Source: Terriglobia bacterium | Lineage (GTDB): Bacteria; Acidobacteriota; Terriglobia; Terriglobales; Acidobacteriaceae | Length of the DNA stretch: 64,000 nt | Assembly: GCA_963797035.1 (NCBI GenBank) | Contig: CAWCOC010000018.1 | Span: 65,589 to 129,588, forward strand | Reading direction: 5' to 3' | In this document: positions 1 through 64,000 of the stretch, one piece after another | How the letters are laid out: the number at the start of each line of letters is the position of its first letter | Position numbering within the stretch: the first letter of the stretch is position 1 | The notes under the pieces: generated by a model | Databases searched by the model: none | What the model was told of the DNA's origin: nothing | The model's input: the letters and a program-made list of their open reading frames with translations, nothing else | Position numbers and translations under genes: made by a program

Positions 1-1569
1 CACCGACTGGAGAGACAAGTCGCCCTTGCCGAGACTCGCCATTTTCTTTAACTCATCGCGGCGCACGATGCTCCAACCGGAAGGCGAACGCCGCACCAGC
101 AGGACGTCACTGGCAGCGTGCTCGGCGCGACGGTTCGCTTCCTCGACCGTAAGCTCGTCGCCGAGCAGGGTGGCGGGCGGCGGGCGCATGGCATCTTCAA
201 TGCGCACGATGGTGACTTCCCGCTCTTCTTCCATGGAAGGCAGATCGAGTCCGTCCTGGCGCGAGAGCAAATCGAAGATCGGCACCGGCTGGAGAGCGCG
301 CGAAATCAGGTAGGCAATGGTGTTGGCGATGATCACCGGCAGGATGATGGAGTAGTTGCCGCTGACTTCCAGCACCATGAAGACCGAGGTCATGGGCGCA
401 CGCAGGAACGCCGCGAACAGCACGCCGATGCCCACCAGCGCGTAGGCCGCCGAGGACCCGTTCAATTGCGGAAAGAGGAGACGCTCCACGCCGCCGACCG
501 CGCTTCCCAGCATGGCGCCGATAAAGAGAGTGGGAGCAAACATGCCGCCGGGCGTGCCGCTGACGAAGGAAATTGTGGTGGAGAGGATCTTCAGTCCCGC
601 CAGAATGCCCAGCACTTGCCAGGTGAACTGGTCGTGCATGGCCTGGTCCACGTACTCGTAGCCGGACCCCATGATCTGCGGAAATCCGATGTAGCCGATG
701 AAGCCGACCAGCAGTCCCGCCACGGCGGGCTGCAAATACTGCGTCCAGGAGGGCATCGCCTTCAGCCGCGGGCGCAGGAAGTTGATGGCCTGGGAGAACA
801 CCAGGGAGGCGAAACCGCCGACCACACCCAAGGCGGCGTAAGCGAGCAACTCGGCGGGACGAAACATCTGGAAGGCGGGAATGCGAAACAAAGGGGCAAA
901 GCCGAGGAACCAGCGTTCCACCACCGCGCTGGCGACGGCCGAGAGCACGACCGCGCCCAGCACGCCGGCGCTCCAGCGCCCGATGACCTCCTCGATGACA
1001 AAGAGCACAGCAGAAATGGGAGCATTGAAGGCGGCGGCGAGGCCGGCGGCGGCTCCGACTGGGGCAATCAGACGCACTTTCTCGCGCGAGAGGTGCAGTC
1101 GGCGTCCCAAGGCGGAAGCAATTCCGGCGCCGATTTGCAGGGCGGGATCTTCCGGTCCGAGGGAATGCCCGGCGCCGATGGCCAGCGCCGAGCAGATGAA
1201 CTTGCCGATCACGGTGCGAAAGGGAATGTAGCCGTTGTAGATGTAGAGGGCGGCCTTGGTCTGGTTGACGCCGCTGCCGCGAACGCGGGGAAAGGCCAGC
1301 ATCACGATGGCGCCCACGAGAAGGCCGATGAGGGAGGGCGCCAGCAGAAGGCGCACCCCGCCGGGCGGCACCGCGGTGCCGAGCAGGTAAAGACGTGCCC
1401 AATCGATGGCGATACGGAAGCAGACCACCAGCAAACCGGAGAGCACGCCGATGACGACCGCAAGCAACAGGAAGAGGCGCTCTTCACGGAATGCCTGGCG
1501 GAAACTGCGGAAGGGAGAGAAGGCATGATTGAGCGCTTCCGCGGGCGCTTCGGGGGTGACGACCGGCAT
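1..1569 (-). CDS. ClC-family chloride channel with C-terminal CBS domain (3' end runs off the left window edge)
   Basis: Absent from the supplied ORF track because it has no stop inside the window. My translation of the minus strand from ATG 1569-1567 gives MPVVTPEAPAEAL..., then GSGVNQTKAAL, GHSLGPEDPALQIGA, NAPISAVLFVIEE and GTPGGMFAPTLFIGAMLG. These correspond to the ClC GSGIPE / GREGP / GxFxP-type motifs. The frame stays open to position 1 (1569 nt = 523 codons). The listed 601-aa (+) and 401-aa (-) ORFs here are Arg/Gly/His-rich shadows. Confidence 0.85.
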   Translation of the reverse strand, partial: MPVVTPEAPAEALNHAFSPFRSFRQAFREERLFLLLAVVIGVLSGLLVVCFRIAIDWARLYLLGTAVPPGGVRLLLAPSLIGLLVGAIVMLAFPRVRGSGVNQTKAALYIYNGYIPFRTVIGKFICSALAIGAGHSLGPEDPALQIGAGIASALGRRLHLSREKVRLIAPVGAAAGLAAAFNAPISAVLFVIEEVIGRWSAGVLGAVVLSAVASAVVERWFLGFAPLFRIPAFQMFRPAELLAYAALGVVGGFASLVFSQAINFLRPRLKAMPSWTQYLQPAVAGLLVGFIGYIGFPQIMGSGYEYVDQAMHDQFTWQVLGILAGLKILSTTISFVSGTPGGMFAPTLFIGAMLGSAVGGVERLLFPQLNGSSAAYALVGIGVLFAAFLRAPMTSVFMVLEVSGNYSIILPVIIANTIAYLISRALQPVPIFDLLSRQDGLDLPSMEEEREVTIVRIEDAMRPPPATLLGDELTVEEANRRAEHAASDVLLVRRSPSGWSIVRRDELKKMASLGKGDLSLQSV

Positions 1570-1586
1570 GGGATGCTCCGGCGCGC

Positions 1587-2810
1587 TCACGAGGCGCCCC
1601 CTTCGCGACGCTGGGCGATCAACAGCAGCGCCTGGTCCGGCGGAGAACCGGCGCCGCAAATTTTCGCGACATCGCTTTCAATGCGAAAGACCAGGTCCAT
1701 GGCGGCGTCACCCTGCTCGGGATTGCGACGGAGATTACGCTGGTTGATGCTGGTCTTCAACGCAGTCCAATTCGAGAAGTCGGCCGGCAGGGGGCTGTTT
1801 CCCATGGGCTGGTCCAGCGCGATGGCGCGCGAAGAAGCACACTGCTGGAGGCGGTCGCCGGCCAGCGCGAACGCGTCCATGATTCGGCGGAAACGCTCGG
1901 CGGAGGATAGCCGTGGCTGGTAGGGGTCCATTTGCAGCACGCGTTCGGCGGTTTGCAACTGGACACTCGCCTGTGAATCGTGCGATCCGGCGGCGACAGC
2001 GTGACGCAGATAGGTACGCGCTTCGGGATACTCCCGCAGCGCGAAGGCTGCCAGGCCAGCGCCGGCGAGGGCATCGGGATGGTTGGAGTCGATGGACAAA
2101 ACTTCGCGATACTCATCCAGCGCGCGGCGGTAGTCGGCGGCCTTCATCATGAGCCCGGCCACACGAAGGATGAGCGTGGGATCGCGCGGCAGATCGGCGG
2201 CCAAGGCAATCAGCTCCGCTTGCGCCTGCTGGACCTGGCGGTGGGCAAGCAGGAATTCGACCAGCTCGATGCGGACCTCGCGGCGCCGCCGCGCGGGATC
2301 CTCCTGCCAGATGCCATAAATGGCACCGTGATAGAAGCGGAGGGCGCCGGCGATGTCGTTGGTCTGAGCGGCCAGGCGGGCCAATTCCAGGTTGACCGTG
2401 CCGTTGCCCGGCTCTTCGTCCCAGAGGGCACGGAGGTAGGCTTGCGCCTGGCGGGTGCGGCCCTGGGCAGCGAGAGCTTCGGCCAGCTTCAGGCGGTACT
2501 CAAAATTATCGTGAGAATAAGCGAGAGCCGTTCTCAACCCGGCGATCGCAGGATCGAGGCGCCTGTTGCGGAGATCGTCTTGCCCCTGCTGGAACCACCG
2601 GCGGGCGAGCAACTGCTGGCGCCCGGCGTAGGCCGAGGTCATGAAGGCGGTAACGGCCCACAAGCCGACCGCCACGACAATGACGGCAGCAATGATGAGG
2701 GGCTCGCGATGGTACAGCGGGACCCGCTTGCGCCCGGCGCAGTAAGGGCAGTCGGGTTCATCGGCAGGCAGCGGCTCACGGCAGCGCGGGCAGACAGGAT
2801 CGGGCGGCAT
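1587..2810 (-). CDS. membrane-anchored TPR-repeat protein with N-terminal zinc-ribbon (CPRC...CPYC)
   Basis: ORF 1587..2915. The internal ATG at 2810 gives MPPDPVCPRCREPLPADEPDCPYCAG, then one TM helix (LIIAAVIVVAVGLWAVTAF), then TPR-like helical repeats (AQAYLRALWDEEPGN, ALRFYHGAIY, YRRALDEYREVLSIDSNHPDAL). Confidence 0.75.
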   Translation of the reverse strand: MPPDPVCPRCREPLPADEPDCPYCAGRKRVPLYHREPLIIAAVIVVAVGLWAVTAFMTSAYAGRQQLLARRWFQQGQDDLRNRRLDPAIAGLRTALAYSHDNFEYRLKLAEALAAQGRTRQAQAYLRALWDEEPGNGTVNLELARLAAQTNDIAGALRFYHGAIYGIWQEDPARRRREVRIELVEFLLAHRQVQQAQAELIALAADLPRDPTLILRVAGLMMKAADYRRALDEYREVLSIDSNHPDALAGAGLAAFALREYPEARTYLRHAVAAGSHDSQASVQLQTAERVLQMDPYQPRLSSAERFRRIMDAFALAGDRLQQCASSRAIALDQPMGNSPLPADFSNWTALKTSINQRNLRRNPEQGDAAMDLVFRIESDVAKICGAGSPPDQALLLIAQRREGGAS

Positions 2811-2991
2811 CGTCCAGTTTAGATCATACTCTGGTATGTCGGAACACGATGAGTCAGCACGACAGCCTCGACGGGTCGTGCTCGTCGATGGAGCAACAAA
2901 TTGATACCACCACACCGGAGCAGTCGGTCAGCCGATCTTTTGCTCTTCCGGGCGCCAGGGAAAACGACAGGCCGACTGAACGACCGGCCAG

Positions 2992-3432
2992 CTAGTCGGC
3001 GGCGCGCGATTCCTCCAGCTTGGCATCCAGGGTGATCTTGGCGTTGAGCAGCTTCGAAACCGGGCAGCCGCTCTTGGCATTGTCGGCCGCCTGGCGGAAG
3101 GCCTCGGGGGTGGCCCCGGGAACGCGCGCCGTGGTTTGCAGATGGACCTGGGTGATGGCGAAGCCGGACTCCAGCTTCTCCAGGGTGACGGTCGCCTCGG
3201 TGGCAATCCGCTCCGGCTTGAGGCCGGCAGCACCCAACTGCCCGGACAGCGCCATGGAGAAACATCCGGCGTGCGCGGCGGCGATCAACTCCTCGGGGTT
3301 GGTGCCCTTTTCGGCTTCGAAGCGAGTGGCAAAGGAGTAGGGAGTGTTCGACAACACTCCGCTGGCGCTCGACACGGTTCCCTTCCCGTCTTTCAGTCCA
3401 CCATTCCACACTGCATTGCCTATGCGCTGCAT
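2992..3432 (-). CDS. osmC: OsmC family peroxiredoxin
   Basis: 146 aa, close by eye to E. coli OsmC: GKGTVSSASGVL, FEAEKGTNPEELIAAAHAGCFSMALS and KSGCPVSKLL, with both conserved Cys. Confidence 0.9.
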   Translation of the reverse strand: MQRIGNAVWNGGLKDGKGTVSSASGVLSNTPYSFATRFEAEKGTNPEELIAAAHAGCFSMALSGQLGAAGLKPERIATEATVTLEKLESGFAITQVHLQTTARVPGATPEAFRQAADNAKSGCPVSKLLNAKITLDAKLEESRAAD

Positions 3433-3552
3433 GATTCCTCCTGTCTGAACTGCTATGGAAATTGAGCACCGGTTGCTCGTGACCGGTCTCCGTAATTCGA
3501 TGCGGGGCGCAAGGAATCGACCGAAAAAGCATTGTTCGTCGGTGATTCGCTG

Positions 3553-3957
3553 CTAGCGGCTCGGCGGCAAGTCACTCGACCAGGTGTCGGCGACGATGAG
3601 CCACTCGCCATTGGCCTGGCGGCGCCACACCGTAAGGTACTTGCCGCGGTCCTGGTGCTTGACGCCCTCGCGCGGCACCGACATGGTATACCGCCCCACG
3701 TCGTAGGCCAGTTCACCGGAATGCTTGACGAAGGTGACCTCGTAGGTGAGTTCGCCGACCCCGTGGCTCATCGGCGTTTTCAGGTATTCGTGAATGGCGT
3801 CGCGGCCGTGAACGGCGGCATGATGCGGCGGCATGTAAACGGCATCGGGCGCATACGCCTGGATGAGCTTGTCGAGCTCGCGGGCGTTCCAGTTGCGTGC
3901 CCATTGTTCGCCAATCTGGCTGATGTGGCGCTCCACGGAATCGGTGGTAGAAGGCAT
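3553..3957 (-). CDS. SnoaL-like / DUF4440 (NTF2-fold) protein
   Basis: ORF 3553..3978. The ATG at 3957 is preceded by GGAGG 7 nt upstream. The motifs W..AWNARDLD-like (WARNWNARELDKL), DAVYMPP and GEWLIVADTWS are typical of the NTF2-like family. Confidence 0.8.
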   Translation of the reverse strand: MPSTTDSVERHISQIGEQWARNWNARELDKLIQAYAPDAVYMPPHHAAVHGRDAIHEYLKTPMSHGVGELTYEVTFVKHSGELAYDVGRYTMSVPREGVKHQDRGKYLTVWRRQANGEWLIVADTWSSDLPPSR

Positions 3958-4187
3958 GGCTGGACCTCCAAACTGCAATAGCTAAGTTTAATACGCCGCC
4001 CGGCGGCACCGCTGCGGGAGAGGTCCTCGACGGAATTTTGCGAGTCTCCACAGAATTCCCAAAAAGGCAATTCTCCAAACGAAGAATTCTAAATTCTATT
4101 GAAATTATTGAAAATTCAGTTTCAGAAGCGATTTCTGTTCGGTTATGCTTTGTCGCCCAGTTTTCCACTCTTTCCCAGGAGATTCAC

Positions 4188-4370
4188 ATGAAGACTATCG
4201 TTCGTGGTGCGATTGCCCTGCTCATGCTGCTCGGTCTGGCGGCTGGTGTGATGCCGAAAAACACAAACAACCAGAATGCCCCGGTGATGGTGGCTGGGGG
4301 CGGCGGACCTGCGCCGCTGTGCGATCCGTCGGATCCGAACTGCCGGCCGCCGATTCCTCCGGCGCGCTAG
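4188..4370 (+). CDS. small secreted peptide (60 aa, signal peptide, Gly/Pro-rich, one Cys pair)
   Basis: ATG at 4188 follows AGGAG. The sequence MKTIVRGAIALLMLLGLAAGV is a signal-like N-terminus, and the mature part is ...GGGGPAPLCDPSDPNCRPPIPPAR. No family recognised. Confidence 0.5.
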   Translation: MKTIVRGAIALLMLLGLAAGVMPKNTNNQNAPVMVAGGGGPAPLCDPSDPNCRPPIPPAR

Positions 4371-4460
4371 CCGCTTACCACGGTAACGCTTACCAATGTA
4401 ACCTGCGGCGAACAAAAAGCTTGTCGCCAGCGGCAGGCGGAGCTATGCTCATTTCCGCCA

Positions 4461-5303
4461 ATGTCACTGCGGATTCTCTACTACGCTTTGTGGGTCGCGC
4501 CGGTGCCGGTGTTCGCGTGCCTGGCGGTGATTATGTTTCGCCGCAAGGTGCATCGCGACATGCCGGTGTTTTTCACGTTTGCGCTGTTCCAAGTGGCAGC
4601 CTTCGCGACGGATTTTTATTTTTATCACCGCTCGCGGACTGATTATTTCTATTCGTATTGGACAACGGCGGCGGTCGGCATTGTCATTGGTTTTGGTGTT
4701 CTCTACGAAATCTTTACCGCTGTTTTCCGTCCGTTCGGCGATCTCCGCGAATTTGGCGGGGTGCTGTTCCGCTGGGCCGCGCTGGTACTTTCGGCGGCGG
4801 CGCTGCTGATGGCGGCCAGTTCAGGAACCTTTCCCGGATGGCACGTCGTCGCGGTGATCCTGAACGGAGTACGCAGCATCGAGGTGATGCAGTGTGGCCT
4901 GGTGCTGCTGATGCTGCTGTGCTCGGCCTACCTGGGCATCACACTGCGGCACCGGATTTTTGGCATCGCGCTGGGCTTCGGCGTGATTGCCGCTGTAGAC
5001 CTGATCGTTGTCGCGGTGTTCGCCAATTTCGGCATGAAGTCCTATACCTTTTTCCAACTGAGTAAGATGGCAGCGTACAACGTCTCCGCATTGTTGTGGC
5101 TCGGGTACATTCATTCCGGCGAACTGGAACGCCAGCCGACCAAGCAATTCTCCCGCGCCGAGCAGTGGAATTACGCGCTGGCGACGGCGATCAACCCGGG
5201 CATCGATGCTCCTTCTCTGCCGCGGATCGAAGACACGGTGGAGCGGGTGTGGAAGCTGGCCAACGGACACTCCCGGCCGGAAAACTCGCATAGCGCCGAT
5301 TAG
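4461..5303 (+). CDS. hypothetical polytopic membrane protein (about 7 TM)
   Basis: 280-aa ORF with regularly spaced hydrophobic helices (ILYYALWVAPVPVFACLAVIMF, VFFTFALFQVAAFATDFYFY, ...). No motif recognised. Confidence 0.75.
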   Translation: MSLRILYYALWVAPVPVFACLAVIMFRRKVHRDMPVFFTFALFQVAAFATDFYFYHRSRTDYFYSYWTTAAVGIVIGFGVLYEIFTAVFRPFGDLREFGGVLFRWAALVLSAAALLMAASSGTFPGWHVVAVILNGVRSIEVMQCGLVLLMLLCSAYLGITLRHRIFGIALGFGVIAAVDLIVVAVFANFGMKSYTFFQLSKMAAYNVSALLWLGYIHSGELERQPTKQFSRAEQWNYALATAINPGIDAPSLPRIEDTVERVWKLANGHSRPENSHSAD

Positions 5304-5466
5304 TAGAAATCAGAACAACTGAGGAAGAAGCGGGGGCAACACCAGTTTGCAGTGGTGTTCCTGGAGGGGCGCCGAGCAGGTTGGACGGTCTGTAAGACCG
5401 TGCCGGCGGGAGCGCGCTCGGACTGAAGCGCGGCTGTGGGCCTGCCGAGGCAGTTGCGATCGCCGG

Positions 5467-5808
5467 TCACAGGCGGTCGTCCCACAACAACGAATATAAA
5501 TCTTCGCCGGCGATTAACCGCTCCAGGGCGCGGAGTTGCGGAGGGAAATACAGCATCTGCAAACGCGGGTGGACCTGGAAGCGGGCGAGCACATCCTGAG
5601 GCAGGGCGCCGTGGATGTGCGATTCCATCAATTGAGCCAGCTGCGCATGGTCGCAAGGCAGCAGGCAAGGACGCGGCGAAACCCAGGCCAGGCGCAGCAG
5701 CACGCAAAAGAACTGGAACTCGGTGGCGGAGAATTGATCGCGCCAGCGGGGGTTAAAGGGAAAAAAGGGAAAGGGATTTCTCTCCACGACACAAACGCCC
5801 GGCCACAT
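5467..5808 (-). CDS. hypothetical protein (weakly DUF1376-like)
   Basis: ORF 5467..5841 starts at TTG; an ATG lies at 5808. FPFFPFNPRWRDQFSATEFQFFCVLLRLAWVS...LPCDHAQLAQL resembles the YxPFYxxDxxxD...LLLxxW pattern of DUF1376, judged from memory only. Confidence 0.45.
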   Translation of the reverse strand: MWPGVCVVERNPFPFFPFNPRWRDQFSATEFQFFCVLLRLAWVSPRPCLLPCDHAQLAQLMESHIHGALPQDVLARFQVHPRLQMLYFPPQLRALERLIAGEDLYSLLWDDRL

Positions 5809-5948
5809 GGGAACCAGGGGCGGCGTACCACCTCGGGGCAAGGCAGCCTCCGGAAAAACTGCTGGGAAAACGGTGAATCGACAATGCCGCAGGTGAATGG
5901 GATTTGCAAGCAGGTTTTGGCGGCGGGAACTCAGGAAGCTATCAGCTC

Positions 5949-6536
5949 TCAGCTCTCAGCAGGGCGGTAGTAGGACTCGCCGGCGCAGGAGCGGCACAGG
6001 ACCTGGCCGTCCTGTATCACCTCGCGGCGGAAGTTGATGCCCTCGCCACACCGGGCGCACACCACCCGCTCGCCCTTGTAGCCGGGAAATTCCTCGGGCG
6101 GTAGCTCCACGGTGACGGGCTGCACGTCGAACAGATCGGCATCCGACATTTCGCGATAGGCGAGCATCTGCTGCTGGTTCTTGTTCCCGATTTCGGGATG
6201 CATGCCGCGGGCCAGGGCCTTGGACGATTCGCGGGCGACAACGCGAAAAGCGCGGCCATTGGAAACATCGACGAAGGTGGCGGCGACCTTGCCCCAATCG
6301 CGAAATTTGAGCGCGCGCTTGCCGAGGCGGCAGCCGGTGACGACGGCGACCGCATCGGTGGCACAGCGGTCAATCTCGACGAAGGTGACCAGCCGCTTGC
6401 GGTCCTTGCCGCGCGGATCGTCGATGCCCAGCTTCTGCAAGCCAAGCATGGCCATGCGAACCCCGAGCACCTGCCCGGCGCAGAGATGGCCGTGGGCGGC
6501 TTCGGCTTCGAGCAGGTATTCGTCGAGAGATTTCAT
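5949..6536 (-). CDS. FmdE-family protein (formylmethanofuran dehydrogenase subunit E-like domain plus C-terminal zinc ribbon)
   Basis: Starts MKSLDEYLLEAEAAHGHLCAGQVLGVRMA (family signature HGHxCPG) and has a C-terminal CARCGE...CRSCAG. The 53 codons upstream in ORF 5949..6695 are encoded by the heptamer repeat and overlap the neighbouring gene, so I use ATG 6536. Confidence 0.85.
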   Translation of the reverse strand: MKSLDEYLLEAEAAHGHLCAGQVLGVRMAMLGLQKLGIDDPRGKDRKRLVTFVEIDRCATDAVAVVTGCRLGKRALKFRDWGKVAATFVDVSNGRAFRVVARESSKALARGMHPEIGNKNQQQMLAYREMSDADLFDVQPVTVELPPEEFPGYKGERVVCARCGEGINFRREVIQDGQVLCRSCAGESYYRPAES

Positions 6537-6540
6537 GTTG

Positions 6541-6596
6541 GTTATCGGTTGTCGGTTGTCGGTTATCGGTTGCCGGTTGCCGGTTGCCGGTTGCCG
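6541..6596. repeat. 8 tandem heptanucleotide repeats GTTRYCG (2x GTTATCG, 2x GTTGTCG, 4x GTTGCCG)
   Basis: Read directly: gttatcg gttgtcg gttgtcg gttatcg gttgccg gttgccg gttgccg gttgccg. The tract starts 5 nt upstream of the fmdE-like ATG (6536, minus strand). Confidence 0.95.
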
Positions 6597-6630
6597 GGCA
6601 ACGAGTGCACGCGAAACTTCGCCAGGGAAT

Positions 6631-7309
6631 TTATTTTTCCTCGTCAGCAGGTTCGGAAGCTGCGGGCGCGAGATCGGCGGCGTGACCGCGGACATTAAAC
6701 GTCAGCTTCTGGCCGCCGGCGGGCGCAAACGTCACGCGCACCGGCTGTCGCTGCCATTCGGGCGCCGAGCACTGCGAGTCGGGCGTATCGGCGTCCTTAA
6801 CCGCGCCCAAATCGCGCTTCAGAATCGGCTTTTTAAGTCCCAACTGCGCCACGATGGCGTAGAGCTTGGTGCCGTCATCGGAAACCCCGCAGTAGGCAGC
6901 GTAATCACGATACCAGCTTGCCAGGGAATAAAAGGAATCGAAGTTCGGCAGGTTGAGTTGGGTGAGGCGGCCGCTCTCGCGGTCCACGAGTATCCAGCCG
7001 CCGCGCTGCCATTTCCACTTGTGGGGAGATGCCCTGGTCGGAGGGCAACCAGTCATTGAGGCGATAGGCGCGGCGGACTACGAACAGGCGCTCGGTGATG
7101 TCGTGCAAATCGCCGGTCGTAAACTCGCGCAAGCGGCCGTCGACGTACAAAGCCCGAATCTTGATGTCGAGCGCCTTGTCCTCGTCGGGGCCGGTGAACA
7201 GCTTCACCGGCATCCATTTGCCGAAGGCGAGAGCGTGCTGCCGGGGCGCAGCGGCGGCACTAAGCGTCAAGGCGAGGCAGGCCACCGCGACTAAGCAAGA
7301 AGAGCGCAT
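6631..7309 (-). pseudogene. secreted hypothetical protein interrupted by a frameshift near 7015-7040
   Basis: ORF 6905..7369 gives the signal peptide MRSSCLVAVACLALTLSAAAAP and sensible sequence up to ...AYRLNDWLPSDQGISP, then Arg/Pro-rich junk. ORF 6631..7056 is junk (MTGCPPTRASP) and then sensible (HKWKWQRGGWILVDRESGRLTQLNLPNFDSF...). The two halves join at the CCCC run (plus strand gtgggg, 7021-7026). Confidence 0.55.
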
Positions 7310-7452
7310 ACAGGATGAGCCTAGACCCGGGCGGTGGAAAATCGCAAGTTCCGCGGCATGGCGAACCACACCGGACTACAATAGGGTCATTCGGAACCTG
7401 TGGGGCCAAGATGCAACCAAAAGCAGCCCGCCTCACGTCAACTAGAAAACAC

Positions 7453-8433
7453 ATGGAATCCCCGCTGCAGCAGAAACGCGTGCCGCGCATCCTGGTGGTT
7501 GACGACAACGTGGAAAACGCGTCGCTGATGGCGCAACTGCTGCAGGCGCGCGGATACGCGGTGCGGGCGGTGCACAACGCCTTCGATGCGGAGCGGGAAA
7601 TCCGCGCCCAGTTGCCCGACCTGATCCTGCTGGACGTGATCATGCCGGGCAAGTCGGGCTATGACCTGTGCCGGGAGCTGAAGGCCGAGGCCAGCACGCG
7701 GCTGATCCCGCTGGTGATGATTACCGGCTTGAGCGACCGGGAAGACAAGATCCGCGGCATCGAGGCCGGGGCCGACGATTTCCTCAACAAGCCGATTTTT
7801 CCGGAGGAGCTGTTCGCGCGGGTGCGGTCGTTGCTCAAGTTGAAGGAATACACCGACGAGATGGAGCACGCCGAAGACGTGCTGTGCACGCTGGGGCTGA
7901 GCGTGGAGGCGCGCGATCCCTACACCGAGGGCCACTGCGAGCGCCTGTCGCGCTACGCCAGCGACCTGGGGCGCCACCTGAACCTGGAAGAGGACGAGGT
8001 GACCGCGCTGCGCCGAGGTGGATATCTGCACGACCTGGGAAAAATCACGGTGCCGGACATCATCCTGAAAAAAGGCAGCGATCTCACTGCGGAAGAATGG
8101 CAAATCATGAGACAGCACCCGATTACTGGAGAAACGATTTGCCGCCCGCTGCGATCGCTGCGCATGGTGCTGCCGATCATCCGCAGCCACCACGAGCACT
8201 GGAACGGGACCGGATACCCGGACCGGCTGCGTGGCGAAGAGATCCCCCAGCTGGCGCGTATTCTGCAGGTGGTGGACGTCTACGATGCCCTGCTGACCGA
8301 GCGCCCGTACAAGCCCGCCCTGCCGCACGAGCGCGCGCTGCAAACCATGCAAGAGGAAGCGGCGGCCGGATTGTGGGACCCGAAGCTGGTGGAGGAGTTC
8401 TTCCGGATGCTGCGCAAGGCGCAGGCCGCATAG
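7453..8433 (+). CDS. response regulator with HD-GYP domain (RpfG-type c-di-GMP phosphodiesterase)
   Basis: The REC domain shows RILVVDDN..., DLILLDVIMPGKSGYDLC and ADDFLNKP. The HD-GYP domain shows GHCERL, LHDLGK and HHEHWNGTGYPDRL. The ATG at 7453 is taken as the start; ORF 7315 adds 46 unlikely codons. Confidence 0.9.
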   Translation: MESPLQQKRVPRILVVDDNVENASLMAQLLQARGYAVRAVHNAFDAEREIRAQLPDLILLDVIMPGKSGYDLCRELKAEASTRLIPLVMITGLSDREDKIRGIEAGADDFLNKPIFPEELFARVRSLLKLKEYTDEMEHAEDVLCTLGLSVEARDPYTEGHCERLSRYASDLGRHLNLEEDEVTALRRGGYLHDLGKITVPDIILKKGSDLTAEEWQIMRQHPITGETICRPLRSLRMVLPIIRSHHEHWNGTGYPDRLRGEEIPQLARILQVVDVYDALLTERPYKPALPHERALQTMQEEAAAGLWDPKLVEEFFRMLRKAQAA

Positions 8434-8529
8434 CGGGAATCGTTTCGGCTCCGGAAAGAAATCGATTATCCTGACCCGCGCACGGCCCGACCCAGAGAGC
8501 GCCCAGGTTGCGGCAAGAGTGCGGAGCGC

Positions 8530-9372
8530 ATGAGCGGACATAAACCTCTCCCGCCGATTTTCACGGCACATCTTTTTCCCAAGCTCGAAGCCATGCTGAT
8601 CGAGCTGCTGGGCTCGCTGTCGCCGGATGACTGGGACCGGCAGACGGTCTCGCCGCGCTGGAAGGTGCGAGACGTCGCGGCACACCTGCTGGACACGCAA
8701 CTGCGCAAGCTTTCGCTGGCCAGGGACGGCTACGTGGCCGAACCAACTGAGATCCGCTCGGCGGAGGAGCTGGCGGAGTTGATCAACCGCCTGAACGAGG
8801 AAGGGGTACGAATGTACCGGCGGCTGAGCCCAGCGGTGCTGATCGGGTTGATGGAAGTGTCGTCAAAAGCCAGTGCCGAGTATCACCAGTCGCTCGACCC
8901 GTACGCGATGGCGCCCTTCGGAGTGAGCTGGGCAGGAGAGCAGGAGTCCTTCAACTGGTTCGATACCGCCCGTGAATTTACCGAGAGATGGCATCACCAG
9001 CAGCAGATCAGGATGGCCGTCAGCCGCCCGGGAATCATGACGCGGGAGTTGTATTACCCGGTGCTGGACTGCTTCATGCGCGGACTGCCGTTTGCCTACC
9101 GGCAGGTATCAGCCAAGCCTGGCGCACTGCTGCAATTCAATGTTGCCGGCGAATGCGGAGGAAGCTGGTATCTGCTCCGGGATGATGAGGCATGGCGACT
9201 GGTGGACCAGGGGAACGAAACAAGAACCGGCGAAGTCACCATTCCGCAGGAAATCGCGTGGCGGATCTTCACCAGGGGCATCGACCGGGAATCCGCGGCG
9301 GCGCAGACCAGCATCCGGGGAGAGCAGGCGCTGGGGCGCAAGGTGCTGGAGATGGTCACCATTGTTGCCTAG
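8530..9372 (+). CDS. DinB / maleylpyruvate-isomerase-N (MDMPI_N) superfamily protein with SCP2-like C-terminus
   Basis: VRDVAAHLLDT, ERWHHQQQIR and a C-terminal GGSWYLL...GEVTIPQEIAWRIFTRG pattern. The family call is from memory of TIGR03083-type proteins. Confidence 0.75.
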   Translation: MSGHKPLPPIFTAHLFPKLEAMLIELLGSLSPDDWDRQTVSPRWKVRDVAAHLLDTQLRKLSLARDGYVAEPTEIRSAEELAELINRLNEEGVRMYRRLSPAVLIGLMEVSSKASAEYHQSLDPYAMAPFGVSWAGEQESFNWFDTAREFTERWHHQQQIRMAVSRPGIMTRELYYPVLDCFMRGLPFAYRQVSAKPGALLQFNVAGECGGSWYLLRDDEAWRLVDQGNETRTGEVTIPQEIAWRIFTRGIDRESAAAQTSIRGEQALGRKVLEMVTIVA

Positions 9373-9587
9373 GCAGAAATCTCTTTTTGCCACTGATCCC
9401 ATGCGCCACTTTGAGACGGACGGCGGATTGCGCAGCGTGCATGATCCTGCAATCATCCTGCCCAGAAAGTCTTGTCGGAAGCACCGACCGAGTCTATAAT
9501 CCCGCCACTCTCCGGGGTCTTAATTCATCACTCAGAATCGCTTGGCGTCCGGCAAGGTGCGGAGCCGAATGTTTTGGAGGAGGACCG

Positions 9588-12500
9588 ATGAAGCTGCTGC
9601 GATTTGCCGTGTTCGCGTGCCTGCTGATTTCACTTCAACTGTTCGCACAAACCCAGATTACAAGCGGTGTGATCCAGGGCACCGTGATCGACCCTTCGGG
9701 CGCGGTGGTTCCGAGAGCTTCGGTCGAGGCGCGCAATCCGGATACGAATTTCAGCCGCACGCTAACGACCGACAGCAATGGCCGGTTCGTCTTTCTCGCC
9801 ATGCCCACCGGATCGTACAAGCTGACGATTTCCGCCCAGGGATTTGCCACGGTGGTGCAGGAAAACCTGAACCTCACGGTTGGGCAGGCGATTTCGCTGA
9901 ACGTTCCTCTGAAAGTCTCCTCGACGGCGGAGCAAATCGTGGTGACCGACACGCCGACGCTGGACCCCACCAAAACGGAGGTGAGCAGCACGCTGGCGCC
10001 GGTCACGGTGGCCACCACGCCGGTGCTGGGGCGCAAATTTGAAGACCTGCTGACGCTGACGCCCGGCGTCGGCATCGTGCAGGGCCCGGACGGCGATGAA
10101 ATCACTTTTGCCGGCCAGCGCGGCACGTTTAACAACATCAGTCTGGACGGCGGCGACTACAACAACGGGTTCTTCGGCGAGCAGATGGGCGGCCAGCGCG
10201 CCGCCATCGACATCACCATGGACGCGGTGCAGGAGTTCCAGGTGGTGGCCAGCGGGGCGAGCGCGGAATTTGGGCGCACCGCGGGCGGGGTGGTGAATGT
10301 GATCACCAAGTCCGGCACGAACAACCTGCACGGCAGCCTGTTCCACTTCCAGCGGCTGGAAGCCTTGAGCTCCGATACCTCCGACGGCAAGCCGCTCAAG
10401 AATTTCTCTCGCGAGCAATTCGGGGGCACGGTCGGCGGGCCGATCGTGAAAGACAAGATGTTCTTTTTCGGCGCCTTCGAGCAGATCATCGCGGAGTTGA
10501 GCCGTGAAAACCTGAGCACGCAACTGGGCGCGGTGCCGTGCCCGATGCAGTCGCCCACCATCGCCGCCAATGAGGCGCTCATCAACTCCAACAGCGACTG
10601 CCAGCGTCTTGCGCTGGTCAATTTCATCAACGGCAAGCTTGGTCAAAACGACGGACTGCCCGTCAACCATCCCATCCGAAATTCCAATGCGCTGGGCAAG
10701 TTCGACTGGAATGTCAGCGCACGCAACAAGCTCAGCGCCTCGTACAACTTCGACTACTCGAAGAACGAGAACCAAACGTTCGACGTGCCCACGTATGGCA
10801 CCTCGGCCAACGGCACCGAAGGCCCCTCGAAGATCCAAGCCTACAATGCCAACCTGCTGACGAGCATCTCACCCACCCTGCTGAACGAGTTGCATTTCAC
10901 CTACGGGCGCGAAAACCGCCCGCGAAACACCACGCCTTCCAAGATTCCTGCTGATACCGGAATCGGGTTTGCTCCCAGCTTCCGCGTGGGCAATCCCTTT
11001 TTCCTGGAGCCTTCGATTGACGAGATCTTCTGGCGCACGCAGATTCGCGACAACTTTTCGATCGTGCACGGAAACCACAACATCAAGTTCGGGGGGGAAT
11101 GGATCCACAGCCGGAACACGCAAACTTTCCGTGGGTTCTTCACCGGCCGCTACCTGTTTGACAGTGTGACCGGATTCCTGCGCTTCGCGTCGCCGGCGGC
11201 CGCCGGCGGGTTCGGTCCGAGCGCCGCCTCGTGCAGCGACGGCAGCTATGTCACGCTGCCGGCGGCGTGTCCTGGCGGAACGACCTTCAGTGGCGGTCCG
11301 CTCCTGTTTTATCTGCAGGACGGCTTGCCGACCGGATTGGAGAACGTACCTCCGGGTTTCTCCGACATCAAGAACGAGGACTTCGCCCTCTTTATTCAGG
11401 ACAAATGGCAGGTCACTCGCAATTTCACGCTGAATTACGGCTTGCGCTGGGAGGCGCAGATTTTTCCCGACCCGGTGATCAGCCCGTCCAAGACGGCGTA
11501 CGGCCCGAACCTGAGCGACCCCCTATTCCCCTCCGATGGCACGCTGCACAGCCAGAAGAAAGAATTTCAGCCGCGCCTCGGTTTTGCGTGGGACGTGAGA
11601 GGAAATCAGAAGTCGGTGCTGCGCGCCAATGCGGGCATTTACAACGCACGCCAGAATATGCTGAGTGAGGTGAGTTCCATCACCACCAACGGGGTGCAAC
11701 AGTACACCGTCTTCACCGATACCGATCTGGCACGGCAGGGCTTTACTCCTACACCGCCCGCGTGGCCGAATGCCTTCCCCATACCGGCAGCTACCGGAAC
11801 CATTCCCTTCGGAGCCGGAGTCCACGTATTCGACCGGAACTACGCCAACCCGCGCATTTACACCTGGAACGTCGGATACGAGCAGGAGTTGGCTCCCAGT
11901 TTGTCGCTATACACGGATCTCACCTGGTCCAGAGGCGTGCACATCACCCGGTTCTTCAACTACAACACGGCCGGATTCTATACACCCAGTGGAACTTTCG
12001 TTCCCGGCACCACCAATGGCGCGGCCGTGGCCCCATTTCCAGCTTTGGGTGACGTTTTTGTCTTGAATAGTGACGGCAAGGCGCTCTACCGCGGCTTCAC
12101 CATCGGTATGAAAAAGCGCTTCAGCCAGCATTGGCAGCTGGAATGGAACTACGTCCTCTCCGAGGACCTGGATGACGATTCCAACGAGCGCGACCCGTTC
12201 ACCGACCGGCGCTTCAATCCGCGAATCCCGACGCTGGATTATCACTTCTCGGACCGCGACCAGCGCCACAAGTTCAACCTCTACAGCTACTCGGAGCTGC
12301 CGGGGAAGTTCAACCTCAACCTTCGACTGCAGGCCCATACGCCGCAGCCGATCACCGACACCGGATGTCCGATCCGCAACTGCGCCTGGAAGGACACCGC
12401 CTTCACCTCGTTCGACTGGCGCGTGTCCCGGCCGTTTAAGTTCGGCGAGAACATGGCGCTGACACCGACGGTTGAGATGTTCAATACCTTCAACAGCAAG

Positions 12501-12611
12501 AACTTCGTGAACCCACTGACGGCGGCGGCCCTGTTCGATTTCAGCGGCTTCCTGCGGGAAGGCGTGGGCGATCCCAGGCAGGTTCAGTTGGCGGTGAAGT
12601 TCACCTTCTGA
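9588..12611 (+). CDS. TonB-dependent receptor with N-terminal carboxypeptidase-regulatory-like domain
   Basis: ATG 9588 follows GGAGGAGG and opens with the signal peptide MKLLRFAVFACLLISLQLFAQ. A CarboxypepD_reg-like segment is present (GTVIDPSGAVVPRASVEARN...TDSNGRFVFLAMPTGSYKLTISAQGF). Plug-like FAGQRGTFNNISLDGGDYNN and a barrel ending ...QLAVKFTF (terminal Phe) follow. Confidence 0.9.
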   Translation: MKLLRFAVFACLLISLQLFAQTQITSGVIQGTVIDPSGAVVPRASVEARNPDTNFSRTLTTDSNGRFVFLAMPTGSYKLTISAQGFATVVQENLNLTVGQAISLNVPLKVSSTAEQIVVTDTPTLDPTKTEVSSTLAPVTVATTPVLGRKFEDLLTLTPGVGIVQGPDGDEITFAGQRGTFNNISLDGGDYNNGFFGEQMGGQRAAIDITMDAVQEFQVVASGASAEFGRTAGGVVNVITKSGTNNLHGSLFHFQRLEALSSDTSDGKPLKNFSREQFGGTVGGPIVKDKMFFFGAFEQIIAELSRENLSTQLGAVPCPMQSPTIAANEALINSNSDCQRLALVNFINGKLGQNDGLPVNHPIRNSNALGKFDWNVSARNKLSASYNFDYSKNENQTFDVPTYGTSANGTEGPSKIQAYNANLLTSISPTLLNELHFTYGRENRPRNTTPSKIPADTGIGFAPSFRVGNPFFLEPSIDEIFWRTQIRDNFSIVHGNHNIKFGGEWIHSRNTQTFRGFFTGRYLFDSVTGFLRFASPAAAGGFGPSAASCSDGSYVTLPAACPGGTTFSGGPLLFYLQDGLPTGLENVPPGFSDIKNEDFALFIQDKWQVTRNFTLNYGLRWEAQIFPDPVISPSKTAYGPNLSDPLFPSDGTLHSQKKEFQPRLGFAWDVRGNQKSVLRANAGIYNARQNMLSEVSSITTNGVQQYTVFTDTDLARQGFTPTPPAWPNAFPIPAATGTIPFGAGVHVFDRNYANPRIYTWNVGYEQELAPSLSLYTDLTWSRGVHITRFFNYNTAGFYTPSGTFVPGTTNGAAVAPFPALGDVFVLNSDGKALYRGFTIGMKKRFSQHWQLEWNYVLSEDLDDDSNERDPFTDRRFNPRIPTLDYHFSDRDQRHKFNLYSYSELPGKFNLNLRLQAHTPQPITDTGCPIRNCAWKDTAFTSFDWRVSRPFKFGENMALTPTVEMFNTFNSKNFVNPLTAAALFDFSGFLREGVGDPRQVQLAVKFTF

Positions 12612-12630
12612 GCTGGGCCGGAAAAACGAG

Positions 12631-12663
12631 GCCGCGGGCGAGGGCGCCCGCGGCGTTTTTATT
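12631..12663 (+). terminator. rho-independent terminator after the TonB-dependent receptor gene
   Basis: GCCGCGGGCG (12631-12640) pairs with CGCCCGCGGC (12645-12654) around loop AGGG, followed by GTTTTTATT. Confidence 0.7.
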
Positions 12664-12712
12664 GCTTTGAGCGCGAACTTCAGCCCCGGCGGGGCGCCGG
12701 GGCCTACCATTT

Positions 12713-12863
12713 TTTCGGGTACTACTATTTCTGCGCGGCGTAGCATATCCGCTCGTCTGCCATTTTTTCGGCCATACCATTTCCGCGCGGCCTACCATTT
12801 CCGCGAGGCCTACTATTTCTGCGCGGGCTGCCAGTTTTCGCGGCCTGCCATTTTCTTGCAGGG
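12713..12863. repeat. degenerate tandem array, about 9 copies of an 18-bp unit (consensus about CCTACCATTTCCGCGCGG)
   Basis: Read directly: cctaccattttttcgggt / actactatttctgcgcgg / cgtagcatatccgctcgt / ctgccattttttcggc / cataccatttccgcgcgg / cctaccatttccgcgagg / cctactatttctgcgcgg / gctgccagttttcgcgg / cctgccattttcttgcaggg. The array sits in a convergent intergenic region. Confidence 0.75.
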
Positions 12864-12875
12864 CGCACCCTAGCA

Positions 12876-14243
12876 TCAGGCGACTACGCGTTTGGGCGCG
12901 AGGTCGGCATTGCGGAAGCTCACGGTAATAACGCGGCCATCGTCGGCTTCGATCTCCAGCAGGCGGCGGTCACCGCCGTCGCGTACGGTTACTCGATTCG
13001 CGGAGACAGTATGGATGACGAGGTCGTCGCGGGTCTGCCCCACGCCAATGTCGATGATGAGTTCGCGAGCCTTGACGTCAGCGCCGAAGCCATCGATCGG
13101 CATGTCGCGCTGCAAGACACTGCTCTGGCCGCCCTCCCGTAGTTCCACCGTGACCAGTACTCCGTTCAGTGCCTTGTCGAGGTCATTAAAGAAGTTCAGC
13201 CAGCGCTCGCGCGGAATGTCGCCGGGCTGCAGCAAAGCCAGCAAGTCCACGCTGGTGCGAGGCCCGCTTTCATTGCCAGAGAGAGCCCCCAGAACGGTGT
13301 CGCCGGTATAGGTCATCTCGGAGGATCCGTGGTCGTAGTAGCCGGCAGCGCCGCGCTCGCCTTGGCCGAGAGAACCCGCCAGGCGAACCTCGGCCGATCC
13401 CGGAGGAAAGGGCCCGGTAGCGGGATAGATGCCGCTGCGTCCCACCACATCGCGGCGAGCTTCGTCGGGCACAGCGGCCACGGATGTGCGCTGCTGGCGA
13501 CGTCCGGCGCGCGGGCCGGGCGCCGGCTTTACGGCATCCATCAGGGTATCCAGCACGCGGGTGCGGCGCGCGCTGCGGGTCAGCAGGCCGAGGCCAAGCA
13601 AGCCGGCCACGGTGTTCAAGAAACCGGGATCGCGAATGGCGCGCGCCAGCAACGCCATGCCCAGGCCGCCCATGACCAGGCGAGTTCCGGGCGCCCAGTT
13701 CTCCTGGAACAGCTCCGGCTTGTCGCCGGGCCGCTCACCGCCGCCTTGCAACCCGGGGAAGTTTTCCGAGGAATCGTGCTCCTCGAGGCGGGCATCGACA
13801 CCACGGACGCCATGGAGGTGTCGAATGGCGCGGGCGATGTGCATGGCTTCGCCGCGCAACACCGGTCCGGCGAGGACGATCCGGCCCTGGTGGGCATGCG
13901 CTTCGATGGAGCCGGGGTGGCAGGCGAGGCGGCCAAGCTTGGAGCGAACGCGGAGTTCGAGAACATCATCGGGAACGCGCTCGTGGCGGACCAGGCTCGC
14001 GGCCTCGGCGAATAGGCCCTCGGCGCGGTGTTCGAGGTCGCGGACGCCCTTGTCCACGGCATCGCCGGTCAGGTGGGCGAGACGAAACAGCTTCTGCTGC
14101 GCCATGGCGCGGCGGCGATTTCCCCGGTCGGGATCGAGCACGTACATGACGCCCGCGCCTAGGCCCATGCCGCTGATGAATGACAGTGCGGTGTTGCCGG
14201 AATCCGCTGGTTGGGAGCGATGATGGGAATGTTTCTTTTTCAT
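12876..14243 (-). CDS. BON domain-containing membrane protein with uncharacterised C-terminal domain
   Basis: ATG 14243 gives MKKKHSHH.... The N-terminus is YtxH-like, and the BON-like segment reads DDVLELRVRSKLGRL...IEAHAHQGRIVLAGPV. Two TM helices (LVMGGLGMALLA, VAGLLGLGLL) and a C-terminal 130 aa (LVTVELREGGQSSVLQRDMPIDGFGADV...) follow. Confidence 0.8.
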   Translation of the reverse strand: MKKKHSHHRSQPADSGNTALSFISGMGLGAGVMYVLDPDRGNRRRAMAQQKLFRLAHLTGDAVDKGVRDLEHRAEGLFAEAASLVRHERVPDDVLELRVRSKLGRLACHPGSIEAHAHQGRIVLAGPVLRGEAMHIARAIRHLHGVRGVDARLEEHDSSENFPGLQGGGERPGDKPELFQENWAPGTRLVMGGLGMALLARAIRDPGFLNTVAGLLGLGLLTRSARRTRVLDTLMDAVKPAPGPRAGRRQQRTSVAAVPDEARRDVVGRSGIYPATGPFPPGSAEVRLAGSLGQGERGAAGYYDHGSSEMTYTGDTVLGALSGNESGPRTSVDLLALLQPGDIPRERWLNFFNDLDKALNGVLVTVELREGGQSSVLQRDMPIDGFGADVKARELIIDIGVGQTRDDLVIHTVSANRVTVRDGGDRRLLEIEADDGRVITVSFRNADLAPKRVVA

Positions 14244-14352
14244 AAGACCCCCAACAGTTTTCAGATGCGGAGGGCAAATTGCGAGTTTTGAGGAAAGCCG
14301 CGAAATGGAGTTGCGGCGGGAGATCACAAAGGGTTGTTACAGGTCTGGGGAG

Positions 14353-14610
14353 CTAGGAGGCGGCAGCGTGGCGGACAACCGTGGGCGACAGAGGAACGGC
14401 GACCACGCCCTTGCCGCGGTGGAAAGCAAGCGTCATGGTCGAGGAACACTTGGCGCAGAGCCAGAAAAACTCGATACGATGCGGCCTCTTGGCTCCCACC
14501 GCCAATTGCGGGCCATTGCCGTCGACCGAGGTGTCAATCTGGAAAAGCTTGCCGTCGCGGAGATAGTGAAACGGCTCGGTGCAGGCGGGGTTGGCGCATT
14601 TAGATAACAT
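14353..14610 (-). CDS. small Cys-rich (zinc-ribbon-like) hypothetical protein
   Basis: ATG 14610 has GGAGG 5 nt upstream. MLSKCANPACTEPFHYLRDGKLFQ...FFWLCAKCS carries two CxxC-type pairs. Confidence 0.65.
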   Translation of the reverse strand: MLSKCANPACTEPFHYLRDGKLFQIDTSVDGNGPQLAVGAKRPHRIEFFWLCAKCSSTMTLAFHRGKGVVAVPLSPTVVRHAAAS

Positions 14611-14846
14611 GGAGGCCTCCAACGTCGAGGGAAACCCGGGCCCCAGAGCGGGCGGTTTTTCAACGCCCCACGAAACCGTACGTCTCTAGGATGCACGGTT
14701 TGTGTCAGAACAGGGAAATAAAAATGTCTGGAAAACGATTCCTCAAGCCCAGAAACGTCAGACGTTCCAGTTTTGCACAAATGGTGAGGCAAATCCGGGG
14801 CGCAACAGCAAGACAGGCTCCAGGCCTACAGCATGCAGATGGCGCT

Positions 14847-15722
14847 TCAGGGTTTGGCGATGAGGTCGCGGTAAGAGATCAGTTCGATGCCACAATCCCG
14901 CAGTAGGGCACGTGTCTCGGGCGAAGTCAGCAGCGCCAGCTCGGCTTCGCGTGACGCAGTGAGGCCGCTCAAAGGACGTAAGGCAGCATCGCTATAGCCG
15001 GGATGGGTGACCAACTCCCAGGTGCCCTCCGGGATGCGGCGGATCAGGGCATCCAACCGGCGCCGGTTCAGAAAGCCGGTGAGGACGATGCCGACGGTAC
15101 CCTGGGGGGCAACCAAGCCCTCCGCTTCGACCATGCAGCGGAACTTGTCGGCCATGGAATGAAAGACGCGCACCGCGCCATAGCGGGCGAGCATTCTCGG
15201 ACGCAGAGAGACCTGCGAAAATCGGACCAGGGGTTCGGGCTCGAAGGGATTGCGCACGGCGCGAATGCCGCGCAGTTTGGCTGCCGCCAGCAACGGCCGC
15301 AAGACGTGCGGAAACAAGTGAGTGTGCTTGTGGGTATCGACGTGGGTGAGCGCAAGACCGGCGGATTGGAGCTTGGCGATTTGCGCCGACGCTTCCCGGG
15401 TGATCTCCGCGGCGGACAGGCGATGGCGCAAGGCAGCACGGGCAAAGCGCGCGAACCCCGGCCGGAAGGTCGTTCCCCGGGTGAGCGTGGGAAGCTGCGC
15501 CGGGGTGGAAACCGGCGCGAGCTGGATGAGATCGACATGACAGCCAATGGAGAGCTGCGGCAATGTCGCGGCCAGAGCAACGGCCTGCTCGAATTCGGCG
15601 CCGCTGGCCATCATGCTGGCCGAGGTGACGACGCCGCGCTGGTGGGCCTCGACAATGGCGCGGTTGACGCCCGCGGTAAGGCCAAAATCGTCGGCGTTAA
15701 TGATGAGGCGCTTCACCCGCAA
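14847..15722 (-). CDS. ChbG/HpnK (YdjC) family carbohydrate deacetylase
   Basis: (M)KRLIINADDFGLTAGVNRAI, GCHVDL and THVDTHKHTHLFP are YdjC-family signatures. The track start 15722 is TTG; GTG at 15716 (VKRLIINADDFG) is an equally likely start. Confidence 0.85.
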   Translation of the reverse strand: MRVKRLIINADDFGLTAGVNRAIVEAHQRGVVTSASMMASGAEFEQAVALAATLPQLSIGCHVDLIQLAPVSTPAQLPTLTRGTTFRPGFARFARAALRHRLSAAEITREASAQIAKLQSAGLALTHVDTHKHTHLFPHVLRPLLAAAKLRGIRAVRNPFEPEPLVRFSQVSLRPRMLARYGAVRVFHSMADKFRCMVEAEGLVAPQGTVGIVLTGFLNRRRLDALIRRIPEGTWELVTHPGYSDAALRPLSGLTASREAELALLTSPETRALLRDCGIELISYRDLIAKP

Positions 15723-15793
15723 GCAGTGTAACCGAGGTGCGGCGCACAGGGTTTATGCGAAATCCGCGCCCATCATGGTTTTCAGCTGTCGAG

Positions 15794-16618
15794 TTACCAG
15801 GTCCGAAGCGTGACCTTGTCGAGCCATTCACTGATCGCGTTGGGATAGCCGGACGTGTTCGCCTGCCCATTCAGATCGATCTGGAATTGCACGCCCAACT
15901 GATCGGACCAGCCGCTGGGCAGCGGTCCGGCGCGCTGCACCGAGTTGACGGTGTAGGTGTGATCGGAGGTGATCGTGTTGCGAGAGCCGCCGTACTCGAT
16001 GATGCGCACCGAATCGTACGACATGCCGCCATAGGTCATGTTGAGGCCGGGCGCCACGCGGTGCAGGTTCCAGATTACGTGGTACCACACGCCGGTAAGA
16101 AACTTCGATTGGCTCAGATTCACGCAGGGCATGCCGTACATGGGAATCCACTGACCGAGGTCCTGGCTCCAGATGTCCCACACGCCGCCGTTCTGGCCGT
16201 AGTCACATTGCGTGCCCCACATGAATTCCACCGGACCGGGCGCTCCCGCCACGTTGTTGATGAACTGAAAGGTGTCGAACTCAAACGCCTGGCCGATCTT
16301 GGTGGCGCTATTGCTGAGATAAAAGTAAAAATCAGTCTGGAACCTGGAGACGGCGTTGTTCGCTCCCAGTTCGCGAATGAACAGCGCGTCGGCCCAGGCA
16401 TTGCCCTGTTCGTAGAGTTGCGTGCTCTTGCCGTCAAGCGATGGCTTCCGCTGATTGAGATACACGTTGGCGCTGATGGGCTGAGTGCCGCCGGCGCATG
16501 GCCCGGTGCAGAGTTTCCAATTGGAGTTTTGCTCGATGTTGGAATACACGGTTTGCGCCCCGGCTGTCGAACCCACAAGCAGGGCAAGGGCGAGAAGGGA
16601 GAGCTTCACATTGTTCAT
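15794..16618 (-). CDS. secreted hypothetical protein
   Basis: Signal peptide MNNVKLSLLALALLVGSTAGAQ, then an Asn/Gly/Trp-rich beta-type sequence with 4 Cys. No family recognised. Confidence 0.75.
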   Translation of the reverse strand: MNNVKLSLLALALLVGSTAGAQTVYSNIEQNSNWKLCTGPCAGGTQPISANVYLNQRKPSLDGKSTQLYEQGNAWADALFIRELGANNAVSRFQTDFYFYLSNSATKIGQAFEFDTFQFINNVAGAPGPVEFMWGTQCDYGQNGGVWDIWSQDLGQWIPMYGMPCVNLSQSKFLTGVWYHVIWNLHRVAPGLNMTYGGMSYDSVRIIEYGGSRNTITSDHTYTVNSVQRAGPLPSGWSDQLGVQFQIDLNGQANTSGYPNAISEWLDKVTLRTW

Positions 16619-16784
16619 GGCTGGCCAGACACTCCGGATGGGTTACTGGAAAGTAAACTGGTTTGAAAGTTAACGCCAGCGAGAAATCGTCTTAGCCCAG
16701 GAACTACTGAGCCGCGCCCGCGCAGCGCCGCGACTGGTTCGCGACTGGTGGCGCCGGGAGCGTGCTAGATTGGTGCAGGCGAGC

Positions 16785-16860
16785 GGGCCCGTAGCTCAGC
16801 GGTTAGAGCAGTGGACTCATAATCCATTGGTCCCAGGTTCAAATCCTGGCGGGCCCACCA
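16785..16860 (+). tRNA. tRNA with CAT anticodon (Met by anticodon; sequence resembles lysidine-type tRNA-Ile2)
   Basis: GGGCCCG-TA-GCTC-AGCGGTTA-GAGC-A-GTGGA-CTCATAA-TCCAT-TGGTC-CCAGG-TTCAAAT-CCTGG-CGGGCCC-A-CCA folds as a perfect cloverleaf with encoded CCA. Confidence 0.93.
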
Positions 16861-16867
16861 GCATGAG

Positions 16868-18274
16868 TTGATTCACGATCTGCTCTCGCCAAAAAACGCC
16901 GCTTGCAGCGAACTCCGCTCCCGCCGCGCGAGTCTCAATGTTGTGGCCCGAACTCCAAAGATCCGCGGCATTTTCCGGTTTTGGTGGAAGGTGCGCTCCA
17001 ACTACTGGTTCGTTCCCGCCCTCGTCATTGGCGGTTGTGTCGGCCTCGCCTATTTAATGCTGATTTTGGACGCCACTCTCCCGCATTCCTCCGTCATTCA
17101 TCTCAGTTGGGTTTACACGCGCGACCCGAACGGCGCGCGCGCCCTGCTTTCCGTCATTTCCCAATCCATGATGACCGTAGCGGGCGTGGTTTTTTCCATC
17201 ACCGTCGTGGCTTTGACCATGGCTTCCAACCAGTTCGGCCCACGCGTGCTCAAGAGCTTTGCCCGCGACACCGGTAACCAGGTCGTGCTCGGTGTCTTTC
17301 TCGGAACTTTTCTCTACGGCATCCTGGTCATGCGGCGCGTCGAAGGCAGCGATGGCCACAAGTTCGTGCCCAGCTTGTCTGTCGCTTTTGGCATCTTCCT
17401 CGCCATGATCAGCGTCGCCGTGCTGGTCTATTTCATTCACCACTTCATCGTCGAAATCCAGGCCGAAACCATCGTCGCGGCTGTTACTCACGACCTTTAC
17501 GCCACCATCGACCAGCTGTTTCCCGACGATATCGGCCACGGCGGCCACCAGAGGCAACCGCCACAGCCCATTCACCTCGACCATTCCGCCCTGCAGGAGG
17601 TTTGCTCCGACGATGAAGGCTTTGTCCTCAGTATCGATTCGGAGCGCGTATTGCGCCTTGCCATCGACTGCGATGCGCTCGTCCGCCTTGAGGTCAAGCC
17701 CGGCGTGTTTACTACCGACCGCACGGTGCTGGCCCGCTTCCTGGCCAAACCCGAACACCACGACCGCCTTTGCCGCGAGCTGGTCGCCTGCTTTTCCGTT
17801 GGCGCCCAGCGCACCTATGACCAGGACCTTGGCTTCGCTCTCGACCAGCTTGGCTTGATCGCCGTCCGCTCCATGTCCCCGGCTCTCAACGCCATCGGCT
17901 CAGCCGAGGACGCCATCGACTGGCTCCGCGCCGCTTTTGTCCGCCTGGGCAATCGCGATATCCCGTCCGGCTATCGCTACGACAACGGCGGCCGCCTGCG
18001 TGTGATTGCTCCCACCTGGGACCTGCACGCGGTCGTGGCCTATGTGCTCGATCCCATTCGCCAGGTTTCGCAAACCAATCCCAGCTTCATCCTTCACACC
18101 ATCCGCGCCTTGGCCGAGGCCGCCGCATTAGCCCGTAATCCGGTCATGCGCGACGCCTTGTACGACCAGATTCGCCGCTTCGGCGACGCTGCCGTCGACT
18201 TCCCGCAGGAATCAGACCGGCGCAGGCTGCGCACAACCGTCGCCAGCCTGCTTCAGCAACAGCGTTCCGCATGA
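16868..18274 (+). CDS. DUF2254 domain-containing membrane protein
   Basis: WWKVRSNYWFVPAL, ALLSVISQSMMTVAGVVFSITVVALTMASNQFGPRVLKSF and VLVYFIHH are typical DUF2254 blocks. The track start is TTG, 8 nt after the tRNA, so the true start may be the GTG near 16943. Confidence 0.85.
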   Translation: MIHDLLSPKNAACSELRSRRASLNVVARTPKIRGIFRFWWKVRSNYWFVPALVIGGCVGLAYLMLILDATLPHSSVIHLSWVYTRDPNGARALLSVISQSMMTVAGVVFSITVVALTMASNQFGPRVLKSFARDTGNQVVLGVFLGTFLYGILVMRRVEGSDGHKFVPSLSVAFGIFLAMISVAVLVYFIHHFIVEIQAETIVAAVTHDLYATIDQLFPDDIGHGGHQRQPPQPIHLDHSALQEVCSDDEGFVLSIDSERVLRLAIDCDALVRLEVKPGVFTTDRTVLARFLAKPEHHDRLCRELVACFSVGAQRTYDQDLGFALDQLGLIAVRSMSPALNAIGSAEDAIDWLRAAFVRLGNRDIPSGYRYDNGGRLRVIAPTWDLHAVVAYVLDPIRQVSQTNPSFILHTIRALAEAAALARNPVMRDALYDQIRRFGDAAVDFPQESDRRRLRTTVASLLQQQRSA

Positions 18275-18528
18275 TCGTCGGCGCGCCATCCCGGGAAGGC
18301 TTAGACTGCCGCCGCCACCCGCGGCGTCCCCGGGGCCAAGCGGCGCGGCCAGAAGCACCCCTCCGGCCAACCAAACCGTGCCAACCGCGACACGTGTCAC
18401 CGCCGTCGCCTCCGCGCCTAGCTGTCCTGGCCGGCTGCTGCGGACGGAGTACCGGCTGGCGTCACACAACGATGTGATTTGCGCACTAACCGCGGCCGCA
18501 CCGGGGCGGTATGATGGGCTTGGATTCT

Positions 18529-18547
18529 GAAAATGATTTTCAATTTC
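18529..18547 (+). promoter_or_regulatory. candidate Fur box upstream of feoAB
   Basis: GAAAATGATTTTCAATTTC matches the 19-bp consensus GATAATGATAATCATTATC at 14/19 positions. It lies 13 nt downstream of a TATGAT -10-like hexamer (18510-18515) and 13 nt upstream of the feoA ATG. Confidence 0.5.
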
Positions 18548-18559
18548 AAACGAGGCGGC

Positions 18560-18820
18560 ATGCCAGCCAAGTCATCGATAGCCGCACTGCCCGATCTGCC
18601 GGAGGGGTGCACCGCCGTGATCGCCACGGTTGACGAGGGACTCACGGAGTTGATCGAGATAGGGTTCGTTCCGGGAGCGCAGGTGAGGCCAACCTACAGT
18701 GGCGTGGGCCAAGATCCGAGGGTCTATGAGTTGGATGGAACGCTGGTGGCGTTGCGGCGCGCTGCCGCGCGGCACGTTGGCGTCACCCTGCTGCATCCAG
18801 GCCCGAAGGAGGGTGATTGA
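18560..18820 (+). CDS. feoA: ferrous iron transport protein A
   Basis: The small SH3-like FeoA pattern (LPEGCTAVIATVDEG...ELIEIGFVPGAQV...LDGTLVALRRAAARHV) sits directly upstream of and overlapping feoB. ATG 18560 follows GAGG. The track start 18533 lies inside the Fur-box-like site. Confidence 0.85.
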   Translation: MPAKSSIAALPDLPEGCTAVIATVDEGLTELIEIGFVPGAQVRPTYSGVGQDPRVYELDGTLVALRRAAARHVGVTLLHPGPKEGD

Positions 18821-20712
18821 GCGCCTCGGCTGAGTCCGTCGCCTGTTCCATCAGTGTCGGCGGACAGGTTTCTTCCCGGCCGTTGCGCACCTTGGCGCTG
18901 GTGGGCCCGCCGAACTGTGGCAAGACGACGCTGTTCAACCGCCTGACCGGGCTAAGGCAGAGGGCGGGAAATTTTCCTGGCGTCACGGTGGAACAGCACC
19001 TCGGGTATGTCGAGGTGGAAGCGGGTGAGGACATTGCCCTCATCGATTTGCCAGGTGTCTACAGCCTGACACCCCGATCCGAGGATGCGCGCGTCACCGT
19101 GGACACACTGCACGGGCGAATGCCCGGCACGCCGCGGCCGGACGGAGTGATGCTGGTCCTGGATGCCACCAACCTGGGCCGGCATTTGGCGCTGGCCGCT
19201 CAAGTGGTTGCCCTTGGCCTGCCCACCTTGGTCATTCTCAACATGGCCGATTCCCTGCGCTCGCGCGGGGGAAAAGTGGACCCGCTGGCGCTGGCGCGAG
19301 AGCTGGGCACGCCCGTGGTCCTGGCGAGTGCGTCCGAGGGTCAGGGGCTGACGCGGATTTCCCAGTTCCTGGCGTCATCACCGGCCGCTCCCGCCCCGGT
19401 GGCTTTGCCAGTGTTGCAGAATGTGCCCGCGTGCCAGGCCTGGGCAAGGCGTGTGAGCGAGTCGGCGGGTTATCGCCGCCCTTTGCCGGCCACCTGGACG
19501 CGGCGCATCGACTCCATTTGCCTGCACCGCATCGCGGGACCGGTTCTGTTCCTGCTGATCGTGATGGCCGTGTTCCAGTCCATTTTCCTGGTCGGCCAGC
19601 CGCTGTCAGATTTGCTGCAGCACGCGCTGCAGAGCGCAGGCACAATGATCGCCAGCCAGCTTCCGAGCGGGGTGGTGAAGTCGATCGTTATCGACGGCGG
19701 ATGGACGGGAACGGCCGCGGTGCTGGTATTCCTGCCGCAGATCATGTTCCTGTTCCTGGTGATCGGCATCCTGGAAGATTCGGGGTACTTGGCACGCGCT
19801 GCAGTGATTGCGGACCGAACCATGGCCAAGATCGGGCTGAACGGCAAAGCCTTCATCCCTCTGCTCTCGGCCTACGCCTGTGCCGTGCCGGCTGTGATGG
19901 CAACGCGAACCATTGAGAGCAAGCGCGACCGGCTGGCGACCATCTTCATCGCTCCCTTCATGACCTGCTCGGCGAGACTGCCGGTGTACACCATGATGAT
20001 CGCGGCGTTTGTGCCGAACCGGCGCATCGCCGGCGCCATGTTGGGCTGGCGAGCGGCCGCGATGCTCGGACTCTATGTGCTCGGGTTCTTCGTGGCGGTG
20101 ATCACGGCACGCCTACTGAAATCATCCATCCTGAGAAGTTCCGACACGCATTTCATCCTGGAGCTGCCACCCTACCGCTGGCCGACCCCCTGGTCGCTTG
20201 CGCTACGAGTGCTGGATCGCGCCAAAGTGTTCGTAGTCCGTGCGGGGACCGTCATCCTTCTGGTCTCGTTGGTGCTGGCCATAGCGACGCATGTTCCGAT
20301 CCGCCACGGTGGCGCCTCAGGAATCCAGAACAGCGCTATCGGACAGCTAGGGCATGCCATCGAACCGCTGGTTTCACCGCTGGGGCTCGACTGGAGAATT
20401 GGCATCGGCTTAGTGACCTCGGTTGCCGCCCGTGAGACCATCCTGGGCACGCTCGCCACACTTTACGGCGTGGACCCAGCTTCGCACGGACTGGAATTGC
20501 AGGCAGCGTTGCACCACGAACTCTCGCCTGCCAGCGCAGTGGCACTGCTGATCTTCTTTGCGCTTGCCATGCAGTGCGTTTCGACCATCGCGGTGGTGCG
20601 CCGCGAGACCAATAGCTGGAAGTGGCCGGCGCTGCAATTTGTCTACATGGGAGCGGTGGCCTACGCCGCTGCATATCTTGGCCACGCTGTTGTTCTCCAC
20701 TTGTGGGGATAG
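18817..20712 (+). CDS. feoB: ferrous iron transporter B
   Basis: The N-terminal G domain shows LALVGPPNCGKTTLFNRLTG, NFPGVTVE and DLPGVYSL, followed by a polytopic permease domain. The TTG start overlaps the feoA stop. Confidence 0.93.
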   Translation: MSASAESVACSISVGGQVSSRPLRTLALVGPPNCGKTTLFNRLTGLRQRAGNFPGVTVEQHLGYVEVEAGEDIALIDLPGVYSLTPRSEDARVTVDTLHGRMPGTPRPDGVMLVLDATNLGRHLALAAQVVALGLPTLVILNMADSLRSRGGKVDPLALARELGTPVVLASASEGQGLTRISQFLASSPAAPAPVALPVLQNVPACQAWARRVSESAGYRRPLPATWTRRIDSICLHRIAGPVLFLLIVMAVFQSIFLVGQPLSDLLQHALQSAGTMIASQLPSGVVKSIVIDGGWTGTAAVLVFLPQIMFLFLVIGILEDSGYLARAAVIADRTMAKIGLNGKAFIPLLSAYACAVPAVMATRTIESKRDRLATIFIAPFMTCSARLPVYTMMIAAFVPNRRIAGAMLGWRAAAMLGLYVLGFFVAVITARLLKSSILRSSDTHFILELPPYRWPTPWSLALRVLDRAKVFVVRAGTVILLVSLVLAIATHVPIRHGGASGIQNSAIGQLGHAIEPLVSPLGLDWRIGIGLVTSVAARETILGTLATLYGVDPASHGLELQAALHHELSPASAVALLIFFALAMQCVSTIAVVRRETNSWKWPALQFVYMGAVAYAAAYLGHAVVLHLWG

Positions 20713-20996
20713 ATCCCGACTGATTGCCTTCGGCGATATGGCTCTGACCCGCTCGCATCACCTTGCTGCGCGGTGATTTGGTTGACAGCCCTGCCCGTTT
20801 TTGGGAGTATTTAACAGCTCCTGAGTAGCCGTGGGGGGAGTTCTGTTCTGTTTCCGATCGCTCGTAACATCATTCAATTTATTTACTAGATAGTAACTTC
20901 TTCCCGGTCTGCACGGTCCGTAGCGGGTCGCATTGGCGGAATGTTTTTCCGCAGCGCTGCCCGGAATGTGGAATTCAGGGCTGGTAGGAGTGTTGG

Positions 20997-23900
20997 TTGA
21001 GGAATCTGGGCAAATACGAGCTGTTGGGGGAGCTAGGCCGAGGTGCGTTCGGCATCGTATACCGGGCCCGGGACCCCATTATCAGCCGGATGGTGGCGCT
21101 GAAGACGATGAACACCAGCGTCTCCGACAACCCTGCCCTGCTGCAGCGCTTCTATCGCGAAGCCCAGTCCGCCGGTTCCCTGCAACATCCCAACATTGTC
21201 ACTATCTTCGACATGGGTGATGAGGGAGGTACTCCGTACATCGCCATGGAACTGGTGGACGGCCAGAACCTGGACGAGGTGATCGGCAGCCGCAATCCGC
21301 TTCCTATGTCCTTGAGGGTGGGGTACGCGCTGCAAGCCTGCCGGGCCTTCGACTACGCCCACAAGCGCGGGATCATTCACCGCGACATCAAGCCGGGCAA
21401 CGTGATGGTCAACAAGGACGGCGTGGTCAAGGTGGTGGACTTCGGGATTGCGCGCGTCCTGGAGAGCTCGAAGACGCAGACCGGGATGCTGATCGGGACG
21501 TTTTCCTACATGGCCCCCGAACTGTTTCACGGCGAGCACGCCAACGAGCGCTCGGATATCTGGTCCTTTGGCGTGCTGCTGTACGAACTGATCGCGTCGC
21601 GCCGGCCCTTTTGCGAAGAGACTCCCGCCGCCCTGATGCGCAGCATCTGCCAGCACGAACATCCCGCGCTGCGGGAAGCAGCGCCGGAGTGCCCGCCTGA
21701 CCTGGAAGCGCTGGTGCACAAGACGCTGCAAAAGTCAGACACGGACCGCTTCCAGACGATGGAAGACGTGCTGCAGGAGTTGGACCCCATCTGCAGGCGG
21801 CTGCAGGTGGAGACGATGGCCGAGCTGCTGGCGCAAGGACAGCAACTGGCGAACCAGGGAGAGTTTGCCCCGGCGCGCGAGGTGCTGCGGCAAGCCCTGC
21901 AGGTGGAACCGACGAACCTGCAGGCCCGGCTGCTGTGCGAGAAAGTCAACGTGGAGATCAGGCGCCAGTCAGTCCGTCCCCAGGTACAGGAACTGGTGGA
22001 GAAAGCGCGGGCCCACCTGGCGGAGGGGAGGCTGCAGCAAGCCAACGTGGAAGCGGGGAATGCGCTGGACCTGGATTCTTCCTTCAGCGCCGCGCTGGAA
22101 GTGCAGCGTGAAGTGCAGCGCGAAGTGCAACGCGCGCGCATGACCAGCGAATGGCTGGACCTGCTGAAGCAGTACCTGGTCGAGGGACTGCCCGACGAAG
22201 CCGAGGCGCTGCTGGTGAAGGTGGAAGAGGCCGACCCCGCGAACCGGGAATTGCCCGGTTTGAGGCAGCAGATCCTGGAAGAGAAGGAGCGCCGGCAAAA
22301 GCAAGCGCGACTGTTCGAAGGCATGCAGCGGGCGCGTAATTACTGGTCGCGGCAGAATTACCAGGAGTGCATCGCGGTACTGACCGAGTTGCAAAAGGAA
22401 TTCGGCAGCGAAGAAGAGATTGAACGGCTGCTGGAGACAGCGCGCGAAGAGCAAACCGAGCAGAACAAGCACGACCGGGTGACGCAGGCCCGCAACCTGC
22501 TGGCGGTGGAGCAGTACCAGGAATGCGTCGAGGTGTTAACCAAGCTGCAAGCCGACTTTCCCCGCGACGGTGACATCCAGAACCTGCTGGACGTGGCGCG
22601 CGCCGAGCAGGCGCAACAACAGAAGGAAAGCCGGTTAGCGGAGGCGCGGAGGTTGCTGGCCGCACAGCAGTACGATGGCTGTATTGCGCTGTTGCAGTCG
22701 CTGGGCGAGCAGTTCGACGACGACGAAGAAGTCAATCGACTGCTGGCGGCGGCGCGCGAGGGGCAGAGCGAGCACGGCAAGAAAGACAAAGTCGCTACGG
22801 CCCGGAGAATGCTGGCCGCACAACGCTATGCCGACGCCCTGGCGGTGCTGGACACGGTGCTGGCGTTGGATCCCAAGGACTCGTCGGTGCTGAGATTCCG
22901 CAGCCTGGTGGAACGAGAGCAGAAGAAGAAGGCCTCGTCCGAGGTCCTTCAGCGGGAATGGGAAGCGCTGAAAAAGCTGGTCGGCAAGAAGGCCTATCCC
23001 GACGTGGTGACCCGGGCGGAAGAACTGCTGCGGCAATTTCCGGGGGATGCCGCGCTGGTCCGGGTGGTGGAGTTCGCTCGCAAGCAGCAGGCGCAGATTG
23101 AACATGAGGCGCGCTTTCGAGAGTTCCTGGATGAAATCCAGGCGAACCTGAGCACCAACCGCTTCCCTGAAGCTGCCGCGGCGGCGCGCGCCGGTTTGGA
23201 AGCTTTTCCCAACCATTCGCAGTTCCTGGCGCTGCTGGAGCAGGCCCAGGCCCGCGAAAAGAAAGAGGTGGTGCGCAAGCTGATCGAGCAGCGGGTGAAG
23301 GAGATCAAGGTCAAGATCAACCGCGGAGAGCTGAGCCAAGCCAAGGAGATGGCGCAGGAGGCTTTGACCACGCTGGGTCCGGATACGGACGTCAACCAGT
23401 TGCTGGCGTCAGCCGAGGTGGAGTATGAGGCGCGGGAAAAGAAAAAGCGTCAGCAGCAGCAGCTGGAAACCATCCGCACCCTGCTGCAAAGCGGAAAAAT
23501 CGACGAAGCTGCCACCACGCTGGACGACGCAGTGAAGAAAGGCGACTTCCACACGCTGGATCCGCGGCTTTACGAAGTGGCCGATGCGGTGGAAGCAGCC
23601 CGAAAGGCCACGTCCGTGGCTGGACCCGCGATGCTGGCGCCTGCGGAGGCGGAGCCGGCAGTGCGAGAGTACGCCCTCCTGGAACGTCCGCCGGCGCCTG
23701 CCGCGGAAACCATGGCGACGGCGAGCCCTCCTCCGGCGATGGAAGCAACGTTGGGCACCATGGCCATGGGGCCGGCGTCGGGCGGTGTGGCGGGGCAAGA
23801 TCAGGCTTTGCGGCTGGTGGAAAAGCAACTGGCCACCTACCTGGGACCGGTGGCAAGGGTCGTGGTCAGGAAGGCGGCGCCTAAGGCAAAAGATAGCCGG

Positions 23901-24263
23901 GAGTTGTACGCGCTGCTGGCCGAACACCTGGAGCGGGAAGAGGATCGAAGGGCGTTCCTGGCGGGAAGAACGGAATCGGCTTGGATCCAGGACAGCGGCC
24001 AATCGCCGGCGGAAGCCACGATCGTGGCCGGGCCGGCGACCCCTGCCAAGCCAGAAGCCGCAGTGATGGAAATCAAGTCCGAGGAAATTGACCGAGCCGC
24101 CGCCAGGCTGGCGCGCTATGTTGGCCCGATAGCCGGCGTGTTGGCGAAACGGACAGCGCGCCGCGCCGCCGATGTGCGGGCACTCTACCTGCTGCTGGCC
24201 GACCACGTGGAGAGCAAAGCCGACCGCTCACGCTTCCTGCGCGAAGCCGGCTATCCCGAGTAG
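20997..24263 (+). CDS. Ser/Thr protein kinase with about 800-aa helical-repeat tail
   Basis: The Hanks kinase motifs GELGRGAFGIVYRA, VALKTM, HRDIKPGNVMV, DFGIARV and SYMAPE are all present. At least 6 repeats of about 52 residues (QYQECVEVLTKLQADFPRDGDIQNLLDVARAEQ...) and two C-terminal modules of about 50 aa follow. The TTG start follows AGGAG. Confidence 0.9.
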   Translation: MRNLGKYELLGELGRGAFGIVYRARDPIISRMVALKTMNTSVSDNPALLQRFYREAQSAGSLQHPNIVTIFDMGDEGGTPYIAMELVDGQNLDEVIGSRNPLPMSLRVGYALQACRAFDYAHKRGIIHRDIKPGNVMVNKDGVVKVVDFGIARVLESSKTQTGMLIGTFSYMAPELFHGEHANERSDIWSFGVLLYELIASRRPFCEETPAALMRSICQHEHPALREAAPECPPDLEALVHKTLQKSDTDRFQTMEDVLQELDPICRRLQVETMAELLAQGQQLANQGEFAPAREVLRQALQVEPTNLQARLLCEKVNVEIRRQSVRPQVQELVEKARAHLAEGRLQQANVEAGNALDLDSSFSAALEVQREVQREVQRARMTSEWLDLLKQYLVEGLPDEAEALLVKVEEADPANRELPGLRQQILEEKERRQKQARLFEGMQRARNYWSRQNYQECIAVLTELQKEFGSEEEIERLLETAREEQTEQNKHDRVTQARNLLAVEQYQECVEVLTKLQADFPRDGDIQNLLDVARAEQAQQQKESRLAEARRLLAAQQYDGCIALLQSLGEQFDDDEEVNRLLAAAREGQSEHGKKDKVATARRMLAAQRYADALAVLDTVLALDPKDSSVLRFRSLVEREQKKKASSEVLQREWEALKKLVGKKAYPDVVTRAEELLRQFPGDAALVRVVEFARKQQAQIEHEARFREFLDEIQANLSTNRFPEAAAAARAGLEAFPNHSQFLALLEQAQAREKKEVVRKLIEQRVKEIKVKINRGELSQAKEMAQEALTTLGPDTDVNQLLASAEVEYEAREKKKRQQQQLETIRTLLQSGKIDEAATTLDDAVKKGDFHTLDPRLYEVADAVEAARKATSVAGPAMLAPAEAEPAVREYALLERPPAPAAETMATASPPPAMEATLGTMAMGPASGGVAGQDQALRLVEKQLATYLGPVARVVVRKAAPKAKDSRELYALLAEHLEREEDRRAFLAGRTESAWIQDSGQSPAEATIVAGPATPAKPEAAVMEIKSEEIDRAAARLARYVGPIAGVLAKRTARRAADVRALYLLLADHVESKADRSRFLREAGYPE

Positions 24264-24316
24264 GCACCTCATTTCGGGCCTCAGGGGCTGAAGCCCGGAG
24301 CTGTTTGCAACCGCTT

Positions 24317-24451
24317 GCGGCGCGGCTGAAGTCGTGCCCTGACACACCGCAAGACTTTTCCGCAGCAGGCTAAAACCGCACCAGTTACGGCCCAGAGCGG
24401 CGCGGCTGAAGTCGTGCCCTGACACCTAGCAAGACTTTTTCCGCAGCCTGC
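24317..24451. repeat. two direct copies (80-bp period) of an extragenic element of about 55 bp
   Basis: gcggcgcggctgaagtcgtgccctgacac is identical at 24317-24345 and 24397-24425. The tails are similar: (ac)cgcaagacttttccgcagc versus ctagcaagactttttccgcagc. This produces the two spurious ORFs that both start MSGHDFSRAA. Confidence 0.85.
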
Positions 24452-25326
24452 TACGGCGTTTCCAACATCTTCAGCGCCTCGGCCATGCTCTTGCGCATGC
24501 GGCCGAAAGACTGCGACAAGGCTGCGATTTCGTCGTTGCCCGACAGCTGAAACCTGGGGGCATTCATGTTGCCCAGGCTGACCTCGTCGGCAATGCGGGA
24601 CAGATGTTGCACCGGCCGCGTCACCAGCAGGATGAGCATGGCATTGAGCGCCAGGAAAATCAGCACGAAGACGCCGGCGAGCGAGAACATGAACCCGTTG
24701 AAGGCAGCCTTGGCGCGCTTGACCGGCAGTGCCATGGGGGCGGAGACGATCTGCGCAGTGATGACGTCATTCAACTTCCAGCCAAAGCCGTTGGCGCTGC
24801 CATAGCGTTCGATCAGGGTGCGCGGGGCGAGCTCCGGCGTGTCATGACAGGAAAGGCATTTCGGGTTGGTAACGCGCAAAGGACGCGCAATGTACAGCAC
24901 CCTGCCGTTGGGCGTATCGCGCTCGCCGATCTCCTCGGTCTGGCCCGGCGTCTGGCGAAAGTAGCGGATGATATCCGCTTCCCAGTCGGTGGCGCGGTTC
25001 ACGGGGTTGGTCGGGTTCAGGGTCGCTTCTTTGTAGGAGTAATCGGGAAACGTTTTGCGCAGCTGGTTGAAATACTCGTTGGCGGAGTATGCCGGGACCG
25101 ACTGCGGCAGGAACGTATACTTGATCTGAGTAGAGAGCAGCGGATTGATCTGATTGGCGGTGTAAGCGCGAACGGCCAGAGCGGCCTCCATCATGATGCG
25201 CGCGTTTTCCAGGATTTCCTGCTTGGCGTTGCGCTGCAAAAGCCGGTTGCTGAAGTAGCCGACCACGACGAAACCGACGGCGAACACGAGCAGCAAAACA
25301 AGGTTGAACTTCACAATCAATTTCAT
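24451..25326 (-). CDS. membrane-anchored DUF3365 (Tll0287-like, c-type heme CxxCH) sensor ending in a HAMP domain, with no output domain
   Basis: N-terminal TM helix, then a periplasmic domain with NPKCLSCHD (CxxCH), then a second TM (FMFSLAGVFVLIFLALNAMLILLV), then HAMP (TRPVQHLSRIADEVSLGNMNAPRFQLSGNDEIAALSQSFGRMRKSM). The protein stops 10 residues later. Confidence 0.85.
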   Translation of the reverse strand: MKLIVKFNLVLLLVFAVGFVVVGYFSNRLLQRNAKQEILENARIMMEAALAVRAYTANQINPLLSTQIKYTFLPQSVPAYSANEYFNQLRKTFPDYSYKEATLNPTNPVNRATDWEADIIRYFRQTPGQTEEIGERDTPNGRVLYIARPLRVTNPKCLSCHDTPELAPRTLIERYGSANGFGWKLNDVITAQIVSAPMALPVKRAKAAFNGFMFSLAGVFVLIFLALNAMLILLVTRPVQHLSRIADEVSLGNMNAPRFQLSGNDEIAALSQSFGRMRKSMAEALKMLETP

Positions 25327-25328
25327 AG

Positions 25329-26225
25329 TTACTCCCTATCCTGTCGCGAATCGGAGTTGGAGGGCGTTTTGGGCTCGTACTTCTCGGGATGCAGAATACG
25401 GTCCCATTCGGGATGCTCGCTCATATGAGCGTCCATCGCCCTGCGGAATTCGGGGTCGCTGAGCCGCGACTCAAAGCGTGCGATAAATCCTCGCCGCCAG
25501 GCAGGCTCCATGGAGAGCCAGGATTGAATCTCGGGATAAGTGACTTCATGCTGTCGCCGAGGCTCCGCCGGGCGCTTGCCGGCAAACCGGGCCAACCGTG
25601 AAGGCAAGGTATCGCGAAAATAGCGTGGCATGCCGTTGATAAAACCAGAATTGGGGCGGGAGGCAACGACGATGCCTTTGCCGGCCTGACGGGTGAAGAA
25701 TTGTCCCCCCCGGGCGGAAGTCGATTCGCCGAGGCGGCCGCCCGGCCGGACCGCACCGATGGCTGCCGATCCGGACTCGACAAAGATTTCGGTCGGCGCA
25801 GCGGAGTGGAGGACGACCGATCCCGCATGCGAGGTGGCCGCCAGCAGGGGAGTGAAATAGCGGTAGGTGCCGGCATCGGCGCCGACCTCGCCTTTCATCC
25901 AGCCGCTGAGCAAGACCAGAACCACCGCGGGCACGCCGGACTTACCGCCGGCGCGACCCGGCCGGACGCTCCATAAGTAGAGGCGGCTGGAGGGCCCCAG
26001 CGCCACCACGGCGCCACCGGGAAACTCCAACTGTACGAAGCCAGGATCGGCGCTCTCCAGGATGTCTCCCTGGCGAAGGTGCATGCTTTCGGCTCCTTGC
26101 ATGACCATGGCGCCGCGGATAACGCGCAGCGCGCCCTCGACCATGGTCACCGTCCCCGTCTCCTGGGACTGGACGGAGAGCGGAACGAGCAAGACCAGCA
26201 ACAGCACTCGGAGAACAGGCTTCAT
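25329..26225 (-). CDS. FecR-domain secreted protein
   Basis: ATG 26225 gives the signal peptide MKPVLRVLLLVLLVPLSVQSQ. The FecR-like pattern is VTMVEGALRVIRG...LRQGDILESADPGFVQLEFPGGAVVALGPSSRL. The stop lies 3 nt before the start of the DUF3365-HAMP gene. Confidence 0.8.
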   Translation of the reverse strand: MKPVLRVLLLVLLVPLSVQSQETGTVTMVEGALRVIRGAMVMQGAESMHLRQGDILESADPGFVQLEFPGGAVVALGPSSRLYLWSVRPGRAGGKSGVPAVVLVLLSGWMKGEVGADAGTYRYFTPLLAATSHAGSVVLHSAAPTEIFVESGSAAIGAVRPGGRLGESTSARGGQFFTRQAGKGIVVASRPNSGFINGMPRYFRDTLPSRLARFAGKRPAEPRRQHEVTYPEIQSWLSMEPAWRRGFIARFESRLSDPEFRRAMDAHMSEHPEWDRILHPEKYEPKTPSNSDSRQDRE

Positions 26226-26488
26226 CTTGCACCCCAATGGAGATCGCTCCAACCAACGCTGCCTAACATCGAAAGTGAGAATTGATTGCAGGGAGCGGGC
26301 TGAGTAGGGCTGGCGGCGAATTTTTCATGCCGGTATCGCTCATGTCAAGCGCAAATTTGGACAAGGGCGTCAACAACTTGGAGGCACGCGGTTTTCGTTT
26401 CGCGCACCACGTTCCCGCCGTTAAACTGCCACAGTTGCGTACCAACCAGGTGTAGGGTACATGCTGGCAGTGGACCGGCGATAAAACC

Positions 26489-28138
26489 ATGCGAATTGTA
26501 GCGTGCTATCAGGGGAAGGAGAAGGAGTGGGAGACGCAGGAGACGCAGGTTGTCTTCGGGCGGTCCGACGAAAGATCCGCGGCCGTGCTCGACCTGGCGC
26601 CCGACCAGAAGGTGTCGCGGGCGCACGGCCGAATCTGGCAAGAAGGCGGCAGCTACTGGATCGAAGACCTCAAGAGCAAGTGGGGGACTCGCCTCAACGG
26701 CCGGGAAATCAAAGGCCGCGGAAAGCAGCAACTCCGCATCGGCGACCAGGTTGATGTGGGCAGTACCACGCTGCGGATCGAACCAGCCGGAGAGCGGGAA
26801 TCGTCGAAGCAAACCAAGTACCTGGAACAAGGCACGGTTCTCCTTCCTGACACCAAGGAAACCAAGGCGCCGGTGGCGATCGCTCAAGACGTACATGCGA
26901 CCCTGCAGCATGCCGTACCTGCGGAAGTGATTGGAGAGCAGGCGGCGCGTCGCCTGCGCATGGTTTGCGATCTTCCCTTGCAATTAGCAAGCAACATGAG
27001 CCGGGAAGCTCTCCTGCGGGTGATCGTCGACCGCGTGGCGGAGATGATTCCCCAGGCCAGCAGCGTGGGATTGGTGCTGCAGGACCCGAGCAGCGATGCC
27101 TTGTTGCTGAAGGCCTATCATTCTGCCGGCACTTGTTCGGTGAGTGAGACCTTGGCCCGCCGTGCGCTGGAAAGCCGCAAGGCCTTCATCTGGAAGCGGA
27201 GCGCCACCGAGCACATCAGCGGCACGCTGATGGAAGGGCCGATCGCCGCCGGGATGTATGCCCCGCTGCTCTGGCAGGATAAGGCGTTGGGGGTGATTTG
27301 CGCGGACCGCCAGGACGCGAGCGCGAGGTTTACCGAGGATGACCTGCGCATGATGGTGATGGTGGCGCAGTATGCCGCCATGACGGTGGCGAACCATGAC
27401 CTGCAGGAGGCGCTGCGCCGCGAATCGGGCGTCAAGGCCAACCTGTTGCGCCAGTTCTCACCGCCGGTTGCCGACCGGCTGCTGGCGCATCGCGGAAAAT
27501 TACAGCTTGGCGGCGAGCGCCGCGAAGTCACCCTGCTGTGCTCCGACATTCGCGGCTTCACCATCATGTCGATGGAGATGCAGCCGGACGAAATTCTGGC
27601 GATCTTGAATGAATACTTCGGCTACCTGGTGCCGGTGATTTTTGCCAACCACGGGATGATCGACAAGTACATCGGAGACGCCATCCTGGCCGTGTTTGGC
27701 AGCCCGGAGCCTGATCCGGCGCATCATGAGCACGCCGTAAGGGCGGCTCTAGAGATGCAGACGGTGGTGGCATGGCGAAATGCCACCCGCCGCGCTCGAC
27801 GCGAACGCATGTGCGAAGTTGGCATTGGTGTTCACTGCGGGGAGGTGGTGCAGGGGTTCCTGGGCACATCGGAGCGGATGGAGTTCACCGTGATTGGCGA
27901 CGCGGTGAACCGGACTTCCCGCTACACGGCGGCGGCCAAGGGCGACCAAATCCTGATCAGTCCGGAGGTCCATGAGCGCGTCTGGAAATTGGTGGAGGCG
28001 GAAGCGACCACCATCCAGGCAAAACACGAAGGCGAAATGCCGGCCTATAGCGTACTGAGTCTGAAGCCGGGGCGACAAAGTGGTGGGGCGCCCAAGGCTG
28101 CACGCCCAAGCGACACTTCCAGAACCAACCGCGCCTGA
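26489..28138 (+). CDS. FHA - GAF - class III adenylate/guanylate cyclase
   Basis: FHA: VVFGRS...VSRAHGRIWQEGGSYWIEDLKSKWGTRLNG. GAF: central segment of about 150 aa. Cyclase: VTLLCSDIRGFT, KYIGDAILAVFG, VGIGVHCGEVVQG and TVIGDAVNRTSR. Confidence 0.9.
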   Translation: MRIVACYQGKEKEWETQETQVVFGRSDERSAAVLDLAPDQKVSRAHGRIWQEGGSYWIEDLKSKWGTRLNGREIKGRGKQQLRIGDQVDVGSTTLRIEPAGERESSKQTKYLEQGTVLLPDTKETKAPVAIAQDVHATLQHAVPAEVIGEQAARRLRMVCDLPLQLASNMSREALLRVIVDRVAEMIPQASSVGLVLQDPSSDALLLKAYHSAGTCSVSETLARRALESRKAFIWKRSATEHISGTLMEGPIAAGMYAPLLWQDKALGVICADRQDASARFTEDDLRMMVMVAQYAAMTVANHDLQEALRRESGVKANLLRQFSPPVADRLLAHRGKLQLGGERREVTLLCSDIRGFTIMSMEMQPDEILAILNEYFGYLVPVIFANHGMIDKYIGDAILAVFGSPEPDPAHHEHAVRAALEMQTVVAWRNATRRARRERMCEVGIGVHCGEVVQGFLGTSERMEFTVIGDAVNRTSRYTAAAKGDQILISPEVHERVWKLVEAEATTIQAKHEGEMPAYSVLSLKPGRQSGGAPKAARPSDTSRTNRA

Positions 28139-28301
28139 TCGCGAACCGGAATTGTACCGGTAAGAAACGGCAAGGGGCCTGCCGGTGCAGACCCCGCGTG
28201 CCCACTAAGGAGGAAATCCCCAGAAACCATGAGCTCCCGGAAATCTCATGCTGTAAATATCAAGAAGCGACCGGGCCGACAACTTACCAAGGTAACGGCA
28301 G

Positions 28302-29360
28302 CTATTTAGAGCCCGTTTTCAGGGTCCAGGAGGCTCCGCCGTCGGGCGTCATCCAGATCTGGCCATCGCGTGTAACTACCCAGCCATGTTGAAGATCGGT
28401 GAAGGCGATCCGCACAATATCGGTGTGGAGCGTCTGCCCGTTCCAGGTTGGGGAGACCGCTGTCCAGCTCTGCCCGGCATTGGCGGAGTGGTATAAACCG
28501 CCCGCATCGCCGCCGGTCCAGATGCTGTCGCCATAGACCGCCACCACCCGAAGCTGCGTCCGGGCTGGGACCGGCACGGCTGCCCATTGCTTGCCGCCAT
28601 CGATGGAGTGCTGCAGTGTGCCGGCACCCGTGACGGACCAGATGGGCCCAAAGGTCGCCGCCGGCACAGCGGCTTCGCTCGCGTTGGTTGCGGCTGTGGC
28701 ATTGGGCTGTGCAGCCGGGAGCGAGCTCGGCAAGGCGTTGGAAACGACTGAGGTCTGGAATGCGCTCTGCCCAAGGGCGCCCGGAACAGCGGGACGGCTC
28801 TGTGCGGCGATGGCCGGATCAAATTGAGCTCCGCCTGAAGGAATTGCCGCCGGGGCTGCCTTGGCCACTTCGGGCGCGGCCGGTCGCGACGGTGAGCGAC
28901 GTGGCGCAGTGGGTTGAACCAAGATTGCCGGCGGCGGAGTAACTTGCGCAGTGTTGGTCGCCGACGTCGCCGGCTGAACCATGGCCGCGGAAGCAGCCGG
29001 ACGGGGAGTGGTCTGATTGATGCGCCCGATCCAAACCGCGCTCAACGCCATGGCGGCGACGACCGCCACACCTGCCCAGCGCAGAGAAGCCCAGGCAAAC
29101 CAGCCGCGATGCGCGGCCACCGGTTGCACAGCGGGGCCGAGTTCCAGCTCAGGCGCAATCATGGCGACCACGCGGTTGCATTCGGCACAGCCGGCCAGGT
29201 GATTGAACAATTGCTGGCGATGACTCTTTACGAGCGTGCCCTCGACAAATGCGGTCAGAACGCCGGAGTCAGGATGGTCTCCAGCAGTCGCGATGCGGCC
29301 CAGGCGCCGCCGAGCGACCTCGGGGAACTCGCCCATATTCTTGCCTTCATCAGCGGTCAT
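28302..29360 (-). CDS. anti-sigma factor (zf-HC2) with one TM and an extracytoplasmic BNR/Ycf48-like domain
   Basis: NHLAGCAEC is an HxxxCxxC motif, and the TM helix is WAGVAVVAAMALSAVWIG. An Ala/Pro-rich linker and three Asp-box-like motifs follow (SIDGGKQW, SANAGQSW, TPDGGASW). ATG 29360 overlaps the sigma-factor stop by 11 nt. Confidence 0.8.
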   Translation of the reverse strand: MTADEGKNMGEFPEVARRRLGRIATAGDHPDSGVLTAFVEGTLVKSHRQQLFNHLAGCAECNRVVAMIAPELELGPAVQPVAAHRGWFAWASLRWAGVAVVAAMALSAVWIGRINQTTPRPAASAAMVQPATSATNTAQVTPPPAILVQPTAPRRSPSRPAAPEVAKAAPAAIPSGGAQFDPAIAAQSRPAVPGALGQSAFQTSVVSNALPSSLPAAQPNATAATNASEAAVPAATFGPIWSVTGAGTLQHSIDGGKQWAAVPVPARTQLRVVAVYGDSIWTGGDAGGLYHSANAGQSWTAVSPTWNGQTLHTDIVRIAFTDLQHGWVVTRDGQIWMTPDGGASWTLKTGSK

Positions 29361-30321
29361 GTTCGCCCTTTTCCTTATCGTTCTGCCTAGAAGACGGGAA
29401 AGTGGGGGAATCTTGCAAATTTTCTTGCAGGCGGGCCCGCACATTGGTTTGCAGGTCGCGCACATCGGTCTCGAAGGCTTCGTCGGCCTGGCGGCGGCTC
29501 ATCCCCCGGCGCATCAGGCCGCGAAGTATTTGTTTTCTTATATTTACGGTTATTTTCTGGATCCGGCGGCTGACCGTGGATTCGTGCAACTGCAGCACCC
29601 GCGCCAGCTCCGCCAAAGTGCGGTCATGAAGAAAGAAAGAGGCAAGGATGAACCGCTCCTCGGCATCCAAGGCGCTCAAGGCTTCATCGGTCGCCTGTTC
29701 CAGCCGCGGATCGACCACCGGGGCAGCTGCCGGCGGCGGGGCTTCGAGCTGCATGCCCAGCTCCGATTCCTCCTCCAGACTGACCAGGCGACGCTGGCTG
29801 CGATAGCGGTCGATGAACGAGCGGGCCATGATGGTGCGCAGCCACCCCTCGAGCGAGCCGTATCCCATGTAGGAGTTCAGAGGGGAAATAGCATGGCTGC
29901 CGGCGCCACACAGCTCCGCATAGAGGGAATCCGCCAATTCACGCCCCAGCGCGTCATCCTTGGCAATGGCAATTCCCCCGTCATAGAGCGGCTCGCGATA
30001 GCGTCCCATGAAAACTTCCCACGCCAACTCGTTTCCGGCGGCGCAAGCCCGGGCCAATACCAGTTCCTGGACATGTACCGAAACGAGAAACTCTCGGATT
30101 CGGGAATTTTCTTCACCCGGTTGCAGGTACTTTTGCAGCGTTTCCGCGAGCATGGCGGAAAATGTCTGCATGGTAAAGCCGAAGCGCGCGGCATCGGCGG
30201 CGGTAAACAGCTCGAGAAGGAGCTGGTCGAAGCCGGCCAGGCGACTGAGAAAAGGAGTCGTGCCGGCTGCCGCAGCCCGGTCGAGTTCGTTCTCGGAGGT
30301 GGGTTTGGGGGTCCCGGTCAT
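29350..30321 (-). CDS. sigma-70 family (ECF-like) RNA polymerase sigma factor, unusually long (323 aa)
   Basis: Region 2-like: SLEGWLRTIMARSFIDRYRSQRR. Region 4 HTH: RTLAELARVLQLHESTVSRRIQKI. ATG 30321 (MTGTPKPTSE) is chosen; the 120 upstream codons of ORF 29350..30681 are Arg/Pro-rich. Confidence 0.85.
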   Translation of the reverse strand: MTGTPKPTSENELDRAAAAGTTPFLSRLAGFDQLLLELFTAADAARFGFTMQTFSAMLAETLQKYLQPGEENSRIREFLVSVHVQELVLARACAAGNELAWEVFMGRYREPLYDGGIAIAKDDALGRELADSLYAELCGAGSHAISPLNSYMGYGSLEGWLRTIMARSFIDRYRSQRRLVSLEEESELGMQLEAPPPAAAPVVDPRLEQATDEALSALDAEERFILASFFLHDRTLAELARVLQLHESTVSRRIQKITVNIRKQILRGLMRRGMSRRQADEAFETDVRDLQTNVRARLQENLQDSPTFPSSRQNDKEKGEHDR

Positions 30322-30615
30322 GCCCAGTCCCGATGGTATCAATATTTTTTGCAAAATTGATGATCTCCGTCGTCTCCTGTACAGCAGGCGTGGATAAGAC
30401 CTATGGCGAAACGAAGGATGTGCGAAGATAGGCTGGGAACGACGAGCGCGGCCAAAGTTCGGTTGGTTGGATGGGGATCCTCCTTGCTGGACGAAGCCGG
30501 CTCGTCGCCCCTGTCGTTGCGTGATAACGCCCTGCACACCTGGGAAACCACTCCCATAAAGCCGGCCAGCCATGGCCGCAACGAGGGCGGGCTGTACCCC
30601 GGCATCGCACAGGTG

Positions 30616-30903
30616 ATGGCCTGCAATAACCGGCGGCACCAGCCGCGGCTGTCGCAGGCGGCGGAAATCCGCATCCGGCAATTTTCATGCGAAGTGGGCG
30701 GAACCACCTGGGGTGAGATTAAGAACCTGAGTCGCGGCGGCCTGTGCGTTGCCAGCCGGGTGCCGCTGTGTCGCTCCTCGGTGGTGCAGTGCGAAATCGG
30801 CGTGCCCAGCATGATGTATGCGATTCCCGCGCTGATGCAGGTTGTGTGGGTGGAGGAGATCGGGCCGTCGGAGTACGAAGTGGGGCTGCGTTACTTGTTT
30901 TAG
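30616..30903 (+). CDS. PilZ domain protein
   Basis: NNRRHQPRL (RxxxR) and then IKNLSRGGLCV (D/NxSxxG) match the c-di-GMP-binding PilZ signature. ATG 30616 is chosen over track start 30403. Confidence 0.7.
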   Translation: MACNNRRHQPRLSQAAEIRIRQFSCEVGGTTWGEIKNLSRGGLCVASRVPLCRSSVVQCEIGVPSMMYAIPALMQVVWVEEIGPSEYEVGLRYLF

Positions 30904-31088
30904 GAAAATCGCGGGCGCTCTCGCGAAAAGTGCCGAGGGGCGCAAGGGGAGGAGGGAGGGCCTACCGGATCGATCGATTGTCCCCATGCGCTGCCGGCAT
31001 GGGAAGCATCTCGCAAATGGGGCAGCCGCGCAATTCCCTAACTCATCTAGTCCGGCGAGTTAATTCGTTTCTGCCGGCGGAGGTGCGG

Positions 31089-31400
31089 TCAAAGGATATA
31101 TACCAAACCGTTGCGATACTCGGCGCCGTGACGCCGCTCGACCCAGCGGACTTGGGCCATGGTGGGGATCTTGACCGGGGCGTCGGAGACAGTAACGTCG
31201 CAGCGGACGACAGAGGAATAGGTAAGCGGCTTGGCCGTGGACAGGCAAATCCCGGTGTCGCTCACGTTGCGGCTGACGCCGCCGATGAGCTCGGGGTTCG
31301 TCGCTTCCTGCTGCGACGACATTTCCTGAACCATGACAGTGACGTTGAATGGATACCGGGTGGCGACGCGCCTCTCATCAGAATCGCGCTTAGGTTTCAT
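31089..31400 (-). CDS. PilZ domain protein
   Basis: DERRVATRYPF (RxxxR) and SRNVSDTGICL (DxSxxG). ATG 31400 gives MKPKRDSDERR.... Confidence 0.75.
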   Translation of the reverse strand: MKPKRDSDERRVATRYPFNVTVMVQEMSSQQEATNPELIGGVSRNVSDTGICLSTAKPLTYSSVVRCDVTVSDAPVKIPTMAQVRWVERRHGAEYRNGLVYIL

Positions 31401-31685
31401 TTTGAGCTCACCGCGACGCAACGACATCAGATTGTGGTTGTCTTACCTGCGATAGCAAAGCCGCACCCAGTCCCGCGCAAGATCGTTCCCAACATTACAG
31501 ACGCTGATCCGATCCCGTCAATACGCTGAATGAACTAGTCAGCTCGGCTAATTACGTCCCTTCAAAAAAGCGGAACCTGCAGACGGGCCAGCGGTTAATC
31601 ACATCGGCGCCGGGATGGCGCCCCGGTGGGGGGCGCAGCGGCAGGCGCAGACTGCTGTGGAAAACAGGCGGGAAACAGGCGCAGA

Positions 31686-33350
<1,665 letters not shown>

Positions 33351-33443
33351 GCGTTCGTCACCCAAATGCGATTCGAAGTCTGATCGTGCGTGTCGCTTGA
33401 TCCGTCGCGCCTGCGGCGCAAGGAGCGGTCAGCAGCGAAAGCT

Positions 33444-34037
33444 CTAGGTACCTCGAACCCCTTCCAGATCGCGATAACGGTACGATTCAACGGGCGTGGT
33501 CCCGGCGACGCGTCCAATCAGGCCGGCGCGCGTGCTGACGCCCATCTTGGTCATGACCGAGTGCAGGAAGGCCTTCACGGTGTTGGGGCTGATGCTCATC
33601 TCGGTTGCGATCTCCTTGCTGGTCAGACCGCGCAAAAGATGTCCCATGGCTTCGCGCTCGCGGGTGGTCAGGTTGTATTTCTTGGAGATGCCGTAGAGGG
33701 TGACTTCGGGCGAGGAAGCCCGCTCCAGGAGAATGGCGGTGGTGCCCTTGCTCATGCCGGTCATGTCGAGGCAATGGCTGGTGCAGACATAGCGCCGACG
33801 ACCAGAGATGAACTCCGCAACTGTCCTGGCCTGGGGCACGCCACGCAGCAGATGCATGGGGACCTTGCCGTTGACCAATTCGTTGAGTTGCCGACCTTTT
33901 CCCGGCTTGCCTGGATAAGCCAGGATTCGCATGGCCTCGATATTGGAGGCAATCAGATCTTTTTGGGGACCGAGAAGCAGCAGCCCAGGCATCGACATTG
34001 CTGGAGCTCGGCCATCGGAATAACGCTGCGGTGCCAT
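33444..34037 (-). CDS. LuxR/GerE-family transcriptional regulator with an uncharacterised N-terminal domain of about 130 aa
   Basis: The C-terminal HTH is LTTREREAMGHLLRGLTSKEIATEMSISPNTVKAFLHSVMTKMGV. ATG 34037 follows GGAAGGA. Confidence 0.85.
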   Translation of the reverse strand: MAPQRYSDGRAPAMSMPGLLLLGPQKDLIASNIEAMRILAYPGKPGKGRQLNELVNGKVPMHLLRGVPQARTVAEFISGRRRYVCTSHCLDMTGMSKGTTAILLERASSPEVTLYGISKKYNLTTREREAMGHLLRGLTSKEIATEMSISPNTVKAFLHSVMTKMGVSTRAGLIGRVAGTTPVESYRYRDLEGVRGT

Positions 34038-34192
34038 AGTTTTATCCTTCCCGTGTTCGGAATCGTGCCTCAGGAGCCCTGACCGATTACGAGGGCCGGA
34101 GCACCGCTCAGCGCCACCCCGTTTGCAACCGAGCGCCTGGTCAGCGCGCTCTCCCTCTACTGCGTTACCTGGCCCGTACTGCAGGTCCGAGA

Positions 34193-36225
34193 TCACTGGA
34201 CCGTCAATTGGATCGTGCCGCCGAAGGAGGGCGTGGTGAAGCCCACGGGCTGCGCGACGGAAATGTTGGCGACGCCAAGCGACTGGAGTTGCAAGGTGAA
34301 GGCCGTAGTGCTGCCGCCGCCCGCAATGTTGAAGGGGCTGCCCAGCACCGCCGCCGCAGGACTATCGCTGCCCACGGGGATTGACGGCGATAGGCCGCCG
34401 CGCACTTGCTGCACCAGGCTGGGGACACCACTGGAATTCAGCACCATGGCGTACATGGTCAATCCTTGAGTGCCCTGGGCCAGCGGCACGCTGAACGGGT
34501 TGCCCACGTTGTTGTTGCCGGCGAGCACGAAGGCGGATGGCGCCAGCGTTACCGTGGTCAGCGTGGAGGAATACCCGGCCGCGGAGGCCTGCAACTGCAC
34601 CGTGCCCGCCCCGCCCAGTGCCTGAACGTAGTACTGCGGGAAGCCGCTGCCGTTCAGGCCATTGCCCGGCAGGATGAGCAGTTGAATGCTCGCCGAACCC
34701 ACTGCCGTGGGCGAGGTTGACAGCAACACGTTGTTCGGATCGAGGCTGGTGACGGTGACCATGACGCCATTCTGCGTCGCGGCCTCCAGGGAACCGGTCG
34801 CTTGCACCTCAAGGTTCTGGCCAATGGTGGAGATCGGCATACGCAGGGTCACTGCCGGCTGATGGACAGTGACATTGATCTGACCGCCGACCGCCGGGGT
34901 AGCGTATCCGGCCGGCTCAACCACGCTGAGCACCGTGCTGCATGGCGCGTTACTGCAGGCCGGCAGGAAGTACATCTCGGTGTTGACGGTGTCGCCGCCG
35001 TGGAAGGTAATCGGGCTGTTGAGGATGGTCCCCGAACTCGGCGTACCGCTGGTGACGCCGACCGATTCGTTGCGTCCCGGGCGCAACTGTCCGCCGTTGG
35101 ATACCGGCCGCCCACCGGAATCGAGCTGATAGAGCGCGATCGCCAGGTTGGTGGCGTCGGAGGTGGTCGAGGTGGAGAAGTCGCCAGTGCCGTTCGGACC
35201 GTTCAGAATAAACGCGGACGGGCTGAGTGCCACATTGGCGGTACCGTTGGAATAGCCGGAAGCGGTGGCCGTGAGAGTGACGACGCCGCTATTGGCCAGG
35301 GCCTGGACATAGAACGCAGGCAGAGTGGTGGAGCCGGCGGGGACCTGCAGGTTGATGGTGGAGGCGCCCACCACCGCCGGATCGGTGGTCAGCAGCACCT
35401 TACTCGCATCGCCGCTGGTGAGGTTGACCGTCAGCGCGCTGGAAGACGAGCGGTTCAGTTGTCCAGCACCCACAATCTGCTGGTTGAAGCCGACCGTAAT
35501 CGGGCTGAGGCTGATGGCCGGCGTGATGACAGTCGCGGTGAGTTGCGTACCGGCTGCCGGGGTGTTGTAACCAGATGGCTGCGTAACGTGGAGCAACGTG
35601 GCGCCGGAAGCCACCGGAGTAAAGGTAACGGCGGCGCTGCTGCTCGCTCCGGCGGACACAACCGCGGGGCTGGTAACCGTGCCAACCGAGGTGGTGCCGG
35701 AGATGACCGGAACGCTGGCCGAAATGCCTCCGCGCAGTACCGCGCTGGTGGACAAAACGTTACCCGCCGCATCCAACTGCACCATATTGGCGGTCAGAGG
35801 CGTGGTGGTGCCAAGCGTTGAAGTGAAATTCACGCCGGCGCCGCCGGGACCGTTGAGCTGGAAGCCGGATGGCGTCATGGTGATGACACCGGTCCCGGTC
35901 TGGTAGCCGATGGCGCTGACGGTGATGTTCGCCGTACCCGAAGAGCCCAACACCTGCACCCAGAAGCCGGGGAAGCCGAAGTCACCGACTCTGCCCTTTC
36001 CAGGCGCGATGGTGGCGGTGAAGCTGGCCGTACCCACCGTAGTTCCGGCGGGATCGATAGCCGTCGGCACCAGCAGGACTTTGCTGGGATCGCTGCTCGC
36101 GATGGTGACGGTCAACGGAGTCGGGGACGTGATGTCGAGCGATCCGATGGCGGTCGCTTCCTGGTCCTTGCCCAAGCTCAGCGAATTCAGGCTGAAGTGA
36201 CCGCGATAGAAACCAGTGCCGCTGA
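34193..36225 (-). repeat. 3 tandem C-terminal modules of about 225 aa in giant gene 1 (shared with giant gene 2)
   Basis: Each unit shows ...LTVT..SSDPSKVLL..., F(Y/W)VQ.L..SG......SA.GY......V.L.PS.F.L.GP.G, then LD..G......LR.G. The same order and motifs occur at 55213-57239 in the paralogue. Confidence 0.75.
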
Positions 36226-39200
36226 CCGTGATCGTCTTCGCCGGCAGCACCGAGTTGTCGAAGGCGCTCTTGGCAGCGATGGTCAAGGTCGCGGTGCGCG
36301 TCCCCTGATCGCTCGGAGTGAACTGCAGACTCAGGTTAAGGCTGCCACCGCTCTTGGTCACGGTGACCGGCGGGGTGGTCACGACTGCAAAGTCGCTGGC
36401 ATTGGCGCCGCTCAGGGTAAGCCCGGTGATGACCATGTCAGCGGTGCCGCTGTTGGTCACCGTGATCGATGCCGGCGAACTGGTGGTCCGCACGAGCTGT
36501 TGCGTCGTGAACGTCAGCTGCGTGTCGGGCGCGTAGGCCGGATTCGGTGTTGGCGGAATGCCGGTGCCGGAGACATTAACGTCGTGCTGTCCCAGGGGGG
36601 TGTTGTCGGAGAAGCGCAGGATGGCAGACTCGGCCGAAGCGATCGAGGGCTGGAAGATCACATGCAACACCAGGCCCTGGCCCGCCGGAATGGTCTGCGG
36701 GAACGTAGTGCCTCCCTGGAAGCTGAAGTCGGGGCCGTTGGAACCGGTCCTGGCGACACTGCTGATCACCAGATCGGCCTGTCCCGGGTTGTTGATGGTC
36801 AGGTCCATAGCCGAGCTGGCAAAGCCTACCGTGGTGTTCGGGAACGAAAGGCTGGTGGGCGACGGACTGAAGCTCGGCACCGGGATTCCCGTGCCGCTCA
36901 GGGCCGCGGAGTGCGGGCTTCCGGCCGCGTTGTCGGTGATGACGAGCGAGGCGGAGCGGGCGTTGGGGCCGGTCGGAGTAAAGGTGAGCGAGATCTGGGC
37001 GGTGCCGCCATTGGCAGCCACGGTGATGGGAGCCTGAGGAGTCGCAACCGTGGTGGTTGCGAAATCAGGGGCGTTGGTGCCGCTGAGCGACAGCCCGGTG
37101 ATCTGCATCGGCGCGGTGCCGGTGTTGGTCACGGTAAGGGTTTGTGCCGCACTGGTGGAACCGACATTGGTGTTCGGGAAGTTGACCGCGGCCAGAGTTC
37201 CCATGACTGGCGCAATGCTGGTGCCGCTGAGTCCGAGCGTGTGCGGGCTGCCGACACCGTTGTCGGTGAAGGTCAGCGTAGCGGTCTCGCCCGCCGACCC
37301 GCTGGGCGTAAAGATCACGCTCAGCTGCGCCGTACCACCGTTCTTGGCAACGACGATGGGGAACGTGGGCGCCGCCGGGCTGAACGCGAAGTCACCCGCG
37401 TTGGCGCCGGAGAAGGCGATGGCGCTAACGCTCAGGTCGGCGCCGCCGGAGTTGGTGATGGTGAAAATCTGCGGCGCACTCGACGTGCCCTTCAACTGCG
37501 AGGCAAAGGTCAGGGTAGGCGTCGGGGTGGTGGCGAAATGCGGCGCAACGCCGGTACCGTTCAGCGTCACCGCCTGCGGGCTGGCATTGCTGGTGATGTT
37601 GAGCGTGGCAGTCTCGGCGCCCTCCGGAGTCTTGCTGGGCGTGAAGATCAGCGGGACCGTCGTGGTCCCGTTGGGCGCGATGGTGATCGGGTTGAGCTGC
37701 GTCGGCTTGGTGAAGCTGCCCGGGAAGGCAAAGTCGGCGAAGTTGGTGCCGCTGATGCTGAGATCGGAAATCTGCAACGTGCCCAGGCCGGTGTTGGTAA
37801 TGGTGACCGTCATCGGGCTGCTCGGACTGTTGAGCAGCTGATTGCCGAACTGGACCGGGCTGGGACTGGCGCTGACACCGGGTACAACGCCGGTTCCGGT
37901 CACCGAAACGGTGTGGACACCCTGCACGGTGTTATCGGTCAAGGTGAGGGTCGCCGTTTCGGCAGCCGCGGTTGTCGGCTTGAAGGTCATGGTGACGATC
38001 GCGTTGTTGCCGGCGGCAATGTTGAGCGGCGCCGGCGGAGAGAAGGTGAAGTCGGCGGCGTTGGCGCCCGACAGCCCCATGGCACTCACCGTCAGTGCGG
38101 CCGTACCGTTGTTGCTGATGGTGACCTGGATCGGGTTGCTGGTGAAGTTGACCGTCTGGTTGCCGAAGGCGACAGGACTCGGGTTGATGTTGATGAGCGG
38201 CGCGATGCCATTGCCGTTCAGCGTAACCGTGTGCGGGCTGCCGGACGCGTTATCGGTGATGTTGATCGTGGCAGTACGCGCACCGGAGTTGGCGGGCGTG
38301 AAGGTCAGGTTGACGGTGGCATTGGCGCCCGCGGCGATATCAATGGGCGTGGCCGTGATCACGGTGAATTCCGTCGAGTTCGTCCCCGTAATCGAGAGGC
38401 TCGAGATGTGCAGGTTGGCCGTGCCGTTGTTGGTAATGGTGAGCGGCGTGGCGGCGCTGGTGGTCTTCGCCAGGGTATCGGCAAAGCTCAACGGCGAAGG
38501 CGTCGCGCTGAAGCTGGGAGAGGTGGCGGTGCCGGTGAGCGCCACGGTGTACGCTCCGGTGCTGTCGTTGATGGTCAACGTAGCGGAGCGCGAGCCGGCG
38601 CCACCAGCCGCTTGTGGCGCGAAGGTGACGCTGACTTGCCGGCTCTGACCGAACGCCGTCAGCGTTCCGGGCGTCGCCGTCGCGGTGAAGTCGGCGCTGT
38701 TGGCGCCGGAGACCGCCACGCTGTTCAGCGTGAGGCTGCCGGTTGCGCCGGCGGGATAAGCAAACGTGACCGCCTGCGCGACACTGGTCGAGCCGATCGC
38801 CTGGCCCGCGAAGGTCAACGACGTCGGGCTGATGTTGGAGACCGCGCCCGTGCCGTTCAGGTTCACGGAGTGTGGGCTGCCGGGAGCGTTGTCGGTGATA
38901 CTGAGCACGCCGGAGCGCGCGCCCGCAGCGCCGGGGGTAAAGGTCAGGTTGATGGTCGCGGTGCCGCCCGGAATGATGCCATTGATCGGCGCGACCGTGG
39001 TGGTAGCGAAATCACCGGCATTCGCGCCAGAAATCGTGATGGCGCTGATGTTGAGGTTGCCGGTGGCGTCGGCCGGGTTCGTCACCGTGACCGCTACCAC
39101 AGAACTGGTGGTGCCCACGATCTGGTTAAACGTAACCGGAGTCGGGGTGAACGTCGGCTGTTTCGGCTGCGTGCCGGTGCCGTTGAGCGTCACGCTATGC

Positions 39201-42200
39201 GGGCTGTTGGCGGCGTTATCGGTAATGCTCAGCGTCGCCGTTCTGGGACCCGCCGCACCCGGAGTAAACAGCATCGGGATGGTGGTATTCCCGTTGGCGG
39301 CGATGGTGATGGGGTTGGCCTGGCTTGGCTGTGTGAAGCCGGCTCCGAAGGGGAAGTCGGCGGCGTTGGCGCCGCCGATGCTCAACCCGCTGATCGTCAA
39401 ATTCACATTGCCCGTGTTGGTAATGGTGAGCGAGGCGGGCGCGCTGGTGGCCGGGACCGTGATCAGCTGGTTGCCGAAGTTCAGCGGGCTGGGATTGAGG
39501 CCGATGATGGCGGCGTTCCCGACGCCCGCCAGCGACACCGCCGTCGGGCTGCTCGGCGCGTTGCTGGTGATGGTCAAGGCGCCGGTGCGGTTTCCGACCT
39601 GCGCCGGCGTGAAGGTGAGGTTGACGTTGGCGTTCAGGCCGGGAGCGATATCCAGCGGCGCGGCCGTGGTCACCGCGAACTCGGCTGAGTTAGTTGTGAT
39701 CGACAGGGCCGAGATGTGCAGAGTCGCCGTACCGCTGTTGGTAATCGTGATGGAACTGTTGCCGGTGGTGCTCACCGATTGCGCCGCGAAGGTGAGGCTG
39801 GCGGGCGCACCGATGCCAGGCTGCGTGCCCGTACCGCTGAGGTTCACCACCTGCGGCGCACCCGCGTCGTTGGTGATGGTCAGGGTGGCGGCGCGGCTGC
39901 CGGTCGCCTTGGGAGTGAAGACAAGGTTGATGGCGGCGGTGCCGTTGTTGGCGGCCACCGTGACCGGCAAGCCGGTGGTGATGGTGAAGTCAGCAGGGCT
40001 GGCGCCGCCCAGAGTAAGCGCGGAGATGGTCAGCAGCGAATTGCCGGTGTTGGTCACCGTGATGGGCAGGGCGCTGCTGGGCGTGTTGATGACCTGGTTG
40101 CCGAACGCCAGCGGGCTGGGGTTCAGGCTGATGCCCGGCTGCAGACCGAGGCCGGTCAAGTTAACCGTCGCCGGTCCGCTCAGGGCATCGCTGGTAAGGG
40201 TCAGCGTCGCCGGGTGAGATCCACGCGTGGTCGGCTTGAAGTTGACGTGCAAAGTGATGGAATTGCCGGCCGCGATGGAGCCCGGAGGCACAGTGTCGAT
40301 CAGGTAATTGGTCGTATCGGAAAGAACCGCGCTGGCAATGGTCAGGGGCGCGGTTCCGCTGTTGGTCACCGTGATTGGCACCGCGCTGCTGACGCTGCCC
40401 ACCAGCGTGTCGGGCAGTGCCACCGGCGAGGTCGGAACCGAAATGTCAGGCGCAATGCTGCGGCCGGACAGGCTGATGGTGTAGGTGCCGGCGTCGTAGA
40501 CAATGGCCAGGCTCTCTGACTTGTTGCCCACACTCGTCGGCGAGAAGGTCAGGCTGAGGTTGGCAAAGCCGCCCGCCGCGATGGTGATGGGCGCAGCCGG
40601 GCTGGCCGCGAACTCGGCGGAGCTCGGCGTCAGGCTGGCGATATGCAGGTCCGCCGTGCCGGTGTTGGTGATCTTCACTACCTGCGGCGCGCTGGTGGTG
40701 TGGATGAGCTGATCGCCGAAGGCAATGCTGTTCTTGTCGGCGCTGATGCCCGGCGCCGTTCCGGTACCGCTCAGCGCAACCGTTTCAGCGTTGGCGCTGG
40801 CATTGTCGATGATGGTGAGCGTGGCCGCGCGGCCGCCCGGCAAGCTGGGCTTGAAGGTCACGGAGAGTTGCACCGAAGCGTTCGGAGCCAGGGACTGCGG
40901 CGTGTTCGGCGTGACCGCGAAATCGCCGGGATTCGTGCCGGTGATGCTGATGCTGGAGATGGTCAGCGTGCCGCCGGTGGTGCTCTTGTTGGTGACGGTG
41001 ACGATCTGGGGCGCGCTGGTGGTCGGCGGCGTTACCGTCACGTTGCCGAAAGTCAGCGTCGAAGGCGTGATCTGACTGACGGGTACGCCGCCCGTGCCGC
41101 TGAGCGTGATGGCCGCCGGAGCGCCGGCATCGTGCCCGATGTTCAGGGTCGCGGAGCGAGATCCGCCCGCCGAGGGCGTAAATGTCACGTTAATCGTGGT
41201 GGTCGCACCGGCCGGCACCGCCACCGGCAGAGAGGCATGGGTGCTGTCGAAATCGCCGGCGTTGGCGCCGGTGATGGTGATGCTGGAAATGTGCAGCGTT
41301 CCCTCGCCGGTGTTGGTAATGATGACCGGAGTCGAGTCGCTGGTGGTGTTGACGGTCTGCGTGCCAAAGTTGAGGCTGCTGTGATCGGCGCTGAAGCCCG
41401 GCGATGCCGCCGTGATGCGCACCGTGCTGGGCACACTGATCAGGATTCCGTCGGTGACGATCAACTGGGCGACATAATCACCCGCAACATCGGCCTGGAA
41501 TACCGGGTTGGACTCGTCAACCGGCGTCAGGGATGCAGTGCTTCCGGCGGGCTTGTAAAGGAATGCCCAGGAGTAGGTCAGCGAGCTGTTGTCGCCATCG
41601 TGCGAATTGCTTCCGTCCAGTTGCACGATGTCGCCGACGTTGACGTCCTGGTGCGGCCCGGCGTTCGCCGCGGGGCCAGGATTGTCGGTGGTGAGGACAA
41701 CGGTGGCGGTAGCGCTGTTGTTCTTGCTGTCGGTGACCGTGAGCTGAGCGATGTAGGTGCCAAGCTGGTCGGCGGTCAGAGTGGGCTTCACCGAGCAGGC
41801 GCCCGGCCCGGCGTTGGCCAGGGTCGCGGTGCTGCCCGCCGGCTGCGTGATCAAAGCCCAGAAACAGGTGACCGGGTCACCGTCAGGATTGAGGGACGCG
41901 CTGCCATCCAGCTGTACCGCCTGACCTACCTGAATTTTCTGGTTGGGACCGGCGCTGGCGGTGGGCGGCGTCTGCTGCGTGCTGATCAGGACGGTGTCCG
42001 ATGAGGTGTTGCCGTTCCCGTCGTTGACCGTAAGTTTCAGAACGTAGTCGCCCGCCAGGTCCGGGGTGAAAGTCGGCGCCGGCGCGTTCGGGTTCGACAA
42101 GGACGCCGCCGCGTTGCTGCCCTGCGGCACGGAGACGAAGCTCCACAAATAAGTGAGGCTGTTGCCGTCGGCATCGCTGGACGTGCTGCCGTCGAGCTGG

Positions 42201-43660
42201 ACCTTGGCGCCGGCGGTCACGAACTGGTTCGGACCCGCATCGGCGATGGGCACGGTGGTGTCGGTGGAGATCAGGACCCAGTTGGCCGAAGTTCTGCCGT
42301 TGTTGTCGGTGATCGCGAGTTGCACCAGGTAGGTGCCCGGCATGTCGACATTGAAGCTGGGGCGAACGGCGGTGCCGTCGGCAATCGCGGTGGTGCTGCC
42401 GTCGGGCGCGCTCAATAAAGACCACTCGTAGCTGAGCAGAGGATTGGAGGTATTCGAAATCGTTTTGCCATTGGCGGCGCTGGTTGCAGCTGCAGCCTGG
42501 GAACTCGAGCCGCTGCCGTCCAGGTGCGCGGTGCTTCCTACCGTCACCTTCTGCGAGATGCCGGCATTGACTTCCGGCGCGTCATGCTGTGGAACAACAA
42601 AGGTCGCGGTGGACGGATGGTTACCAGTCATGACAACCACAAACCGCGGGCCCGGCGCAGCGGTGGCGTCAAACTGGAGCTGCGCGGTGGCGGTCGTGGG
42701 GCTGGTTACTGTGACCGTTCCAAAGGCGCCGGCAACACCAGTCGAGGTTGCGTCGAGTACCGCGGCGCCAGGGCCGAAATTGGCGACGGTCGCGTCTTGC
42801 AGAAAGTTGGTATCGGTGCCGGTGATGGTGACGCTGACGGTGGCCGGGAAAGTGTTCGAAAGCAGACTATCAGGGCTGATGGCAACCGAGGCGTCGGCTG
42901 GTTGCACCGGTCCCTGCAAAACGCCGGTGCCAACCAGCGCGATCACCTGGGAACTGCCGGAGGCATTGTCGGTAATTGTCAACGACCCAGTGCGGGCGCC
43001 GGTAACGGTTGGCGTGAACGCGACACTGAGCGGAACACTCCTTCCGGCGCCCACCGTCATCGACGTGGTCCCGGAGTATGAAAAATCGCCGGAGGCGCTG
43101 ATGTTCGAGATGACCAGATCGCCGTCGCCGGTGTTGGTGAGCACGAGGGTTTTCACCGCGCTCTTGTTGCTGACGCCTTGCGTCCCGAACTGCAGCGTGC
43201 TGCTGTTCGCGCTGACCAGCGGTGCGGTGCCACGCCCGCTGAGCGAAACCGGATGCGGGCTGCCACTGGCGTTGTCGGTGATCGACAAGGTTGCGCTGCG
43301 CGCGCCCGGGGCTGCGGGCTTGAACAACACGGTAACCGTGAGGCTGCTGTTGGCAACCACCGTAACCGGGAATGCCGGCGGGTTCTTGAGCGAGAAATCG
43401 GCCGTATTCGACAGCGAAATCGCGCTGATGACGAGATTGGCATTCCCGCTGTTGGTGATGATTACGTCCTGCGACTGGGTTGTCGCAGGGTTCACCAACT
43501 GGTCCGCGAACGTGATCGCCGACGGCTTAACCGCAAAACTCGGCGATTGAGCTCCCGGCGTAGATGGCGCTGCTGCGCCACCGCCTCCGCCGCACGAGGT
43601 GAACGTAATGCTGAAAACCAGGACGCACAGCAGCAGCCAAGTCGATGCCGACCATTTCAT
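34193..43660 (-). CDS. giant (3,155 aa) predicted lipoprotein: 2 + about 16 choice-of-anchor-D/ASH-like Ig repeats, 4 PKD-like repeats, 3 C-terminal modules of about 225 aa
   Basis: ATG 43660 gives MKWSASTWLLLCVLVFSITFTSC|GGGGG (lipobox-like). The repeat signature recurs about every 105 aa: FG.Q.V.T.S....ITNTG.A.L.IS....G.N..DF..........A......V.F.P...G.RSATL.I.DNA.GSP..V.L.G.G. The PKD-like units read ADAGPNQ.V..G..VQLDGS.S.D.DG..LTY.W......GS.A.L. Confidence 0.9.
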   Translation of the reverse strand: MKWSASTWLLLCVLVFSITFTSCGGGGGAAAPSTPGAQSPSFAVKPSAITFADQLVNPATTQSQDVIITNSGNANLVISAISLSNTADFSLKNPPAFPVTVVANSSLTVTVLFKPAAPGARSATLSITDNASGSPHPVSLSGRGTAPLVSANSSTLQFGTQGVSNKSAVKTLVLTNTGDGDLVISNISASGDFSYSGTTSMTVGAGRSVPLSVAFTPTVTGARTGSLTITDNASGSSQVIALVGTGVLQGPVQPADASVAISPDSLLSNTFPATVSVTITGTDTNFLQDATVANFGPGAAVLDATSTGVAGAFGTVTVTSPTTATAQLQFDATAAPGPRFVVVMTGNHPSTATFVVPQHDAPEVNAGISQKVTVGSTAHLDGSGSSSQAAAATSAANGKTISNTSNPLLSYEWSLLSAPDGSTTAIADGTAVRPSFNVDMPGTYLVQLAITDNNGRTSANWVLISTDTTVPIADAGPNQFVTAGAKVQLDGSTSSDADGNSLTYLWSFVSVPQGSNAAASLSNPNAPAPTFTPDLAGDYVLKLTVNDGNGNTSSDTVLISTQQTPPTASAGPNQKIQVGQAVQLDGSASLNPDGDPVTCFWALITQPAGSTATLANAGPGACSVKPTLTADQLGTYIAQLTVTDSKNNSATATVVLTTDNPGPAANAGPHQDVNVGDIVQLDGSNSHDGDNSSLTYSWAFLYKPAGSTASLTPVDESNPVFQADVAGDYVAQLIVTDGILISVPSTVRITAASPGFSADHSSLNFGTQTVNTTSDSTPVIITNTGEGTLHISSITITGANAGDFDSTHASLPVAVPAGATTTINVTFTPSAGGSRSATLNIGHDAGAPAAITLSGTGGVPVSQITPSTLTFGNVTVTPPTTSAPQIVTVTNKSTTGGTLTISSISITGTNPGDFAVTPNTPQSLAPNASVQLSVTFKPSLPGGRAATLTIIDNASANAETVALSGTGTAPGISADKNSIAFGDQLIHTTSAPQVVKITNTGTADLHIASLTPSSAEFAASPAAPITIAAGGFANLSLTFSPTSVGNKSESLAIVYDAGTYTISLSGRSIAPDISVPTSPVALPDTLVGSVSSAVPITVTNSGTAPLTIASAVLSDTTNYLIDTVPPGSIAAGNSITLHVNFKPTTRGSHPATLTLTSDALSGPATVNLTGLGLQPGISLNPSPLAFGNQVINTPSSALPITVTNTGNSLLTISALTLGGASPADFTITTGLPVTVAANNGTAAINLVFTPKATGSRAATLTITNDAGAPQVVNLSGTGTQPGIGAPASLTFAAQSVSTTGNSSITITNSGTATLHISALSITTNSAEFAVTTAAPLDIAPGLNANVNLTFTPAQVGNRTGALTITSNAPSSPTAVSLAGVGNAAIIGLNPSPLNFGNQLITVPATSAPASLTITNTGNVNLTISGLSIGGANAADFPFGAGFTQPSQANPITIAANGNTTIPMLFTPGAAGPRTATLSITDNAANSPHSVTLNGTGTQPKQPTFTPTPVTFNQIVGTTSSVVAVTVTNPADATGNLNISAITISGANAGDFATTTVAPINGIIPGGTATINLTFTPGAAGARSGVLSITDNAPGSPHSVNLNGTGAVSNISPTSLTFAGQAIGSTSVAQAVTFAYPAGATGSLTLNSVAVSGANSADFTATATPGTLTAFGQSRQVSVTFAPQAAGGAGSRSATLTINDSTGAYTVALTGTATSPSFSATPSPLSFADTLAKTTSAATPLTITNNGTANLHISSLSITGTNSTEFTVITATPIDIAAGANATVNLTFTPANSGARTATINITDNASGSPHTVTLNGNGIAPLININPSPVAFGNQTVNFTSNPIQVTISNNGTAALTVSAMGLSGANAADFTFSPPAPLNIAAGNNAIVTMTFKPTTAAAETATLTLTDNTVQGVHTVSVTGTGVVPGVSASPSPVQFGNQLLNSPSSPMTVTITNTGLGTLQISDLSISGTNFADFAFPGSFTKPTQLNPITIAPNGTTTVPLIFTPSKTPEGAETATLNITSNASPQAVTLNGTGVAPHFATTPTPTLTFASQLKGTSSAPQIFTITNSGGADLSVSAIAFSGANAGDFAFSPAAPTFPIVVAKNGGTAQLSVIFTPSGSAGETATLTFTDNGVGSPHTLGLSGTSIAPVMGTLAAVNFPNTNVGSTSAAQTLTVTNTGTAPMQITGLSLSGTNAPDFATTTVATPQAPITVAANGGTAQISLTFTPTGPNARSASLVITDNAAGSPHSAALSGTGIPVPSFSPSPTSLSFPNTTVGFASSAMDLTINNPGQADLVISSVARTGSNGPDFSFQGGTTFPQTIPAGQGLVLHVIFQPSIASAESAILRFSDNTPLGQHDVNVSGTGIPPTPNPAYAPDTQLTFTTQQLVRTTSSPASITVTNSGTADMVITGLTLSGANASDFAVVTTPPVTVTKSGGSLNLSLQFTPSDQGTRTATLTIAAKSAFDNSVLPAKTITVSGTGFYRGHFSLNSLSLGKDQEATAIGSLDITSPTPLTVTIASSDPSKVLLVPTAIDPAGTTVGTASFTATIAPGKGRVGDFGFPGFWVQVLGSSGTANITVSAIGYQTGTGVITMTPSGFQLNGPGGAGVNFTSTLGTTTPLTANMVQLDAAGNVLSTSAVLRGGISASVPVISGTTSVGTVTSPAVVSAGASSSAAVTFTPVASGATLLHVTQPSGYNTPAAGTQLTATVITPAISLSPITVGFNQQIVGAGQLNRSSSSALTVNLTSGDASKVLLTTDPAVVGASTINLQVPAGSTTLPAFYVQALANSGVVTLTATASGYSNGTANVALSPSAFILNGPNGTGDFSTSTTSDATNLAIALYQLDSGGRPVSNGGQLRPGRNESVGVTSGTPSSGTILNSPITFHGGDTVNTEMYFLPACSNAPCSTVLSVVEPAGYATPAVGGQINVTVHQPAVTLRMPISTIGQNLEVQATGSLEAATQNGVMVTVTSLDPNNVLLSTSPTAVGSASIQLLILPGNGLNGSGFPQYYVQALGGAGTVQLQASAAGYSSTLTTVTLAPSAFVLAGNNNVGNPFSVPLAQGTQGLTMYAMVLNSSGVPSLVQQVRGGLSPSIPVGSDSPAAAVLGSPFNIAGGGSTTAFTLQLQSLGVANISVAQPVGFTTPSFGGTIQLTVQ
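41411..42580 (-). repeat. 4 tandem PKD-like (K319L-type) repeats inside giant gene 1
   Basis: aa 408-797 of the track ORF. Examples: VNAGISQKVTVGSTAHLDGSGSS..., ADAGPNQFVTAGAKVQLDGSTSSDADGNSLTYLWSF, ASAGPNQKIQVGQAVQLDGSASLNPDGDPVTCFW and ANAGPHQDVNVGDIVQLDGSNSHDGDNSSLTYSW. Confidence 0.8.
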
Positions 43661-44405
43661 GATTTTGGATTCCTCAGCCGACCAGGTGTGGGAGGGAGAC
43701 ACCCGGGCATCCTTCAGGTAAACCGCACCCGGGATGATGCAATCCCGCTTCCAAAGCGCGGATTGGCGACTCGGGGTGTGCCTGTTACACCAACTTTGCA
43801 CTTCGCTGTGTGTAGAGATCGGTAAACGTTCGGCGTCGTTTCAAGTCCTGCGCCGCGCTCCCCAAAGGTGTTGGTGTCGGTAGGTTGCGTGGATTTGGGC
43901 TGCCCATGGTGGGGGCATTTTGATTTTCCGAAAACGCTGCACGAGAAAAGTCACTCTTGCAGGAAGCCGGCACGATCGAATTTCGCCGTCGTATCGTGTT
44001 TCGACGGATCGCCTGTGCATGCAATTGCACACCAAAGGGAAATCTCTTAGGTTTAGCCGAGCCGTCTAACCCTGACGTTCAGGTGAGCTTTCCAGGGACT
44101 GGGGGCGCTCATGCCACTGAATGACTAGTCGACGGGACTAGTACACAGGTTGAGGAGTCGGCGGAAGCGCCGGCCGTGATCTTGCGTGGCTTGTCAACAA
44201 TGCAGTAGACATGCGCCTTCGAACGTGCGGCCGTCCGGAACGCGGCAGGACCGGCAGCGTGGGCGCAACCGCGCCCCGCTGAGGCGATCTCCAGCAAAAC
44301 GGAAGTAGCCGACTGGCCTAATTGACAACCCGGGCACCCGAGGGCAAAGCCACTCTCGCGACCACTCTATGATCGCCCAAGAATATTGCGGACTAAGCGG
44401 GAGGT

Positions 44406-44421
44406 TTAACCGCGGGGTTAA
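44406..44421. promoter_or_regulatory. inverted repeat TTAACC-GCGG-GGTTAA
   Basis: Read directly. It abuts the stop codon of gene 44422..45309 and lies about 750 bp upstream of the giant gene 1 start. Confidence 0.3.
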
Positions 44422-45309
44422 TCAGTGGCCGGCAGTGGGTGGAGGGGTGAGCGGAATGGCGCCCGCCATCGGGGGAACCGGTGGATACGAGGGTTTGAAG
44501 CCGCCCTGGATCAACTGCATCAGGTTCCAGGGATACAGCTTTCCAAGATTCGGATCGATTCCCGGCGGAAGTTGCGGCAGGCCGATGGCGCCCTTGGGAA
44601 CAGCGCCCGGATCGTTGGGGACCTGAAAAGCCGGTCCACTTAAGCCCGAACCGGCGCCGTTCGCCGGCAAGGCGGAGCTGGCCGTTTCCGGGAAACTGGG
44701 CAGCGATCCGGTATCGGCGACCGCCTGAGCGATCCCCGGGTAGAGCGCCCACATTGAACTGGGAACGCCCGGCGGCAGCGCGGGCAGACGCTTGATCATT
44801 TCAGCGTCCACTTCGGGCCGTTGAGCCGTCCGGTCGTATCGGGAGTCGTCGGAAGCCAGGGCCAGCCTGGCGGCGTCGTCCTTTTTCTTCTGCTCTGCCA
44901 GCTTCTTCAAATCATCCGCCGACAGGACGACGGCGGCCCGGCGTTCGGTGAGTGCAACGCCCACCAAGCCTCCCGACCCATCCGCTTTGGCAATGAGACG
45001 CGAATTAAACGGAAGACCATCGAGCAGGTCCGAAAGCACACGGGCAGGCTGACCGGGACCGAGCGTGGCGAATACCGGAAGCGCGCTGGCAGATCCCGGC
45101 ATGGTGGTCTCAATGCCGGTGGCGTGGCTGATGGCGTTCAGCACCTGCCGCAGCGAGCAGCCCTGGGAAGAAACAATCAGCTGCCCCGCCCGCAAGGTCG
45201 CGACGCGCTGATCGCACTGCGGCGCGAGTACTTCGGAGGCGCGGAGGCTGGCTGCAATCAGCAGCACCGCGAACATCACCCGCAAGCAACGGCCTGCCAC
45301 GATAGCCAT
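44422..45309 (-). CDS. secreted hypothetical protein (STN-like N-terminal segment, Pro-rich C-terminus)
   Basis: ATG 45309 gives MAIVAGRCLRVMFAVLLIAASLRA. CSLRQVLNAISHATGIE resembles the secretin/TonB short N-terminal (STN) motif. The tail is proline-rich (LPALPPGVP...PSYPPVPPMAGAIPLTPPP). Confidence 0.6.
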   Translation of the reverse strand: MAIVAGRCLRVMFAVLLIAASLRASEVLAPQCDQRVATLRAGQLIVSSQGCSLRQVLNAISHATGIETTMPGSASALPVFATLGPGQPARVLSDLLDGLPFNSRLIAKADGSGGLVGVALTERRAAVVLSADDLKKLAEQKKKDDAARLALASDDSRYDRTAQRPEVDAEMIKRLPALPPGVPSSMWALYPGIAQAVADTGSLPSFPETASSALPANGAGSGLSGPAFQVPNDPGAVPKGAIGLPQLPPGIDPNLGKLYPWNLMQLIQGGFKPSYPPVPPMAGAIPLTPPPTAGH

Positions 45310-45442
45310 TAGAGTATTCCCCGGCACGGCGCGCCGCCCAGAAGAGGACCGGGATGGACGCTCTCCGGCCCCCTGCTCAGGCACACTCGCCACAGCTGCA
45401 GTCAACCACTCGGCGGCAAGGAATTCAAGTCTCCGGTCGAAC

Positions 45443-45457
45443 TAACCCGCGCGGTTA
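45443..45457. promoter_or_regulatory. inverted repeat TAACC-CGCGC-GGTTA in a divergent promoter region
   Basis: Read directly. It lies 134 bp upstream of ATG 45309 (-) and 197 bp upstream of ATG 45654 (+). Confidence 0.35.
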
Positions 45458-45653
45458 ATCGCGCGAGCGTGTGACCGCGCTCTCCGCTCTAATCCTTCCG
45501 ACTAGGCGCTCGGGTTGCTGCCTTTGGGCTAGCGGCATTGGTTAAGACCTCTGGAGAATTGTCAACTCCCCCTTTGCGGCGCAATCTCGTAAACGTTTGG
45601 ACCGTGCTGCTCCTCCCATCACTGGAACAAACCACTCAAGGAGGATCCCCAAA

Positions 45654-46301
45654 ATGAAGAAACTGGTTGTTGTTCTTGGGCTCCTGCTGCTGATGTCCAC
45701 AGTTCCGGCATTTGCGCAGGGAAGCTACTTTGTCGACTACTACTCCAACAACCTCAACCCACTGGCCGCCGATCAGGTGATCCGCGCCATCAACACCGGT
45801 ACCTATGGAACGCCGCTGACCAGCATTGGCCAGAACGGTGGCACGCCTGGAACCGGCGACATCTGCGAAAACGTCTACGTGTTCGACAACAACCAGGAAA
45901 TGATTTCCTGCTGCGCTTGCCGTCTGACCCCCGATGAGCTGTCTTCGGCGGAAGTCGGCGCCCAACTGACCAATCATGCCCTGACCGGGACCGCTCCGGT
46001 GGCCGGCGTCGTGAAACTTCTCTTCACGCTTCCGAATGCTGCCAACGGTCCGACCGGTTGCCGAGCTGAGACACTCGTCGGAGCTCTGGCGGACTCTTCG
46101 GCTGCGGTTTTCGGAACTCACCTTCAGGCTGAGCCTCCGTCATCGCCGAGCAGCCTGTTCGTGACCGAGACCGAGAAGCTCCCGCAGGCTCTGTCGGCTG
46201 CGGAATATGCCTTCCTGCCGAACGCTTGCTCGTTCGTGCGTTACCTCGGCAGCGGCGCCCCGGGTACCTGCAGCTGCACCGCCGGCCTGGGTTCGCGGTA
46301 A
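45654..46301 (+). CDS. Cys-rich secreted protein of unknown family (paralogue A)
   Basis: AAGGAGGA lies 7 nt before ATG 45654, and the signal peptide is MKKLVVVLGLLLLMSTVPAFAQ. Blocks shared with 60796..61488: GDIC.N.YV.D..Q.M..CC.CR.TP..L.SA.VGAQLT...LTG..P.AGVVK.L, GTHL, FVTE and FL...C.FVRYLGSG.G.CSC. Confidence 0.8.
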   Translation: MKKLVVVLGLLLLMSTVPAFAQGSYFVDYYSNNLNPLAADQVIRAINTGTYGTPLTSIGQNGGTPGTGDICENVYVFDNNQEMISCCACRLTPDELSSAEVGAQLTNHALTGTAPVAGVVKLLFTLPNAANGPTGCRAETLVGALADSSAAVFGTHLQAEPPSSPSSLFVTETEKLPQALSAAEYAFLPNACSFVRYLGSGAPGTCSCTAGLGSR

Positions 46302-46345
46302 TAGGGACACGTAGCAATGTGGGTTGCTGATTAGCGTCACGGGTC

Positions 46346-46381
46346 GCGTGCCGAGTGGAATGCCGCTTGGCACGCGCTTTT
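46346..46381 (+). terminator. possible rho-independent terminator after Cys-rich gene A
   Basis: GCGTGCCGAG (46346-46355) pairs with CTTGGCACGC (46366-46375, one G-U pair), followed by GCTTTTG. Confidence 0.45.
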
Positions 46382-46639
46382 GCCCGAAACATCCGCTGGG
46401 GTAAGGGCGGAGAGAGAACGGCAAGGTGGGGGCGATTGGAAAAAGCAATCAGGACGGCACACACGATGCCAGGTCCTGGCAGACAGCAATGCAGCAGTTG
46501 ATGGGCTGTGCCGACAAAAGAGCCGCTCAAGCGGCCGAAAACCGGAAACAGTTTCGTAGTTCGCAACTTAACGCCTTCCCCCGCCACGCAGTACAAACCG
46601 GCGCCAGTTGGCGCAGGAAAACAACCGAGGAGTGACACG

Positions 46640-47686
46640 ATGCAATTGGCAACTAGAATCACACGTTTTGCTCTGTGCCTGGCGATACTGGCGACCATGG
46701 GGATGGCTTCGGCCCAGAACTCATCGGACGTAGTGACGGAAATCAACGGCGAAAAGGTCACACGCGCCCAACTTCACGACCAGGAAGCCGGCTCGCTGCT
46801 GCAACCGCGGTATGACTTTTACCAGGCCGAGCAAAAGGCGCTCAACAACCTGATCGCCCGCCGCCTGCTGGAAAAGGAAGCGGCGCGGCAGAAGCTCACG
46901 GTCGAAGAACTGCTGAAGCGCGACGTCGACAGCAAGGTGAAAGACCTGACCGAAGAGCAGCTGCGCACGGTCTACGATGTCATCAGTCCCAAGGAACCGT
47001 TTGAGGCCACCCGCGCCAAGATCCTGGACTCGGTGCACTCACAGCGCGTCCAGAAAGCCCGCCTGGCCTACATTGAAAGCCTGCGCGAAAAAAGCGACGT
47101 GCTGGTGCTGCTGGCGCCGCCGCGCGCCGACTTCGCAGTCGGCGACTCGCCGCGAATCGGCCCCGCCGACGCCCCGGTGCAGTTGGTCGAGTTCGCCGAT
47201 TATGAGTGCCCGTATTGCATCAAAGTGCAACCCGACCTGAAGAAGCTGACCGCCGAGTTCGGCGACAAGGTCAGCTTCGTGTTCAAAGACTTCCCACTTC
47301 CCATGCATGCTCACTCGCAAAAGGCGGCGGAAGCCGCGCGCTGCGCTCTGGTCCAGAACAAGTTCTGGGAATATCACGATCGGCTGTTTTCCAGCACGCA
47401 AATCGATGAGCCCGCGTTAAAGCAGTTCGCGACCGACCTCAAGCTCGACGTGACCAAATTCACCGCTTGCCTGGACTCCGGCCAGCAAACCGCGGCGGTG
47501 CAGAAGGACGCCACGGAAGCGCAGAAGATCGGCCTCAACGGTACTCCCAGCTTTTTCCTGAACGGACGCTTCTTCACTGGCGCGCTGCAATACCAGGACC
47601 TGCGCCAGATGGTGCTGCAGGAATTGTCTGCCAAGAACAAAGACAAGGACAAAGACAAATCCATCGCCGCGAAACAGGGACAGTAA
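46640..47686 (+). CDS. DsbA-family thiol:disulfide oxidoreductase with N-terminal chaperone-like helical domain
   Basis: GAGGAG precedes ATG 46640, and the signal peptide is MQLATRITRFALCLAILATMGMASAQ. The thioredoxin-fold active site is FADYECPYC, with GTPSFFLNG downstream. Confidence 0.88.
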   Translation: MQLATRITRFALCLAILATMGMASAQNSSDVVTEINGEKVTRAQLHDQEAGSLLQPRYDFYQAEQKALNNLIARRLLEKEAARQKLTVEELLKRDVDSKVKDLTEEQLRTVYDVISPKEPFEATRAKILDSVHSQRVQKARLAYIESLREKSDVLVLLAPPRADFAVGDSPRIGPADAPVQLVEFADYECPYCIKVQPDLKKLTAEFGDKVSFVFKDFPLPMHAHSQKAAEAARCALVQNKFWEYHDRLFSSTQIDEPALKQFATDLKLDVTKFTACLDSGQQTAAVQKDATEAQKIGLNGTPSFFLNGRFFTGALQYQDLRQMVLQELSAKNKDKDKDKSIAAKQGQ

Positions 47687-47720
47687 CCAGAGGCGAGACC
47701 GCAGTACGCGAAGGGAGGAA

Positions 47721-48500
47721 ATGATGTACAGGAAAACGGCATGGATGGGATGGCTGGCGGCGGCGCTGTGCGCCGCCAGCATGGGCGCATGGGGCCAGAC
47801 CCCGAGCCAAACGATGAAGATGGAAGCAGTGCAGGCGACCGCACCTCCGCCGGCCAAACCGGCAGTTCCGGGAGCCGCGGAAGTCGCCGCGTTAAAGCAG
47901 AAGGCCACGGCCGGGGACCTGGCGTCGCAGAAATCGCTGGGCGAGATCTACGCCCTTGGCCGGGGCGTTCCGCGGAGCATGTCGGACGCGGCGAAGTGGT
48001 TCCTGAAGGCCGCCGAGCAGGGCGATGTCCCGTCGCAGTTAAAGATCGGGCTCATGTACATGGCGGGCTTCGGGGTGGCGGCCAATCCTCCGCAGGGAAT
48101 TGCCTGGTACAAGAAAGCCGCGGACCAGGGCAATGTCGATGCGATGTTGCGATTGGCCAACCTGTATGAGACAGGCCAGCAGGTTCCGGTCAGCGGCCGT
48201 GAATCTCTGGACTGGTACACCAAGGCAGCTCAAGCGGGAAGCGTCGAAGCGGAACTCCGCCTCGGCTACGTGTACCGCGATGGGCTGGCCAATATTCAAC
48301 ACGACTACCAGGAAGCGCTGACGTGGTTTCGCAAGGCAGCGCTGCATGGCAGTGGAGAAGCCGAGTTCAACGTTGGCTACATGTATCAACAGGGACTCGG
48401 TGTGGTTGCGAGCGTCGACCAGGCTGCCGATTGGTATTCGAAGGCAGCACAAGATGGCTATTCGGCAGCGTCGGCTGCCCTTCGCCATCTGCAAAGGTAG
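47721..48500 (+). CDS. Sel1-repeat (SLR) secreted protein
   Basis: Signal peptide, then 5 SLR units or more: A.KWFLKAAEQGDVPSQLKIGLMY..G.GV, IAWYKKAADQGNVDAMLRLANLY, LDWYTKAAQAGSVEAELRLGYVY, LTWFRKAALHGSGEAEFNVGYMY and ADWYSKAAQDGY. Confidence 0.9.
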   Translation: MMYRKTAWMGWLAAALCAASMGAWGQTPSQTMKMEAVQATAPPPAKPAVPGAAEVAALKQKATAGDLASQKSLGEIYALGRGVPRSMSDAAKWFLKAAEQGDVPSQLKIGLMYMAGFGVAANPPQGIAWYKKAADQGNVDAMLRLANLYETGQQVPVSGRESLDWYTKAAQAGSVEAELRLGYVYRDGLANIQHDYQEALTWFRKAALHGSGEAEFNVGYMYQQGLGVVASVDQAADWYSKAAQDGYSAASAALRHLQR

Positions 48501-48690
48501 TTGCAGTTTGCCCTCCCCCCGGCGGGGATTGGCGTGGGTATCCGGCCCAGATGAGTGGCCCGCGCCTCCCCAGTTGGAACTAGGGCAGTAGGCACCGCGA
48601 ACCATCCGGCGGACCGCCGCCAGGTTCGCGGGGCCCTCTCTGGTCTCAGCAACTGCACTGGGTCCGCTGGCTCGTCGTCCGGGAGGACTC

Positions 48691-51600
48691 GTGGCCGTGC
48701 GGATAAAGACGTTGTTGCTTTGGAATTTGCAACGAGTTGCCTTCGGCGCCTTGTTGGCCGTTGGCCTGCTCCTGCCTGCGCTGTCGGGTTTCACCTCGAG
48801 CTCCAGCACAGGTCCGGCTTCCAATGCGGGAGCGCCGCAACTGGTTCCGGTGGGGGCCACCGTCCGGTTGGACGGCAGCCGCTCCACCAATGCCGGCGGC
48901 GGGCCGCTCACCTACCTGTGGTCGTTTGTTTCCCGCCCCGCCTCCAGCGCCGCCGCGCTGAACAATCCGACGGCCCCGGTCGCCAGCTTTTCCGTCGATC
49001 AGCCCGGCGCCTATGTCGTGCAGCTGGCCGTCAGCGACGGCACCACGGTCTCCAACAGCCAGGTGACAATCGCGACCGACGTCACCCCGCCCATCGCCGA
49101 TGCCGGTCCCGGCCAGGTGGTGGTCGCCGGCGCCGTCGTTCACCTGAACGGCAGCGCCTCCAGCGACCCGGACGGCGATCGTCTCAGCTTTCAGTGGAGC
49201 CTGGTTTCGCTCCCTGCCGGCAGCCAGACTTCCATCTCCGACCCGGCCGCCGTGGCTCCCACCTTCGTCGCCGACCTGGCCGGCACCTACGTCGCGCAGC
49301 TGGTGGTCTCCGACACGCACGGCAACAGCTCCAGCGCCAGCGTCAGCATCAGCACCCAGGATCTGCCGCCGCTGGCCAACGCCGGAGCGGCCCAGTTGGT
49401 GGCCGTCGGCAACACCGTCCAGCTCAACGCCGCCGCTTCTTCCGATCCCGGCGGCGATCCTCTGACTTATTCCTGGAGCTGGCTGTCGGTGCCCGCCGGC
49501 AGCGCCGCCGCGCTCAGCTCGGCCACGGCCGTGAACCCGACCTTCGTCGCCGACCTGGCCGGAACCTACGTCGTGCAGCTGGCAGTGAGCGACACGCACG
49601 GCAACTCGTCGCTGGCAACGGTGGAAGTCGCGACCGACAGCATTCCCCCGCTAGCCAATGCGGGAGCGGCGCAGACCGTTGCCCCGGGCGCCAACGTGCT
49701 GCTGAACGGCGCCGCATCCAACGACGCCGGCGGCGCGCCGCTCACCTACACCTGGACCCTGCTGTTCAAGCCGGCCGCCAGTTCGGCGGCGCTCGTGAAC
49801 GCTACCTCCCCGAGCAGCTCGTTCGTCGCCGACAAGCCAGGTCAGTACCTGGCGCAGCTGGTGGTGTCCAACGGCCTCAACGCCAGCCTTGCGGCCACCG
49901 TGCTGACCACGGCGGCGGCCAGCGGCCCCAATCTCGTCCTTTCCCCCAGCACGCTGAATTTCGGCAACCAGCCCGTCGGCATCACCAGCAATCAGAAGGG
50001 AGTGACGATTACCAACACCGGAACCACCTCGGTGCAAATCACCAGCTTCCTTTTGTCGGGATTTAATGCGCGCGAGTTCAGTTTGCGCGCGGCAGGGTTT
50101 CCGCTGACGGTGCCGCCCAATGGCTCCGTCGTCCTGTCGATCACTTTCACTCCCGGCGCGGAGGGCACGCGCTCGGCAAACATCGCTTTCTATGACAGCA
50201 CCGGCGGATTCCCGCACGGCATCGCTCTGCTCGGGAGCGGCGGGACCAGTGCGCCGATGGTCCAACTGACGCCGCAAAGCATCACTTTCGCCGATCAGTC
50301 GGTCGGGACCAGCAGCGCGTCGAGGTCCATCGCCGTAACCAATATCGGCAACGCGAACCTGCAGATCACCGGCTTGACCATCGGCGGCAGTGATTTCGCG
50401 TTCGCGCCCTCGTTTGCGCCGCCCACTGCGGCTTCGCCGATCAACCTTGCCGCCAACGCATCCACCAGCTTCCCGGTGATATTCAAGCCGACCACCACCG
50501 GCCAGCGCTCCGCCAACCTGTCGATGACCGACAACGCCGGCGACAGCCCGCAATTGGCTCCGCTCAGCGGCACCGGGACGCCGGCGCAACTGTCATCCAT
50601 TACCGTCACCCCGTCCAGCATCACCTTCCCCGACCAGACGGTGGGCAACAGCAGCGCTCCCTCTTCGATCACGGTGACCAACAACACCACCGGCGCTCTC
50701 CAGATTACAAGCCTGACCTTCTCCGGCGCCAATGTCGCCGACTTCTCCACCACCTCGACCGCACCCGTGAACCTGCCGGCTAACGGCGGCGCGGCGCTCA
50801 TCCCGGTGACCTTCAAGCCGTCCGCTACCGGTGCCCGCTCCGCCACCCTCACCATCGCCGACAACAGCGGCGGCAGCCCCCATAGCGTCAGCTTGAGCGG
50901 CAACGGCGCCGGCAATACCCCTCCACCGGGCATTTCCGTCAGCCCCAACTCGCTTGATTTCCAGAGCCAGGCTGTCGGCGTGTCAAGCAGCCCGCTGCCG
51001 ATCACCGTCACCAACGGCAACAGCACCAGCGCGAGCATTTCCCTTTCCATGGCGGGAGTTAATTCCAGCGAGTTCTCGATCAAAACCGCGCGCTCCTTCT
51101 CCGTCGCCGCGGGCGGAACCGGCACCATCAGCGTGGTGTTCACGCCACAGGCCGCCGGCGCTCGCTCGGCTCTGATCATCGTCGGCGACGACACTGGCGC
51201 CGGGGGCCATTACGTCACCCTGACCGGCACAATCGTCAGCAATGTTCCGACGGTTCAGCTCTCACCCGTGCCCCTTGCATTTGGTGATCAAGCGACCGGC
51301 ACCAGCAGCGCGTCGAAGTTATTGACCGTGACCAACACCGGATCGGCCAATCTGCAGATTACCGGCGTTGCCATTGGCGGCGCGAACAGCGGCGACTTCG
51401 CATTTGCGCCGACATTTACTCCGCCCACTCCGGCCGTGCCGATTAATGTTGCCGCCAACGCCTCGACCACGATCCCGGTGGTGTTCAAGCCAACTACAAC
51501 CGGCCCGCGCTCCGCCAGCCTGATGGTCACCGACAATGCCGGCAACAGCCCGCAGTCGGCAGCGCTCACCGGCAACGGCACCTCCGGCCCACCGGCACCG

Positions 51601-53895
51601 GTCACCGTCACCCCGGCCAGCATCACGTTTTCCGATCAGACGGTGGGCAACAGCAGCGCTCCCTCTTCGATCACGGTGACCAACAACACCACGGGCGCGC
51701 TGCAGGTTACCGGCCTGGCATTCTCCGGCGCCAATGCCGGCGATTTCTCCACCCCCTCGACCGCGCCCCTGGCCCTGCCGGCCAACGGCGGCACGGCCAT
51801 CGTTCCTGTGACCTTCAAGCCGTCCGCGACCGGCGCGCGCTCCGCCACGCTCACCATCGCCGACAACAGCGGTGGCAACGCTCATAGTGTTTCTCTGTCC
51901 GGCAACGGCAACCCGCCGACCGGAATTAGCGTCACCCCCAACCCGCTCGATTTCCATAGCCAGACGGTGGGCGTATCCAGCAGCCCGATGCAGATCATCG
52001 TCACCAACGGCAACAGCACCAGCGCTGGCATTTCCCTCTCCCTGGCGGGAGTCAACTCCAGCGAATTTTCCGTCAAGAGCGCGCGCTCCTTCTCCGTCGC
52101 CGCCGGAGGGAGCGGCAGCATCAGCGTGGTGTTCACCCCGCAGGCCACCGGCGCTCGCTCCGCTCTGATCATCGTCGGCGACGACACCGGCGGCCCGGGC
52201 CATTACGTCACCCTGCAAGGCACAGGCGGAACCAGCCTGCCCGCGGTTCAGCTCGTACCTGCGCCGCTGGCGTTTGGCGATCAAGCGGTCGGGGCCAGCA
52301 GCACGCCACGCGCGCTGACCGTCACCAACACAGGCAATGCGAACCTGCAGATTACCGGCGTCGCCATCGGCGGCACCAACAGCGGCGACTTCGCATTCGC
52401 CTCCACATTCACGCCGCCCTCTCCGGCCGTGCCGATTAACGTTGCCGCCAACGCCTCCACCACGATCCCGGTGATCTTTACTCCGACGGCCACCAACGGT
52501 CGCGCTGCCGCATTGATGATCACCGACAATGCCAGTGACAGCCCACAATCGGCGGCGCTCACCGGCAACGGCACCGGCCAACCACAGCCAGTTACCGTCA
52601 ACCCGTCCAGCATCACATTCCCCGATCAGACGGTCGGCAACAGCAGCCCCGCCTCCGCGATCACCGTGACCAACAACACCACCGGCGCGTTGCAGATTAC
52701 CGGCCTGACCTTCTCCGGCGCCAATGCCGGCGATTTCTCCACCGCCTCGACCGCACCCGTGGTTCTGCCGGCGAACGGCGGCACGGTCATCGTCCCGGTG
52801 ACTTTCAAGCCTTCGGCTGCCGGCGCGCGTTCCGCCAGCCTGACGATCGGCGACAACAGCGGCGGCAGCGCCCATAACGTGAGCCTGAGCGGCAACGGCG
52901 CCCTCGGCACGGGACTGTCCGTCACCCCGGCAACGCTCGATTTCCATAACCAGACCCTCAACGTGACCAGCAGCCCGCTGCCGGTGACCGTGAAGAACAT
53001 TGGCGGCACCACGGTGAGTGTGACTGGAGTGCTAATGGTCGGCGTCAACGGAAGCGATTTCTCGACGACCGGCGCGCGGTCTTTCTCCCTCGCGCCTGGC
53101 GCGACTTCCGTCCTCAACATCCTGTTTACTCCGAAAGACATGGGAGCGCGTTCCGCCACGCTCATCGTCAGCGACGACACCGGAGGCCAGGGACACTCGG
53201 TGGGGCTGACGGGTACGGGGGTGACGGCTACTGCAGGCATCAAATTGGACCCGTCTCTGGGGTTGTCATTTGCCAACCAGCAGGTGGGCACGACCAGCGC
53301 GCCCATGCAAGTGACGGTTACGAACACCGGCACGGCGCCGCTGCAAATCAGTGGATTGTCGTTTAGTGGAGTGAACGCGGGTGATTTCGCGCTGTCGTCA
53401 TCGTTCGTGCTGGGCACGACGTACCCGATCACAGTGGCGGCCAATAGCAGCACGATGATTCCCGTGGTGTTCAAGCCGACCGCGAAAGATCCTCGCACCG
53501 CAAACCTTTTGATTGCCGACAATGCCGATGGCAGCCCACACCCGGTTGAACTGCACGGAACAGGTGTGACCGCAATCGTTGCATCGAATCCAAATCCTCT
53601 CGATTTCCAGAATCAGACCCTGGGGACCACGAGCAACGCCATTACCCTCACAGTGACCAACAACGGCAATGCGCCGCTGCAGATCACCGGGCTGAGCTTT
53701 GGAGGAACGAACGCCGGCGATTTCCTCTTTCCGGCAAACTTCACGCTGCCCACGGCGGCCGCCCCGATCACGGTGGCCATCAAGGCGGCACGACCACCAT
53801 TCCCATTCAGTTCAAGCCGGGTGACACTGGGTCACGTCAGGGAAAGCTGCTGCTCACGGACAATGCACTCGATACACCTCAGTCGGTTTCGCTGA
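48691..53895 (+). CDS. giant repeat protein 2, 5' part (frame lost near 53780; the last 110 nt or so of this ORF are out of frame)
   Basis: GTG 48691 or 48697 follows GGGAGGA. The signal peptide is (M)RIKTLLLWNLQRVAFGALLAVGLLLPALSG. Four PKD-like repeats (48.8-49.9 kb) and then choice-of-anchor-D-like repeats follow, with the same signature as giant gene 1. Sensible sequence stops at ...TLPTAAAPITVA. Confidence 0.88.
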   Translation: MAVRIKTLLLWNLQRVAFGALLAVGLLLPALSGFTSSSSTGPASNAGAPQLVPVGATVRLDGSRSTNAGGGPLTYLWSFVSRPASSAAALNNPTAPVASFSVDQPGAYVVQLAVSDGTTVSNSQVTIATDVTPPIADAGPGQVVVAGAVVHLNGSASSDPDGDRLSFQWSLVSLPAGSQTSISDPAAVAPTFVADLAGTYVAQLVVSDTHGNSSSASVSISTQDLPPLANAGAAQLVAVGNTVQLNAAASSDPGGDPLTYSWSWLSVPAGSAAALSSATAVNPTFVADLAGTYVVQLAVSDTHGNSSLATVEVATDSIPPLANAGAAQTVAPGANVLLNGAASNDAGGAPLTYTWTLLFKPAASSAALVNATSPSSSFVADKPGQYLAQLVVSNGLNASLAATVLTTAAASGPNLVLSPSTLNFGNQPVGITSNQKGVTITNTGTTSVQITSFLLSGFNAREFSLRAAGFPLTVPPNGSVVLSITFTPGAEGTRSANIAFYDSTGGFPHGIALLGSGGTSAPMVQLTPQSITFADQSVGTSSASRSIAVTNIGNANLQITGLTIGGSDFAFAPSFAPPTAASPINLAANASTSFPVIFKPTTTGQRSANLSMTDNAGDSPQLAPLSGTGTPAQLSSITVTPSSITFPDQTVGNSSAPSSITVTNNTTGALQITSLTFSGANVADFSTTSTAPVNLPANGGAALIPVTFKPSATGARSATLTIADNSGGSPHSVSLSGNGAGNTPPPGISVSPNSLDFQSQAVGVSSSPLPITVTNGNSTSASISLSMAGVNSSEFSIKTARSFSVAAGGTGTISVVFTPQAAGARSALIIVGDDTGAGGHYVTLTGTIVSNVPTVQLSPVPLAFGDQATGTSSASKLLTVTNTGSANLQITGVAIGGANSGDFAFAPTFTPPTPAVPINVAANASTTIPVVFKPTTTGPRSASLMVTDNAGNSPQSAALTGNGTSGPPAPVTVTPASITFSDQTVGNSSAPSSITVTNNTTGALQVTGLAFSGANAGDFSTPSTAPLALPANGGTAIVPVTFKPSATGARSATLTIADNSGGNAHSVSLSGNGNPPTGISVTPNPLDFHSQTVGVSSSPMQIIVTNGNSTSAGISLSLAGVNSSEFSVKSARSFSVAAGGSGSISVVFTPQATGARSALIIVGDDTGGPGHYVTLQGTGGTSLPAVQLVPAPLAFGDQAVGASSTPRALTVTNTGNANLQITGVAIGGTNSGDFAFASTFTPPSPAVPINVAANASTTIPVIFTPTATNGRAAALMITDNASDSPQSAALTGNGTGQPQPVTVNPSSITFPDQTVGNSSPASAITVTNNTTGALQITGLTFSGANAGDFSTASTAPVVLPANGGTVIVPVTFKPSAAGARSASLTIGDNSGGSAHNVSLSGNGALGTGLSVTPATLDFHNQTLNVTSSPLPVTVKNIGGTTVSVTGVLMVGVNGSDFSTTGARSFSLAPGATSVLNILFTPKDMGARSATLIVSDDTGGQGHSVGLTGTGVTATAGIKLDPSLGLSFANQQVGTTSAPMQVTVTNTGTAPLQISGLSFSGVNAGDFALSSSFVLGTTYPITVAANSSTMIPVVFKPTAKDPRTANLLIADNADGSPHPVELHGTGVTAIVASNPNPLDFQNQTLGTTSNAITLTVTNNGNAPLQITGLSFGGTNAGDFLFPANFTLPTAAAPITVAIKAARPPFPFSSSRVTLGHVRESCCSRTMHSIHLSRFR
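50248..53218 (+). repeat. 3 tandem super-repeats of about 1 kb (each = 3 Ig-like domains) inside giant gene 2
   Basis: Units start near 50248, 51244 and 52237. A 56-nt exact duplicate, cagacggtgggcaacagcagcgctccctcttcgatcacggtgaccaacaacaccac, occurs at 50635-50690 and 51637-51692 (offset 1002 nt). Protein blocks such as FKPSATGARSATLTIADNSGG and VFTPQA.GARSALIIVGDDTG recur in the same order. Confidence 0.85.
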
Positions 53896-53921
53896 TCGGC
53901 AATGGCGTCGGGCCGAAGGTT

Positions 53922-56900
53922 GTGATCAGTCCCAGCCCGCTCGCTTTCGGCTCACAGGCTCCGAACATAGCCAGCGCACCGCTGCCGTTCTCGATCACCA
54001 ATACCGGCAACGCTGACCTGCAGATTACCTCGATAACATTTGGGGGAACCAATGCGGCGGAGTTCTCGTTCCCCGCGAACTTCACTCCACCCACTGCCGC
54101 AGCGCCCCTGGTGGTAGCTGCCAACAGCGCAGCCAATCTGAGCGTGATTTTCACCCCCAGCGGTTTGGGGCCGAGGTCGGCGACCCTCAGCTTTGCCGAC
54201 AATGCGACGACCAGCCCACAAACGCTTCCCTTGTCGGGCACAGGCAATGGACCGACGGGGACGCTGAGCACCCACAGCATCCTGTTCCCCAACCAGGGCA
54301 AGAATACGACCAGTTCGCCAATCACGGTGACGATCACGAATACGGGAACGGCGCCCCTGAACATCACCGGCTTCACCTTCACGGGTACGAATGCCTCGGA
54401 CTTTGCGACCACCGCGGTGCCGGGCACAGTGCAGGTGAATGGGTCGATGAATATCCCAATAACGTTTACTCCATCCGATCTCGGCGCGCGGAGCGCAAAT
54501 CTGCAGATCGCAGACAACGCAGCCGACACTCCGCAAGTCGTAACGCTCAGCGGCACCGGCGTGAACGCCCCGATCTTTAGAGTCACTCCGTCACCCCTGC
54601 TATTCCCAGATCCGCAACAAGGCGGCGTGCCCAGTTCGCCGTTGCTATTGACCGTCAGCAATCCCGGGACCGCCGACCTGGTGCTGAACGGCATCACCAT
54701 CTCGGGCGCGAATCCGGGAGATTTCAGCTTCTCCATCGCCGGCGGCGGCAGCTTCCCGCAGACGGTTTCGCCCAATGGCTCCCTGGGTGTCAATGTTGTC
54801 TTTACGCCGAGCGGCGGTGACCTTCGTTCCGCAAACCTCCAGTTCTCCGACAATGCGATTGGCAGTCCGCATTCGGTGTCAGTCAGCGGCACCGGGATTG
54901 CATCGCTACCAACCTGCGTCCTCAGTCCAACCAGCCTCCAGTTCCAGGCTCAGCCGGTGAATACCACCAGCTTGCCGCTCACCGTCACCTGCACCAACAC
55001 CGGCCAGAGTGACCTGGAAGTGACCAGCGTGTCGTTCAGCGGCTCCGCTGCCTCGGAATTCGCGGTAACGCCGAACGCCAACTTCCTAGTGAGGAGAAAT
55101 GGTGGAATCGCGACGTTGAGCGTTACCTTCACCCCAACGGCGCAGACGAATCGCACGGCGACCATGTTGATCGTCAGTAACGCCGCGAATTCGCCGCAAG
55201 GCGTGCCGGTGTCGGGCAGCGGTCGAGGCCAAGGCCAGATCAGCCTCTCCGGATTGAGCCTGGGCAAGAACCTGCAAACGCTGGCCACCGGTTCGCTGGA
55301 CGTCGCGCCCAGCAGCCCGCTCACGGTGACCATTACCAGCAGCGATCCGACCAAGGTCTTATTGGTTTCCTCAGCGACCGATCCCAATGGAACGACGCAA
55401 GGCGCGGCCCAGATTACGGGCACGGTGCCGGCCGGCCAGGGGAAATTCGGCTTCGGGTTCCCGGGATTCTGGGTGCAGGGACTGGCCTCGTCGGGCTCGG
55501 CGCAGATCACGATCAGCGCACCCGGTTATCAGCCGGCCAGCGCGACCGCGACACTGACGCCCTCCGGCTTTATTTTGAACAGCCCCTCGGGGGCGGGCGC
55601 GAGTTTCAACGCCGTGGTGGGCGTCAACTCCAACTTAAGTGTGAGCCCGGTGCAATTGGATGGCGCCGGAAACATCGTGTCCACCAGCCAGGTGCTACGC
55701 GGCGGAATCAGCGCGAGCGTCGACGTGACTGCCGGACCACCGTCGGTGGGCGTGATCGGAAATAGTCCTGCCGTCCTGCAAGGAGGGTCCGCCTCCAGCA
55801 GCACCGTCCTGTTCCAGCCGCTGAGTGTTGGCAGCAGCACGATCAGCATTTCGCAGCCGAGCGGATACAGCACGCCGGCGGTCGATACGCAACTCACCGC
55901 GACCGTCAAGTCGCCGGTCCTGGCCTTGAATTCGGCATCCCTCGGGTATAACCAGCAAGCGCCTGGCGCCGGCCAACTGACGCCCCCTTCGAGCCCGGTG
56001 ACGGTGACGGTCACGAGCTCGGATCCGTCGAAGGTGCTGCTATCGTTGAGCCCGACGGCTGTGGGCAGCGGCAGTGTCATGTTGTCGGTTCCCGCCAACA
56101 CGTCCGCGCTGCCCCAGTTCTATCTGCAGGGCCTGGCCTCCTCCGGGCAGGTTACGTTGACGGCCACCGCCCCGGGTTATACCAACGGCACCAGCAGTGT
56201 CGGGCTGACGCCCTCGGCTTTCATTCTGAATGGTCCCAACGGGACTGCGAACTTCACTACGACTACGTTTTCAGGCGCCACCAACCTGTCGCTTTCCCTC
56301 TGGCAACTGGATACGGCATCGCGGCCGTTTTCAGGAGGGCAGTTGCGGCCCGGCCGGTCGGAATCCATCAGCGTGACGAGCAGCACGCCGAGCACGGGCG
56401 CGATTGTCGGCAGCCCGGCCGCCTTCAACGGGGGCGACGTGTCGAACAACAACCTGGCGTTTGACCCGGCGACGAACTGCATCACGCCGTGCACCACCAC
56501 GCTGAACGTGGTGCAACCGGCGGGGTACGGTACGCCCGCTTCCGGAGGACAAATCGGGGTCACGGTCACGGCGCCGGCCATCACCCTGCGCATTAATGAA
56601 CCCACCATCGGCAACAACCTTGAAGTTCAAGCCACGGGATCGCTCGACGGGCCTTCGCCCACCGATCTGCAGGTGACCATCACCAGCGACAATCCGAGTG
56701 TGTGGCTCTCGACCTCGCCGTTCACGCCGGGGGCACAAACCCTGAATCTGACGGTTCCGGCCGGCAGCGGAGTCAATGCGATTGGATTCCCTGCCTACTA
56801 CATCCAGGCGCTCGCCAGCTCCGGTACCGCGCACCTCACGATCAGCGCTCCCGGGTACTTGACCACGACCAGTTCGGTCACGCTGGCGCCCTCGGCCCTG

Positions 56901-57239
56901 GTGCTCTCCGGCCCCAACGGCGTGGGTGCGAATTTCGGGACCTTACTGACCAATGGCAGTGTGGGCTTGCAGGTGATCGCCGTGGTCCTGGATTCCACGG
57001 GTTCGCCCTCGCAGATCTTGCAGCAGGTACGCGGAGGCCTGTCACCTTCGGTGACGGTGACCAGCGACAGCCCGGCCGCCGTTGTCTCCGGCAGCCCGCT
57101 GACCATTGCTGCCGGAACTTCCAGCGGCAGCGTAACTCTGCAACTGCAAGCCAAGGGTACGGCGAATATCTCGGCGACTACGCCGCCGGGATTTACCACG
57201 CCGGCCTTTGGCACTCACTTGACGGCGCAGATTAATTAG
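53922..57239 (+). CDS. giant repeat protein 2, 3' part (continues 48691..53783 after a 1-nt frameshift)
   Basis: The same frame read upstream from 53781 gives QGGTTTIPIQFKPGDTGSRQGKLLLTDNALDTPQSVSLIGNG, the missing end of the interrupted repeat. About 5 more choice-of-anchor-D-like repeats and the 3 C-terminal modules of about 225 aa (55213-57239) follow, collinear with giant gene 1. Confidence 0.88.
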   Translation: MISPSPLAFGSQAPNIASAPLPFSITNTGNADLQITSITFGGTNAAEFSFPANFTPPTAAAPLVVAANSAANLSVIFTPSGLGPRSATLSFADNATTSPQTLPLSGTGNGPTGTLSTHSILFPNQGKNTTSSPITVTITNTGTAPLNITGFTFTGTNASDFATTAVPGTVQVNGSMNIPITFTPSDLGARSANLQIADNAADTPQVVTLSGTGVNAPIFRVTPSPLLFPDPQQGGVPSSPLLLTVSNPGTADLVLNGITISGANPGDFSFSIAGGGSFPQTVSPNGSLGVNVVFTPSGGDLRSANLQFSDNAIGSPHSVSVSGTGIASLPTCVLSPTSLQFQAQPVNTTSLPLTVTCTNTGQSDLEVTSVSFSGSAASEFAVTPNANFLVRRNGGIATLSVTFTPTAQTNRTATMLIVSNAANSPQGVPVSGSGRGQGQISLSGLSLGKNLQTLATGSLDVAPSSPLTVTITSSDPTKVLLVSSATDPNGTTQGAAQITGTVPAGQGKFGFGFPGFWVQGLASSGSAQITISAPGYQPASATATLTPSGFILNSPSGAGASFNAVVGVNSNLSVSPVQLDGAGNIVSTSQVLRGGISASVDVTAGPPSVGVIGNSPAVLQGGSASSSTVLFQPLSVGSSTISISQPSGYSTPAVDTQLTATVKSPVLALNSASLGYNQQAPGAGQLTPPSSPVTVTVTSSDPSKVLLSLSPTAVGSGSVMLSVPANTSALPQFYLQGLASSGQVTLTATAPGYTNGTSSVGLTPSAFILNGPNGTANFTTTTFSGATNLSLSLWQLDTASRPFSGGQLRPGRSESISVTSSTPSTGAIVGSPAAFNGGDVSNNNLAFDPATNCITPCTTTLNVVQPAGYGTPASGGQIGVTVTAPAITLRINEPTIGNNLEVQATGSLDGPSPTDLQVTITSDNPSVWLSTSPFTPGAQTLNLTVPAGSGVNAIGFPAYYIQALASSGTAHLTISAPGYLTTTSSVTLAPSALVLSGPNGVGANFGTLLTNGSVGLQVIAVVLDSTGSPSQILQQVRGGLSPSVTVTSDSPAAVVSGSPLTIAAGTSSGSVTLQLQAKGTANISATTPPGFTTPAFGTHLTAQIN

Positions 57240-57283
57240 TCAGGTGCCGACCCTGAACCGCTTGTTCGATTGACGTGTTGTAG

Positions 57284-58282
57284 GTGTACAAGGGAGGGAT
57301 GCGTCGCGGAGGTGGTCGATTGCGCCGTAAAGGGTTGTGGGTCGCAGCACTGGGGATCTGCGTTGCTCTCCTGGTTGGGCAGGCGAGCAGTGAAGTCCTG
57401 GACAAGCTCTTTCTCAACAGCACTGTCCTGATTTCCTATAGCGTCACCGCGCCTCCCCATTCGGCGTCCGATACAAAGCTGCCGGCCAAGCCGGCCCAAC
57501 CCGTGGGCGTCCTGAATGGAACGGGCTTCCTGCTATTCGGCGACCTGGGTGTGGCCAAGGGCACGGTGTACCTGATCACCAACCGGCACGTGCTTCCTCC
57601 CGAAGGCGCGCGGAAAGAGATCCAGATCAGGGTGGTGGTGCGACTGGGTGACGGCACTACCAAGATCGACGAAATCTCGGTCCCCATCGTCGGCAGCAAC
57701 GGCAAATACCTGCCGACCGTGCGCGTCCACAAGGATCCGGCAACCGACGTGGCCGCGGTGAACATTGGCACCGCCGCGTTCGGCTCCCGCTTCAGCCTGC
57801 TGGTGGAGGCCATCAAGACGGGCAAGTATTTGAACCCGTCGATGCTGCTGACCACGGAACGAATGCGCACCGCAAATGTCGGCGTGGGAACGCCGGTCTA
57901 CATCCTCGGATATCCGGCGGCGATTTTTGATCCGCGGAATGTTTCCCCGGTCTTGCGCGTCGGGGTGATCTCCACCGACCCCCAGGAAGGTTTTAACTTC
58001 AATCCCGAACTCCGCCAAACCATGGGTTTCCCGGAGCACATGAACGGATTCCTGCTGGATGCGAACATCTATCCCGGATCAAGTGGGAGCCTGGTTGTTC
58101 TCGCACCCGAAAACTGCGGTTGCAGCAAGGACGCCGCGCCACAGCGTACCTACATCCTGGGCATCGTCAGCGGTTCCATTCCGATTTTCGACGCGTCGCT
58201 TCACGCCTACTCCCGGATTGGATTGGGCATGGTGTATTCGGCCGATACGATTCGTGAGGTCCTGGACAGCTTTCGCCGGTAA
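57284..58282 (+). CDS. trypsin-like (S1/PA clan) serine protease, membrane-anchored or secreted
   Basis: Triad context: TNRHVL (His), DVAAVNIG (Asp), YPGSSGSLV (Ser). The N-terminal hydrophobic segment is GLWVAALGICVALLVG. The start is either GTG 57284 or ATG 57299. Confidence 0.85.
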   Translation: MYKGGMRRGGGRLRRKGLWVAALGICVALLVGQASSEVLDKLFLNSTVLISYSVTAPPHSASDTKLPAKPAQPVGVLNGTGFLLFGDLGVAKGTVYLITNRHVLPPEGARKEIQIRVVVRLGDGTTKIDEISVPIVGSNGKYLPTVRVHKDPATDVAAVNIGTAAFGSRFSLLVEAIKTGKYLNPSMLLTTERMRTANVGVGTPVYILGYPAAIFDPRNVSPVLRVGVISTDPQEGFNFNPELRQTMGFPEHMNGFLLDANIYPGSSGSLVVLAPENCGCSKDAAPQRTYILGIVSGSIPIFDASLHAYSRIGLGMVYSADTIREVLDSFRR

Positions 58283-58565
58283 CCGGCGCCCGCCAGCGCA
58301 GAATCTGTTTTGAGCCCAAAAAAAGCAATTGGCTGGGCAGGAGGATCCCCATCCACCACCCAGCCAATAGGTCTTGTAACGGTTCGCTCTTCTGAGGGCC
58401 CCTTTGCAGCCTGTGGCTGCTATTTCGTCCCTCTATAGGTAAGACGGAAAGGGCACCAAAGCTTGCAAAAAATCTTAAAGAAAATTTTGGTTGATTTTGA
58501 GGGCGCCGCGGAGCTGCGGGTGTCAACTTGAGACAGGTTTTCAGAGGACTGCTGCAGGTTAGCTT

Positions 58566-59675
58566 TTACGGTGTAACCACAATCGACTGCGGGCTGGCGC
58601 CGGCGGTGGCTGTGCCTACGCTCTTCAGGGCGCCGCTGCTGATGCTGTAGATCGAGATTGTGCCTGCTCCCGAGTTGATCGCGTACAGGTAGGAACCCGC
58701 CGAATCCACAACGATGTCTGTCGGCCCGGTACCGGCGGCGAAGGGCGCTCCGGTAATGATCGTGAGCGAGCCATCGCTGGCAATGGTGTAGGCGGAAACG
58801 TTGTCAGAGCTCTGGTTAGCGGTGAACACATACTTGCCATTGGGGTCGGTTGTCACCGCCCTGGGAGCGCCGCCCGCGGGAATCAGGCCCGAACTGATCA
58901 GCCACAAGTCGCCGTCGCTGGCGCTGATGGCGTAGTTACACAAACCCGAATTTCCATCGGCCACGAAGGCAAAGCGCGCGGTCGGCGAAAACGCAATATC
59001 CATGGCGGCGGCACAGGGCTGCGCGGCCACAGTGTGCAGTGCAGTCAGAGAGCCGTCGCTGCCGATGCCGAAAACCTGGACACCGGAAAGTCCCAGCGCG
59101 ACGTAGAGAAATCGCCCGGTTGGATCCACGTGGGCGCGCAGCGGCTTGGCTGCCAGCGCAAAGGTGGATCCAAGTGCCGTCAATGCTCCCGTCTTGCTGT
59201 TCACCTTGTAGGCGGAAACATCGTTGGATCCGCCGTTGGCGACGAACACGAAGCGCGCTTGCGGGTCCACGGCGACGGCGGCCGGGGAGCTGCCCGTGGC
59301 AAACGGCGAACCCGCAATCGCGGTGAGGACGCCGGTGCTGCTATCGATCGTGAACCCCGATACTCCTCCGCCCTGGCTGGCCACGAACAGGTATTTTCCC
59401 GCAGCGTCGATGCCCACGGAGTTAGGCCCCGTACCGGCCCCGAATGGCGAATTCGCGGTTGCGGATACCCCTCCGGTTGAGCTGTCGAGGACATAGGCTG
59501 AGACCGTACCTGCCGCGCCATTGGCAACATAGGCGAACTTCGCGGGGACCGCAGTGCTGGCGGCGGTGGTGGACGTGGTGTCCGTTGTCTGCTGCCAAAA
59601 ACCATGACCACCGCAGCTCAGCAAAACGCCGGCAAGGGCTGCGGTCAGGAAACGAATTTGCCAACACCACCGCAT
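58566..59675 (-). CDS. 7-bladed beta-propeller (lactonase / YVTN-repeat type) lipoprotein
   Basis: The lipobox is LAGVLLSC|GG. Seven repeats are visible: FAYVANGAAGTVSAY, YLFVASQGGGVSGF, FVFVANGGSNDVSAY, FLYVALGLSGVQVF, FAFVADGNSGLCNY, YVFTANQSSDNVSAY and YLYAINSGAGTISIY. Confidence 0.88.
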   Translation of the reverse strand: MRWCWQIRFLTAALAGVLLSCGGHGFWQQTTDTTSTTAASTAVPAKFAYVANGAAGTVSAYVLDSSTGGVSATANSPFGAGTGPNSVGIDAAGKYLFVASQGGGVSGFTIDSSTGVLTAIAGSPFATGSSPAAVAVDPQARFVFVANGGSNDVSAYKVNSKTGALTALGSTFALAAKPLRAHVDPTGRFLYVALGLSGVQVFGIGSDGSLTALHTVAAQPCAAAMDIAFSPTARFAFVADGNSGLCNYAISASDGDLWLISSGLIPAGGAPRAVTTDPNGKYVFTANQSSDNVSAYTIASDGSLTIITGAPFAAGTGPTDIVVDSAGSYLYAINSGAGTISIYSISSGALKSVGTATAGASPQSIVVTP

Positions 59676-59990
59676 AATAGGCTTCTCTCGCTGTTAATTG
59701 CACTCCTTACACCACTTCGCGGCACCGGAATCGGTTGGAAACAACCATTCGACGGCAATCGACGCGCTCGCCGGCCTAGGCGAAGATGAAACCTGTTGCA
59801 CATGAAACGGAACTCTCGTGGCTTTTCACCCCTCCTGCACCGTCATTCCTGCGCCGCCTATGTTGGCGTAAACAGGTTGCTTATTACCAAAGTACCCAGA
59901 TCGCAACTGCCTGAAAATGTGCATACAGTTGCTCTTTCTCCGCAACAGGCCATGCGTTTTTTGCCTAAACCTTTGGACTAGCCGAAGCGG

Positions 59991-60006
59991 TGGCACCGGC
60001 CTTGCA
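59991..60006 (+). promoter_or_regulatory. sigma-54 (RpoN) -24/-12 promoter
   Basis: TGGCAC-CGGCC-TTGCA is an exact match to TGGCAC-N5-TTGCW. It lies 50 nt upstream of the PEP-CTERM gene ATG (60056), which has its own GGAGGGAG ribosome-binding site. Confidence 0.7.
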
Positions 60007-60055
60007 CCTTGCCGGGGTGCAATCGGTGGTCTCCAAGACACCGGAGGGAGTAACG

Positions 60056-60778
60056 ATGCGCCCTGCTTTACGTTCTTTCGCGGTTGTCGGCTGTCTTCTT
60101 ATGCTCAGCTGTCTTGCCGCGGCAGACCTGGTGAACAATTCTTCAACCGGGCTCTCCGCGCCATCCGGCACCATCACATTCGACTCCCAAGCTGGCTTTT
60201 ATGACGGATATCTGGTCAGCACCGAATACCAGGCGCTGGGCGCAACCTTCTCCGGGTTCGGCTGGGACAACTCGGACCTGGGCCAAACCGGCTCGCTGGG
60301 CTTTTCCGGCGGCGATCTGGTGAATGGCTTTACGGGGTTTCCGGGGCAAATACCCTCCGGCTCCGTGCCCATGACCATTAACTTCGTTCTTGGCCCGGTC
60401 AGCGCTGCTACCTTTGCCGCCGTCGACAGCGGCGGCCAGTACATGGTGGAGGCGTACCTGGGTAGCGCGCTGGTAGAAAGCTTCCTCGCCACCATCGGCG
60501 CCAATCCCGGCGCATACTTCGGGTTCACCAACGAAGCGGGATTCGACTCCATCACAATCACCGCGCTTGGTCAGTCGTCGATTTCGATCGACAATCTGCA
60601 GTACACCCTTGCCCCAATTAACAACGGCGGCAGCGGTGACCCGGGGACTGGTGGTACTGGTGATAATGGCAACCCACCTCCGGTAGAAGTTCCCGAGCCT
60701 GCCAGCCTGGCCTTAATCAGCTCCGGGCTGGTGCTGGTGGCCCTGCGCCGGCGATTCGCGCTGCGGGCGCCGCGTTAG
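60056..60778 (+). CDS. PEP-CTERM sorting-domain protein
   Basis: Signal peptide MRPALRSFAVVGCLLMLSCLAAA. The C-terminus VPEPASLALISSGLVLVALRRRF has the PEP motif, a TM helix and an Arg cluster. Confidence 0.88.
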   Translation: MRPALRSFAVVGCLLMLSCLAAADLVNNSSTGLSAPSGTITFDSQAGFYDGYLVSTEYQALGATFSGFGWDNSDLGQTGSLGFSGGDLVNGFTGFPGQIPSGSVPMTINFVLGPVSAATFAAVDSGGQYMVEAYLGSALVESFLATIGANPGAYFGFTNEAGFDSITITALGQSSISIDNLQYTLAPINNGGSGDPGTGGTGDNGNPPPVEVPEPASLALISSGLVLVALRRRFALRAPR

Positions 60779-60795
60779 CGCACAGGCCAGCCTGA

Positions 60796-61488
60796 CTACT
60801 CACCCGGGGTAGAACAACTGCAGCTACCCCGGCCGCTGCCCAGGTAGCGCACGAACAAACAACTGCTCGACAGAAAATTGGCCTCGTCAGGCCCGAGCGG
60901 TACAACCGGCAGGGGAGCCTCGGTAACGAACGTCGAATTGCCGCTTACTTCCAAGTGAGTGCCGAATCCGGTGGCCAGGGTAGCGTCCGAATACGCGAAG
61001 GGCGAAATCGGAGTGCAACCGGTCGTCGGGGCTTGCAGCAACAGGATCTTGACCACGCCCGCAGCCGGAACTGCGCCGGTCAACGTACTACTGGTTAACT
61101 GGGCACCCACCCGGGCGCTCAGCAATCCGTTGGGAGTGATCCGGCAGGAACAACAAGCCACCATGGCCTGGTCGGCGTCGTAGACGTAGATGTTGGCGCA
61201 GATGTCGCCTTTTCCTGGCACCCCATTCGGACCCCAACCGAGGCTGTCCAGCGGCGTGCCGTTCACGCCAACATTGATGATGCGCAGCAACTGGTCCGCT
61301 GCAGCCCCCGGACCCCGGTTGCCGGAATAACGGGCCACCATGCAAGTTTGCGGCGGAGGCGTTTGCGCCAGCAGCGTCGGACAAGCCATCAACGCCACAA
61401 AGGCAACAACAGCCCATCGCAGCCTTCTCGAGGCTGTTCCCGCATACGGACGGCGGGTTACCGGGGCACTCAAAGCGCACGGCTCCAC
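60796..61488 (-). CDS. Cys-rich secreted protein of unknown family (paralogue B)
   Basis: GTG start, with signal-like RRLRWAVVAFVALMACPTLLAQ. It shares GDICANIYVYDADQAMVACCSCRITPNGLLSARVGAQLTSSTLTGAVPAAGVVKIL and FLSSSCLFVRYLGSGRGSCSCS with 45654..46301. Confidence 0.8.
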   Translation of the reverse strand: MEPCALSAPVTRRPYAGTASRRLRWAVVAFVALMACPTLLAQTPPPQTCMVARYSGNRGPGAAADQLLRIINVGVNGTPLDSLGWGPNGVPGKGDICANIYVYDADQAMVACCSCRITPNGLLSARVGAQLTSSTLTGAVPAAGVVKILLLQAPTTGCTPISPFAYSDATLATGFGTHLEVSGNSTFVTEAPLPVVPLGPDEANFLSSSCLFVRYLGSGRGSCSCSTPGE

Positions 61489-61560
61489 AGCTTTAGTGTG
61501 CGCGAGGACCCGGCAGCAAACAATTCTCCTGATTGGTTAAGCGGGCGGTCTAGGCCATCC

Positions 61561-61583
61561 GGACTAACCCGTTCGGTTAGTCC
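61561..61583. promoter_or_regulatory. 23-bp palindrome GGACTAACC-CGTTC-GGTTAGTCC
   Basis: Perfect 9-bp arms, read directly. It lies 73 bp upstream of Cys-rich gene B (start 61488, -) and 83 bp upstream of ATG 61666 (+). Confidence 0.45.
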
Positions 61584-61665
61584 ACTTGCAGTCTGTCCAA
61601 ATTGCCCGCTTTGCGGCACCCTGTAGCTTCCTCCCCGCTGCGCTACTGTGCCAAACCTTCGACGC

Positions 61666-63867
61666 ATGGATTTCGACTGGAGGGGCGAACTGTCCCAGGC
61701 GGATTCTCGCCTGCGGCGGTACGTGGGCTTCGCGGTCCTGGGGCTTGTCCTGCTGTATGCCTTGCTGGCCGGGCTGCGCACCGTTACCGAGGCCGATACC
61801 GGATGGCAATTGGCCAGCGGACGATACATTTTCCAGCACCATCAGCTTCCTGCCACCGACGTCCTTTCGTATACCGAACACGGGCAGGCCTGGATTTATC
61901 CTCCGCTCTCCGAGCTGATTCTCTACCTTATTTATGCGTTGGGCGGATTTGCCGCCCTGTCGTGGATGAATGCCGCGGCCTGTGCCGCCACCATTGGACT
62001 TGGGTTGTGGGCAGAGACCGGAACCGCCGCTGCCCTGCTGGCCATCCTCGCCATTCCCAAGATCGCGTACCGGACCGCTCCCCGCGCCGACGTATTTACG
62101 ACCGTGCTGTTCGCCGCCCTACTCGTCGTCCTCTGGCGGCATTACCAAGGCCGGGCCGCGCACCTGTGGTTAGTCCCATTGATTTTTCTGGTCTGGGCTA
62201 ACACGCACCTGGGCTTCATCGCGGGTTTCGCCCTGTTGATCGCGTATGCGGGGATGGAACTGGCCGAGTTCCTGGTTGCCGAGCGTCGCCCGGGGGCAAG
62301 CCGCCGGCTGAGGTCCGCACTGCCCTGGCTGATCGCGGCCTTCCCCATCACACTCTGTAATCCATGGGGCTGGGGAGTCTACGGCGCGCTGCTTCGACAG
62401 GAGCGGGACATGGCGGCGCAACAAAACGTGATCGCCGAGTGGCGCCATGTTCCGCTCAACGCGAGCACTCTCGCCGAAGCGCTGCAATGGCGAAATCCCA
62501 ACAGCGGTTATTTCTGGCTGCTGGCGCTCACCCTGGTTGCGGCTGCGGTCGCGCTGAAACGCCGGCACGTTGGCCCGGCAGCATTGCTGTTGGGCGCGGC
62601 GTTTCTGTCGCTGCGCCACATCCGCTTCCAAGGCTTGTTTGCGACGGTCGCAATGGTAGTGGCAGCGCCGTTCCTGGCAGCCCTGTTCGCGCCGCGCGGC
62701 GAAGCGGTTCAGAAGACCCGGGCACAGCGACGCCGGGAAATTGTCCGCGCCCGAGAGCCTCTGCTGGCGCGCTACCGGCCCATGCTCGTGGCCGCCGCTT
62801 TGCTGATGTGCACGCTCCTGCTCGGGTTTCGCGACTACGACTTGATTACGCAGCGCGCGTATATCGCCGCAGGTGACGTCAATCTGTTTGGCGCTGGTCT
62901 CTCCACCTGGTATCCAGAACGAGCGGCCGACTTTGTTCTCCGCGGGAAGTTGCCGCGCAACATCTTCCATGACTACAACCTTGGTGGGTTTCTTGCCTTC
63001 CGCCTGGGGCCCGAGTATCCGGACTACATTGATGGCCGCGCCATTCCCTTCCGCGACTTGATGGCGGAGCAACGCGCATTGATGGTGGAATCGCCGGATT
63101 CGCCGGCGTGGAAGCAGGAGGCCGATCAGCGGGGCATCAACACCTTAATGTTCTCGCTGGCGCGCTACTGGGGGCTGCCCGGATCCACACTGCGCCAGTT
63201 CTGCTCCAGCCACTCCTGGACGCCGGTGTACCTGGATGAGGTCGCCATCGTGCTGGTACGCAATCGGCCGGAAAACCAGGCTTTGATCCAACGGCTCGGG
63301 GTGGACTGTCAGAAAGTGAAGTTCGATCCGCCGACCGCCTTGACCGCGGCCAATTCTACCCGCGACCGCGCCGAACTGTTCAACTTCTACGCCCATGCGG
63401 GTTCAATTCTGTTCAAGCTGTCGCGCCTCCCCGAAGCAGAAGTCGAGATCGATCGCGCCATCCAGATGTTTCCCGAAGAGCCGTTCCTGCACCAGATCCG
63501 CGGACAGATCTACCAGGCGAAAGCACAGCCCGTGGACGCCGAACGCGAGTATCTCGAATCGGTGCGCCTGAAACCGGCAGAAGCCACCTGGTATACGCTG
63601 GCCATGCTTTATTCCTCGGAACGCCGGTACGATGATGCGGCACACGCGCTGCAGCAGGCGGCGGAGTTGTCGGTCCACCCCAGCCAGTACTACCTTTCGC
63701 TGGGCGAACTTTACGTTTCCATCCGCCAGCCGCAGAAGGCGCTCAGCGCGTTCGATGCCGCGGCTGAAAATTCCGATTTTGAATCCCCCGAAATCAAGGC
63801 GCGGCTCGAATCGCAGATTGCTCAAGGGCGCGCGCAGGCTTGGACCAGCGCGCCGGCAGCACCGTGA
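61666..63867 (+). CDS. large polytopic membrane protein (about 11 TM) with C-terminal TPR repeats
   Basis: ATG 61666 gives MDFDWRG..., then many hydrophobic helices through about aa 400. The TPR-like tail reads ELFNFYAHAGSILFKLSRLPEAEVEIDRAIQMFPEEP, YQAKAQPVDAEREYLESVRLKP, YTLAMLYSSERRYDDAAHALQQAAEL and LGELYVSIRQPQKALSAFDAA. Confidence 0.8.
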   Translation: MDFDWRGELSQADSRLRRYVGFAVLGLVLLYALLAGLRTVTEADTGWQLASGRYIFQHHQLPATDVLSYTEHGQAWIYPPLSELILYLIYALGGFAALSWMNAAACAATIGLGLWAETGTAAALLAILAIPKIAYRTAPRADVFTTVLFAALLVVLWRHYQGRAAHLWLVPLIFLVWANTHLGFIAGFALLIAYAGMELAEFLVAERRPGASRRLRSALPWLIAAFPITLCNPWGWGVYGALLRQERDMAAQQNVIAEWRHVPLNASTLAEALQWRNPNSGYFWLLALTLVAAAVALKRRHVGPAALLLGAAFLSLRHIRFQGLFATVAMVVAAPFLAALFAPRGEAVQKTRAQRRREIVRAREPLLARYRPMLVAAALLMCTLLLGFRDYDLITQRAYIAAGDVNLFGAGLSTWYPERAADFVLRGKLPRNIFHDYNLGGFLAFRLGPEYPDYIDGRAIPFRDLMAEQRALMVESPDSPAWKQEADQRGINTLMFSLARYWGLPGSTLRQFCSSHSWTPVYLDEVAIVLVRNRPENQALIQRLGVDCQKVKFDPPTALTAANSTRDRAELFNFYAHAGSILFKLSRLPEAEVEIDRAIQMFPEEPFLHQIRGQIYQAKAQPVDAEREYLESVRLKPAEATWYTLAMLYSSERRYDDAAHALQQAAELSVHPSQYYLSLGELYVSIRQPQKALSAFDAAAENSDFESPEIKARLESQIAQGRAQAWTSAPAAP

Positions 63868-64000
63868 CCGGTCGCAAGATTGCGCTTTGAACAGCTGTCA
63901 AAAATTGCTGTCCGAGGATTCGTGACTTATGGGCTCGGTTTCCGGAACCAAGGCGCCGTCGCAACGAGCGGTACTGGTCAAAGAAAAGAGGCAGGCGCGC

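Follow-up and report, generated by a model that had tools for sequence, protein, structure and literature searches.

Dedicated pairs of a DsbA paralogue and its substrate include SrgA with the PefA fimbrial subunit, DsbL/DsbI with AssT, and the Bdb proteins with sublancin. A similar arrangement, in which the gene of a specialised oxidoreductase adjoins that of a Cys-containing exported substrate, is found in the 64,000-nucleotide stretch of Terriglobia DNA analysed here (the window). However, no fimbrial subunit, sulfotransferase, or lantibiotic-like peptide is related to the exported proteins of this locus, and unlike SrgA, DsbL, and the Bdb proteins, the accompanying oxidase carries an N-terminal SurA-like chaperone domain. 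The family to which these exported proteins belong is probably a cell-surface interaction module.

Two family members are encoded in the window. Copy A (45654..46301, plus strand; 215 aa) comprises a Sec signal peptide, with a predicted cleavage between AFA and QG, and a Cys-rich beta-sandwich module of ~190 aa. Its ribosome-binding site, AAGGAGGATCCCC, is common to its paralogues. Copy B (60796..61488, minus strand; 230 aa) also has a Sec-type signal peptide and is a divergent paralogue with 49% identity to A across 190 residues (BLASTP, E 2e-48). It contains one Cys more than A, near the mature N-terminus, and its start codon is uncertain (GTG 61488 or TTG 61473). The initial annotation had described two paralogous Cys-rich genes with shared sequence blocks and a conserved Cys pattern, a description that holds: both open reading frames are present, the pair alignment gives eight cysteines in common (positions 71, 86, 87, 89, 136, 192, 206, and 208 of A), and the blocks GDIC.N.YV.D..Q.M..CC.CR.TP, GTHL, FVTE, and FVRYLGSG.G.CSC are kept across 38 homologues. 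The family was also said to be present twice, which was too low a count, as the genome has seven copies including A and B. Tat export of B, suggested by SRRLRW, is unlikely because its positional orthologues at two related loci (L014 and L015) begin MKK... and have ordinary signal peptides.

A and B are members of a large, undescribed, mainly acidobacterial family of small exported proteins. Few groups of soil bacteria are more abundant than the Acidobacteriota, whose surface and matrix proteins are for the most part uncharacterised. The family contains at least 1284 representative clusters at 50% identity (E<=1e-3), mostly from Acidobacteriota. All homologues are annotated ‘hypothetical’; the single precomputed Pfam domain is Big_3_5 on one longer, fused member, and every stand-alone homologue is entered as ‘-’ in the newer release. 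That the proteins could not be placed in any family was borne out by the searches. Pfam profiles gave no match to A or B at E<=0.1, NCBIfam produced nothing above noise (its best hit had E 0.05 and 12.9 bits, where the cut-off is 300) and no match to TIGR03437, and neither PHROG nor PADLOC matched the family. A profile search of PDB sequences returned only noise at E>1, with nothing to the solved members of ASRT/TM1070. A literature search found nothing on the family, and a look-up of its clusters returned no names. The analysis defines a large domain family without a name, a solved relative, or a significant fold match, and the family is a candidate for a new Pfam/NCBIfam entry.

The AlphaFold model is a confident beta-sandwich with a C-terminal helix (pLDDT 84, pTM 0.81), for which Foldseek found no match at E<=0.001. 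The best matches, all weak, are the small TM1070/ASRT beta-sandwiches (PDB 1nc7 and 2ii8; E 6.4e-3 to 0.05), which superpose with a TM of 0.37-0.40 on the query and 0.63-0.67 on the shorter target. ASRT also has a C-terminal helical segment. However, TM1070/ASRT proteins are cytoplasmic, lack disulfides, and show no sequence or profile match to the family. BslA, a secreted protein of the Bacillus biofilm surface, has a small Ig-like sandwich fold and, at its very C-terminus, a CxC whose bonds are intermolecular. The family resembles BslA in being a small secreted sandwich with a C-terminal CxC, its members ending in ...GSGxGxCxC followed by 3-8 polar residues. Yet there is no detectable homology with BslA, and the CxC of the family co-varies with cysteines of the same domain. 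In the homologue alignment, the absence of C89 and C208/9 is joint in 28 of 28 cases, joint loss of C71 and C136 occurs six times, and the remaining four of the eight cysteines are invariant. This co-loss argues for four intramolecular disulfides formed by the eight cysteines. From covariation and strand geometry, the probable pairs are C71-C136, C86-C192, C87-C206, and C89-C208.

The gene that follows copy A encodes a predicted thiol oxidase with a signal peptide, a SurA_N domain, and a DsbA-like domain (46640..47686, plus strand). The open reading frame (46508/46640..47686) likely starts at ATG 46640, preceded by the ribosome-binding site GAGGAG. Pfam assigns Thioredoxin_4 (E 2.4e-33) and DSBA (E 7.2e-22), both past the cut-offs; the N-terminus, MQLATRITRFALCLAILATMGMASAQ, is signal-like, and the CPYC motif sits in FADYECPYCIK. 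In 15 of 50 related loci, the gene immediately downstream of a family member, and transcribed in the same direction, belongs to this SurA_N-DsbA clade. Among the relatives, full-length orthologues occur in four of six family carriers and none of 35 non-carriers (p 1.5e-4), and at class level (201 genomes) the clade occurs in six of seven carriers and none of 194 non-carriers (p 8e-11), although both p-values overstate independence because the genomes are related. The six best DsbA matches in the 201 genomes are all in carriers (the window's own genome and five others), and in all six the gene is directly downstream of a family gene. The proposed link between the family and its DsbA-like neighbour, including its co-occurrence across genomes, is therefore supported and strengthened: this particular clade is a conserved, co-inherited partner of the family. 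The association has exceptions. One genome (G004) retains the DsbA without an adjoining family gene, the clade is missing from three family carriers (G008, G009, and G084), and SurA_N-DsbA proteins at 33-41% identity are common in family-free genomes. A separate housekeeping DsbA-type protein, from a ~530-aa open reading frame, is present in this genome and in all relatives, and the cassette shows no DsbB/DsbI partner.

Between copy A and the DsbA gene lies a hairpin, CGCGTGCC-N16-GGCACGCG, followed by CTTTTG (46345..46382, plus strand). The initial annotation had a putative terminator after A; an 8-bp stem with a 16-nt loop and CTTTTG is indeed there, but it is weak and was not called by the terminator scan. 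A sigma-54 reading of TGGCACG...TTTGC within this hairpin was rejected, the GG-to-TTG(C) spacing being wrong.

A candidate regulator of the family is encoded at 33444..34040 (minus strand), a one-component protein with a PAS-like domain and a LuxR/GerE HTH (GerE E 2.4e-15), linked to the family cassette by synteny and co-occurrence. Its model (pLDDT 79) has EL222 and VqmA as best fold matches (E ~2e-5), and it shares their two-domain architecture of PAS/LOV and LuxR-HTH. VqmA and EL222 both bind DNA as dimers. However, sequence identity to them is 13-18%, and a flavin-binding LOV motif is not evident in the cassette regulator. All seven family copies in this genome have an upstream palindrome (TARSC-N5-GSYTA) and a CTCTGGAGAATTGTT box. 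Ahead of A, an exact palindrome, TAACC-N5-GGTTA, lies 211 nt upstream (45443..45457), followed by a degenerate palindrome, TAGCGGCATTGGTTA, and then the box CTCTGGAGAATTGTC (45530..45563, plus strand), which begins 105 nt upstream of the ATG and has its AATTGT core 97 nt upstream. Copy B has the exact palindrome 77 nt upstream (61565..61579) and the box ATCAGGAGAATTGTT (61519..61533, minus strand). Ten of the 36 palindrome matches in the genome are within 400 nt upstream of the seven family genes, to which the CTCTGGAGAATTGTT box is nearly unique. In other genomes, sequence upstream of family genes accounts for 6.4% of bases and for 22 of 48 palindrome matches. A sigma-54 reading of the CTCTGGAGAATTGTT box failed on the same GG-to-TTG(C) spacing as in the hairpin. 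The window also has two PilZ-domain genes (30403..30903, plus strand, and 31089..31427, minus strand), and such genes recur in related family cassettes. The conserved, co-inherited cassette consists of the module, the SurA_N-DsbA clade, and the PAS-LuxR regulator, often with PilZ genes nearby. This three-part combination of module, oxidase with chaperone domain, and sensor-regulator is accompanied by a candidate operator.

The domain is either free-standing or terminal in Ig-repeat surface proteins and is never found inside them. It is stand-alone in 186 members (75%), C-terminal in 53, N-terminal in seven, and internal in none. Fusion partners are DUF7933, DUF11, Big_2, CarboxypepD_reg, and S8 peptidase. 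The Big_2 fusions encoded in cassettes carry lipoboxes and are thus lipoproteins with a Big_2 stalk. A reading of the domain as the tip of a stalk rests on other genomes, because the copies of this genome are all stand-alone.

Our preferred interpretation, in which we have moderate confidence, is that the family is an extracytoplasmic module for interaction or assembly, stapled by disulfides and provided with its own DsbA and regulator, and not a dedicated accessory of the neighbouring giant proteins. Following Sec export, the adjacent DsbA, combining an oxidase with a SurA-like chaperone domain, would form the four disulfides, which would staple the C-terminal helix and tail to strand beta-4. 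A dimer of the PAS-LuxR protein may bind the TARSC-N5-GSYTA palindrome, and the protein would then co-regulate all copies as a single regulon. The folded module would work outside the cytoplasm in adhesion or assembly, as a free protein or on the distal tip of surface stalks, with no dedicated role in serving the giant ASH-repeat proteins. A more specific version, possible although on the unlikely side, is that the module associates with itself or with other partners, as a unit of docking or polymerisation. Its free copies would make a disulfide-hardened extracellular scaffold served by the DsbA and the PAS-LuxR protein. Proteins bearing it as an end domain (lipid-anchored Big_2 stalks, DUF7933/DUF11 adhesins, and an S8 protease) would plug into this scaffold, which the dedicated DsbA would mature and which PAS-LuxR, and possibly c-di-GMP (PilZ, MshEN), inputs would switch on. 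If so, this would be an acidobacterial surface-display system replacing PEP-CTERM/IPTL-type sorting. A docking or assembly unit would also explain how many acidobacterial surface proteins without sorting signals are retained.

Other readings account for parts of these data. PEP-CTERM, IPTL-CTERM, LPXTG, the T9SS CTD, and TIGR03437 ‘Soli_cterm’ occupy the extreme C-terminus of very diverse passengers, and the family domain resembles them in that it stops no more than ~12 residues short of the C-terminus in 53 of the 62 fusions. It could accordingly be a new C-terminal sorting or anchoring domain in place of PEP-CTERM, IPTL-CTERM, or LPXTG, recognised by an attachment machinery or docking on the stand-alone copies, which would be a base layer or receptor. 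Passenger choice agrees with this, although not decisively: of 119 homologues of a single DUF7933/DUF11 passenger, 10 terminate in the family domain, 32 have IPTL/PEP-CTERM-like or LPXTG-like ends, and ~30 have another C-terminal module. However, a folded, disulfide-rich domain of 190 aa is not the motif-helix-basic tail of PEP-CTERM, IPTL-CTERM, and LPXTG, there being no TM helix or basic tail, and the cassette has no sortase-like partner or other conserved candidate sorting enzyme. Most members are stand-alone, the seven N-terminal cases do not fit, the cassette-encoded fusions are already lipid-anchored at their N-termini, and this genome has no fused member. A sorting domain is thus doubtful. 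We consider it improbable that the family supplies secreted effectors of a lectin-like or antagonistic kind, such as a large bacteriocin or toxin, diversified by tandem duplication and with the DsbA as maturation factor in the manner of disulfide-containing bacteriocins. Such effectors would suit the patchy, accessory distribution of the family (6 of 41 related genomes; 7 of 201 at class level), the tandem arrays of up to seven divergent copies among related loci, the dedicated oxidoreductase, and the sugar-binding-like sandwiches among the weak best fold matches. Yet the arrays have no small, immunity-like genes between their copies, Cys, Gly, and aromatic residues make up most of the conserved positions and form no set that looks catalytic, and PHROG and PADLOC are silent. 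The fusion to stalks of the adhesin type also suits binding more than killing.

The initial annotation had suggested ligands, caps, toxins, or anchors for the giant ASH/choice-of-anchor-D proteins. Both window copies adjoin giant genes, synteny with the window is complete at one related locus (L011), genes of short ASH-repeat proteins come after that of the DsbA at five others (L035, L038, L043, L044, and L049), and a third palindrome, TAACC-N4-GGTTA (44407..44420), separates the region upstream of giant gene 1 from the gene at 44422..45405. A loose neighbourhood link between the family and ASH-repeat proteins therefore does exist. However, five of the seven paralogues are far from any such giant and adjoin unrelated genes, and there is no phyletic association: ASH-repeat giants occur in five of six family carriers (G009 being the exception) and in 22 of 35 family-free relatives (Fisher p 0.64). 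Most cassettes of other genomes have Big_2 lipoproteins instead of giants. The giants are Cys-poor, and a hidden copy of the domain within them, including the ~225-aa C-terminal modules of giant 1, was rejected when hmmsearch --max gave only noise. A specific tie to the neighbouring giants is thus not supported, and a partnership of ligand, cap, or anchor with them is very unlikely. Least probable is a metal or redox cofactor bound at the CCxC and CxC clusters, by which the family would be a metal or redox protein of the periplasm and not a stapled module. Five cysteines are predicted to cluster round strand beta-4 and the C-terminal tail, and the joint loss of C89 and C208 is also compatible with a shared ligand pair. 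But the conserved cysteines are even in number and include the separately co-varying pair C71/C136, the conserved partner is a DsbA-type oxidase, and no metal-handling genes occur in the cassettes.

The origin of the copies was also considered. A mobile element carrying the paralogues was rejected because their flanks are unshared and each copy has different neighbours; BLASTN similarity between paralogues ends ~15-25 nt upstream and <=~70 nt downstream of the coding sequence, with only short motifs shared further upstream. A phage or defence origin was set aside on the absence of PHROG/PADLOC matches and of any Foldseek match to viral models at E<=0.001. The divergently transcribed neighbour of copy A (44422..45405, minus strand) encodes a Pro-rich protein that is secreted or anchored and matches no family, and its homologues occupy the same position in ~7 related loci.

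Two window genes encode Cys-rich secreted proteins at the positions where the initial annotation had placed them: copy A (45654..46301, + strand; 215 aa counted from ATG, with a longer TTG-started form of the frame beginning at 45597) and copy B (60796..61488, − strand; 230 aa). They align with 49% identity over 190 residues (E 2e-48), and the motif blocks originally quoted are conserved in a 38-sequence alignment (A1). Eight cysteines are common to both (71, 86, 87, 89, 136, 192, 206, and 208 in A), in agreement with the claimed conserved Cys pattern. The family had been described as present twice, a count now superseded, as seven copies occur in the window's genome (4.85 Mb, 24 contigs). Among these, six are roughly 75-90% identical to one another, and B is the divergent copy. 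The MKK start and the RBS that its relatives have are both missing from copy B, and its n-region is SRRLRW. A ninth Cys, located at the mature N-terminus (…PPPQTC…) and not shared with the positional orthologues of B, could form an intermolecular bond.

The view that A and B belong to no known family is upheld by the lack of matches in Pfam, NCBIfam, PHROGs, PADLOC, and PDB sequences. A word-indexed search returned 100 relatives, every one unnamed or 'hypothetical', for which precomputed Pfam annotations hold no match save one to Big_3_5 on a longer, fused member. Exhaustive search of representatives gave 1284 clusters at E<=1e-3 and 536 at E<=1e-10. The named carriers (genomes with at least one family gene) are almost all Acidobacteriota (Terriglobia, Terriglobales, Bryobacterales), with a few Eisenbacteria, Aquilonibacter, and one 'delta proteobacterium' MAG outside this phylum. 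Distribution is patchy, covering 6 of 41 close relatives and 7 of 201 class genomes (15 candidates scored per genome). Carriers mostly have multiple copies, often in tandem arrays with as many as seven members. In one genome of the class (G117, contig C1), a stand-alone gene paired with a ~557-aa fused copy occurs twice, at 522284-527055 and 769416-771806, with near-identical scores that indicate a recent cassette duplication. One paralogue in the window's genome (C21:32646-33335) sits on the opposite strand between murE-like (30790-32295) and ftsI-like (33409-35607) genes, and thus within a cell-division/wall cluster, an unusual insertion site.

The gene next after copy A (46640..47686, + strand; likely start ATG 46640, RBS GAGGAG upstream) had been read as a CPYC thioredoxin-fold protein. 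Its product matches SurA_N and Thioredoxin_4/DSBA domains and carries the CPYC site. Of the terminator proposed between the two genes, the hairpin is present (8-bp stem, 16-nt loop, CTTTTG tail), and a scan called no terminator there. A sigma-54 promoter-like sequence within this hairpin (TGGCACG-CGCT-TTTGC, 46369..46386) was rejected because its GG-to-GC spacing is one base too long.

Clustering of neighbour genes across 50 related loci shows that in 15 of them, spread over 15 of ~30 genomes, a family gene is followed directly by a SurA_N-DsbA gene in the same orientation. LuxR-type regulators occur in 19 of the 50 loci, and PilZ genes are common. An Eisenbacteria locus (L024) keeps the order regulator-module-module-DsbA found elsewhere. 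Co-occurrence with DsbA, a check suggested in the initial annotation, is borne out, with p-values that are indicative only because the genomes compared are related: among 41 relatives, full-length DsbA orthologues occur in 4/6 carriers vs 0/35 non-carriers (p 1.5e-4) and the regulator in 4/6 vs 1/35 (p 7e-4), and in an independent sample of 201 class genomes the best six DsbA matches (E<=1e-90, >=45% identity) are all in carriers (p 8e-11). In each of these six, the window's own genome and five others, DsbA lies directly downstream of a family gene, and class-level carriers have the regulator gene beside the cassette. Family-less genomes commonly encode SurA_N-DsbA proteins of a more distant kind (33-41% identity), so the partner is a specific clade rather than the architecture as such.

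The window holds the gene set of these cassettes, namely two PilZ genes, an MshEN-T2SSE ATPase gene, a PAS-LuxR gene, giant gene 1 (encoding an ASH/choice-of-anchor-D repeat protein), 44422..45405, copy A, and DsbA. The copy-A and copy-B regions are syntenic with loci L011 and L014, respectively. The PAS-LuxR gene (33444..34196, −), the PilZ genes (30403..30903, +; 31089..31427, −), the ATPase gene (31686..33365, −), and a sigma-70 region-4 protein gene (29350..30681, −) form a group downstream of giant gene 1. Since both the PilZ and the MshEN domain bind c-di-GMP, this nucleotide may control the locus. The cassette regulator has a GerE HTH and a modelled PAS-like N-terminal domain closest to EL222 and VqmA. 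Gene 44422..45405 (−) encodes a Pro-rich secreted or anchored protein without a family match, bearing a conserved N-terminal block (…GQL.ISS.GCSL.QVL.AIS..TG…) and the C-terminal motif PPGIDPN..LYPWNLMQL. Its homologues lie divergently upstream of family genes in ~7 loci, and the genome has two further partial paralogues (C18:21068-21331 and C11:119078-119320).

All seven paralogues have a common upstream layout, a TA[AG][CG]C-N5-G[GC][TC]TA palindrome followed, after a few to ~22 nt, by a CTCTGGAGAATTGTT-like box and then the RBS AAGGAGGATCCCC and ATG. The box-to-RBS/ATG distance is about 90-103 nt, except in copy B, where only 37 nt separate the box from GTG 61488, which adds doubt about that start codon. 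Exact TAACC-N4/5-GGTTA palindromes number three in the window vs 0.04 expected, two of them preceding A and B. Across the genome, 36 matches to the palindrome include 10 within 400 nt upstream of the seven family genes, and 5/7 matches to a degenerate version of the box are located at these genes. In other genomes, the regions upstream of stand-alone family genes make up 6.4% of bases and contain 22/48 palindrome matches; 19 of 78 such genes have the palindrome and 15 of 78 the box. The paralogues therefore look like one regulon, judging from these motifs, and the PAS-LuxR protein is the obvious candidate to bind the palindrome. Further exact TAACC-N5-GGTTA sites (C1:125759, C1:606018, C1:879294, C11:122663, C18:10620) precede other genes, including those for 539- and 727-aa secreted proteins and a sigma-54-type activator-like gene, which may be additional regulon members.

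The AlphaFold2 model built from A1 is confident (pLDDT 84, pTM 0.81) and predicts that eight to nine strands precede a C-terminal helix of 17 residues, with a short tail after it. Foldseek of the model against PDB and viral models gave nothing at E<=0.001; the best, weak matches were TM1070 and Anabaena sensory rhodopsin transducer. Across 230 full-length domains, C89 and the last Cys are lost jointly in 28 of 28 cases, C71 and C136 are lost together six times, and C86, C87, C192, and C206 are invariant. This pattern argues for four intramolecular disulfides. Strand geometry suggests the pairs C71-C136, C86-C192, C87-C206, and C89-C208, an arrangement that would fasten both the C-terminal helix and the tail onto strand beta-4.

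Among 248 members, 186 are stand-alone, 53 have the domain at the extreme C-terminus, seven at the N-terminus, and none internally. The domains fused to it are typical of surface 'stalks' or passengers, such as DUF7933 (16/60), DUF11 (12/60), CarboxypepD_reg/SdrD_B/SpaA, He_PIG, lactonase propellers, Big_2, and an S8 peptidase. Fusions encoded within the conserved cassette are Big_2-repeat proteins bearing lipoboxes, which predicts a lipid-anchored stalk with the domain at its distal end. For one DUF7933/DUF11 passenger, homologues (P0252-P0370) differ in their C-termini: 10 have this domain there, 32 have IPTL/PEP-CTERM-like or LPXTG-like signals, and ~30 have another conserved C-terminal module, so the domain occupies the usual place of anchoring signals. 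That other module consists of a hydrophobic stretch followed by AGCG and …TPAGTY..TVTA…LTVQ(P). It may correspond to PF27334, an entry of the precomputed annotations, and appears to be one more acidobacterial element for sorting or anchoring at the C-terminus.

The best-supported reading is an extracytoplasmic interaction module stapled by disulfides, which a dedicated SurA_N-DsbA would oxidise and mature and which a PAS-LuxR regulon, possibly inside a c-di-GMP-responsive surface island, would control. The analysis establishes the family, its cassette, the co-occurrence, and the shared motifs; from these we infer that DsbA oxidises the module, that the regulator pairs with the operator, where the module is located, and that it serves in binding or assembly. 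The module would act either as a free protein or at the tip of surface stalks. One rival is a new domain for C-terminal anchoring or docking, favoured by the swap with anchoring signals and set against the majority of stand-alone members. Another is a metal or redox protein, set against the separate co-loss of C71 and C136 and against the DsbA-type oxidase as conserved partner. The family-wide conserved positions, mostly Cys, Gly, and aromatics plus N47, K121, T155, E172, and E184, look structural or binding rather than catalytic. This pattern and the fusions to surface stalks count against a further rival, a secreted lectin-like or antagonistic effector.

The initial annotation had instead proposed ligands, caps, toxins, or anchors for the giants. 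Such an accessory role would account for the place of A and B beside the giants, and short ASH-repeat proteins follow DsbA in five other loci, so both gene kinds share surface-protein islands. Against the proposal stand five of the seven paralogues, which adjoin unrelated genes, one of them between murE and ftsI. ASH/choice-of-anchor-D proteins occur in 22/35 family-less relatives and are absent from one carrier, G009 (p 0.64, likewise indicative). The giants have very few cysteines, and no copy of the domain was found within them. Nothing indicates a specific partnership beyond the common islands.

Near copy B, a trypsin-like peptidase (57284..58282, +) and a large polytopic membrane protein with C-terminal TPRs (61648..63867, +) keep their position beside copy-B orthologues in three related loci (L014-L016). 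At the copy-B position, L015 encodes a protein of 1807 aa that carries the domain N-terminally, ahead of about 17 CarboxypepD_reg repeats.
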